Assembly (NCBI RefSeq): GCF_009914755.1
Contig: NC_060930.1
DNA length: 64,000 bases
Direction: 5' to 3' (one strand)
Origin: the human T2T-CHM13v2.0 reference genome, Homo sapiens
Of this stretch, positions 1 through 64,000 are shown piece by piece; within the stretch, counting starts at the first letter, position 1; every line of letters begins with the position of its first letter. Both the position numbers and the translations under genes were made by a program. The notes under the pieces were generated by a model, which was not told the origin of the DNA, did no database searches, and saw nothing but the letters and a program-made list of their open reading frames with translations.

Positions 1-643
<643 letters not shown>

Positions 644-789
644 GAAGAGAAATTTTTGATAGTTACCATCTATGTGAACAAGAATCCTCATTCATACAAG
701 GAGACATTAAGAAGTTTTGTATTTTCAGTAATGGTTGACTCTCTGTAATTTGCACCACATTTTTTGTTAGGGCAATGAAGGAAGCTAGA

Positions 790-1126
790 TGAAATTAGTA
801 GTAGGATAGGCTAACTGCTGCAACAAATAACCCCCAAATTAGAGGATTAATAAACAAACATGTATTTCTTGATCATATTACTGTCCAATGCAGGCTGACA
901 AGGAAATGTAGCTCCATGCAGTCCTTCATGGACTCAGACTTCATCTCTCCTTTAAGTCCTTAGAGTCCTCTCTATTCACCTGCAGATGAGGAAAAGAAGG
1001 AAGATTCTGTGTAGAGTGTTTTTATGGGCTAGACCTTGAAGTGATCATATTACTGTCTCTCTCACTCCCTGGTCTGAACTTGATCACACAGCCACACTTA
1101 AATCTAAGGGAGGCTGGGCAATAATA
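790..1126. mobile_element. MLT1-type MaLR LTR, split by Tigger1 (continues at ~4099-4160)
   Basis: ataggctaactgctgcaacaaataacccccaaat... and aagggaggctggg..|..gtctatctgtgtgcccag read as one continuous MLT1-like sequence across the Tigger1. Confidence 0.6.
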
Positions 1127-4098
<2,972 letters not shown>

Positions 4099-4430
4099 TA
4101 GTCTATCTGTGTGCCCAGAAAGAAGAGAAAAACATGGATATTGGTATGCACTAAGCAATCTTGTTTTCAAAATGAGGTGAGCTGAGCTTACTTTTGGCAG
4201 CCTTATTGGGTTAGTGGGACAAAAGTCAGAGACTAGGGCCATCCAAGGATGGGAACCTATTTAACTGCCTGTATCCCCCACTTTGGATAAGGTCCTGAGT
4301 GGATTTCATCCTGAAGTCCTGAAGGACTGCACTTAGGAATTAGTGTAAAGCAGAAATAAGCCAGCCCTCTCATGGACTTTAGCCAGATTTTCAGCTGAAT
4401 ACTTAGAAAACCTCAAGCCCTGAGCTTGGA

Positions 4431-4743
4431 TTTTTTTTTTTTTCTTTTTTCTTTTTTTTTTTTTGAGATGGAGTCTCACACTGTCACCCAGGCTGGAGTA
4501 CAATGTCACGATCTCAGCTCCCTGCAACCTCCGCGCCCAGGTTCAAGCGATTCTCCTGCCTCAGCCTCCCGAGTAGCTGGGATTGCAGGCGCCTGCCGCC
4601 GCACCCGGCTAATTTTTGTATTTTTAGTAGAGATGGGGTTTCACCATCTTGGCCAGGCTGGTCTTGAACTCCTGACCTCGTGTTCCACTCGCCTCGGCCT
4701 CCCAAAGTTCTGGGATTACAGGCATGAACCACTGCGCCCAGCC
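4431..4743 (-). mobile_element. Alu (S-type)
   Basis: Poly-T followed by a full reverse dimer. Confidence 0.95.
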
Positions 4744-4769
4744 AGATTTTTTTCTATATGTATTTTTTT

Positions 4770-5270
4770 TCAAAGGTAAAATCCAGGATGTACAAAGATA
4801 ACCAGGCATATGAGGAGACAAGACATTGTGAATGAGAACAAACAAAAACAACAGACAATAAAATTAGGAACTCCAGATATTAGAAGTATGAATCTATATT
4901 TTAAACAGCTAGACTTACATATTCAAAGAACTTTTTTTAAAAAAAAGTGGGCTTGGAACTACGCTTCAGAAGGGATCTAGAGATAATAAAAAGAGACATC
5001 TCAACCTTGAAAAAGAATCAGTGGAAATTCTAGAGCTACAAAGTGCAGTAACAAAAATTAAGGGCTCAAGGGATGAGCTTAAGAGCAGATTAAACACAGC
5101 TAAGGAGAAGCACAGTGGATCAGAAAAACTATCCAAAATGAATCATGGAGAAGTAATAAAGAAATATACAAAATAAAGGATAAAAGGAGAGTATGACGTT
5201 TAACCTAGGTGCATTTAAAGTATCAGAAGGAGAAGAGAAAGGGAATGGAGCAGAGGCAATATACATATGT
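4770..5270 (+). mobile_element. Ancient L1-like (ORF1-region) fragment
   Basis: A-rich; gaaattctagag...agcagattaaacacagctaaggagaag...cagaaggagaagagaaagggaatggagcagaggcaata resembles old L1 ORF1. Confidence 0.55.
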
Positions 5271-5560
5271 AGATGTACTTGATATTGTCTGACATTTATG
5301 GAGAAAAATACTGACAACACACTAGTCATCATGCTTACATGGGGAAAAATTGCGAAAATTAAGACATGCTATAAATGGGAGCATATTGACCTGGACTGTG
5401 GTCACGGGTTTTGACTGGTTTACTTTAAAGTACAGTCACCCCTCTGTATCCATGGGTAATTGGTTCCAGGACCTTCCACAGACACCAAATCTGCAGATCC
5501 TGAAGTCCCTGATATAAAGTGGAGTAGTATTTGCATATAACCCATGCACATCCTCCCATA

Positions 5561-6104
<544 letters not shown>

Positions 6105-6527
6105 TGTATTGCTTTTTAATTTGTACTGGTTTTTATGTTATATTTTTTTCCAAATATTTTGATTGGCAGTTGGTTGGATCTGCAGATGTGGAACCCACAG
6201 ATATGGGGAGCCAACTGAATTGTTTTTCTTGTTTATCTTTCCTATTTATTATTCTCTTTTTAATTTTTGACTTTTTTGAACTTTTCTTTTTAGAAATATG
6301 CTTACCCATGAATTTATTGAAAACCAAAATGTCATTATTTTAAATTAGTCCTATTCTTATTGGATCTGATTTTTTGGGGGGAAAAAACTTCCTTCTTTGA
6401 TAAATACATTTCATTCTTCTTTCTCATGTTTTTAAAGAAAAAAGTAGTATTGCTATCTCTCGTGGCCTAAATTGAGAGAGATGTCTTTGGCAATGAATAA
6501 CCTCTCCTTGTTTGAATGACTTTTTTT

Positions 6528-6705
6528 TAATTGTAGTAAAATACCATATAACATAAAATTGACCATTTTAACTAATTTTAAGTGTACAGTTCAGTGACAT
6601 TAAGTACATTCATATTGTTGTGCAGTGATCAACACTGTCTACCTCTAGAACTTTTTCCTCATCCTAGACTGAATGTATTAAACAACAATTCCGCATTCCC
6701 CCAAT
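6528..6705 (-). mobile_element. L1MB-type 3' end fragment
   Basis: aacataaaattgaccattttaac...aagtgtacagttcagtgacattaagtacattcatattgttgtgca. Confidence 0.75.
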
Positions 6706-6888
6706 GACTGTTGTCTTGAAAGGAGAAAGATAACTCTACTGAGCTTTGTTTTCTTTATGTGAATGAGCATGTAATTGTTTTAGGGATATGAGGGGAAGGA
6801 ATAGTTGCTAATGTAATGGCAAATGCAGAACCTACTGACAAAGGTATGTAATTTGTAAAATAGCTGAATGGGCAAAATTCTGATTTTT

Positions 6889-7205
6889 CAGTTGCCCTAG
6901 GCACTTCAGTGCACTTCTGATAATGATTTTCCTTGGGCATGTAGTTATTCTGATAGAAATCACATCCATGCATAACGAGTGAGCTTAATTATACATAACT
7001 ACATACATAATATGAGGTTTTACATTTTTTTATGTATACTTTCTGGTTTACAAAAGATGAGACACTAAATCCTAACTGATCTCAAAAAAAGTAGTGTACC
7101 CTCAGAGCATGAGAGTCTTAATGTATGAGTTTTCCTTTTTACAACAAGACATGTATTTTGCCCTCCCCTCTCTCGCTTTCGGGGATTGTTTTCACTATTT
7201 GGTGA
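6889..7205 (+). repeat. Left arm of long inverted repeat
   Basis: Reverse complement of 9103-9420; about 10 substitutions and 1 indel by manual alignment. Confidence 0.95.
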
Positions 7206-7369
7206 TTCCACAGTCTCATCTGGTGCCTGCTGTGACTCCCAAGACAGACAAGTGCACAAAGGCTGATTTAGGGTCTTGGATTCCTCTTGAGAATGACATA
7301 CTCAATTCATTTGTACTGATCCCAATCATTTGAGCTCAAAATAATAAAAATAAAAGTAGCCAAGATGGT

Positions 7370-7600
7370 TTGAATACTAATGTATGCCCCAGGCACTGTG
7401 CTAAACACTTTGCATATATTACTTTGTTTAATTCTCACGATTCTGTCAGATAGGAATCAAATCCCCATTTTACAAATGGGAAAACTAAGGAACAGGAAGA
7501 TGATGTAATTTGCCAGTGGCACCCAGTTGATAAGTAGCAACTGAGGAGTCAGATCCAGGCCTTCCAGAGCCCTCACTCCCACCTTCTCTATTAACACGTG
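7370..7600 (-). mobile_element. MIR
   Basis: ccaggcactgtgctaaacacttt...ccccattttacaaatgggaaaactaagg core. Confidence 0.75.
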
Positions 7601-9102
7601 CTCCTGGTCTGTATTGGGCTCAACAGCAGGATTCTCTTGGAACAGAAGTAGGTTTAAACCAACCCCACCCCACTCCCAGAAAAACCCACAGCATGCTGGA
7701 ACCCTCCATGGCTGAGGTGAGTGGCTTGTCTCAGCTAAGGCCAGGCACGAGGTCTGGAGGTAGAGGCTTTCCAGCCAGGGAAGGAAAATGGGAAGGGCGG
7801 AGCTTGCCTCCTCCTGGCTGCCATTTGTTATCTGGTTGGTGAGAAGAGATGGGAGGAAGGGGCACTGTCAGCACATTTCCAAAGGACTCGGGTCATTCTT
7901 GGTGCTCTTTGTCTCTGGTTTTGTGCCCATTGCCTAGGTCCCATAATTGCTGCATCCTTCTTAGAACTGCTCTCTATTTAGGGAACCACTTCTCCAGAAC
8001 CTAACTCTCTGGATTTACTTGTACCTCCCCACACCTCCATGCAAATTCTTCTTTCCTGAGCATAACTGATTTCAGCTGGTTGGTAGGAGAGTGGTAGGCT
8101 TAAGTGAATGGACAAAGGTGAGAATGACTCTCCTCCTCCTCACGGTTTCCTAATTCTCCCAGGAATATCGCCATATCAACATTTCTGAAAGAAGTTTCAT
8201 GCAAAGGACTTCCCAAATGAGATAGACATTTCTGGACAGGGAGGAATATTGATGGATTCTGCCAGAAACTGAGGAGGCTCAGCCACCTGTGTCCTAGAGG
8301 TCGATCAGGGTGACCCAGGAGCTTCCAGAGGGACTTCAGAGCAGCTCCTGGGCCACTCAGTCTCTGCCTTCTCCCGACTCCAGCAGGGCCAGAAACACTC
8401 TCCCAACATTTGCTCATGGTTTGCTGCTCACAGAGTACAGTCATCCACAGGCAGCTTAAAATGAGCAGAGGTAACATTTCCTGGGAGTGTTCCTAACCCC
8501 AAAGAATGTGTTTGCAGATTGTGTTCCTAATGTTCAGGAGTTAAATTCATGTTTCAGAAACAAGCACTTTACATCTGTAGGTGGCACTTTTGTGAATAAT
8601 ATTGTGGACCTTGAGTCCCATACTCTCCTCGTATCAGGAGGCAGTGTACTGCCTCCAGTTATTCTGGAGCTCTCATCTGCTCCTGCTTATTTAAGCCCTT
8701 CAGTATTTCCTACAGAGGTTAGCAGTGTTGGACTTGAATAATTGTACCTTAAATTAAACTAAAAATAATTTCTGATGATTTTCATACTGAAGCACAGTCT
8801 TTATTTCAAAATGGTGGCATAATCTTCAGCATGCCATTATCAAATAGCTCCATTGACCAATAGTGGCAGTTTGCAGTTGAGTCACGGGAAGGGTTTATTA
8901 GGACATGTTTAAAGTGATGTCATAGAAATAAAAATATGGACAGGGACCTAAAGATTACAAACTAAGGCTGTGGCTAGAGATATTCTTTAACTCCCCACCG
9001 CACTCTTGTCTTCTCTCTTGCCCCTTTTTCACATCACTATTAAGGCAACACAGTGTATGTTATCTGTGTCCTTAGCCTACTCTGAAAACACTGCCCTTGG
9101 TT

Positions 9103-9420
9103 TCACCAAATAGTGAAAACAATCCCCAAAAGGGAGAGAGGGGAGGGCAAAATACAGTGTCTTTTTGTAAAAAGGAAAACTCATACATTAGGACTCTCAT
9201 GCTCTGAGGGTACACTACTTTTTTGGAGCTCAGTTAGGATTTAGTGTCTCATCTTTTGTAAACCGGAAAGTATATGTAAAAAAATGTAAAACCTCATATT
9301 AGGTATGTAGTTATGTATAATTAAGCTCACTCGTTATGCATGGATGTGATTTCTATCAGAATAACTACATGCCCAAGGAAAATCATTATCAGAAGTGCAC
9401 TGAAGTGCCTAGGGCAACTG
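9103..9420 (-). repeat. Right arm of long inverted repeat
   Basis: Ends ...gtgcctagggcaactg, the reverse complement of cagttgccctaggcac... at 6889. Confidence 0.95.
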
Positions 9421-9563
9421 CCTATGGGTAACTTGGTCAAGTTACCCACAGCTACCACCTAGATCACACCATGACAAGAAAGAGGTGTTTTTACACTAAA
9501 CCACTCCAAAGGCAACCAGAATTGGTTTATTTTTAAGTTTTCTTTTATTTCATTTTATCATAG

Positions 9564-9704
9564 CCACTTGGAGCCAGTGACTATTTGGAACTATCAAAGA
9601 ATTTTGATACAATATTTTTACGAAACATTCCGCAATTTACTCTGGCAAACAGGACTCAAGGTCGAAGATTCATAACTCTCATCGATAACTTTTATGATCT
9701 CAAG
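9564..9704 (+). CDS. AFG1L: AFG1-like ATPase (LACE1), third-last coding exon, phase 0/0, 47 codons
   Basis: Pyrimidine tract ...ttttatcatag| acceptor and AAG|gtaagg donor. Translates PLGASDYLELSKNFDTIFLRNIPQFTLANRTQGRRFITLIDNFYDLK, the AFG1/ZapE-family 'PLG..DY...RRFITLID..YD' segment. Missed by the ORF track. Confidence 0.96.
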
Positions 9705-9749
9705 GTAAGGATGTAGTACATTTTCTTAAAACTAAACACTTTGTATTGT

Positions 9750-9950
9750 GAAGCCAGATTGCCTGGGCTGGAAATCCTGACTTAACATACTTCTATCACT
9801 TACTGCACCTCTTTGTGCCTCCATTCCCTCATGTGTGAATTGGGGATGATAATATTATTTACTTCTGAGGGTTGTTGCGAGGACTAAAAAGGCAAATCCA
9901 TGTAAAGCATTTAAAACATTTGGCACAAGCTGAATGCTGTATAAGCACTA
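9750..9950 (+). mobile_element. MIR
   Basis: ctctttgtgcctccattccctcatgtgtgaattggggatgataat core. Confidence 0.7.
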
Positions 9951-10150
9951 TCAGTAGAAGCAGCAGTAGTACTATAGTAAAGCTCCCATCACAAGACACT
10001 CTGCTATATGAATGATTGCATCATTCTACCAGACAGCTTATGCGCTTCATCTATCACGTTCTAAAACACAATGTCTTGCATAAACTGAATGCTCAGTAAG
10101 TATTTGTTGCATGAATAAATGATTGCACTGATAGAATAATGCATGAGCAA

Positions 10151-10456
10151 GCCAGGTGTGATGGCTCATGCCTATCATCCCAGCACTTTGGGAGGCCAAG
10201 GGAGGATTGCTTGAGGCCAGGCGTTCAAGACCAGCCTGGACAACATAGCAAAATCCTAGCTCTACAAAAAATAAGAAAATTAGCTGGGTGTGGTGATGAG
10301 GGCCTGTCATCCTGCCTACTTGGGAGGCTAAGGTGGGAGGATTGCTTAAGCCCAGGAGTTCAAGGTTACAGTAGTGAGTCATGATCACCCCACTGCACTG
10401 CAGCCTTCCAGCCTGGGTGACAGAGTGAGGCCCTATCTCTCAAAAAAAAAAAAAAA
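10151..10456 (+). mobile_element. Alu (J-like)
   Basis: Forward dimer with A tail. Confidence 0.9.
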
Positions 10457-10570
10457 GAAGAAGAAGAAGAAGTAGAAGGAGGAGGAGGAGGAGGAGGAGG
10501 AGGGAGGTAGGAGGAAGGAAGAAGGAAGAAGGAAGAGAAGGAGAAGGAGGAGAAGGAGAAGGAGAAGAAA
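10457..10570. repeat. (GAA)/(GGA) purine microsatellite grown from the Alu tail
   Basis: gaagaagaag...gaggaggag...ggaagaa. Confidence 0.9.
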
Positions 10571-10729
10571 ACAAATGAGTGAATGACTAGAGGACCCTTC
10601 TGAATATTGAAGCTCTCTCTCTCCCTATGACCCAGAAACCCCAGTAGCTAGCATTATACCATCTTGTTGTTTGTTTGTTTTTAATCCGCATGTTTTAGTG
10701 TGAATTGCCAAGTCACTGCCCATTCATCA

Positions 10730-11540
10730 AAGGCAGCATGGCCTACTGGTTCAAGAGTGGGCCCTGGGGTCAGGCTGTCTATCCTAAAGGCCATCTTAAT
10801 CTCTCTGAGCTTCAACTGCCTTTTCTAGAAAAAACAGATAATAATGGTACTTATAAAGTTGTTGTATTAAACAAGCATGTAAAGCACAAAGAATGTTGTC
10901 TGGCCTATGGTACGCTCTCAGTAAAAGTGAGCTATTAGTAGAATATATCTGTAAATATAGATTCATAGCAAAAGTACAATTTGAAATTAGAGTTAATTTA
11001 AATATTATTTTACCATTAGATATACTTTTTTCTCCCTATTCTTTGCACAGAATTAGATAGACCAGTGATTCTAAATTGAAGGGGCTTTGTGGGAAGAAGA
11101 TAAGCAACAGAATCTGCTGGGAGGGAGAGGTGACAATTTAATGTTTCATTTGCTCATTCATTCTGTAAACTTCATCATGCCAAGCGCTAGAAATTCAGTG
11201 GCAAGTGAAACTAGATGGTGCTTGCCTTCAAAGAGCTTAGATAGCCTGATATCAGAGAAACGTGAATCAGATGTCCACAGAACTCGATGTAAAATCACCA
11301 CTGTGGGATGACCTGTTAGACAGAGAAGGAGGCATATGGTGCTGTGAGAGTCTAGCAGGGGAGAGTGCACTGATCTATGGGGTGGGAAATCCTCTGAGGG
11401 CCACCTATGGCAGAACCATGTGGCCTACTTAAAAATCCAGATTCCAGAGCTCACCCATTCCCACCCCAGCAAATGAGTACCAGGCATGGGGCCAGGAACT
11501 GCATGTTCTCATGTTTCTCAGGTGCTTCTTATAAACGCTG
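10730..11540. mobile_element. MIR (~10730-10940), L2 (~11150-11390) and MER5-like (~11400-11540) relics
   Basis: Degenerate MIR core; L2 cattcattc..ccttcaagagctt; MER5 ggggccaggaactgcat. Confidence 0.5.
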
Positions 11541-13507
11541 AGAAGAGTGAGGGCTAAACTCTATGCACAGAATGAAAATGGGTAACCAGCATGGGGAGTT
11601 TGCAGCAACCTCTCTGGGATGGGCCGAATGTGAAAGGCAGCAAGTGTGGCTCTGATGCAGAAGCTGAGGGAAGCCCACCTAAGGGAGTGCTATCAAAAGC
11701 TGCTGTGCATCCCCGCGGAGCCCACACACATGTGATGGGTAATCTGGAGAGGCAGAAGGCTGAGGACACAGAGCTGGGGGATGGAGGCCCATCAGCTGTG
11801 AGTGGTGGCCTTCCACAGACTCGACTCTACAGTAATGGTGGGGAGGGCAGGGGTGGAATGAAGGGCAGGGGCCTGGAGGCTGCTGTTTTTACAGGACTAG
11901 GCTTCAAGAAGAAGACAACAGAGGGGCATGAATAGGATGGCTCATAGTGGAGGATGGAGAGACTCGTTATTTTGATATTTCAGCTAGGAATGCCTTACAG
12001 AAAGCTTATGGTCCCCATCCCTCAGTCCCACCCCCTAACCCTACCTCACCCCCACCTTTTCACTTCTTAATCGAAGGAAAAAAGAATTTTTCTGGCAATA
12101 TGATAGAATATTCAAACTACCCTCCTAACATTCCCTTTAACTAAATCACACATTTAGAGATTATACTTTTTATTAAAGTGTAGTCAAAACCATTTTATTT
12201 CAAAAATTGGTAGCATTAAACAGACATTATTCTAGAATGTATTCATGGAGATTTGTGAAAGAAGGATATACCCATGTAAATAATGAAAAATTGTCTTTGA
12301 TTAAAATAACTTATAAGAGGAGGTAGAAGGCCATTTGGATATGGAAAATCTAGTGTCGAATGTCAACACATGATTTTTAAGTACTGGTGTATTATTATTT
12401 AAATAATGATTTTTAAAGATAGCTATGAATCCTGAAGACAAATTCAGGACTTTTAAAACATCAAGAAGAATATGTTTTGTATGGTGGAGCCAAGATGGCC
12501 AAATAGGGACAGCTCCAGTCTACAGCTCCCAGCATGAGCGACGCAGAAGATGAATGATTTCTGCATTTCTAACTGAGGTACTGGGTTCATCTCACTGGGG
12601 ATTGTCAGACAGTGGGTGCAGGACAGTGGGTGCAGCGCACCGAGCATGAGCTGAAGCAGGGCGAGGCATCGCCTCACCCGGGAAGCACAAGGCATCAGGG
12701 AATTCCCTTTCCTAGCGAAGGAAAGGGGTGACAGATGGCACCTGGAAAATCGGATCACTCCCACCCTAATACTGCGCTTTTCCAACGGTCTTAGCAAACG
12801 GCACACCAGGAGATTATATCCCGCGCATGGCTTGGAGGGTTCTACACCCACAGAGCCTCGCTCATTGCTAGCATAGCAGTCTGAGATCAAACTGCAAGGC
12901 GGCAGCGAGGATGGTGGAGGGGCGCCTACCACTGCCAAGGCTTGAGTAGGTAAACAAAGCGGCTGGGAAGCTCCAACTGGGTGGAGCCCACTGCAGCTCA
13001 AGGAGGCTTGCCTGTCTCAGTAGACTCCACCTCTGGGGGCAGGGCATAGCCAAAAAAAAGGCAGCAGAAACCTCTGCAGACCTAAATGTTCCTGTCTAAC
13101 AGCTTTGAAGAGAGTAGAGGTTCTTCCAGCACACAGCTTGAGATCTGAGAACGGACAGACTGTCTCCTCAAGTGGGTCCCTGACCCCCAAGTAGCCTAAC
13201 TGGGAGGCACGCCCCAGTAGGGGCAGACTGACACCTCACATGGCCGGGTACTCCTCTGAGACAAAACTTCCAGAGGAACGATCAGGCAGCAAAATTTGCT
13301 GTTCACCAGTATCTGCTGTTCTGCAGCCTCCACTGCTGATACCCAGGCAAACAGGGTCTGGAGTGGACCTCCAGCAAACTCCAACAGACCTGCAGCTGAG
13401 AGTCCTGACTGTTAGAAAGAAAACTGACAAACAGAAAGGACATCCACACCAAAACCCCATCTGTACGTCACCATCATCAAAGACCAAAGGCAGATAAAAC
13501 CACAAAG

Positions 13508-13908
13508 ACGGGGAAAAAACAGAGCAGAAAAACTCAAAATTCTAAAAATCAGAGCGCCTCTCCTCCTCCAAAGGAAGGCAGCTCCTCGCTAGCAACGGAA
13601 CAAAGATCGGGTTATCCACAAAGGGAAGCCCATCAGACTAACAGTGGATCTCTTGGCAGAAACTACAAGCCAGAAGAGAGTGGGGGCCAATATTCAACAT
13701 TCTTAAAGAAAAGAATTTTCAACCCAGAATTTCATATCCAGCCAAACTAAGCTTCATAAGTGAAGGAGAAATAAAATCCTTTACAGACAAGCAAATGCTG
13801 AGAGATTTTGTCACCACCAGGCCTGCCCTAAAAGAGCTCCTGAAGGAAGCACTAAACATGGAAAGGAACAACCGGTACCAGCCACTGCAAAAACATGTCA
13901 AATTGTAA
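13508..13908 (+). pseudogene. L1 ORF1 remnant (start codon ACG, ~0.6 kb deleted)
   Basis: ACGGGGAAAAAACAG at the ORF1 start position; joins gcaacggaacaaag|atcgggttatccac; TAA at 13906-13908. Confidence 0.88.
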
Positions 13909-13971
13909 AGACCATCGAGCCTAGGAAGAAACTGCATCCACTAACGAGCAAAATAACCAGCTAACATCATA

Positions 13972-17797
<3,826 letters not shown>

Positions 17798-18344
17798 ACA
17801 ATGAGAACACATGGACACATGAAGGGGAACTTCACACACCGGGGCTTGTTGTGGGGTGGGGGGAGGGGGGAGGGATAGCATTAGGAGATATACCTAATGT
17901 TAAATGATGAGTTAATGGGTGCAGCACACTAACATGGCACATGTATACATATGTAACAAACCTGCACGTTGTGCACATGTACCCTAAAACTTAAAGTATA
18001 ATAATAAAAAAAAGAATATGTTTTGTATTTAAACTAGTGGATATAAAAAATATAAAAGCTGTTTCCAATATATGATCACATATGAACACTCATTCAAATA
18101 CTTATGTAATCAAGAGATATTAATGTAAATCTTAGTCTTTTTGAAGAATGTCCTAGCAGGATGCTAAGATAATAAATGTAGGTTCTGGACACTCACTGGC
18201 CTAATTAGAATAGCAATGCACTGAACTTAGCAGTCTGCTGTGCAGCAAAAGCGTAACTAACCTCTTTACAGTGTCCCTGGGGAGCGTCTTAGGTGCACAG
18301 ACCAGCTCCAAACAGCCAGGTATAAATGTCAACATCACAGTGTA

Positions 18345-18720
18345 ATCATCTTAGTCAGTATGTGGTGCTATAACAAAATACCATGGTCTGGGTAATTTAT
18401 AAATAATAGGAATTTATTTCTTCCAGTTCTGTGAGGTCTGAGATCAAGGAGCCAGCAGGTTTGGGTGTTTGGTGAGGGCTACTATCTGCTTTGTTGCCAC
18501 CAGAGGGCACAAATGTTGTTCTCGCATGGTGGAAGGAATGGAAGGCAAAAAGTGGTGAACTCCCTCCATCAAATCCTGTATAAAGGCACCGAATCCCATG
18601 CATGAAGGCAGAGCCTCATGACTCAATCATATCCTAGAGGCCACACCTCTTAATCCTGTTGCATTGTGGAGTAAGTTTCAGCATGAATTTTGGATGGGAC
18701 AAAAACATTCAAACCAGAGC
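18345..18720. mobile_element. MST/MLT1A-type MaLR solo LTR
   Basis: tcttagtc...gctataacaaaatacc...ctgggtaatttat...catgaattttgg...aaacattcaaacc. Confidence 0.8.
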
Positions 18721-19048
18721 AGTAATGGCAAAAGCATTGGACTAAGAACTGAAGATCTGGGCTGACATCTTGAGCTGAGTCCTCTCCAGCCCTGAAGTCT
18801 CCCAATAAACCTTTGTGCCCTACTTCACAGGGTGGTATGAGTTGTGTGGAAATATTCTGAAAAGTACTATGCAGTTTTAAAACACTGCTTTAAAGAGATA
18901 AACAATTAGGGAAAAAAAATGGACGTCTTAAAAGCAAAGATCCAAGCTCCTGTATGTGAAAAACAGACTTTTATTTTGTGAGATTTTTCTTACCTTCAAC
19001 TTGTGAAATGTAAAGAGTGACACATTTACCCATTTTCTTCTATTTCAG

Positions 19049-19162
19049 GTGCGTATAATTTGCTCTGCGTCGACTCCTATATCAAGCTTATTTTTGCATC
19101 AACATCATGACAGTGAGTTGGAGCAAAGCAGAATACTGATGGATGATTTGGGGCTGAGCCAG
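19049..19162 (+). CDS. AFG1L: AFG1L penultimate coding exon, phase 0/0, 38 codons
   Basis: ttttcttctatttcag| acceptor and CAG|gtaggc donor. Translates VRIICSASTPISSLFLHQHHDSELEQSRILMDDLGLSQ, in frame with both neighbouring exons. Confidence 0.95.
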
Positions 19163-20069
19163 GTAGGCGATATTAACATAATCTCTTTTTATTATAAAAC
19201 AGCTTAATTGTTTTTGGTTTGATGCATGGCTACATTTTGAAGAAGAAATGCAGTGTATAGTTAACCATTGATTGGCGCTTCTTCTATAAGCCCATGTAGC
19301 AAATTTATCATTCTCAATATCACTGAATATAGAAAATTATAAACTTACAGTGGAAGGAACCTTAGTGGTCATGTAGTTCAGTGCTCCATTTTGCATGTGA
19401 TAAAAATGAAGCCCACGGAGGTGGACTAAGGTGCCCACAGTCACACTGCTGAATAATGGCAGGCCAGAGCTGGATGCCAAACCACCTGTGCCCGGTTCTG
19501 GGCTTGCTCTGCTATACCATGCTGCCCTTTCTGGGTATCTTTCTAAATGATTGCTGGATTTGTAGAGTGCATGATACAGTATCCAAGCATGTAGGCTGGC
19601 TAGTCCAGGACCATGGAGTGCCTAGCAAGGCCCCAGGCTTGAAAAGAAATCCCTAACTAATCTCTCAACCTCCATTCTGCAAACATTTATGGAGTACCTG
19701 TGGGTGCCAGGCTCTGAGGACACTCTGTAGGGAACAAACAGATGCTAGTCCAGTTCTCCTGGAGCTTGGAGTCTGGTGATTCACCCCAGGCCAACTAGAA
19801 GTGACTTTGCGTTTTCTTCTTCTATAAGAACGTTATGAGATGTGTTTCTCAACTATTGACAACTGAAATATTAGTCAAAAGTTTACAACTATCAACACTC
19901 ACCCCATGAGGGGAGCCCAATTCTTCCAGCCCCACAGGTGAAAGACCTCTGGAACAAGGAAACAATTCCTTATCAACCTGAATAGAAATGAGGCATTTTC
20001 AGGAGTTTGGGAGAACGAGGCCAATTTAAAAAGTGAACTTTCCAATATGATGACTTAAACCTATGTGTA

Positions 20070-20420
20070 TGTCTTAGTCTGCTATAACAAAACACCATGA
20101 ACTGGGTAGCTTACAGACAACAGAAATTTATTTCTAACAGTTCTGGAGGCTGGGAAGTCCAAGATCAGGGTGCCAGATTTGGCATCTGATGAAGGCCCAC
20201 TTCCTAGTTCCTAAGCCTCTGTCTTTTCTGTATAAACCTCACATGGTGGAAGGGGTGAGGGATCTCTCTGGGGCATGTTTTATAAAGGCATTAATCCCAT
20301 TCATGAGGGCTCCACCCACAAGACCTAATCATCTCCCAAAAGCTCCGCCTCCAATACCATCACCTTATGGGTTAGGATTTCAGCATATGAATTTTGGATG
20401 TACATAAACATTCAGCTCTA
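20070..20420. mobile_element. MST/MLT1A-type MaLR solo LTR
   Basis: tgtcttagtctgctataacaaaacacc...ttctggaggctgggaagtccaagatc...aaacattcag. Confidence 0.8.
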
Positions 20421-20421
20421 A

Positions 20422-20514
20422 CCTAGAACAGTTTCATCCTGAAACCATCCCCCTGCCCCTGGTCCATGGAAAAATTGTCTTCCACGAAACTGGCCCCTGG
20501 TGCCAAAAGGTTGG
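20422..20514 (+). mobile_element. MER1-type (hAT-Charlie) terminal fragment
   Basis: aacagtttcatcctgaaaccatcccc...tccatggaaaaattgtcttccacgaaactggcccctggtgccaaaaggttgg. Confidence 0.8.
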
Positions 20515-20553
20515 TAAAGTTTACATCATTGGCTCTTAAAACTTTTTTCCCCT

Positions 20554-20853
<300 letters not shown>

Positions 20854-21648
20854 TTCCCCTAGGATCAAGAAAAAATAAGCTCAGCAGACAGAGCCAATCA
20901 TGCATGAAGAAATCAGGGAATGTGATCTCAGGGTCATGAAGGTTCACAATGGATCAGTGGAGAAGATGGACTTAGGAATCTAGAATTTTTCTCTGAAAAA
21001 GCATACTAGCAAACCCCTAAGGAAAGAGAAAAATTCCAAGCCCACTTAGTGGCCATGAGTCTGTGTTGGTATCACCAGTCTGGGGTTACCAGCCTCACAG
21101 AGACAGAGTTTCCCAATTTGGTCCTAGATGGTGGGATCAGTTGTCCCAGCAGCTGAAGACTAAAAACAGCCCTGCCTTTCAGCCCTGGCTTTTAGATCCC
21201 AGGCACATTCTCCAGAACCCAGACCCACTGCTCATTTGCATTTGCTCTCCTTTAGTCATTGGTTGGATTGGAAAACGCTCTCCAGAGGTTTGTCCTTAGG
21301 GCCTCCCCCTTAGGCACTGGGACCCTGTCTGGAGGCCTACACCAGCCTCTTTCTAGCTTCTCAGAACTACTGGTTTTTTTTTTGCCATTACTTATTTCTG
21401 GTGTACACTTTTGGAGAAAGTTTTCCCTTTTAAGTTTTCTCTCTGATAATTTGATGTGTTTACTGCCTATCAGTTTAAATTGGTTGACTCTCTAGTCTCA
21501 TTTAAGAGATTGTATATGGAAAAAAAAAGTTATAAAAAAAGGCATAATCTAAACCGGTAAGCCTAAAAAGTTTTTTTAAACCTATACTTAGGTTCTGTAA
21601 ATTTTCATTTGTGATAGCTTTATTTTAATTTCTTTGTTTTATAACCAG

Positions 21649-21777
21649 GATTCAGCAGAAGGACTCTCCATGTTTACCGGAGAAGAGGAAATCTTTGCAT
21701 TTCAGCGCACAATTTCCCGACTCACGGAAATGCAGACTGAACAGTACTGGAATGAAGGAGACAGAACCAAGAAGTAA
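21649..21777 (+). CDS. AFG1L: AFG1L terminal coding exon including TAA stop
   Basis: tttctttgttttataaccag| acceptor. Translates DSAEGLSMFTGEEEIFAFQRTISRLTEMQTEQYWNEGDRTKK*, the AFG1-family C-terminal 'EE.FAF.RT.SRL.EM' motif. Confidence 0.96.
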   Translation, partial: DSAEGLSMFTGEEEIFAFQRTISRLTEMQTEQYWNEGDRTKK

Positions 21778-21793
21778 CTGCCACTTTTGCATA

Positions 21794-21799
21794 AATAAA
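21794..21799 (+). terminator. AFG1L: Proximal polyadenylation signal AATAAA of AFG1L
   Basis: AATAAA begins 17 nt after the stop codon. Further AATAAA hexamers occur downstream (e.g. 23181). Usage cannot be determined from sequence. Confidence 0.5.
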
Positions 21800-24700
21800 A
21801 CTCTAGACAAATGGTTAACGCAGGCAGAACTCCTTATTGTGGGACTTGAAGGAATCATTTTCTCATCATTAATTATGCACTTTGTCCTCTGGACCATTTT
21901 AATCTAAAATTGCTCTCAAGGATCTAGTGGATTAGTAAGTTAAACACTTAACATTTTTTAGGTCTGCTTTTTCTTATTTGGCCTTATTTCTGCACCATGA
22001 AATTAAAATCATCTCATTCCTGAAGATGAATGTAGGACCAGACATTTTAGCTTCACATTAAACCACCTGAATGAACCTTGAATGCACAAGTAAATGCAAG
22101 ACGTCTGGATACCTTCAAGCTTTGGCTGCATGGTGGTGGCATGTTAGAAATACATCTTTTATAATGGGGGAAGAATGCCCTATGTTTCAATTCAAAACAA
22201 AGACAGTTTTCCAATCTGATATAAACTAAAAGGGATAATATTTTAGAATATGGGCTTATATGTGGTTTTTTTTTTTGGTTATGAATTACAGTAAATCTCC
22301 CAGGCCTTCAGATTTCTACATAATGGAAGAATATGTTTTTAACCCTGAGATCAAGTTTAGTAGGCAGGACTTGATCTCAAGTGGTCACAAAGTTTTCTAA
22401 AAAAAAATAGAAAATTATGATGGGATCAAATAAGGAGCAAGTGTCAAATTCCAGCCAACAGGCAGATCTGCAGGCAGAGCTACAAACTCTGCAGCCAGGA
22501 ATGGGGACCAGTGAGAGAGTGTGGGCGGGGGGGTGGGTGTCAGAGTCGTAGGCACTCCAACAGCAGAGGAGACTCCCGCTCACATGAGGCCAGCCGTACC
22601 CCAGTGGACAGCAGGCTCCTTCTCACTGTTGTAGACACTTGCTCTCCTTGCAGCATGCTGCCCCCGCCCTTGCCGCCAACTCTGCCGTGAGATGGACCTA
22701 ATAGGAAATAGGAAAGAAAGCCTGACAAGCCTGCTTCACAGGAAATCTGATTTGTCCTTCACTGAGCTCATCTTTTGCTTCTTTGAGTAAAACCTGGCTT
22801 TACTAACTATTGTCACAAAGTGGATCTTCGGCTGTGGATGAGTGTGAAAAACAGAAAAAATATAAAATCCACAAAATCTTGTGAAAATTAAGCATTTGGG
22901 GGAAGGTAAGGCATAGGTGAGTCAGTCCAATGAATACAATGGTCAACATAAGTAAGCTCTTTGAACCTATTTATTTTCTATTTATTATTATTTTTATTTT
23001 TTATATCTTGGCCACTCTAGCCATCTCCTGGCAGGGGTAGTGTGGCACAGCATGGCCCTATTTAATTTCTTAGTCAATAATCCATCACATAGTCTCTTTT
23101 AGATATTAACCTAATTAAGGCAAGCAGGTAGATGGATGAGTACCCAAGCCGAGAGAAGAGTTTAAATCAAGCCTTCTGTAAATAAAATGTGGTTTAAAGA
23201 TATTTTTATTGAAGTGAAACACAGTAATTTCAAAGAGGTTACGTAATAGGGAGAAAGGATGGGAAATAACCACTTTGTGCTGGATTGAATGCTATATATT
23301 TACATTAGCTCAGTTAAAAAAAATAGTCTTAGAAAGTGAATATTATAACCCCTGTTTAAAAATAAGAAAACTGAGTCTTGGGAAAGTTAAGTAGCTTGAC
23401 CTGAGATTCACAGTTTACAACTACAAAACTCATATACTATATTTTATAACACACTGTCTCTTACTCTTACTATTTAAAAAAAAGAGATTGTTTTAAAAAT
23501 TGATTCATTTAACTCAGTGAATGAAGTTGAAGATAAATTCACAACAGAACCATTGATTTGAACTCAGTGAATATAAAATGTTTAACTTTATTCTTTAGAT
23601 CTTAGCTTTTTACTTTTCACATTCCTTTGGTAATTATTCTGTATCTTAATTTTTAAAAAAATCATGTGAATGGACAGACAGATAGATGGACAGTATGACC
23701 GATAGACAGACCTGTCCCTGAGTGTGAGTGTATGTAGAAGAGTCCCCCTGTCAAGTTATGTTATAAAAGTTCATCTGAGGTCAGATATTGGGAATAAAGT
23801 TTCATTTTTCCATCGAAACAATCACGTAATGTTAGTTGGGGTGCTGGTCAAACGCATAGAAGCCTATGTAATTCTCAGTGTAGCTTCCCTATAATGTCAT
23901 TTTGGTACGAAAGAACTTAAACCCTGAGAAAAAAACTGTAGCTCAGTCTCCACCTAAGTAACTGGAGCATGTGCCCACTTCTGTGCCCCCAATCCGCAAT
24001 CTCCTTCCCCAGTTCCAGGGGCCTGCTGGGATTGGCTGCAGTGGAAGAGGCTCTTTGAGCTGGGAGAAGGGTTTATGCAGAAAGTGGGGCTAGAAGGCTT
24101 TGGCTGGATCTCTGGAGGGGAGGGAGTTCCATGGTGGCTGGAAATCTCCAAAGCTGGTTTCATAAAATAGCATGCAAGAAAAAAACCCAAGTCTTCAAGA
24201 ATAGCCATCACTAGGAAACAGTATGGTAGCTCTACTAAAAGAAAAGTAATGCCAACATGAAAAACAACCCCTAGATTGGAGAGCAACATTTCACTTTATA
24301 TGTCTTTCTTCTGAGCCCTGCCCCTATTACATTCTCAGCATTCCAGTCTTTCTCCATAGAAGTCTCTCAGCAAATGCTCTTTTTTTGAAATGCTTTAAAT
24401 GTATACTTTGAGACGGAGGTTTGAGCTGAGTACTGCTGTGGAAAGCTCCTGCTCAATTCAAAACACAGACCGGGGGGATGTCTTTAGAGTCAGGAGAAAA
24501 CATCATGTGCCAAGGGTGCTCTCCAAACTGATGACTAGTTCCCAGACTTAACAGAGGTCAAGCGGAGAAAAAGGAAAACTTTCTTTAGAGAAGAAAAAGA
24601 AAAATCTTATCACTTCTCATATTTCTTTAGGCAGTGTATGAGCTTATTTGCTGATATCACTAATCCTGAGATGAAAAACAGGATGGACTTAAGTAATTTT

Positions 24701-25729
24701 TAACCTATTTCTGAGGCCAAAAAGACTGTAGTATTATTTTAATCAAATTTATGCATTTTCAGTGGGACTTCAAATTTTAATAATAAGGCAATACTTTTAT
24801 CTTCTTAAAGTATATTTCCTGTACTTATAAGTGTGCAAATGACATAATTTTAAAATTAGTTGGAATATTGAAAAAAATTAAAATTTCACTTGTAAAATAA
24901 GTGGATGTGCTTATATCCATTTATTTATTTAAGAAACACATGATGTTTTCTGTGTCCTGGGCATGGTTCTATGTGCTTTATAAATAAACTCTTTTGATCC
25001 ATATAACAGTCTTATGAGATAGGTGCCATTATAATCATTTTATAGACAGGGAAGCTGAGACACAGAAAACAGCTAAAACAGATTAATGAATTGCTAAGAT
25101 ATAACCGAAGTCAATAAAATTAGCAAAGTGCTAACGTATTAAATTTTCCATTTCATTGCCTCTGTCCTGAAAACAGTATTGCTGGTCCAAGTAACTTGAA
25201 CCTACACTTGACGGCTGCTTTATCTGAGATTAAAAACATGCAGAAGGATTGGGCGCCTGGGTCCCTGACATTTGGGTTCTTGATCAGTTACGGGAATCTG
25301 TCTTGCAGCAAGTCTGTAAGTTACCTTTATTAGATTTACTAATCTCAAAAGAAGTCACTTGCTGGTAGGAAAGGATTTTCTTTGGAAATGAGTTTATAAC
25401 TTCTTTTACAGTCAGAATTAAGATGAATGTTCCCTATTGGCATATAGCAGTTCATTTTTCTGGAACAGAAAATTACAAATGTTAAAATCTGCCCTCTTGT
25501 CGAGTGTCTACTGACTCAGTCCAGCAGCTCACTAGGACCCTCACATCTGTTGCCCTAGCTGGTCATTCGGTCCAGTCAAACATGCCTGTCCACTGACCTT
25601 TCGTCTGTGCTGCATGGAGCCATCAGTCTGTCTTACCTGCTTGCCTAGGGGGCTTTCTGGATGTCGTCCCGAGAATTTTCCTGTCTCAGGGCTGTACTTT
25701 CTGGGTTCCCGGTGGTTGATTGCTGGTCT

Positions 25730-25940
25730 CTAATGATGCAGTGGAAAGGGCTTGAGATCTGGCATTGGAAAATTCAGTTCTGCTAATTATTGTTTTGTGA
25801 CCTCGACCAAGATAGTGCTCTGAGCCTCAGTTGTGTCATCTTATAAATGGGAATCATAATGCCCATTTCATAGAGTTACTATGAGGATTGTTGGTGAAAA
25901 GCGCTTTGCAAATGGCAAAGGATTAAACGAACATCAGTTG
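25730..25940 (+). mobile_element. MIR
   Basis: ctctgagcctcagttgtgtcatcttataaatgggaatcataat core. Confidence 0.7.
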
Positions 25941-26210
25941 TTATTGATACTAATGATTATGATCATAAATCCTACTTTCTGCTTTGTGTTATAGCCTTTT
26001 GAGGAATGCAAAACAGAAGACACATTCCAACCCACTGGTTTCTAACAGAAGGGAAAAGATACGCATTAAATGGCTAGACACCAAGAGCACACGGGTCTGG
26101 CTTAATGAGATGCTGGAGAAGATTGTTAAATTCAAATCCATGTTTTCAGGATTAATACAGAAAATGAATTGTTGCTTGTTTGGTGAACATCAAAGATTTC
26201 CCAGAAAGAG

Positions 26211-26228
26211 GGCACCATCTTGTGGTCA
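26211..26228 (-). promoter_or_regulatory. Candidate CTCF site
   Basis: Reverse complement reads tgaCCACAAGATGGTGcc. Confidence 0.45.
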
Positions 26229-27031
26229 GTAGGATGAACTGACAGGAGAAAAAAAAAAGGCCAGTGGTTTTCAAGGCTACACATTCCTAGGCCTAGGTCC
26301 ACATCCAGGGTCAGGTATGGTGGGTCAGATGTGGGGCCCCAGCATCAGCACTTGTTAATGTTCCTTGTAAGATTCTAAGGTGCAGCAGGGTTGATCACCG
26401 CCAATCAGGCAGGCCGTGGAGCTCTTGCCTGTGACTACACAGCCGGTACGCACAGAGAGCCCTGCCTGCAGCTGGGTCCTGACTCTGGGCGCCTGATGCA
26501 GAGACCACGGCACTTTCCAGGGAGCAGAGGCTGTTGCTATGATTCCTGGAGCCCAGGTCATCAGCACACTGGCACACACAAAGTCACCTCCCAGAGCCCA
26601 CCCCTCTCCTCCCTGGGGACCAAGGCTCCTCTGCCTTTCTTCTCCACCCACACTAACAACGTCAAAATAGTTAACCACGCAGCACTTCCTAGTTTAGAAA
26701 GCACTTTAGGAGGCCAAGGCGGAAGGATCGTTTGCTCCTACCATATCCGTCGTCCACAGCAAATTCTGCAAGGGAGATGCAATTATCCTACTACCCATGA
26801 GGAAACTGGGGCACTCGGAGGGTAAGTGGTTTCACAAGCATATCGAGTAAGCATATGTCTTCTGGATCCCGACCCTGTGCTCTGCAGCCCTTCTGGTAGT
26901 AGTAATAATAGTAGCCCCCATTTTAAAGTCATCGTGGGTCTTGAGGCTAGAACAGGAAAGATGTGGGTGTAGGGGTATGCACAAGGGTGTTGTTTTGCAC
27001 AACCCCATATGTGATGGCAAAGAACTGGAAT

Positions 27032-27775
<744 letters not shown>

Positions 27776-28969
27776 AAGGCTGAGTTTATTGCTAATGGGA
27801 TGAAGGATTCCCATGTGCCCACTGGAGCCCACTGGTAAGAGCTGGTATTGGCAACTGGAGTGGAGAGGGGGTGCTAAGCATGGGAAGGGTGGGGCCAAGC
27901 TGGATGGGAATTTGAATACAGGAGAAGATGGTAGCCAGTCTTCCCATTGAGACCCCCTAGCCACTGCCTCATGTCATCCTTGTTGCTGCCTACTGCTCTG
28001 AGCCCTAAGCACTTTGCCAGCCCAGCCCCAACCTTGCAACTCTCTTCTTTAGCTTCTCCTCCTGTGTCTCAGCTCCTCCTTCTCTGAAAGCTTCTGGTTC
28101 CTTTTCCTTTTCTCACCATCTAAGTTCTTTCTTGGATCCACATAAAAATGGCGATTATAAAAAACAACACCCAATATTATACAAAGTACTTTCACACATA
28201 ACGTCTTTTTCACACTCTTTTCTTGATGTCCATAGCAACAAATACCAGCTGATGCCAGTTATTCTCAAGTGTGTCTTCCCATCCCTGACTCCACCAGTCT
28301 CCTGTTCTGTACTTCCAATTGCCTACTGGATCTCTCCTTTTGAATGTTGCGTAAACTCAGTGTGTCTCAAATAGTTACCCAACCCAATCCTCCACACTGA
28401 AATATCTTCTGGCAGTGCTACACCTTTTGCAGTGATACTGTCTCAGGCACTCACACAGCTGCAGTACTCTAATACTCTGCCACTGGCCCCTTGGCAGTCG
28501 ACAAGAGCCAGTGATGTTGGGAACAGAAAAGAAGGGATAGACATTAGAATCATGTTACATGATGGAGAAAGGGTTCAAGATAAGTATCAGTGCAGGACAG
28601 GACTTGGAGAATGGTTAGTTATTGGAATGAATGGCAAATCCAACAATCTGAAGACAGGAGCAGTTTGAGCAAAGGTGATCCCAGGACTTTCAGCCTGTCC
28701 TGCATGTTTCTACGGTTTCGTCTACAGTGACTGGATCAGTTCTGGAGTCTCCCAGTTCTCATTATCCACCTGGGGGCTGGGGATAAGACTCCAGAGAGTC
28801 CTAGGACAAGCTGGCCTTTGGGAATGCAGTAGATAGTTCTCATTTCTCTGATTCACTCTTTAATTTATTGAATAAACACTGTCAAGTGCTTCTTATGACA
28901 AGGCACTCTGCTAGATGCTATGTGGGACATAATGAAGTTTACAGCTTTAAAAAAAAAAGTCATTATTTT

Positions 28970-29075
28970 GGCCAGGCACGATGGCTCACGCCTATAATCC
29001 CAACACTTTGGGAGGCCAAGGTTGGGGGATCACTTGAAGCCAGGAGTGAAAAGAAAGAAAAAAGAAAAAGAAAAA
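28970..29075 (+). mobile_element. Short Alu 5' fragment with A-rich tail and TSD
   Basis: 78 nt of Alu left arm, then a (GAAAA)n tail; agt(c/t)attatttt on both sides. Confidence 0.8.
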
Positions 29076-29318
29076 GAGTTATTATTTTAATAGGAGAATC
29101 TATAGATTGGTTACATTGCTCCTTAAGGAAAAGTCAGCAATTTAAATCAAAATTAAAGCTTGAATCTCTAAAACTGGCTAACCTCATCTGGAACATGTGG
29201 CTCCCGCTTGCACCTAAGATCACCTTCTCCATTGTCTACCAGGCTAGCGTGAGCCACACCTGTTCAGTTTTCCAACTATCAGCTAAGAGAAAGACTTCAT
29301 TAATATTTGGAGGATACA

Positions 29319-29601
29319 GGCCGGGCACAGTGTCTCATACTTGTAATCCCAGCACTTTGGGAGGCTGAGGCAGGTGGATTGCTTGAGGCCAGGGGTTCAA
29401 GACCTGCCTGGCAAACACGGTGAAACCCCATATCCACAAAAAATATGAAAATTAGCCAGACATGGTGGTTTGTGCCTGTAATTCCATCTTCTTGGGAGGC
29501 TGAGGCAGGAGAATCACTTAAATCCAGGAGGCGGAGGTTGTAGTGAGCCGAGACTGTGCCTTTGCACTCCAGCCTGGGCAACAGAATGAAACTCTCAAAA
29601 A
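29319..29601 (+). mobile_element. Alu
   Basis: Forward dimer. Confidence 0.93.
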
Positions 29602-29869
29602 TATATATATATTTTGGGGAAACAGATAATAAATTCAGAAAATACTTGGAATCTAGATGATATGGCTAATAAAATTTAATGTGATCATCTTCAGCATGAA
29701 TCTCCACTTTGTTCTAGCTCTCCTTCCAGATTCCAGATACCTCTTCTATCCCCTCCACAAGACGATACTCACAGACATACATATACCTCTGAGTGCTTCC
29801 TGGAAAGGGCAGAGTCCAAAAAGAAGCCTCTTCTCCATGACAGTCATTGCTAGAACTTGCCCATAACCA

Positions 29870-30295
29870 GTTCTCTCTTTCCAAGCACACAGGTGGGGTC
29901 ACACTTTCTGCCCCCTTGGCAGTTAGGCAAGGCCATGTGATTATTTCTGAGCAGTTAGTTGGCAGTGAGTGGAAGTGATGTGACATGTGTCATTTCCAAG
30001 GTGAAGCTCTTACTAGCTGGCTTGAGAACTTTTAGATCTCTTTTCTTTTGCATGGAAAACCTGGAAATACCATGTTGAGACAGAGACACCCAAGATAAAA
30101 TTGCCTGGAAGGCTGAGCCACCACATGAAAATGCCAAACTACCCATGGCAAATGCTGTGTGAGCAAGAAATAAAATTACATTCTGTTTTTTTCTTGGAGA
30201 AATAAGGGAAAAAATAAAAATAAATTACATTCTAATAAACCATGGAGACCTTTGGCGTTATTTGTTATGGCAGCATAATCCAGCTTGTCTTGGCT
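29870..30295 (+). mobile_element. MLT1-type LTR
   Basis: gcagttaggcaaggccatgtga...ggaagtgatgtg...gagcaagaaataaa...ttgttatggcagcataatccagc. Confidence 0.65.
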
Positions 30296-31099
30296 ATACA
30301 CCAGACGGCCCGCAGGCCAGCCCCTTCAGGGTCTGTTTCTTGTCTGAGGACCTGACCCTTCCTTGGGAATTATTGACACTAAGAATGGCTGCTCTCCTTG
30401 GCTTCATCTCCAGACCCATGTGGCTTGTCTCTGGAGGGCTTAGCAATAGCAACACATCTCTCTATTGCCCCAAACCTCAACATTCACACATATGCTATAA
30501 CTGCCCCAAGAAGAACCCCCCTGCATCCCTTAACTTTAAATACTGTCTTACTTGGGTTTTGTGTTTTTGGGTCACAGTGAAAATATTAGGTAGACAGGTT
30601 TAAATGTATCCGATGACTTTAAACCCGACTTTGATACTCAAGTGGCCAAGAAAGCTGCTTCCAATTCTTTAGGGCTTGGACTTGAGCCGTCAGTTGTTTA
30701 AAACTCTAAGCAGATGCAAGTTATAAAAACCATTTGTTCACATATGAAGTCTGCATCCATAGAAAACCATTTTCAGAGTTGAAATCAATCTAACCAAAGA
30801 AGAATAGGCAGGGCATAAAATCAAGCAGTGCCAAGGCACATGCTTAACCTGACCCATAAGGAATCCAGCCTTTCATTCCTCCAGCAGGTGGGGATCCAGA
30901 GGCATCCTGAGAGAAGGGGCAGGTGGGAAGAACAGAGCACCATTAGGAGTCAGGAGTGTATCTGAGATCCTGTACTGCTACTAACCATATATAATCTCAT
31001 GCACATAACTTTGGGTAAGTCACTTAATGTTACTCTTTGGGCCTCATCTAAGACCTTTATTTCTGTGAAGCTCTGATGATTTATAGTTTGATCAAACGG

Positions 31100-31865
31100 T
31101 GTATACAGATGGCCCATACACACACGAAAAGATGCTCAGTATCATGACTCATTAGGGAAATGCAAATCAAAATCACTGTGAGACACCACTTCACACTACT
31201 AGGATGGTTAGAATCAAAGAGATGGAGAATAAAAAAGGCTGGCAAGGATGTGAAGAAATTGGAACTCATATGCTGCTGATGAAAATGTAAAATGGTATAG
31301 CTTTGGAAAACAGTTTGGCAGCTCCTCAAAATATTAAGCATCTAGCAATTCTACTCCTAGATACCTAAGAGAAATAAAAATATATATCCGCACAAGAACT
31401 TGTACATGAATGTTTGCAAAAGATTATTATATTAGCCCCAAAGTGAAAACCCAAATGTCCACTACCTGATGAATGGATAAACATGATGTGGCATTACATA
31501 CAAAGTAGTAGTATCCAGCAGCGAAAATGAAGTCCTGATACGTGCTGCTACAAGGATGGACCTTGAAAACATTATTCTCAGTGAAAGAAGCCAATCATGA
31601 AGGGCACACATATGTATGGCTCCATGTGTATGATATGTCAAGTGGGCAAATCTATAGCGATAAAGAGTAGGGCCTGGGGGTGAGGGCAGGAATGAGGAAT
31701 AATTGCTAATGGGTACAAGATTTCTTTTAGGGGTAATGAAAACATCTGAAATTAGATTGTAGTGGTGATCGCACAACTCTGTGACTAGACTAAAAATTGC
31801 TGAACTGTGTGCCTTCCATGGTTGGATTTTATGGTATGTGAATTATCAAGCTATTAAAAATAGTG
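31100..31865 (+). mobile_element. L1MB-type 3' fragment
   Basis: attagggaaatgcaaatcaaaa...ggatggaccttgaaaacatt...attttatggtatgtgaatta. Confidence 0.85.
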
Positions 31866-31870
31866 TACAG

Positions 31871-32193
<323 letters not shown>

Positions 32194-33009
32194 TCATTCA
32201 TTCATTCATTCATTCATCATTTACTTGCTGTCTACTCTGTGCCAGGAGCCGGGCACACTGAGAATAATGAGACAAACTCCCTCACCATGACAGACTTGTA
32301 ATCTTTTAGGGACAACAGACAGACATAATGTGGTGTCAAGGAAGAGCCTTGCCCAGGTATCCTGGGAAGACCAGGGCACTCAAGTCAGCCAGGAAATGTA
32401 GTAAAAGGCATAGAAAGGACTGAGGGACAAACACTGTGCTGGGGAGGAGAGATGCAGAATAACAAAACCCATCCCTAGTCTCCAGGAGATGAAAAGAGTT
32501 GAGAGAGCACCAGTGCAGGGCCGAGTGTCATCCATACAACGAGAAATTACAAAGTGCTCTGGCAATTCAGAAGAGGGAGCTATAATGAATGTTATTCTTC
32601 TGAATGTTCAGAGAGAAATTAGACATAATTTGGTCCTTCAAGACATAACAATTCCCCTTTAGAACCCCAAATTCAGGGTGCACAGTGTAAAAACTGCTGC
32701 TATCATCAAAATGTGTCCCTCATTTTGCACTAATAACCTATCACATTTTAACCAAACTTTGAAAAGGCAGAATATTAAATTCAATTGCTAAAGAAGTATC
32801 AGTTGATTTCTATTGATTAGAGCAACATAGTTTGTAGAATTAAAAATAATTGCTTATGCTTTTGTGGTACTGACATAATTAGATTTAACAGCACAAAAAT
32901 AATGCTCAAGCCATGACAAAGCAACTTTAAGTCTGGGGCAAAATAGACAGCTGATGTATGGATGAGCTAAACTCCCACCTTACCATCACCACTTTGTAGC
33001 CCATAGTTA

Positions 33010-33781
<772 letters not shown>

Positions 33782-35559
33782 TTATTCAGACTGAACTGAA
33801 TCTGCAGCCTGTGTGTGCTCTCTAGACCCACCTTGACACTTGGTTTGGGGAAGGCTTTCTCCTCCAAGGCTCTGGTTTGTCCCCAGTTTGTGCCACTGAG
33901 TTTCAGTCCCCTTCAACTGTGCCTGAAGGCTAGAATTTATGCCCCAGGGGGCAGGGGCCAGGGAGGGTGTCCTCAGCCTGTTCTTTACTTGACAGCCTGC
34001 ATCTGCCCCTATTTACATCCTCTGCAGTGCTGAACCTGCTTTCTGTGTTCATTCATTCTTTCCAAGCTCCACATGTGGCAGAAGGGTCTGGACTGGGATC
34101 AAGAGAGGCCGGCTAGGTTCTCAGCTCCATGATAGGCAAACCCCAGTTAGTATGGAGCTCGGCTTCCTCACTCACCCAGCTTCATTTGGATTCAGACCCG
34201 GGTTAAATACCTGCTGTGTGACCTGGTGTGTTAGCCAAAGTTGCTCAACCTTCATCTCCCCATTCGTAAAATGGGGGAAAGAATACCAACCTTGCAGGGT
34301 GCTGTGGGCATCAGAGATCATTACTCACAGTGCCCAGCACTGCGCAGACATTCATTAGCCAGCAATTGTTATCTACGATTGTCCTCAAACCCCCTTCCTA
34401 TTCTGAGAGAGATGCTGGGTCACAGGCTCCCATTCTTCAGGCTGGCATTTCAGTTCCATCTGGAAGATGAGTAGAGGCAGCCCTGAGGAACCTGCTAGGG
34501 GCTCAGAGGCACAGATGATGGCCAGATGTCACTCTTCCACTCCTATTCTTGGACCCTGGCCTGGGGTAGCTTGGCCTTCACCTTCCGGCTTCTCTGCGCA
34601 GCACTTACGGCCCTTCATGTTTGCACGTGTGCCCTCTGCTCCCTCTGCCTACATGAAGCAGAATGGAGGGTGGACTTTAGGTCTTCCTCCCAGTGCAAAC
34701 CTTCTCCTGTGAGACAGACTGCAAAGGGCCGAGGATAATCTGTGCTTGGTGACGTGAACTCATTCTCTAAGCTGAGGCCCTAACCTTTTGTTGTCATGGG
34801 CTCCACCAAGAAGCTGAGGATGAATGCTCAGAAATCTCCACTGTAACCAAGTTCTGCACAAAAATCTGCTGAGGTTTTGCATAGATTCTCCAGGGGCTCA
34901 TGACCACAAGTTCAGACACCTGAGCTCTGGTCCCTCCTCGTGTGTGTGCGGCAGCCTCTCCCAGGGTCTTGGTGCTCGCCTGCTCTCTGGAAGATTAACA
35001 AAGTCAGGGTGTTGGTTTTTCCAAGGGCTGAGTTGCTGCGGTTGGAAGTACTGAGGGTGACCTGTACGACCCTCCTCTCAGGTAGGGAGGACTGGGGGTC
35101 CTCGGCCACCCAAGAGGCTCCTGAAGAGGGCACCCTGAGGTGCCGGCATGTTCTGGACATCATCATTCATTGGGAGAATCTGACCAAATATGTCATTATA
35201 TTACATATGAGAACATTATAATCAGCACATTCTCAGCAAAAATGTTCACTTCTTTAACACTATTTTCTTCACACTATTGAGCTCTCATGCAAGTAGAGTT
35301 CGCCATTGATACTGTTTGCTGGATGATAATTAAGGATGACTTCCTACATTGTTCCCCAAACCTAGTGAACCATCAGAACCACCTGGGAAGCTAATACAGA
35401 CTATTCAGCCCCATGCCAAACTTATTGAACTTGGATCTTCTTTGGAGAGGCCCAAAAAACTGTACTTTTAAAATAAGTGTCATCAGTGAACCTAATGATT
35501 AACTAAGATTAGGAAACAAGGACTTAATATTGAGTAACATTTAACCTTCCTAAAGAAGG

Positions 35560-36195
<636 letters not shown>

Positions 36196-38370
36196 TGAGA
36201 AATCAAATAATTGATGTTATATACCCAAAGTATTTTAAATATATTTATTAGTTTGATCACTGTTCTCTGACAATTTAAGGCAGCTTTGAGAGATACATGA
36301 AGCACAGTAAGTTTTTGTTTGTTTGTTTTGTTTTTTTTAACTGAAGCTAGAGAAATGAGGCAAAGTAGATTGAAACAGGCATTAAACTAAAACTGCGTGG
36401 TAACCTCACACATCAAATTTCACTGGAGCAATCCAACTCTTTTATATTTCTGTCTCACTCTCCCTCTCTCTTTTTCCATTAAGTGGTTTTGAGGTCATCT
36501 CAAGTGAGGCCATTTCATCAAACTAGACTTTATAACAAAGTACTTTAAGAGGACCAGGGTGAAGCCACTCACTCCATTTTTATGGTCAGTGATCACAGCA
36601 TCCCTGACCCTTATAGTCTAGTGTGGAGGTGGTGGGTGGAGTGGGGGAGACAGATAGTAAACAAATCACCATAAAAATAAATGAGACAACAACAGGGTGT
36701 GTTTAGGACTGAGACAAAAATGAAGACGGGTGCTGTGCTGGGAAGTGTCCAGGGTGCCCTGGGATCAGAAGGTCAGAGAAGGCCTCTGAGGAGACAGCTT
36801 TTGTGTGGAGCCCTGCAGGGCATGGGGCCCAGCTGGGTGACCCTCGGGGCAGAGCATTCTAGTCAGAGGGAAGCTGGCACAAGGGCCCAAAGGCAGGGCT
36901 GTGTTTGGGGTATGGGAGGAACAGGAAGAACATCTGTGAGTTGGCAACTAATGGCTTTTTTCCCCAGCTGGGTAAAAAGTGTTATTAAAAACCCAATGTA
37001 TCTGGAATATTGTAGCGGGTGCTACTGCCACATCCCAGGCCACCACCTGTGGATTTTTGTTTGTCCTTGAGAGCGATCTGGTGAGGCCTTCACCCTTCCT
37101 CCTCCCTCTGTACTTTCCCCTGATGGGTGTCCCTCTTTGATGGCATCTCCAAAACTTCACCTTATCACCTTTTCTTGGTCCTTTTCCTCTTGCTGCCATA
37201 ATACAAAAGCCTGTACCACTGAGCAGAATGCCACCTCCTCCAGGAAGCCTTTCTCAGTCCTAGTCAGCATGAACCAGCAGTAAGCGTCTTTGACTCCAGT
37301 CTCCCACAGCACTCTGTGAGTATTTCTCCAGCAGCTCTTGCTTCTCTCTACCCTGGACTGTATGGCATGTCTTGCAAACACTTCCCTCATCCCAGTACCT
37401 CAGGCAGCCTCAGGAATGGGATCTGGGCTTTATTCTTCACTGTGTCCCACCTATGCTGGGTCCGAATGGGTATCTGCAAATTATAGAGCTTATTGGCTGT
37501 TCACAGGCAGTTCGTGAAGCCAGTGTCATGGAGCAGCTGAGCTTTGCTCACCCTGGGTTAGGCGCTTGGGAGGGATAAGAAGGATAAGGCACAGCTGTTG
37601 CTCTTAAGAAGCTTAGAAATCTCTGGTGGTGGGGGCAGGCAGGCAGGCAAGGCCAGCACACTGACAGTACCAGTGTGGGGCAGTGGTCGCCAAACTGAGG
37701 CAGGAGGGGCACACCACAGAGCACTTGACGACCACGGGTACCCAGCAGGAAGAAAGCACAAGAAATTCTATTTTGTTGTATTAGTGATCTGAAAAATTAG
37801 AAATAAAAATTGTTTTACTCATTTTTGCCATCTGGATGGTCCTTAGCACCTCTCTGTGTCCATTGTGAGCCAGCCATGGTCTAACACCTTTCATCCCCAA
37901 GGAGACGTGGCATTCGTAATGCTGAGGCCTTGAGGATGGCATTGTCACTTGTGCACTCACCCACAGTGAGTCACCTCACACTACAGTTTACGTGCTACAG
38001 GATGTTATGGACATAAGTAATTTTATAAAGACAAGACTTTAAGAAATTTTTTTAAACTTTTTTCTTTCCCATTAACTTTTACAGAAGGCACAAGATCTTT
38101 ATAGCAGAATCTTTACAGTATTTTGTAAATGAAATGGTGGGGGTAGGGGTGGCCATGACAATCTTTTGTACCACATAAAGGGTTTTGGATTGCTCATGGC
38201 AGTGTATAAATGAATTGTTGGACTTAAAGATGAATTATGCACTTTCTTTGAAAAACAATTTTTAAAATCCTTGATTGTCCTAAATTTGCCGACCTTTCCT
38301 ATAGGAAGTGGTTCACTAGTATGCTACTACAAGTATTTTAAAAATTAGTACTTTCAAGGTATGGGTGATG

Positions 38371-38689
<319 letters not shown>

Positions 38690-38829
38690 TAACAAGAGTG
38701 AGAAAGAAGAGCCCTTATAACATCAGTGACTGCTGCTAGAAAGAGAACATCTGAGCATCTCTGGAAATGTTGCATCATGATGTGATTTGTAGCCAAAAAT
38801 TATATTAGGTATTATTTATTTTAAAACTC

Positions 38830-41050
<2,221 letters not shown>

Positions 41051-41324
41051 CTGTGTGTTGAAACAGTACCTTGCTTTTCACGATAATAAAATACCGTCTA
41101 AAATGAATGTTGATAAACTACTCTAGAGCAGTGGATCTTTTAAGTGCCCACTTTGCAGACCAACCCTTAGCGCAGTGTCCAACAGCCAGTATAGGCACTC
41201 CACAAAATGTCAATGCAACTGAATGGCTTGTCTCCACCACACGCTGACGGTTCTCTGTAGCTGAATGGAGGGTGAGGGGACCTAAGGAAGAACATACAAT
41301 GAAAGCCACAGGTACATGCCTTTT

Positions 41325-41440
41325 ACATTTTCTCTCCTCCTTTTCCTCCTCTTTCTCCTCCCTCTCCCTCCTTCTCTCTTTTCCCTTTCCTCTCTCCCCT
41401 CTCCCTTTATCTTCACCTTTCTCCCTTTCCTCCTTCCCTC
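41325..41440. repeat. CT-rich low-complexity tract
   Basis: Nearly pure pyrimidine. Confidence 0.85.
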
Positions 41441-41528
41441 ATCAAACCTCAGAAGATCACGGAGCATGGGAGTTTGAAGTAAGGAGTACAGGAAATGAAG
41501 ATTGAAATTTGCATGTATGCTCAGCTCA

Positions 41529-41547
41529 CAGCCACCAGATGGCGGGA
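41529..41547 (+). promoter_or_regulatory. Candidate CTCF site
   Basis: cagCCACCAGATGGCGgga closely matches the CCASYAGRKGGCR consensus. Confidence 0.6.
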
Positions 41548-44500
41548 GGAGATCAGGAAATTCAGGCAAAGCCCTTCTGCTCCAACTTAAAGAAACCACA
41601 ACCAGCCAGCACCTGGCCAGCTTGCTTTTCTGGGTAAGTGACTATGTACAGAAATACTTTTTGTTTTCCATAACTCTCTGTAAAGCAATACCAGGTGCTG
41701 GCCAAAGCAAGTAGATGCTGTGTAATTTGATAGTGAATGTACCCATAGGAAGGGACAGTGTGTTTCTGCTTCTCCTTCCCTCTGCCTTTTCTTTCTGCAT
41801 CTGCAAAATAGGGGTTCTGGTTGTGACCTGCCTCACTGTGATAAGTCCGCTGAGAGATAAAATGAGCAAAGTGCCCTGTGTGCCACAGATGACAGATGTT
41901 TTTCTAGGAAGAATGGCATCAGTGCACCATGTGTGTCTGACCACCACCACCCACAAGGAACACATGAAGTGCCCTGGTACTGTGGTAGCTGTGAACCTTG
42001 GGGTGATCTCTAAACATGCTTCCAATCCTGATGTCATTCTTTAGCTAAGTAAGACAATGACACCCACTGAGTTACACTCACCAGAAAAAGTTGCCCCATG
42101 ACAGGTACCAGAGTCAACGGAGAAAGATATTTTCTTGGTAAGAATGGTTCTGGGAGGGACAGATTTGGAGCCAGGAGCTGTAGGTGAGATTTCAGCCTTG
42201 CTCTAACCAAGTCTGACCCTCCAGCCTCGCTCTCCCACCTGCAAATGAGAGTGATGCCTGTCCCTTAGCAGAGATGATGTGGAAGCACTCATTCTGACCT
42301 GAATAGACTTGGTATATATACCATGTGTGGAAGTTAGAGATGTTTCCTCCTCATTCTTCGTGTTGAATTTCACCCTTTTCTGAGGATATCTGAGTCTCTG
42401 CACTAAGGAGAGGTGGAGTCCACAGGCTGAGAGGTGCCTCACCATACTAGAAGCATGCCGAGTAGGCACTGTCTCAGGCCAGCTGGTTGACCAGTTTTGG
42501 CTTCTTTCTCCTTCTAGTGGGTAACTTCATCCTGTTTTACAAATATCATGGTTATTTCTTGGCATATTAAGCTGTGAGATGAGCCATGTAACTGGAGTCA
42601 ATGTATGTTTTCATTTTAATCAGAAAATTCTTGAGACTTCACCAAAGGTCTTTCTGTTCCCATACTGTCCCTCCAAATATCTTACACATGGCAGATAGGA
42701 GGTAAGATTAAAAACAAACGGTAGGAGATGCTACAGTTACTATGATGAAAGCCCTTGGAGCAGGCGGCAGAGTGCTCAGGCCTCGAATGGGAGTCAAGGG
42801 ATCTGGTTCTCCAGGTGCAGTCAGGGACAGCCTCAGACTGGCCCTTGGGAAAACCAGAAAACCAGAAAACCTGACCTGAAAACACGCCCTTCTTCAACAG
42901 CAATGTTTTCTGGAATGAGCACTTGGAGAAAGTTTGGTGGTTCAAAGGAAAGGAACCTAAGGAACAGAATGAAAGTGAAGGCATGTCATTGGTCAAAACA
43001 ACTTTGCAACAAGGGAGGCACTGGCGGAGGCACCTTCTAGAAGTACACTGGAAGCCTGAAGAAGGCTACAGTCCAATGCACAGCCCAGCTGCTGGCTTGC
43101 AGCACAACTTGCTGCCTCCCGCCATGTGGCTGAATGCACACAGGGGTGCCCTGACACTGGCCATTTTGCAAAGATCCAGGGGACAATGGCAGCTGGTAGC
43201 AGCAGGAGTGGGGAGCCCACAGCAAAGGGATTAATGATGATCCACAGGGACCCCTGTGGAGAGATGTCAAACAGCATCTGCAGATGATTCTAGCAAGTAC
43301 AGCAGTAGCCAGGGGTATTAGCAGTATTAGGATAACATGTGGCTCAGGTTGCAAAGTGGACCAATCCACCCTGGTTAACTGTAGGGTTCACTCAGGCAAA
43401 ACAATGGTGCAAATACCACTGAGGCCTCCATTGACAAGACCCAGTTTCACCTCCCAAGATTGTTGTGAAACTTCATCCCTTCAGGAGAAAGATGCTCCAA
43501 CCTTGGGTCTCATCCCTGAGGTGAATCCCTTTTCAGCAACTATTCAATTTTTTTAAGCTATGCAAGATTAGAATAGGGTGATGGTGGTGGTTATAAAACT
43601 CAGAATAAATATTAAGCTTTATTATATAGCTCATCTCTTTTTTAAAAGGGATATTTTTCTCCAATGTGAATCTTTCCTGTGACAACAGTTATAGGTCAAG
43701 GAAGGCAGAACTACAAAGATATTAAGTCCATTCTCTATTAGGGTAGAATTCCCTTGCTGATGCAAAAGTGCTGGCATTTTTTTCCTTAGCCTCATCCCCA
43801 AAGAAAAGGAAGCCAGTGATATGGGCATGGACTAATCGGCAGTCAGGAAAAAAAAAGAGCCATTGATAGTTTTGCCCAACTTTTCTGCACAAGATAGCCC
43901 TTTTTAATGTCAGACGGTTTCAAGGCATCTCCCATGATTGCTTTTACCCACTGATTGAGAAAAATTCATAATGATAAATATTTATAAGGCATATAAATAC
44001 CATTCAAAAATAGTAGCACATGGTTGTGTGAGGTATGGTTTCTCAATCTCAGGCAATGTTTGGAGGCCACTGGCAGAGCTGTTGTAACAGCTCCAGGAAA
44101 CCCAGAAGGGAAAAAGGCCAAGACACATCCCTTCCCCGAAGAACTCCACCATCTGGTTTTTAAAGAATGGGCCTACATAGGGCTTAGCTCCACAGCCTTG
44201 ACATTAGCACGGCATGCATGGGGCAGACAGGGACCTGGCACTTGACAGAATGCCTTCTCCGCAGGGTTCCTCTGGAAGTGTTCACTGCTAAATAACTGAG
44301 GACTACTGAGGAGACAGGAGGGGAAGAAAGGGGAGGTGGGGGATTACCATAATAAAACTGCAGCCTGATAGGCCAGCAGCTGCTGCAATGAGCCCCCCAC
44401 CCCCTACCCTAGGGGAGCCAGACTGGACAAAAGCAAGATGATGGACCCATTCTCTTACCTTAGGACCTCAACTCCTGACATTAGCATAGCCTGGTATAGA

Positions 44501-46267
44501 GCTGAGGACAAGTTCACCCCCTGCACTCCCACGCCACATCAGGGTAAAGGCCAGAACACTTGTGGTCAGATGCTGTCTCAGGACCCCAGAACCTCAAACA
44601 GGAGAGGAGCAGGTGGCTGTGAGTGGTTCCGTGGCTGAGGTCTTCCTTCAGAACCTCTCCAAGGCCCAGCCGGCTAGAGAGATGCAAGCCTTGTGAGATA
44701 GGAACTTAGCCTGAAGCCATCGATTGGGCTATATTACAGGGTCATTCCAGCACTTTGAAAAACAGATTTCACTTCTCTACCTAGAAATTAGTCCTCTTAT
44801 CTTGGATACCTTAGAGGGAAATGGTAAAGAAAAAAATTAATCAGTGACCTGATCCTCCAAGCCCAGCCAGTGATCAGATTTTGGTTGGGGATGGGGGCAG
44901 TCTGTTTCCCACCCCCTGCCATCCAGGAGGAGCTCTATAGTCCAAGGCTTCTTTTTGGGAGGGCAAGGGGTTGCCATGTGAGTGCAAGCAGGTACCCTGG
45001 CTAAGCACAGAAGAACACAAGAAAGATTTTATATTTTATGTTCAAGTGAGGGGTAAAGTGGTAACTATGGGAAGGAAAGCTAATTGGGGCAGATTATAAT
45101 AAATCACAGATCACCAGGAAGTTTGAACCCACAGCTGGATGCAGGTAAAGAAAATGAGGTCTTCCTAAAGAACATCTCTGAAACACTCTAACAAAAACTA
45201 ACAAGAACCGGTTGCCTTATGGCAATGCCAATTCAGCAGAAATGAGGATCTCCCAGAGCAGTAGATTTTCTATGATTAGAAGTCAAATGAGTCCAATAAA
45301 TTAATTATAATATTTTTCTCTCCTCTTTTGCACTCAGGAGCACTTGGCATCCTTTATCAGGGCCATGATTACATTAGGTACCTGCAAAAAGCTTTGATAA
45401 AAATAATCTGATTTTCTATAGCTCTGATGATTTGCTGATTTGGTAAAAGGTCAGAACCTGCTACCAATGGCACCCTCTGTGGTCAGGAACTGTGGCTTAA
45501 CTACCAACTGTTTCTTGTGCCCAGTGATATCATAGATATGGGAAGAGTTCAAGGATTAAACCTTCCTTCCTCCCTCCCTCTCTTCCTTCGTTCTACATTT
45601 ATTGAGTGCCTGCTATGTGCTGAATATACAAAGACCAGTTAGACACAATGCCTGGCCTCAATGAGCTTCCAGTCTAGTGAGAAAACAGCCCTTGCTAAAA
45701 AATCAGCTAAGTTCAAAGGTTAGAAATAGCTAAACCATGAAGAAATAATGAACATTCACAAACATGTAAACAAGGGAAAACACAACAGCTTTGTGGAATT
45801 TTACCTGTCAGTGATACAGGCCAGAAGTTTTGCTTGTAAATTGGTGCACACAGAGGGTGTTGGGTAAATGCTTGTTGAAGAAATTCATTAACATAGTCAC
45901 AGAAGCTAGCCCTAGAAACTGCGTCTGAGATTCTCTAGTTCAGCACTTTCATTTATAAAAGAGGAAACTGAGACTCAGGGAGGTCAAATGTGTTGGGTGA
46001 GCCAAGGATGGAGCAGGGTAGAGCAGCCACATCTCCTGGTTCCTGTGCCCTTTCTCTCACATTGATTCCTGACCTGGGCAACCTGGGTCTTCAACATGTG
46101 CTTTTCTGAAAAGGGATCAGGAGACAGACTTTACCCTCTAGTAGCTCAGAGTAAGAGAGGAAAGATCCCACTGCAAAAGGACTTAACAGAACTAAATGAG
46201 GCTGAGGCTGTGAGAGAAGGAAGTGGGTTTCTCAGCATTCAACAAGACAGAATAAACAGTTAAAGGT

Positions 46268-46619
<352 letters not shown>

Positions 46620-47109
46620 TCAACTGGGCTAGTGCAGCATGACCCTCCAGCAGCATTTCCTTGGGTGGTAAACTTCGTTAGTTAAAGCAGAGTGTCTGTG
46701 AGGACAGAGCCAGGGCCTGGTCCCCAGTGAGGGGCTCATGTGGGCCAGAGGCAACATGCCTCCAACCCGGTCAGTTGTCTTCCAGGTGAGGATAAGGGGA
46801 AGCAGGGTGCAGGGATGGAGACTGTAGCAACATGGGGAGAGTGTGGTCTTTACAGTCAGCCAGGCCTGGGTTCAAGTCTCAGCTCTGCCAGCACCTCAGC
46901 TGGGAAATCTCAGGCCTGTGGCCAAACTTCAATCTCCTCATTTATATAATGGGGATAAAATTATCTCCTTTATAGGGATGATTTTATAATCCTTTATATT
47001 ATGATTTTTATGATGATTAAATATATACATTTAGAAGCTTCTAGTTATAGGCACTACTTCTTAGTAGGTATGCAGTAAATCTTAGTTAAATCTGAATTGT
47101 TTAAATCCA

Positions 47110-48530
<1,421 letters not shown>

Positions 48531-49279
48531 TGAAAAAAAAATGCGTATGCTGAAGAAGGAGACAGAAGCACCATCCTCATAGATGTGGGACAAGTAAAAA
48601 ATACAGGTGTTTTATAAAATATTTCTTTGTTTCATTTTGGGTAAGTTGAAAGATGCAAGGTTAATAAACATTTTTTACATATGAGAGAATAAAGTAGCAC
48701 TAGGTAGGATACTATTAAAGACTTCTAGACAGAATTTTCCAAGCCATCTAACATTCTCATCTTCTGAGTATTTCTTGAATGCAGAAATTAAGCAACACGA
48801 CATATAAATTTTGACCTGGTCTCATTCCAATATTAATGTACAACAATTGTGAAAAAGTGGAGAGGGACTAACTGAAAACAGATATAGACAAACTAGTTTT
48901 TATGCTTTTGTGAAAGGAATGCAATTCTCATTGTTCACTTGGGGATCAATTAGTTTGACAAGAATAATTTTTTTATAATATCAAGTTTATAAGAGGGAAA
49001 TGGGTCAAGATGGCTGCCTCTTTTGGACTGGGCCTCATGGAATTCTTCTGCCAGTAGTTTTCTTCAGATCTGATTATTTAGCAGGTAAAGAAACCTGATT
49101 TTGCTACTTTACCCAGAGTTTTCAGATCTGGGGGACTGCTGACAGTGGTTTTTGAGGCCACTGACATTTCCTATAGCCCCTACTCTGCTGCCCATCCACT
49201 GGAAAAAGGCGAGCCTGTGCAGGCCACAGCCTCTCTGGTTCCCAGGCTCCACATAGGTCACATGGACCCTACTGGTCAT

Positions 49280-49295
49280 GGTTGTCATGACAACC
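49280..49295. promoter_or_regulatory. Perfect 16-bp palindrome, RFX X-box-like
   Basis: GGTTGTCATGACAACC resembles the RFX dimer site GTTGCCATGGCAAC. Confidence 0.45.
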
Positions 49296-50574
49296 TACTC
49301 CCTCTTCAATAACATATTAATATTTTCGTGGCACAAGTGAAAAGAAAGGGCCCAGCTCAAACCTCATCTTTTTACCGAATGGCAATATCCCCAGAAACTC
49401 CAAGAGGGGTTTCACTTTCCATAGAAAATAGGAAGGCCTGACCCAAAGTGACTGGATTTGGTCAAGTTCCCTAAATAGGATGAGAACCACAGGGATTGTG
49501 TTTGTTTATGGAATTACTCACTTGGCTTCATTATTTGTTTCCAAAATACAGATTTTATAAAAGTCATTTTAAGTGTAAAAAAAAAACCCTTCAGATTATA
49601 CATTTGAGAAGTGAAGTTGCAAAAGGACTCTTGATACTGTGTGAATGTGTGAGGTTCAGATGTTATGCTTTCATAAAATAACTTGTGTTTGAAGGCCTGG
49701 AGACTTCCTCCTCACAGATGTCTCACTTAGTGATTCTGTCACCTATTTTGGTGGCTTCAGCTGTCTCTCCAGAAATGAGCACAAGGAGCCCCTAAGGAGA
49801 CACAGATATGGGATATTAAAGGAATGTGAACTATGCCAGGGAGTGGGAAAGGAAGGGAGGTAAGCCTTTCTAACACGTGGAGCAGAGCTGCTTTCCGAGG
49901 AAAGTGAATCTGACCCCCAGCCAAAACCACTTCTCTGGTGAAAACTCCGATGGTCTCAGGCCAGATGACTTGGACACCATCTCTTGGAGTGGGAAGACAA
50001 GGCCTCACAAGCTTGTCCCACTAACACCATTAGGACCTCTACTCTGAGAGACCACCAAGTAGGGCTCAACCAGGACCTGAACTGAGAGAAAAGTTCCTCC
50101 AACAAAGGAAAAATTTTCTTCTGAGACAGTTGAACCATCGCTAATGGATAGCATTCAGACTCAAATACACTATCTTTATAGGGGCTGTGGTAGCTTGACT
50201 TGGTACTTTTCTTTCTTTGTCTACAGGTAAACAGAACCCAACGCAGCTGGAGAAATGAGAGGAAAGGGTTCCCCATCTGTCCATGGGACTGGCCTTTCCC
50301 CCATACTCATGCTCTTCTATGTGTGCCGCTGTCTTCTGACAGGGGCAGGAGAGGCCTTGCAAGGCTGAGGACTGTCATTTAGCTCCATTTCTTTGTTTCT
50401 TTACTTCATTCTGTGCCCCTGCTATTAGTTGATCTTCTTGTTGACTCTTTACTGGGTTATTACACCATCAACCAGGGTCATTTACACTGTCCTAATATCA
50501 GGACCTACGGTATTTTCTACATCACTGGAGCCTTTGCCTTCCTCGGGCACTCTACGTGTGTCCTCACCTAGAGG

Positions 50575-50720
50575 TTTATAGATTTATTATAAAGAATATT
50601 ACAAAGGATACAGAAGAAGAGGTATAGAGGGCAAGGTATAGGGGAAGGGGTGTGGAGGTTCCGTGCCCTCCTGGGTACGCTACCCTGAAGGAACCTCCTT
50701 CTGGTCAGCTATCTGGTAAT
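50575..50720. mobile_element. ERV LTR fragment (MER21/MER4-group-like)
   Basis: aaaggatacagaagaagaggtatagagggcaaggtataggggaagggg...gtgccctcctggg...ggaacctcc..cagctatctgg. Confidence 0.6.
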
Positions 50721-51086
50721 TCCTTTACTTAGCAGTTTTCTATGCCAAGATGTGCAGTCACATGCACACAGGCCTCATGCTAGCTTGAAAATTTTAGACT
50801 GTTTACATCAGAGTCGCAAAATTTGCCAAACATTTTATTTTTCCTCTGCTGTCTTCCAGTTTCACAGGTTTACTCCATTTCTAGATATGGATGTGGGAGG
50901 AACAATAATCAGATTTAATGTCCCTGGAGCTCCAAATCACATCCTTTGGGGGGCTTTAGTACCAGGTTATTCCAGGAAACTTTACACATAAGTGGACATG
51001 CCAAACCAAACCAGGGAGATGCGATGTATTGTGCAGAGTAATGAATGATTCCACATGGCCTTGATTTCTTTGAAGTACCACTTCAA

Positions 51087-51744
<658 letters not shown>

Positions 51745-53473
51745 TAAATAGATTTTCTAACACATGGACATGGACACATGCTCACTTCACAAATTTTTGC
51801 AAGATGAGAAATGGAGTAGATGGACCACTTACAAAGCTCAATGCCATTTGCTGGAGGCCAGTCAGCTGGAAGCATTGCATTAATTTTGATTTTGTCTTCC
51901 TTTCCTCTAGAAGAGATTGATTAACATTTACAACAGGAGTTTTTACATTTACATTTTAAAAATGTAGTCACAACTCTCATTCTTACTGCTGGGTTTCAAA
52001 AAAAATTGAGTACTTTGTTTCTAACTTCCTTCAATTGACAAACGATAACATATAGTGTTTAGCCTGATCCCTGTGTCTTCAAGGACATAATATCTAGCTG
52101 GGAAGAAAAACAAAGAAGTATTTTGATTTCAAATCTACTCAGTTGTTTTTTATAGACTCTTGTTCCTTTCTTCTATTTTCAAACTTCCTTTTTGTTTAAA
52201 CCTATTAAGTACACTTATTTTCTGTGTCAGCTTATTCTCATACCCCAGCCTTTGTGTATCTGACCTTACATTTTGTTTCTGTCTGCTCCTACATGGAGCC
52301 TTGCTTATTATATGTTTTGTGTTTTCTGATTATGATTATGGAAGTTCTTTGGGGCCTAGGCTCAAGATAGCCCTCCAAGAGGATGTGTCTTTCCTTCTGC
52401 CAGTTGTTAAAAGCACCACAAACTGGGGCTCATGAAGTTTTTAAAATAATTCCATGGTATCATGAATTTTGGTCATAATATTACATACGGACCACACCAT
52501 AGTTGTGAATTTTCAAGGAAGAATATTTTTTATACTCTTTTATTCAGGGCTTTGATCAAGACAGACGATTTTTCCTGGGATCCTCTTCTGCAAAGCCAGT
52601 TAATTTCACATTCGCCTTTACTTTGGCCCTTTGGACTTCTGGTTTTAGGGGGGTAGAGTCTTCTTATTCTCCTGATCTTGGACAAGACTGAGGATTTATC
52701 TTCTGTGTCCCAGACTCTACACACCTGTCAAAGTAGAAGCTCAAATGTTGTCAGATTTTCTAGGAGTGTGCTCACTTCCCACCTTAACTTTGTTTTTGGT
52801 CTCTGTGGGTTTCTTCCTTTTTTGCCAGCTCAATAAAATCCATTTAAAAAATTTTTAAAAATCTTATCCAGCTTTAGTTTTCATCAGGAAGTTTGTTCTG
52901 GTTATTTGCTCCATTGTGTTAAATTGAAGTACTTTAAAAACAAGGTTAGATAATGTATAATCAGTTGCTAAGCAGAATCGACGTACAGTTTCTCCAGTGC
53001 TTCTGTTTCCTTTACTTTCTATTCAGAACAAATCTTCCTCCTCAGAATGCAAGACAGTGGCTGAGTGGAGTAGGGGCAATGGTGTGCTGGCAGACTGGCC
53101 CTCCGAAAGAAGAAAAGGAAGGAAAAAAAAAAGCAAGCAAGCCTTGATGGATTTGCCAATTTCTGTGATGTAAATACTCCCATAGTAGTCCATTTCAAAC
53201 TACCAAGATGTGCACAGTCTTCTCTCATGAACTGGAGCGGGTCAATGCCACTATGAAGGTAAAAGATCCAAATCAGGGTGGCTAAGTCACCCAGAGATTG
53301 GTGGGGAGAGCCTGATGAGGAAGAGGTGAACTAACTAGAGCACATACCAGCTAACTGTTACCCTGTGGGTATAGTGCCAGTGTTACCATATCTTCCAATT
53401 TCTCAAGAAGAGCTAGAAATCCAAATTTTAGGTGAAATCTCTTCCTTTTAAATGTTGGCAACAGACTAAGAAA

Positions 53474-53712
53474 CTTTTTTTTTTTTTTAAGAGATGGAGT
53501 CTTTCTCTGTCATCCAAGCTGTAGTGCAGTGGCACAATCATATTTCACTGCAGCCTTGAATTCCTGGACTCAAGTGATCCTCCCACCTCAGCCTCCCAAG
53601 CACCTGGGGGACTACAGGTGCATGCCACCACACCTAGCTAATTTTAAAAGATTTTAGAGATGGGGGTCTTGCTATCTTGCTCAGGCTGGTCTTGAATTCC
53701 TGACCTCAAGAG
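53474..53712 (-). mobile_element. 5'-truncated AluJ-like element
   Basis: Reverse Alu ending at ...tgacctcaagagatc. Confidence 0.85.
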
Positions 53713-54184
53713 ATCAAAAATTTAAAAAACACCAGAGAGAACCAAAAACTAACCCTATTGGGGCAGATTTGGCCAGATAACCACTAGCTTTAGACAGGTT
53801 GGGGAAGTGTCTCGGGTTATGTTTGCTTATCTGGTTCCAGCCCCTTTTCTCCAGGCCAAAAGGCTCACATAAAGCCCCCTTTCTTTAGGCTCATTTTGGA
53901 GAGGCAGTGCAGTACTGGGGAAGAGGAGAATGCACCATGGACTCAGAATTCTCAGTTCGAATCCTAGGCCTGCCACTCACTGTGTGACCTGAGGCAAATC
54001 CTGGTAAAATGAGAGGGATGGTCCCTGCTGTGGTAGGTTGTTCTAGAAACAAACCGAGATGTTTTGTGTATGGAAGCTGCCCCCTGTGTGTAGTCAGTTC
54101 ATGGCTCTGTCCTCATTCTAAGCAGGAACCAGAGAGTCAGAGCTGAAGGCAAACGCTGGCATGTGCAGCACAGAGACCTCTATC

Positions 54185-54520
54185 TCAGGGTTCTCAACCT
54201 TCACTGCCTTAGATTCACCTGGCAAATATTTAAAAACAACAACAACAACCAGTCAATGCCAGACCCTGACCTCAGAATTTCTAATTCAGTTGGTCCAAGG
54301 TGGAGCCTGGGCATGACTATTTTTAAAGCACCCCCTAGTGCTCTAATACTAAGTGCTTTAGATTCATAATTTCAATTATCCCAATCCTTCCAACAATCTT
54401 AGAAGGTATTCTCATTTTAAAGATAAAGACATGAGGCTTCATGATTAAGTAATATCCCAAGGTCGCATGGCTGGTAAATGAGGAATCAGACTTAACTCAG
54501 AGCCTGAATTCTCAACCCCC
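54185..54520. mobile_element. MER5A-like element (~54185-54350) followed by MIR
   Basis: caggggttctcaacctt..cacctgg..ttctaattcagttggtc..ggagcctgggcat; then cattttaaagataaagacatgaggct. Confidence 0.65.
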
Positions 54521-55804
54521 TGCCACTTAGCACTATTGTATGTACCTCACATGGTCTTTGTGAGGTCTAAGCATTCCAATAAAGTGCTTAATTCAGGACC
54601 TGCAACTTACTGACAAATCAAGGTTGGGTAATGACAAATATCATTATCTCCTATTACCAAAACAGAGAATTCTTCCCAATTTCTCTTCTATCCAATTCCA
54701 TTTCAGGTAAATGTTCACTCTTTTTTGGAACCCCGGCTTTTTTTTACCCTGCAAGCATACATACTTGCCCTCCAAATGCATCATCGTAACAACCTAGGGG
54801 ACGCTTTGCCAGGGTTTGTCATGCCAAGGGAAGAAAGGGAAAGAGAGAGGACAGGAGCTGCAGATACTTGTGGAGAGCGTGGTGATGAAACCTGTCTGGA
54901 ATGATGCCCCAAAGGGCGAGCCACAGCTCATAGCTGTTTGGTACACGGTGTTCAATAAAGACACACTGCATGAGAGTAATTTGCTGAGGAGAGGGTAAGC
55001 AGAGAAAGGGTCTAATGAGGGTGTCAGACATAGACTGGGGAGCAGCTATATCAGATGGGTCACATACTCGTTAGGAACCTCATCCTACTGGTTTCCTGTC
55101 TTCATTGAGATGGACACAGAAGCCAACCCAAGAGGAAAATGTGCACTTGCTGAAGGGCAGTAGGCTCAGTTCCTAGAATGTGGGCTCTGGGGTCAGAGGG
55201 AGGCTCCAGCTGGCCTAGGTACAAGGAGAACTGGGCTAGCACACAAGTGCTGAGTGAGTGGTGTTTCCTCAGAGGGAGAGCCCTGGTCTCTACCACGAAT
55301 CCCCTCACAACTAGGTGTTTGAAATGGTGATTTTTACCCAGCTTACTTAGGTAAACATCTTAAATTTTGTCCCTCCAGTGACTGGATTTGCAAAATAGAG
55401 TGAACAATCACCACCTTAAATTATTAATAGAAATAAATAGGATATAAAATTGTTCAATAAGAGGTGGGAAAAGTTTTGACCAAAAATTCTGCCTTGAAGG
55501 GAATGCTGGCATTTCCTCTCAATTAACAACCATAACTTCTGGTAGGAAGAAATGGAGAAGGAACAAGGAGGCCTACAAGAGGAAGGCAAAGGTCGAGGCA
55601 ATTTGTGGCTAAAAGAGAACAGTCTCTGAGATTCAACCTCTTAGTTCTCAAAGGTTTGCCCATATGCACAAATTACAAGGGTAAGGTGCACATTTACAAA
55701 GCTGCAAGTTTATAGTCACTTCCAAGTGAAGCTTTTTGATCTTCAATTCACTTGAAACTTACCCAACACTCTATGTATGACCTCTTGTATTTGTCTTCTA
55801 CTGT

Positions 55805-56092
55805 TTTTTTTTTTTTTTCCTTTGTGGTGAGGGAGGGAGGACAGGGCCTCACTCTGTCACCCACGCTGCAGTGCAGTGGTACAATCATGGCTCATTGCAG
55901 CCTGGACCTCCTGGGACCAAGCGATCCGTCCTTACACCTCGGCCTCCCATAGCTGGGACTTCTTGTATTTTTGTAGACACCTGGGTTTCGTCATGTTGTC
56001 TAGGCTGGTCTTGAACTCCTGGGCTCAAGGCATCCTCCTGCCTTGGGCTCCCAAAGTGCTGGGATTACAGGTGTGAGCTACTGCACCCGGCC
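55805..56092 (-). mobile_element. AluJ-like element
   Basis: Reverse dimer; TSD ttctact(g/a)ttttt. Confidence 0.88.
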
Positions 56093-57318
56093 TTCTACTA
56101 TTTTTAAACTTGCAATATTTCTTTTTAACATGTTTTATACCCCCAAGTAACATGTCTTATACCCTCAAGTAAGCTCTTTGAGGGAAATGGCTTTATCATG
56201 TGTCTGCCCCCCATTCCTCACTGTGAAGTGAAGCTCACAAGGCTCTGTTAATCCACTGAATCTTTGACTCCTCCACTCTTTTGGAATGCCCCTGGGATAT
56301 GTGTTCTGTAAATGGACACTCAACATGTTTATAGTGAAAATCTAATGGCCGAGAGCCCAGCCACTGTAAACACATTCTTTCTACTTTTGCAGGTCTGCAC
56401 TCTAATGACAAAAGATTGCTTAGATTTAGAGAAGAAAACGCGTGGATTTCTTCTACAGTGTTACAAGTATTTAAAGCCAGCAACGAAAATTCTTGGAATT
56501 TTATGCTGCATCACGATGCGCGGCCCTGGGTGATCTAGCCTTCCAGTTCTTCGTGCAAAGCTGAATACCAGCTTTTAACCACCACCATACCCAACCCGCA
56601 CCCCAAGCACTGGCACTTGAAGCCGAGTTGTGGTCATACATCACCATCCACACTCCCAGGCTGTAAACCCAATGCAAACCTGGGGCTTCTCAGTGGGACA
56701 GGCCTACAAGGAGAGGAGAGGTGCCTCGTGAGGAGGAGCCACCGCAGTAAGCAGTCAGAGCCCCCTTCCCCAGACTCCCCCTTCCAAGGGCAACCCGAAA
56801 TAGCAGAAACGCTTTTATATGTGGGCAGAGCCGCATGCCCACGAGACAGGCACATGTGGACTGCGGGCATTCGGTACAAGGAAGCGAGGACACAGAGTAC
56901 GTAGGGTGCTGAGGGTCCACCTCGCAGCCAAAGTATGTGTGCCAGTGAGTGTGTGCAGCTTGTGAGATCTGCTCTAGAAACCGTGGCCGCGGACTGGCGC
57001 GGCCTCCTGGGCGAAGCACAAACAGGAGGCTTTGTTCCCTGAATGTGAGAATGAGGGAGCCGAGCTGGGCGCAAAGACGGCGGCGTTCCGCGGCGGGAAA
57101 CCGTCGTCTCCGCCGCGGCTCGGGCAGCGCGCGAAACTCTCAATCAGGTTCCCCGGCCCGGGCCGCCGGCTATGCCAGCGGCGCGCAGTGGGGACAGCCT
57201 AGCTGTCTCGCGAGCAGCGCCCGGAGAGGCCGCGCCGCGGGCCCCGCCGCGTCCCTCCGCCAGCGCGGGCGGCCCCACGCGCCCGCCACTCGGCAGCGCA
57301 GCCAGCGCCACATTCCAT

Positions 57319-57424
57319 TTAAAAATAACACCCACGTGCGCTGGTAAACAAGCGCGCGCGGCTACCAGGGCCGCGCGCCCCGGCCCAGTGTGTGTGGCGC
57401 GCGCCCGCCCTCCTCCCGCACGTG
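57319..57424. promoter_or_regulatory. Motif cluster: MEF2-like TTAAAAATAA, E-box CACGTG x2, FOXO element GTAAACAA
   Basis: 57319-57328 fits YTAW4TAR; CACGTG at 57333-57338 and 57419-57424; GTAAACAA at 57344-57351. Confidence 0.55.
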
Positions 57425-59164
57425 TCGGCCGGCGCCATTCAGTCCCCGCCCCCTCGGCGGGTCGCGCCCCGCCCCCGAGCCCCCAGCCCCGCCGCTCCGG
57501 GCCCTAGCGCCCCCTACCCCGCCAGGCGCGCCCAGTCGAGTGCGCTGCAACTTTCCTCCCCCGACGCCTCCTCTTCGCTGGCAGACCCACCGCCCCAAGT
57601 CGGCTGCCTTCCTCCCGTCCGCTGTCCTCTCGCGTCCCCCCTTGAACCCTCCCACCGCCAGCGCGCGAAGGATTGGTTTCTAGTGCGCCCTCTCCCTTTT
57701 TCCCTCTCCTCTCTCTCCTTCCTTAGAATTTTACTCGATTGTTTATTATTTGCTGGGGGGCGGGGGCGGGGGGGCGGAGAGGGGCGTCTGGGGCCTGGAG
57801 ACTGGTGGCCGCGGCCAGTCAGCGCGCGGCGTGCCTTGACGAGTAAGCGGCGCAGCGAATGGCGACGCGGCGGAGAGCTCCGGGGTCACGCGCGTGTGGA
57901 TACGATGACATCATCTGTTTGTACGCGTCGAACTAGCTTGGTGCAGGGGCGGGGCCGCGCGTCACTTGAGTGACGGGCGCTGCGCAAAGCCCGGAGCCCG
58001 GAGGCGGCTGGGCGGGCTGGCTCTTGCGTACGCTGGGCTGGACCTTTTTGTGTATGGGGTCGTTGAGGAGCCCGCTTCTACACTCTGAGCTATCTCCGGT
58101 GACTTACAAGGATTTTTTAAAAAATATATTTATGAACTAGTGTGTAGACTTTTGGTGTGCATGTCGCGTGTGGTGCATTCGTAGAGTACAAATAAACGAT
58201 TTGGGGCACGGATCGTAGAATAAGGACTTGTGCAGATGTTTTTCGTTTAACCTAAAGGATACGTCTTTTTTTAAAAGTCAAAAATGCCCACGTAGCGGTT
58301 TTGTCGTCATTTACAAATTAGATTAAAATTATTTCCCCTTCTCAGTTGTTCGGAATCTGCTCTTGAATGTAGGACGGGGGTAAATTTGCATTTCTTCCGG
58401 AGTTAGTTACACCTCTCCCCCGTTTGCCATGAAACCCATGAAAAGTGAAACACGACTGTGGTCCACCGTCCGAGGTGAGAGACTCAGTGCAAACCTTTTG
58501 GTGCCTGATCGAATCTGTGAGCATCAGCTTATCGAAGTTGTGCAGGCACCAACATCTTCGCCGTTCAGTATTTCCACACCGCGATAACCCTGCCCATCTT
58601 GCGGCCAGCATCTTATCTCGGGTGTTACCTGGTGTCGCGTTCTAACAGGGAACCGGACACCGGGGCTGGCCCAGAGCCCGGCGGGCGGACGCGCAGGCCA
58701 GGGACCCCCTGGTACCAGGCGCCCTGCCCGGAGTCAGGGAGGCCACGCCGCTGCGCTCCTTGGAGCGTCGGGGGCTGTGCGCTCCTGCCGCTCCCCCTTC
58801 TCCCTCCTCTCCCCACTTCTTCCTCCTCTCCTCCCTTCTCCCCCCTTCTCCCTCCTCTCCCGGGCCAGCGCCGCGCTTTGTTGTCGTTGAGACTCTCGGG
58901 AGGGAGGAGGAGCCCAGCGGGGACAGCAGCGGGAGCCCGCCGAGTCCCGGCCCACGGCGCGCGCCCGGACACCCACGCCCGCAGCCCCGCGGAGCCGGGC
59001 CGCGCAGGCGCGCGCGAGCTCACACACGCGCACTCACACACGCACGCCCGCCGCGCGCCCGGCCCGCCGCCCAGCCCTCCCCCTGGGCGGGGACCCGCCC
59101 GCCGTCAGCCTAGGTTGAGGCGCCCTGCGTGTGTCTATAACTTTGTGCTGCTGCCGCGGCCGCC

Positions 59165-59357
59165 CTGCTCGTGGAAGGGAGGAGGAGGAATGTGGAAGGT
59201 GGCGGCGCGCGAGCTGACAGGCGGTTCCTCGGGCGGGCTGCGGCGACGGCCCGAGCGCTTCTCCTTCGCCGAGGTTGCGCGCCCCCTCCTCGCCGTGCCC
59301 CGGGCCCGCGCGGGATCGTGCGTCGTCCCGCCGCGTCCCTGAAGGGAAGGAAGCGAG
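59165..59357 (+). other. FOXO3: Probable FOXO3 upstream non-coding first exon (start approximate)
   Basis: TATA-like TATAA at 59136-59140, donor GAG|gtaggc after 59357, and a matching acceptor ccttctctcttctttggtgcttccccag| before 60428. Confidence 0.7.
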
Positions 59358-60427
59358 GTAGGCGCCGGAGCCGTGCAGCGGGCGGCCGCCTTCCCGGTGA
59401 CTCCGGATCTGCTTCCGAGCTGGGCCGGGCGCTTCCCTTTCCCCTCCCTGAGCCGCGGTGTGCGCGCCCCCCTTCTCGCCCGCTAGTGTTTTTAAAGGAC
59501 TCGGGAAGGGGGAAACTGTCAAGATGGCAGCAGCGGGAGCAAGGAGGTGATGAACGTGCTGGTCCGGGTTTTCTAGCAGCCCGGGAGACTTGGCGCTTCC
59601 CGACCTGTTGGAAGATTTATGTTCCGACTCGCTCCCTCCCCCGGATCCCGACTGGGAAGGGGGCGGAGGGGACGACGTCCGCGAGAATGCAAACCACACA
59701 AAACCCCGAAGTGGCCGTCCCCGCCGGGCTCGAACCTCTGCGAACACCCGCTGGGCTGCTGCTCCCCCTTCTTTCTGTCTTTCCTTTATTTTTTGGAAGT
59801 GACAAGGGCCCATCTGCGCCCAGACCCCCGTTCGCCCTCTGGCCCGCGGGCGAAGAGGGGAGAGGGAGCTGCCCGCGCAGTCCCCGGGCTCGGGCCATTC
59901 GACCGGGTGGGGGGTGACGGGGGGTCGCGGAGGCGGCCAGGCTAGGAAAGGGGAGAAGAGCCGAAGACAGCACAGACTTGAGCGGCGGCGCCGCGGGAGG
60001 CACTAGAGCGGGCCCGAGCGAAACATAAACAAACGCACGCACACCCGAGCTCGGGCTCTGACCGCGGCTCGGCTGCGCCAGCTCCGGCCGCTGCCCGCTT
60101 TAAAGGCGCGGCCGCCCCTCCCCCGGGCGCCCCTCCCCCTTCTCCCCGCCCCGCCGCCTAGCCCGGGAGGGACCTGCGGCTGGGCGGCGGGGGGAGGGGG
60201 CTGCCCCGCGCGAGGCCGTCGATTCGCTCGCGGCTCCATCGCGGCCTGGCCGGGGGGCGGTGTCTGCTGCGCCAGGTTCGCTGGCCGCACGTCTTCAGGT
60301 CCTCCTGTTCCTGGGAGGCGGGCGCGGCAGGACTGGGAGGTGGCGGCAGCGGGCGAGGACTCGCCGAGGACGGGGCTCCGGCCCGGGATAACCAACTCTC
60401 CTTCTCTCTTCTTTGGTGCTTCCCCAG

Positions 60428-60550
60428 GCGGCGGCGGCGGCGCCCGGGAGCCGGAGCCTTCGCGGCGTCCACGTCCCTCCCCCGCTGCACCCCGCCCCGG
60501 CGCGAGAGGAGAGCGCGAGAGCCCCAGCCGCGGGCGGGCGGGCGGCGAAG
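60428..60550 (+). other. FOXO3: FOXO3 5'UTR portion of the first coding exon, downstream of the splice acceptor
   Basis: Long pyrimidine tract plus CAG at 60425-60427 embedded in GC-rich DNA. No ATG before 60551. Confidence 0.75.
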
Positions 60551-61171
60551 ATGGCAGAGGCACCGGCTTCCCCGGCCCCGCTCTCTCCGCTCGAAGTGGA
60601 GCTGGACCCGGAGTTCGAGCCCCAGAGCCGTCCGCGATCCTGTACGTGGCCCCTGCAAAGGCCGGAGCTCCAAGCGAGCCCTGCCAAGCCCTCGGGGGAG
60701 ACGGCCGCTGACTCCATGATCCCCGAGGAGGAGGACGATGAAGACGACGAGGACGGCGGGGGACGGGCCGGCTCGGCCATGGCGATCGGCGGCGGCGGCG
60801 GGAGCGGCACGCTGGGCTCCGGGCTGCTCCTTGAGGACTCGGCCCGGGTGCTGGCACCCGGAGGGCAAGACCCCGGGTCTGGGCCAGCCACCGCGGCGGG
60901 CGGGCTGAGCGGGGGTACACAGGCGCTGCTGCAGCCTCAGCAACCGCTGCCACCGCCGCAGCCGGGGGCGGCTGGGGGCTCCGGGCAGCCGAGGAAATGT
61001 TCGTCGCGGCGGAACGCCTGGGGAAACCTGTCCTACGCGGACCTGATCACCCGCGCCATCGAGAGCTCCCCGGACAAACGGCTCACTCTGTCCCAGATCT
61101 ACGAGTGGATGGTGCGTTGCGTGCCCTACTTCAAGGATAAGGGCGACAGCAACAGCTCTGCCGGCTGGAAG
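60551..61171 (+). CDS. FOXO3: Forkhead box O3, first coding exon (aa 1-207)
   Basis: Strong Kozak (AAGATGG). Translates [34 protein letters not shown] (AKT site T32), an acidic [10 protein letters not shown] run, and the forkhead N-half [36 protein letters not shown]...SSAGWK. Ends at AAG|gtgcgt donor; 621 nt. Confidence 0.98.
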
Positions 61172-64000
61172 GTGCGTACCCACCCCGGGCTGGCAGCAGG
61201 ACCCGCCGGGCCTCCTGCGCAGCGCGAGACGCGTCTCGGATTCGTCGGAGTGCGCTTGCGGGCTCCAGGGCAAGGGGTTGGCAGGGGGAGCCTCCGCTGC
61301 GAGGCTTTGGGGGTTATCTTTGATCCCCGGAGTCGGGGCACCTGGGGACGGTCTCGGAGGGGTGAATGAGGCTCCCCAGAAGCTTGGGGCATGGCCAGGT
61401 GAGGAGAGGGGGCAGGGGACGCCGGCGAGGGAAGGGCGAACGGACAGGAGTACATTTGCTGGATTCTCCGGACAGCACCGAGGAGGTAGGTCCGCAGCCA
61501 ACTTTGGAGTAGAGTTTACCGTAGTGGGGGTCTGGTGCGGGCGCTGTGGCTGGAGTGAGAGGTGTGGGGGTGTTTGGGACGCAGTGTCTGGAGGAGGGGT
61601 TGGATGTGTGGTTTCCAGTCTGTCGCAGGAGCATGTTGCGTCGTCACTAGCTGAATGAGAACCTTCGGGTCCAAGTTTCAGCTTGTGGGTGTTAACACCT
61701 ACAGGCACATCGATCCGATTAGAAAAAGCAGTGGTTGCAAACCTTTTCCTGGACGGCTTCCTTTCCTTGCCTATATTGATACCTTTTCTTCTCGGAGATG
61801 TCGCTCCAGTAAACCTGCTTCTGACTAGCTGCTTCTGAAATGTTCTGGGGCCTCGAACCGGCCGGTCTGGCCACCTCAATCCAGACTGGCTGCACCCGCT
61901 GCTCCCGCCGAGGCCTGGATTCAGGCACTGTTTGAGGGAAGGGCTCTGGTGTGGGGGACGCGGGGCCTGCGCTTCATTCACTCTGGCGTTTGGGAGGAGG
62001 TTTGGGGGCTGGGCCGGGCCGTAATGGCTTCTACCTGTAAATGAACCCGAAGAGAGACTCTCTACCGTTCCTTATCATCCTCTTGGGGCACGGGACACGT
62101 GGTAGGGAGAGAGGTGTGGAAAGGCCTATGATGTAATGACTTCCTGCAGTTGGGTATCCAAAGAGATTAACTCCTCTGCCCCTGCTGGGCTGCTGATATC
62201 CAGCTGCTTTCCTCTTCCTAGGCACCTCCCTGGCCCCTTCCCCCAAGACAGTGTGTGTCAGTACCAGGCCAAAGAGTCCTGTGCGATTGGAGATATACAT
62301 CTCTTATCAGCTGCCCATATTTGCAATTTAGCTTAGATTTTTTTTTGTTTTGTTTTATGTAAAAGAAGTAGTTGCTTCCTCCTTCCCTTTCTTCATTGTC
62401 ATTGGGGAGCCCTCTGTCTTCCTGGGTTTCAGGAGGTATAAAAATAAGAACAGTTTAATCTTAGTGGAGAATTCAATGGAAGCACTGGAGACGAGCCTGT
62501 AGATGAAAAAGTTAAAGAACTTAATGTAGAGAATGTTTTATTTTGCTTCTAGAAAACCCTTGCAAAGTTAAATACGGCTTATATCAGAGAGGCTTTGTAT
62601 TAGATACTTTAAAAGCAAAACACGTGTGCTTTGATATTAATCCACTAATGTGTCTCATTTCTTTTAACAAATGCTTACATTATGAGTCTTATATTTGGTT
62701 TAATTCAATTGCTTTGTAAAAGAATGCCAGGTGTATGATACGAGAGTTCTTTACAGAAAGGATGAAAGTTAGACAATTCCATTTGAAAAGAGCACTAGTG
62801 TGATATGTTTTAAAACTGGGTTTCCAAGTGGATGGGAAGGGTTAATCAGTGTATAGTATCAGGAAGGCGTAAGCGGACAGGATCTGAGAACATGGATTTG
62901 GGGGTTCGAAATGTTTTTCAGATTTCTCTCACTTGAAATTTAGTCTTGCATGTTTGAATTTGGTGAGGAGAATACGTTAGTGAAAAGTTAGTTAACTTTA
63001 AACTTAGTTAAAACGTTAACGTAGGAAGGCGTTTTCACCTTTCCTGTGATTTTTAAGGTTACAAAAATAATTTAATTTCACAAATATTTCTTGTTATTTT
63101 GTTTATAGTTAAATATAATAAGTTTAATGAACTTTATTTTTGGGGGGAAGATTTACATGAGATAATGGTATTACCAAAAGTAGCCGCGAATTGAGATTGG
63201 GCTAGATACATTTTCATATAGTTTGTAGGACTTGCAATACAGATTTTGGGACTAGTCATAAACTTTATGGTTTTATGTCATCGTTTTTTTGTCTTATGGT
63301 TTTTTTTTTTTACCCTTCTCTGCTATCTCATTTCTCTTCAACTAAAATCTTAGAAAATACTGTAAATTGAAATTCTCAAGGCTTAATATGCTTAATACAG
63401 GGCACACATTTTATGATTCTTTTACCTTAAAATTTTTTACCAATTCCATTTCTGAGTGTCACATGACAACTAATCCTTGACGACTAAAGGGATATAATTT
63501 TGTTAGAGTTTTTATAAGATGATCTTCATCAAAAGATGCAGCCATGCAGGAACTTTCAAATCTTTGATGATGGAGAAGGCCCTTTGAAACTGGAGCTGGT
63601 TTTATATTTTGATTATGACTAATAGGCAACCTTTTTTTGTGTGTGCTTGTGGTTTAGTGGAAGAAGAGGGAAAAGGGAGAGATCAGGAGCTAATTGTGAC
63701 CCATTTCCAAGTGTCCAAGTTTAGGAGTTGATTCTTGTCATGATTAGTCATTTTGGAAGCATGCATGTGCATTTAAACCACACTACTTTCATTCTGAGTA
63801 ATGTAAGAGGATTTTTAACTTCCAAAAATGTCTAGAATTCAGGTTAACGTCTCCTAGTCATGTGTGCATAAAGGGCACGGTATGCAGGGCCTTACTTCTT
63901 TTCAGGCTATTTGGGCCATTGCATTATGAGACCTTGTAACCAAAATTATCACCCTAACATCATAAAATGAAAGAATTAGAAAAGAGGACTTAGAGATCAG

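What the first reader, a model, noticed from the sequence alone, without database searches (positions are those of the whole stretch)
6889..9420. Long near-perfect inverted repeat of apparently non-transposon DNA just upstream of an AFG1L exon
Seen: 6889-7205 is the reverse complement of 9103-9420 (~317 bp, about 10 substitutions plus 1 indel, ~96%), with a ~1.9-kb spacer. The arms do not resemble Alu, L1, MIR or any TIR I recognise. I see no TSD and no transposase remnant in the spacer. The right arm ends 143 nt before the 9564 splice acceptor. Inference: in AFG1L pre-mRNA the arms could pair into a ~300-bp duplex much more perfect than typical inverted-Alu duplexes. That would be a strong ADAR/dsRNA-sensor substrate and could affect inclusion of the adjacent in-frame exon. 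At DNA level it is a substrate for recurrent inversion of the spacer.
Basis: partly seen in the sequence, partly recalled or inferred. Interest (0 to 1): 0.8.

Follow-up and report, generated by a model that had tools for sequence, protein, structure and literature searches.

The report
Unique inverted duplication in AFG1L intron
Two 320-base copies of otherwise unique DNA lie in opposite orientation 1.9 kb apart in an AFG1L intron and can pair into a long RNA hairpin; the pair is real but already sits in a published catalogue of such structures, and no function has been shown.

Summary
Arms 6889-7210 and 9098-9420 are reverse complements: 307 of 318 columns identical, with 10 substitutions and 1 indel.

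- **Not a repeat family.** A whole-genome search with each arm finds only the two arms (2 of 2 candidates). The same search finds old repeats at 71-86% identity nearby. There is no target-site duplication and no Pfam match in the frames scanned.
- **Predicted RNA hairpin.** 314 of 322 left-arm bases pair with the right arm. Duplex energy is -551 kcal/mol against -145 for shuffles.
- **Already catalogued.** Barak et al. 2020 (PMC7006430), Table S8, lists it among 197 long, tight inverted duplicates in human pre-mRNAs. It is weakly expressed (FPKM 0.0175), and its editing values fit only about five A-to-G mismatches.
- **Most likely origin.** A neutral local inverted duplication about 10-25 Myr old, dated from arm divergence.

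Effects on splicing, dsRNA sensing and spacer inversion remain untested. Interest is low to moderate.

The parts
6889..7210 (+). Left arm of the inverted repeat (secure homology 6889-7205; the last 5 nt match 3 of 5)
   Evidence: It has 90 A's over 6889-7206. A whole-genome search finds only this arm and its partner.
7211..9097 (.). Spacer of 1887 nt, which becomes the loop of the predicted RNA hairpin. It is unique in the genome except for one MIR.
   Evidence: all 27 non-self matches fall in query 173-328, that is window 7383-7538. No Pfam family matched in the 19 frames scanned, out of 33 stop-to-stop frames of 40 aa or more.
7390..7545 (+). MIR-type SINE copy inside the spacer. The name MIR is my recognition of the sequence; no call supplied it.
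   Evidence: A profile built from 27 genomic relatives hits it at E = 1.9e-37. Genomic relatives are 71-97% identical, so it is much older than the 97% arms.
9098..9420 (-). Right arm, the reverse complement of the left arm
   Evidence: It has 110 A's over 9103-9420.
9422..9451 (.). 30-nt near-palindrome that starts 2 nt after the outer end of the right arm
   Evidence: Self-match at 87%, E = 0.002 within the 5.5-kb region; sequence shown. Any role in how the duplication arose is speculation.
9421..9563 (+). 143 nt of unique intron between the right arm and the acceptor, including the polypyrimidine tract and AG
   Evidence: One search finds only the self match in the genome. One search shows the tract followed by ...tcatag|CCACTT.
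9564..9704 (+). AFG1L exon of 141 nt (47 codons, in frame) that encodes a conserved part of the ATPase
   Evidence: Hub annotation. The translation is open and matches Pfam PF03969 AFG1_ATPase positions 273-316 of 361, E = 2.8e-11.

Best explanation
This is a lineage-specific local inverted duplication of about 320 bp of unique intronic DNA, and not a mobile element. It most likely arose once in the ape or catarrhine lineage, roughly 10-25 Myr ago judged from arm divergence. The likely cause is a replication or repair accident: either an inverted copy inserted 2.2 kb away, or a small inversion with a duplicated breakpoint. It then became fixed as neutral intron sequence.

Both arms lie in one AFG1L intron on the sense strand. 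The pre-mRNA can therefore fold into a hairpin of about 318 bp that is about 97.5% paired, with a 1.9-kb loop. ADAR edits this hairpin at a low level in the nucleus, and it is discarded with the intron.

Shown: the repeat, its uniqueness in the genome, its sharp ends, the predicted pairing, and its published listing with low expression and a few A-to-G mismatches. Inferred: the age, the mechanism of origin, and the absence of any effect on splicing or immunity.
For: **Structure**
- 307/318 identity with sharp ends.

**Not a repeat family**
- Each arm finds 2 of 2 candidates genome-wide, both being the arms themselves, even at E <= 10.
- The same tool finds 27 MIR relatives of the spacer at 71-97% identity.
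- For the repeat at 6511-6703 it makes 2532 first-look candidates and scores 40, giving 40 non-self matches at 72-86%. Old repeats are therefore within its reach.
- No direct repeat of 4 nt or more abuts the ends of the whole element.
- None of the 19 scanned frames has a Pfam match.
- Rfam finds nothing in the arms: 6 matches at E <= 1 in 6000-10500, all outside the arms.
- The spacer holds a MIR far more diverged than the arms. The 2.5-kb unit is therefore not one young insertion.

**Independent decay since duplication**
- Four of the 10 substitutions are CpG transitions. One site reads TG in one arm and CA in the other.

**RNA**
- Cofold energy is -550.9 kcal/mol against -145.1 +/- 4.9 for 20 shuffles.
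- 314 of 322 left-arm bases pair with the right arm in the minimum-energy fold of 6889-9420, and 312 when 500 nt are added on each side.
- Four of the 10 substitutions stay paired as G-U.

**Published record: PMC7006430, Table S8**
- The row reads hg19 chr6 108828739-108829056 / 108830953-108831271, length 318, 96.23% identity.
- In the 15-tissue pool the editing index is 1.65% and 3.51%, FPKM is 0.0175, there are 5.34 inosines per transcript, and residual identity is 94.5%.
- The A counts of the window's arms, 90 and 110, reproduce the table's 5.343 and 12.075 inosines per transcript exactly (my arithmetic). The row is therefore this repeat.
Against: - No outgroup genome could be reached. The age, the identity of the copied arm and the history of spacer orientation are all unverified.
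- Gene conversion between the arms would make the divergence date too young. The outermost 118 nt are identical, and a difference-free run that long has P = 0.045. This is a post hoc test and only suggestive.
- Five of the six non-CpG substitutions are transversions, which is unusual for neutral decay. The numbers are tiny.
- Neutrality is assumed, not shown. Barak et al. report that long tight duplexes are depleted even from pre-mRNAs, so persistence here could reflect low expression or some use.
- The editing evidence is weak. The index values fit 3/182 and 2/57 mismatches (my arithmetic). Site 9128 could mimic A-to-G if reads cross-map between arms.
Confidence: 0.75

Rival explanations
1. 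The repeat is the footprint of a small inversion. A roughly 2.2-kb segment was inverted after staggered breaks or template switching, which duplicated one breakpoint in inverted orientation. Under this reading the spacer is now reversed relative to the ancestral intron. It is a sub-hypothesis about origin and is compatible with the best explanation.
For: The geometry fits: sharp ends, no target-site duplication around the whole unit and unique DNA. [quoted passage not shown] The staggered-break model itself is recalled from the Drosophila literature and was not read here.
Against: Nothing in the sequence polarises the spacer. A strand-skew test was inconclusive: spacer TA skew is +0.03 and GC skew -0.04, against window-to-window standard deviations of 0.16 and 0.07. 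No old repeat is split at a junction; the MIR profile finds nothing at either arm boundary. ACTGCC at 9090-9095 and 9417-9422 brackets the right arm. That hints instead at a simple insertion of the right arm, but it is not significant.
Confidence: 0.3
2. The repeat is a non-autonomous DNA transposon with long terminal inverted repeats, or a pair of solo LTRs or other repeats inserted head to head.
For: It has inverted termini of about 320 nt. The right arm read on the + strand starts with TG and has CA near its end, as seen in the sequence.
Against: Only two copies of the arm exist in the whole genome, although the search detects repeats at 71-86% identity. There is no target-site duplication. 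None of the 19 scanned frames has a Pfam match. The interior is unique DNA plus a much older MIR. The hub's list of the longest masked stretches includes items as short as 283 nt but neither arm.
Confidence: 0.03
3. The hairpin is a functional cis-element. It recruits ADAR or other dsRNA-binding proteins next to the 3' splice site, or it draws the flanking inverted Alus together. Either way it would tune inclusion or back-splicing of the 141-nt exon.
For: The duplex ends 143 nt from the acceptor of an in-frame exon that encodes a conserved ATPase segment. Inverted Alus at 5563-5897 and 10115-10459 bracket both the exon and the repeat. The structure persists although such duplexes are depleted from pre-mRNAs.
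Against: The duplex does not cover the polypyrimidine tract, the AG or the exon. Expression of the arm regions is very low, FPKM 0.0175. Searches found no paper that links AFG1L or LACE1 with editing, inverted repeats or circRNA. The arms show ordinary decay, including CpG loss.
Confidence: 0.08
4. The arms mediate recurrent inversion of the spacer by non-allelic homologous recombination, so both orientations segregate in humans.
For: The arms exceed 90% identity, and their length lies within the range of inverted repeats at validated human inversions, 140 bp to 134 kb (PMC13629690, passage).
Against: The longest perfect block is only 118 nt. In PMC6748972 the inversions attributed to this mechanism had repeats of 654 bp to 24.2 kb. 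No hit for the gene names or coordinates turned up in 12 of 18 supplementary files of PMC6748972. None turned up in the main texts of PMC3961182 and PMC13629690 either. The supplements of PMC13629690 and of the large long-read surveys could not be seen, so absence is not shown.
Confidence: 0.12

Closest known systems
Long, nearly perfect inverted duplicated sequences in human pre-mRNAs (Barak et al. 2020, Genome Biol 21:26, PMC7006430)
   Same: It meets that paper's criteria of more than 300 bp and more than 96% identity with both arms in one RefSeq pre-mRNA. It is literally one of the 197 rows of Table S8. By the table's values it is among those with FPKM > 0.01 whose editing brings residual identity below 96%.
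   Different: The paper does not discuss this locus, its host gene or its origin. Most such structures pair repetitive elements (passages), whereas here the arms are unique DNA.
Inverted Alu pairs, the usual ADAR substrates in introns and 3' UTRs
   Same: Arm length of about 300 nt, a loop of about 2 kb, intronic location and A-to-G mismatches on both arms. For edited repetitive dsRNAs the medians are 297 bp, a 2035-nt loop and 84.7% paired (PMC11838218, Table 1).
   Different: The arms are not Alu or any detectable repeat. Pairing is about 97.5% rather than about 85%. The arms derive from each other, not from two independent insertions.
Inverted repeats that mediate polymorphic inversions (the HsInv set; PMC6748972, PMC13629690)
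   Same: A pair of repeats above 90% identity in inverted orientation flanking a few kilobases.
   Different: No evidence of two orientations was found. The arms are shorter than the 654 bp to 24.2 kb of the 24 inversions attributed to non-allelic homologous recombination in PMC6748972, and the longest perfect block is 118 nt.
DNA transposons with terminal inverted repeats
   Same: Inverted termini around an internal segment.
   Different: There is no target-site duplication, no other copy in the genome and no transposase trace, and the interior contains an older SINE.
Segmental duplications (at least 1 kb and at least 90% identity, the definition quoted in PMC13629690)
   Same: A duplicate of non-repeat DNA at high identity.
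   Different: The arms are only 318-322 nt, below the 1-kb threshold, so segmental-duplication tracks would not list them.

Membership tests
Long tight inverted duplicated sequence in a pre-mRNA (Barak 2020 criteria) | Arm length above 300 bp | tested here: met
   318 aligned columns, or 322-323 nt by the repeat finder and blastn.
Long tight inverted duplicated sequence in a pre-mRNA (Barak 2020 criteria) | Identity above 96% | tested here: met
   307/318 = 96.5%. The table gives 96.23% for hg19. Over 323 columns identity is 95.98%, so it sits just at the threshold.
Long tight inverted duplicated sequence in a pre-mRNA (Barak 2020 criteria) | Both arms lie within one transcript, in opposite orientation | tested here: met
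   Both arms lie in the intron upstream of exon 9564-9704 of AFG1L on the + strand (hub annotation). The table row confirms it.
ADAR substrate | A-to-G mismatches in RNA-seq on both arms | tested here: inconclusive
   Published editing index is 1.65% and 3.51% in 15 tissues, and 11.76% and 1.35% in muscle. The values fit 3/182, 2/57, 2/17 and 1/74 (my arithmetic), which is very few reads. One arm-difference site, 9128, could mimic editing.
DNA transposon with terminal inverted repeats | Target-site duplication flanking the element | tested here: not met
   No exact direct repeat of 4 nt or more within +/-4 nt of the two outer ends.
DNA transposon with terminal inverted repeats | Other copies of the family in the genome | tested here: not met
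   2 of 2 candidates are the arms themselves. The spacer is unique apart from the MIR.
DNA transposon with terminal inverted repeats | Transposase coding remnant (autonomous copies only) | tested here: not met
   None of the 19 scanned frames has a Pfam match at E <= 1. Of the 33 stop-to-stop frames of 40 aa or more, the 14 not scanned were shorter than about 50 aa.
Inverted pair of a known interspersed repeat (Alu, L1, MIR, LTR) | The arms belong to a multi-copy family | tested here: not met
   Rfam SRP-like hits mark the Alu at 10151-10441 but nothing in the arms. The MIR profile does not hit the arms. No Dfam or RepeatMasker run was possible.
Polymorphic inversion mediated by inverted repeats | Both orientations of the spacer observed among haplotypes | not testable with these tools
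   Only one haplotype is held. The literature look-ups found no entry, but the key supplements were not visible.
Segmental duplication | Length of at least 1 kb | tested here: not met
   The arms are 318-323 nt and homology ends sharply.

The most novel reading that the evidence does not exclude
The hairpin could be an ape-specific cis-regulatory dsRNA. Folding would loop out 1.9 kb and bring the upstream antisense Alu (5563-5897) within about 1.7 kb of the downstream sense Alu (10115-10459). ADAR and other dsRNA binders would also be loaded 143 nt from the acceptor. Either effect could shift the balance between inclusion, skipping and back-splicing of the 141-nt exon that encodes a conserved AFG1 ATPase segment. 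When the intron is retained or its lariat persists, the 318-bp near-perfect duplex could become one of the few non-repeat self ligands for MDA5.
Probability: 0.07. Interest if true: 0.55.

Novelty: already known. Interest (0 to 1): 0.27.

Why it matters
Long, nearly perfect self-dsRNAs are rare. Barak et al. count 197 in human RefSeq pre-mRNAs, and dsRNAscan counts 2,018 genome-wide, of which 88% are intergenic and most pair LINEs. They are the prime suspects for the ADAR1-dependent self ligands of MDA5.

This one is unusual in being made of unique DNA inside an expressed gene, next to a conserved exon. That makes it a clean natural test case for how an intronic 300-bp duplex is edited and tolerated, and for how small inverted duplications arise.

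As it stands it is a catalogued, weakly expressed intronic structure with no demonstrated effect. Its practical value is as a candidate for the comparative and minigene tests listed under next steps.

Tried and rejected
2. **MIR split by an arm.** By eye, 9421-9470 looked like a MIR core. That would have shown the right arm inserted into a MIR. A MIR profile built from 27 genomic loci found 15 MIR hits in the window at E <= 10 but none at the arm junctions. It found none at E <= 100 with filters off in 8900-9600 and 6700-7400. In one search the hit table was empty, and the second command, which was to print alignments, failed on a syntax slip. The idea was dropped.
3. **Extension of homology beyond the arms, or cross-homology between flanks.** Four local-alignment tests against 2000 shuffles gave P = 0.63, 0.65, 0.08 and 0.72. 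Nothing was found.
4. **Strand-skew test for a past inversion of the spacer.** Inconclusive, because window-to-window variance exceeds any expected signal.
5. **Target-site duplication or microhomology.** None for the whole unit. ACTGCC lies near both ends of the right arm and TGATT near both ends of the left arm. With the +/-4 nt tolerance and five tests, these are within chance.
6. **Literature on this locus.** Six full-text searches were run: LACE1 + inversion + inverted repeats; LACE1 + A-to-I; AFG1L + inverted repeat; AFG1L + ADAR; LACE1 + ADAR; and circAFG1L/circLACE1 variants. None returned a relevant paper.
7. **Inversion catalogues.**
   - No hit in 12 of 18 supplementary files of PMC6748972; files 13-18 were not searched.
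   - No mention in the main texts of PMC13629690 and PMC3961182.
   - The Cell 2022 inversion paper is not held.
   - Only one small supplementary file of the dsRNAscan preprint is held, and it had no hit.
8. **Rfam.** Nothing in the arms. A RAGATH-25 hit at 7619-7657 with E = 0.94 is chance.
Full report
**Observation**

- The repeat finder reports arms 6889-7151/9158-9420 (263 nt, 97%) and 7152-7210/9098-9156 (59 nt, 93%). This is one repeat interrupted by a single-base indel.
- blastn of the left arm against the reverse complement of the right arm gives 307 of 318 identities with one gap, E = 1e-153.
- A sensitive self-comparison of 5500-11000 gives 95.98% over 323 columns, E = 7e-121.
- The spacer is 1887 nt.
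- The right arm ends 143 nt before the acceptor at 9564.
- The exon 9564-9704 is 141 nt and in frame. It encodes AFG1_ATPase profile positions 273-316 of 361, E = 2.8e-11.
- Homology stops sharply at both ends. Four flank comparisons against 2000 shuffles gave P of 0.08 or more.

**What the arms are**

The window's own 3.1-Gb genome could be searched.
- Each arm finds two candidates and two matches, itself and its partner, even at E <= 10.
- This is not a blind spot of the tool.
  - With the spacer as query it returns 27 non-self matches at 71-97% identity. All lie in query 173-328, window 7383-7538, which I recognise as a MIR SINE.
  - With the left flank it makes 2532 first-look candidates, scores 40, and returns 40 non-self matches at 72-86% for a roughly 190-nt interspersed repeat at 6511-6703.
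  - The 143 nt between the right arm and the exon are unique.
- There is no target-site duplication around the whole unit.
- Of the 33 stop-to-stop frames of 40 aa or more, the 19 scanned gave no Pfam match at E <= 1.
- Rfam has no hit in the arms.
- The hub's list of the longest masked stretches reaches down to 283 nt and includes neither arm.

A transposon with long terminal inverted repeats, or two head-to-head copies of a repeat family, is therefore very unlikely. No Dfam or RepeatMasker run was possible, so a very old, very diverged repeat origin of the duplicated sequence cannot be excluded. That would not change the conclusion that one arm is a recent copy of the other.

**Age and origin (inferred)**

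- Four of the 10 substitutions are CpG transitions. At one site the left arm reads TG and the right arm reads CA, so the two arms lost the same ancestral CpG independently after duplication.
- Overall divergence is 3.1%. With hominoid neutral rates recalled from general knowledge (human-chimpanzee about 1.2%, human-orangutan about 3%, human-macaque about 6.5%), the duplication falls roughly 10-25 Myr ago if there has been no gene conversion.
- The outermost 118 nt are identical. A difference-free run that long has P = 0.045 in simulation. This is a post hoc, borderline hint of gene conversion, which would make the true age older.
- I could not decide which arm is the copy, or whether the spacer was inverted in the event.
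  - A strand-skew test was inconclusive.
  - No old repeat is split at a junction.
  - The short direct repeats near the arm ends are within chance.
  - A 30-nt near-palindrome starts 2 nt beyond the right arm. It may or may not have been the site of the initiating break.

**RNA level**

Both arms are in one AFG1L intron on the sense strand.
- ViennaRNA cofold gives -550.9 kcal/mol for the two arms, against -145.1 +/- 4.9 for 20 shuffles of the right arm.
- In the minimum-energy fold of 6889-9420, 314 of 322 left-arm bases pair with the right arm. With 500 nt of added context on each side the number is 312.
- Four of the 10 substitutions remain G-U pairs.
- For comparison, edited repetitive dsRNAs in the dsRNAscan preprint have medians of 297 bp, 84.7% paired and a 2035-nt loop (PMC11838218, Table 1, passages).

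**Already in print**

Barak et al. 2020 (PMC7006430; abstract, passages, and supplementary file 1 part 6 read) aligned every pre-mRNA to itself. Table S8 of that paper lists all 197 human inverted duplicates longer than 300 bp with identity above 96%.

One row is hg19 chr6 108828739-108829056 / 108830953-108831271, length 318, 96.23% identity.
- The start-to-start distance of 2214 equals 9103 minus 6889.
- The A counts of the window's arms, 90 and 110, reproduce the table's inosines per transcript for both pools (5.343 and 12.075) from its editing indices (my arithmetic).
- The row is therefore this repeat.

| Pool | Editing index, arm 1 / arm 2 | FPKM | Inosines per transcript | Residual identity |
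|---|---|---|---|---|
| 15 tissues | 1.65% / 3.51% | 0.0175 | 5.34 | 94.5% |
| Muscle | 11.76% / 1.35% | 0.0072 | 12.07 | 92.4% |

By the paper's stated criteria this places it among the 20 of 197 with FPKM above 0.01. It is also among the 7 of those whose editing brings identity below 96%. That is my deduction from the row; the paper does not name the locus.

The evidence is thin.
- The indices fit 3/182 and 2/57 mismatches in the 15-tissue pool, and 2/17 and 1/74 in muscle.
- FPKM 0.0175 corresponds to about 7 reads per arm in 1.343 billion (my arithmetic).
- At site 9128 a read from the other arm would look like an A-to-G change.

The dsRNAscan preprint counts 2,018 dsRNAs above 300 bp and 96% paired genome-wide. 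Of these, 88% are intergenic and most lie between inverted LINEs. This repeat would qualify, but the preprint's tables are not held.

**Interpretation**

ADAR editing is weakly supported by published data.

The other claims are not supported by anything I could reach.
- **dsRNA sensors.** The duplex is intronic, and both catalogue papers stress that such structures are removed by splicing before reaching cytoplasmic sensors.
- **Splicing.** The duplex ends 143 nt upstream of the acceptor and leaves the polypyrimidine tract and AG free.
- **Inversion.**
  - The arms fall within the size range of repeats at validated human inversions, 140 bp to 134 kb (PMC13629690).
  - The longest perfect block is only 118 nt.
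  - No entry for the locus was found where I could look. The decisive supplements were not visible.
- **Literature.** Six full-text searches found no paper on this locus.

**Verdict**

This is a real, genome-unique, probably ape-lineage inverted micro-duplication. It makes one of the rare long tight intronic dsRNAs of the human transcriptome. It is already catalogued, weakly expressed and barely edited, and most likely neutral. It is worth a comparative-genomics look, because it would be a clean example of how such duplications arise, but it is not a surprising finding.

Noticed in passing
window 5563-5897 and 10115-10459: Two Alu-like elements lie in opposite orientation (70% over 354 columns). 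They bracket both exon 9564-9704 and the whole inverted repeat. The downstream one gives SRP-like Rfam hits on the + strand. This geometry is known to favour back-splicing. No circAFG1L or circLACE1 paper was found.
   Followed up: partly
window 5777-5941 and 5941-6105: A 165-nt tandem duplication at 95% identity abuts or overlaps the upstream Alu.
   Followed up: no
window 6511-6703: An interspersed repeat of about 190 nt with 2532 first-look candidates genome-wide. The 40 non-self matches listed are 72-86% identical. The family was not identified.
   Followed up: no
window 9422-9451: A 30-nt near-palindrome (87% self-complementary, E = 0.002 in 5.5 kb) starts 2 nt after the outer end of the right arm. 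It could mark the break site that led to the duplication, but this is untested.
   Followed up: partly
window 9090-9095 and 9417-9422: The hexamer ACTGCC lies near both ends of the right arm. It is compatible with microhomology or a short target duplication if the right arm is the inserted copy, but it is within chance given the tolerance used.
   Followed up: partly
window 6889-7006 / 9303-9420: The outermost 118 nt of the arms are identical, and all 11 differences lie in the inner 200 nt. P = 0.045 for so long a run. This may be a gene-conversion tract or chance.
   Followed up: partly
window 9799-9918 (-), 10771-10893 (-), 19384-19467 (+), 23328-23420 (+), 24960-25068 (+), 25778-25911 (-) and others: Further MIR-type copies in the window, found with the profile built here: 15 hits at E <= 10, 13 of them at E <= 1e-4.
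   Followed up: no
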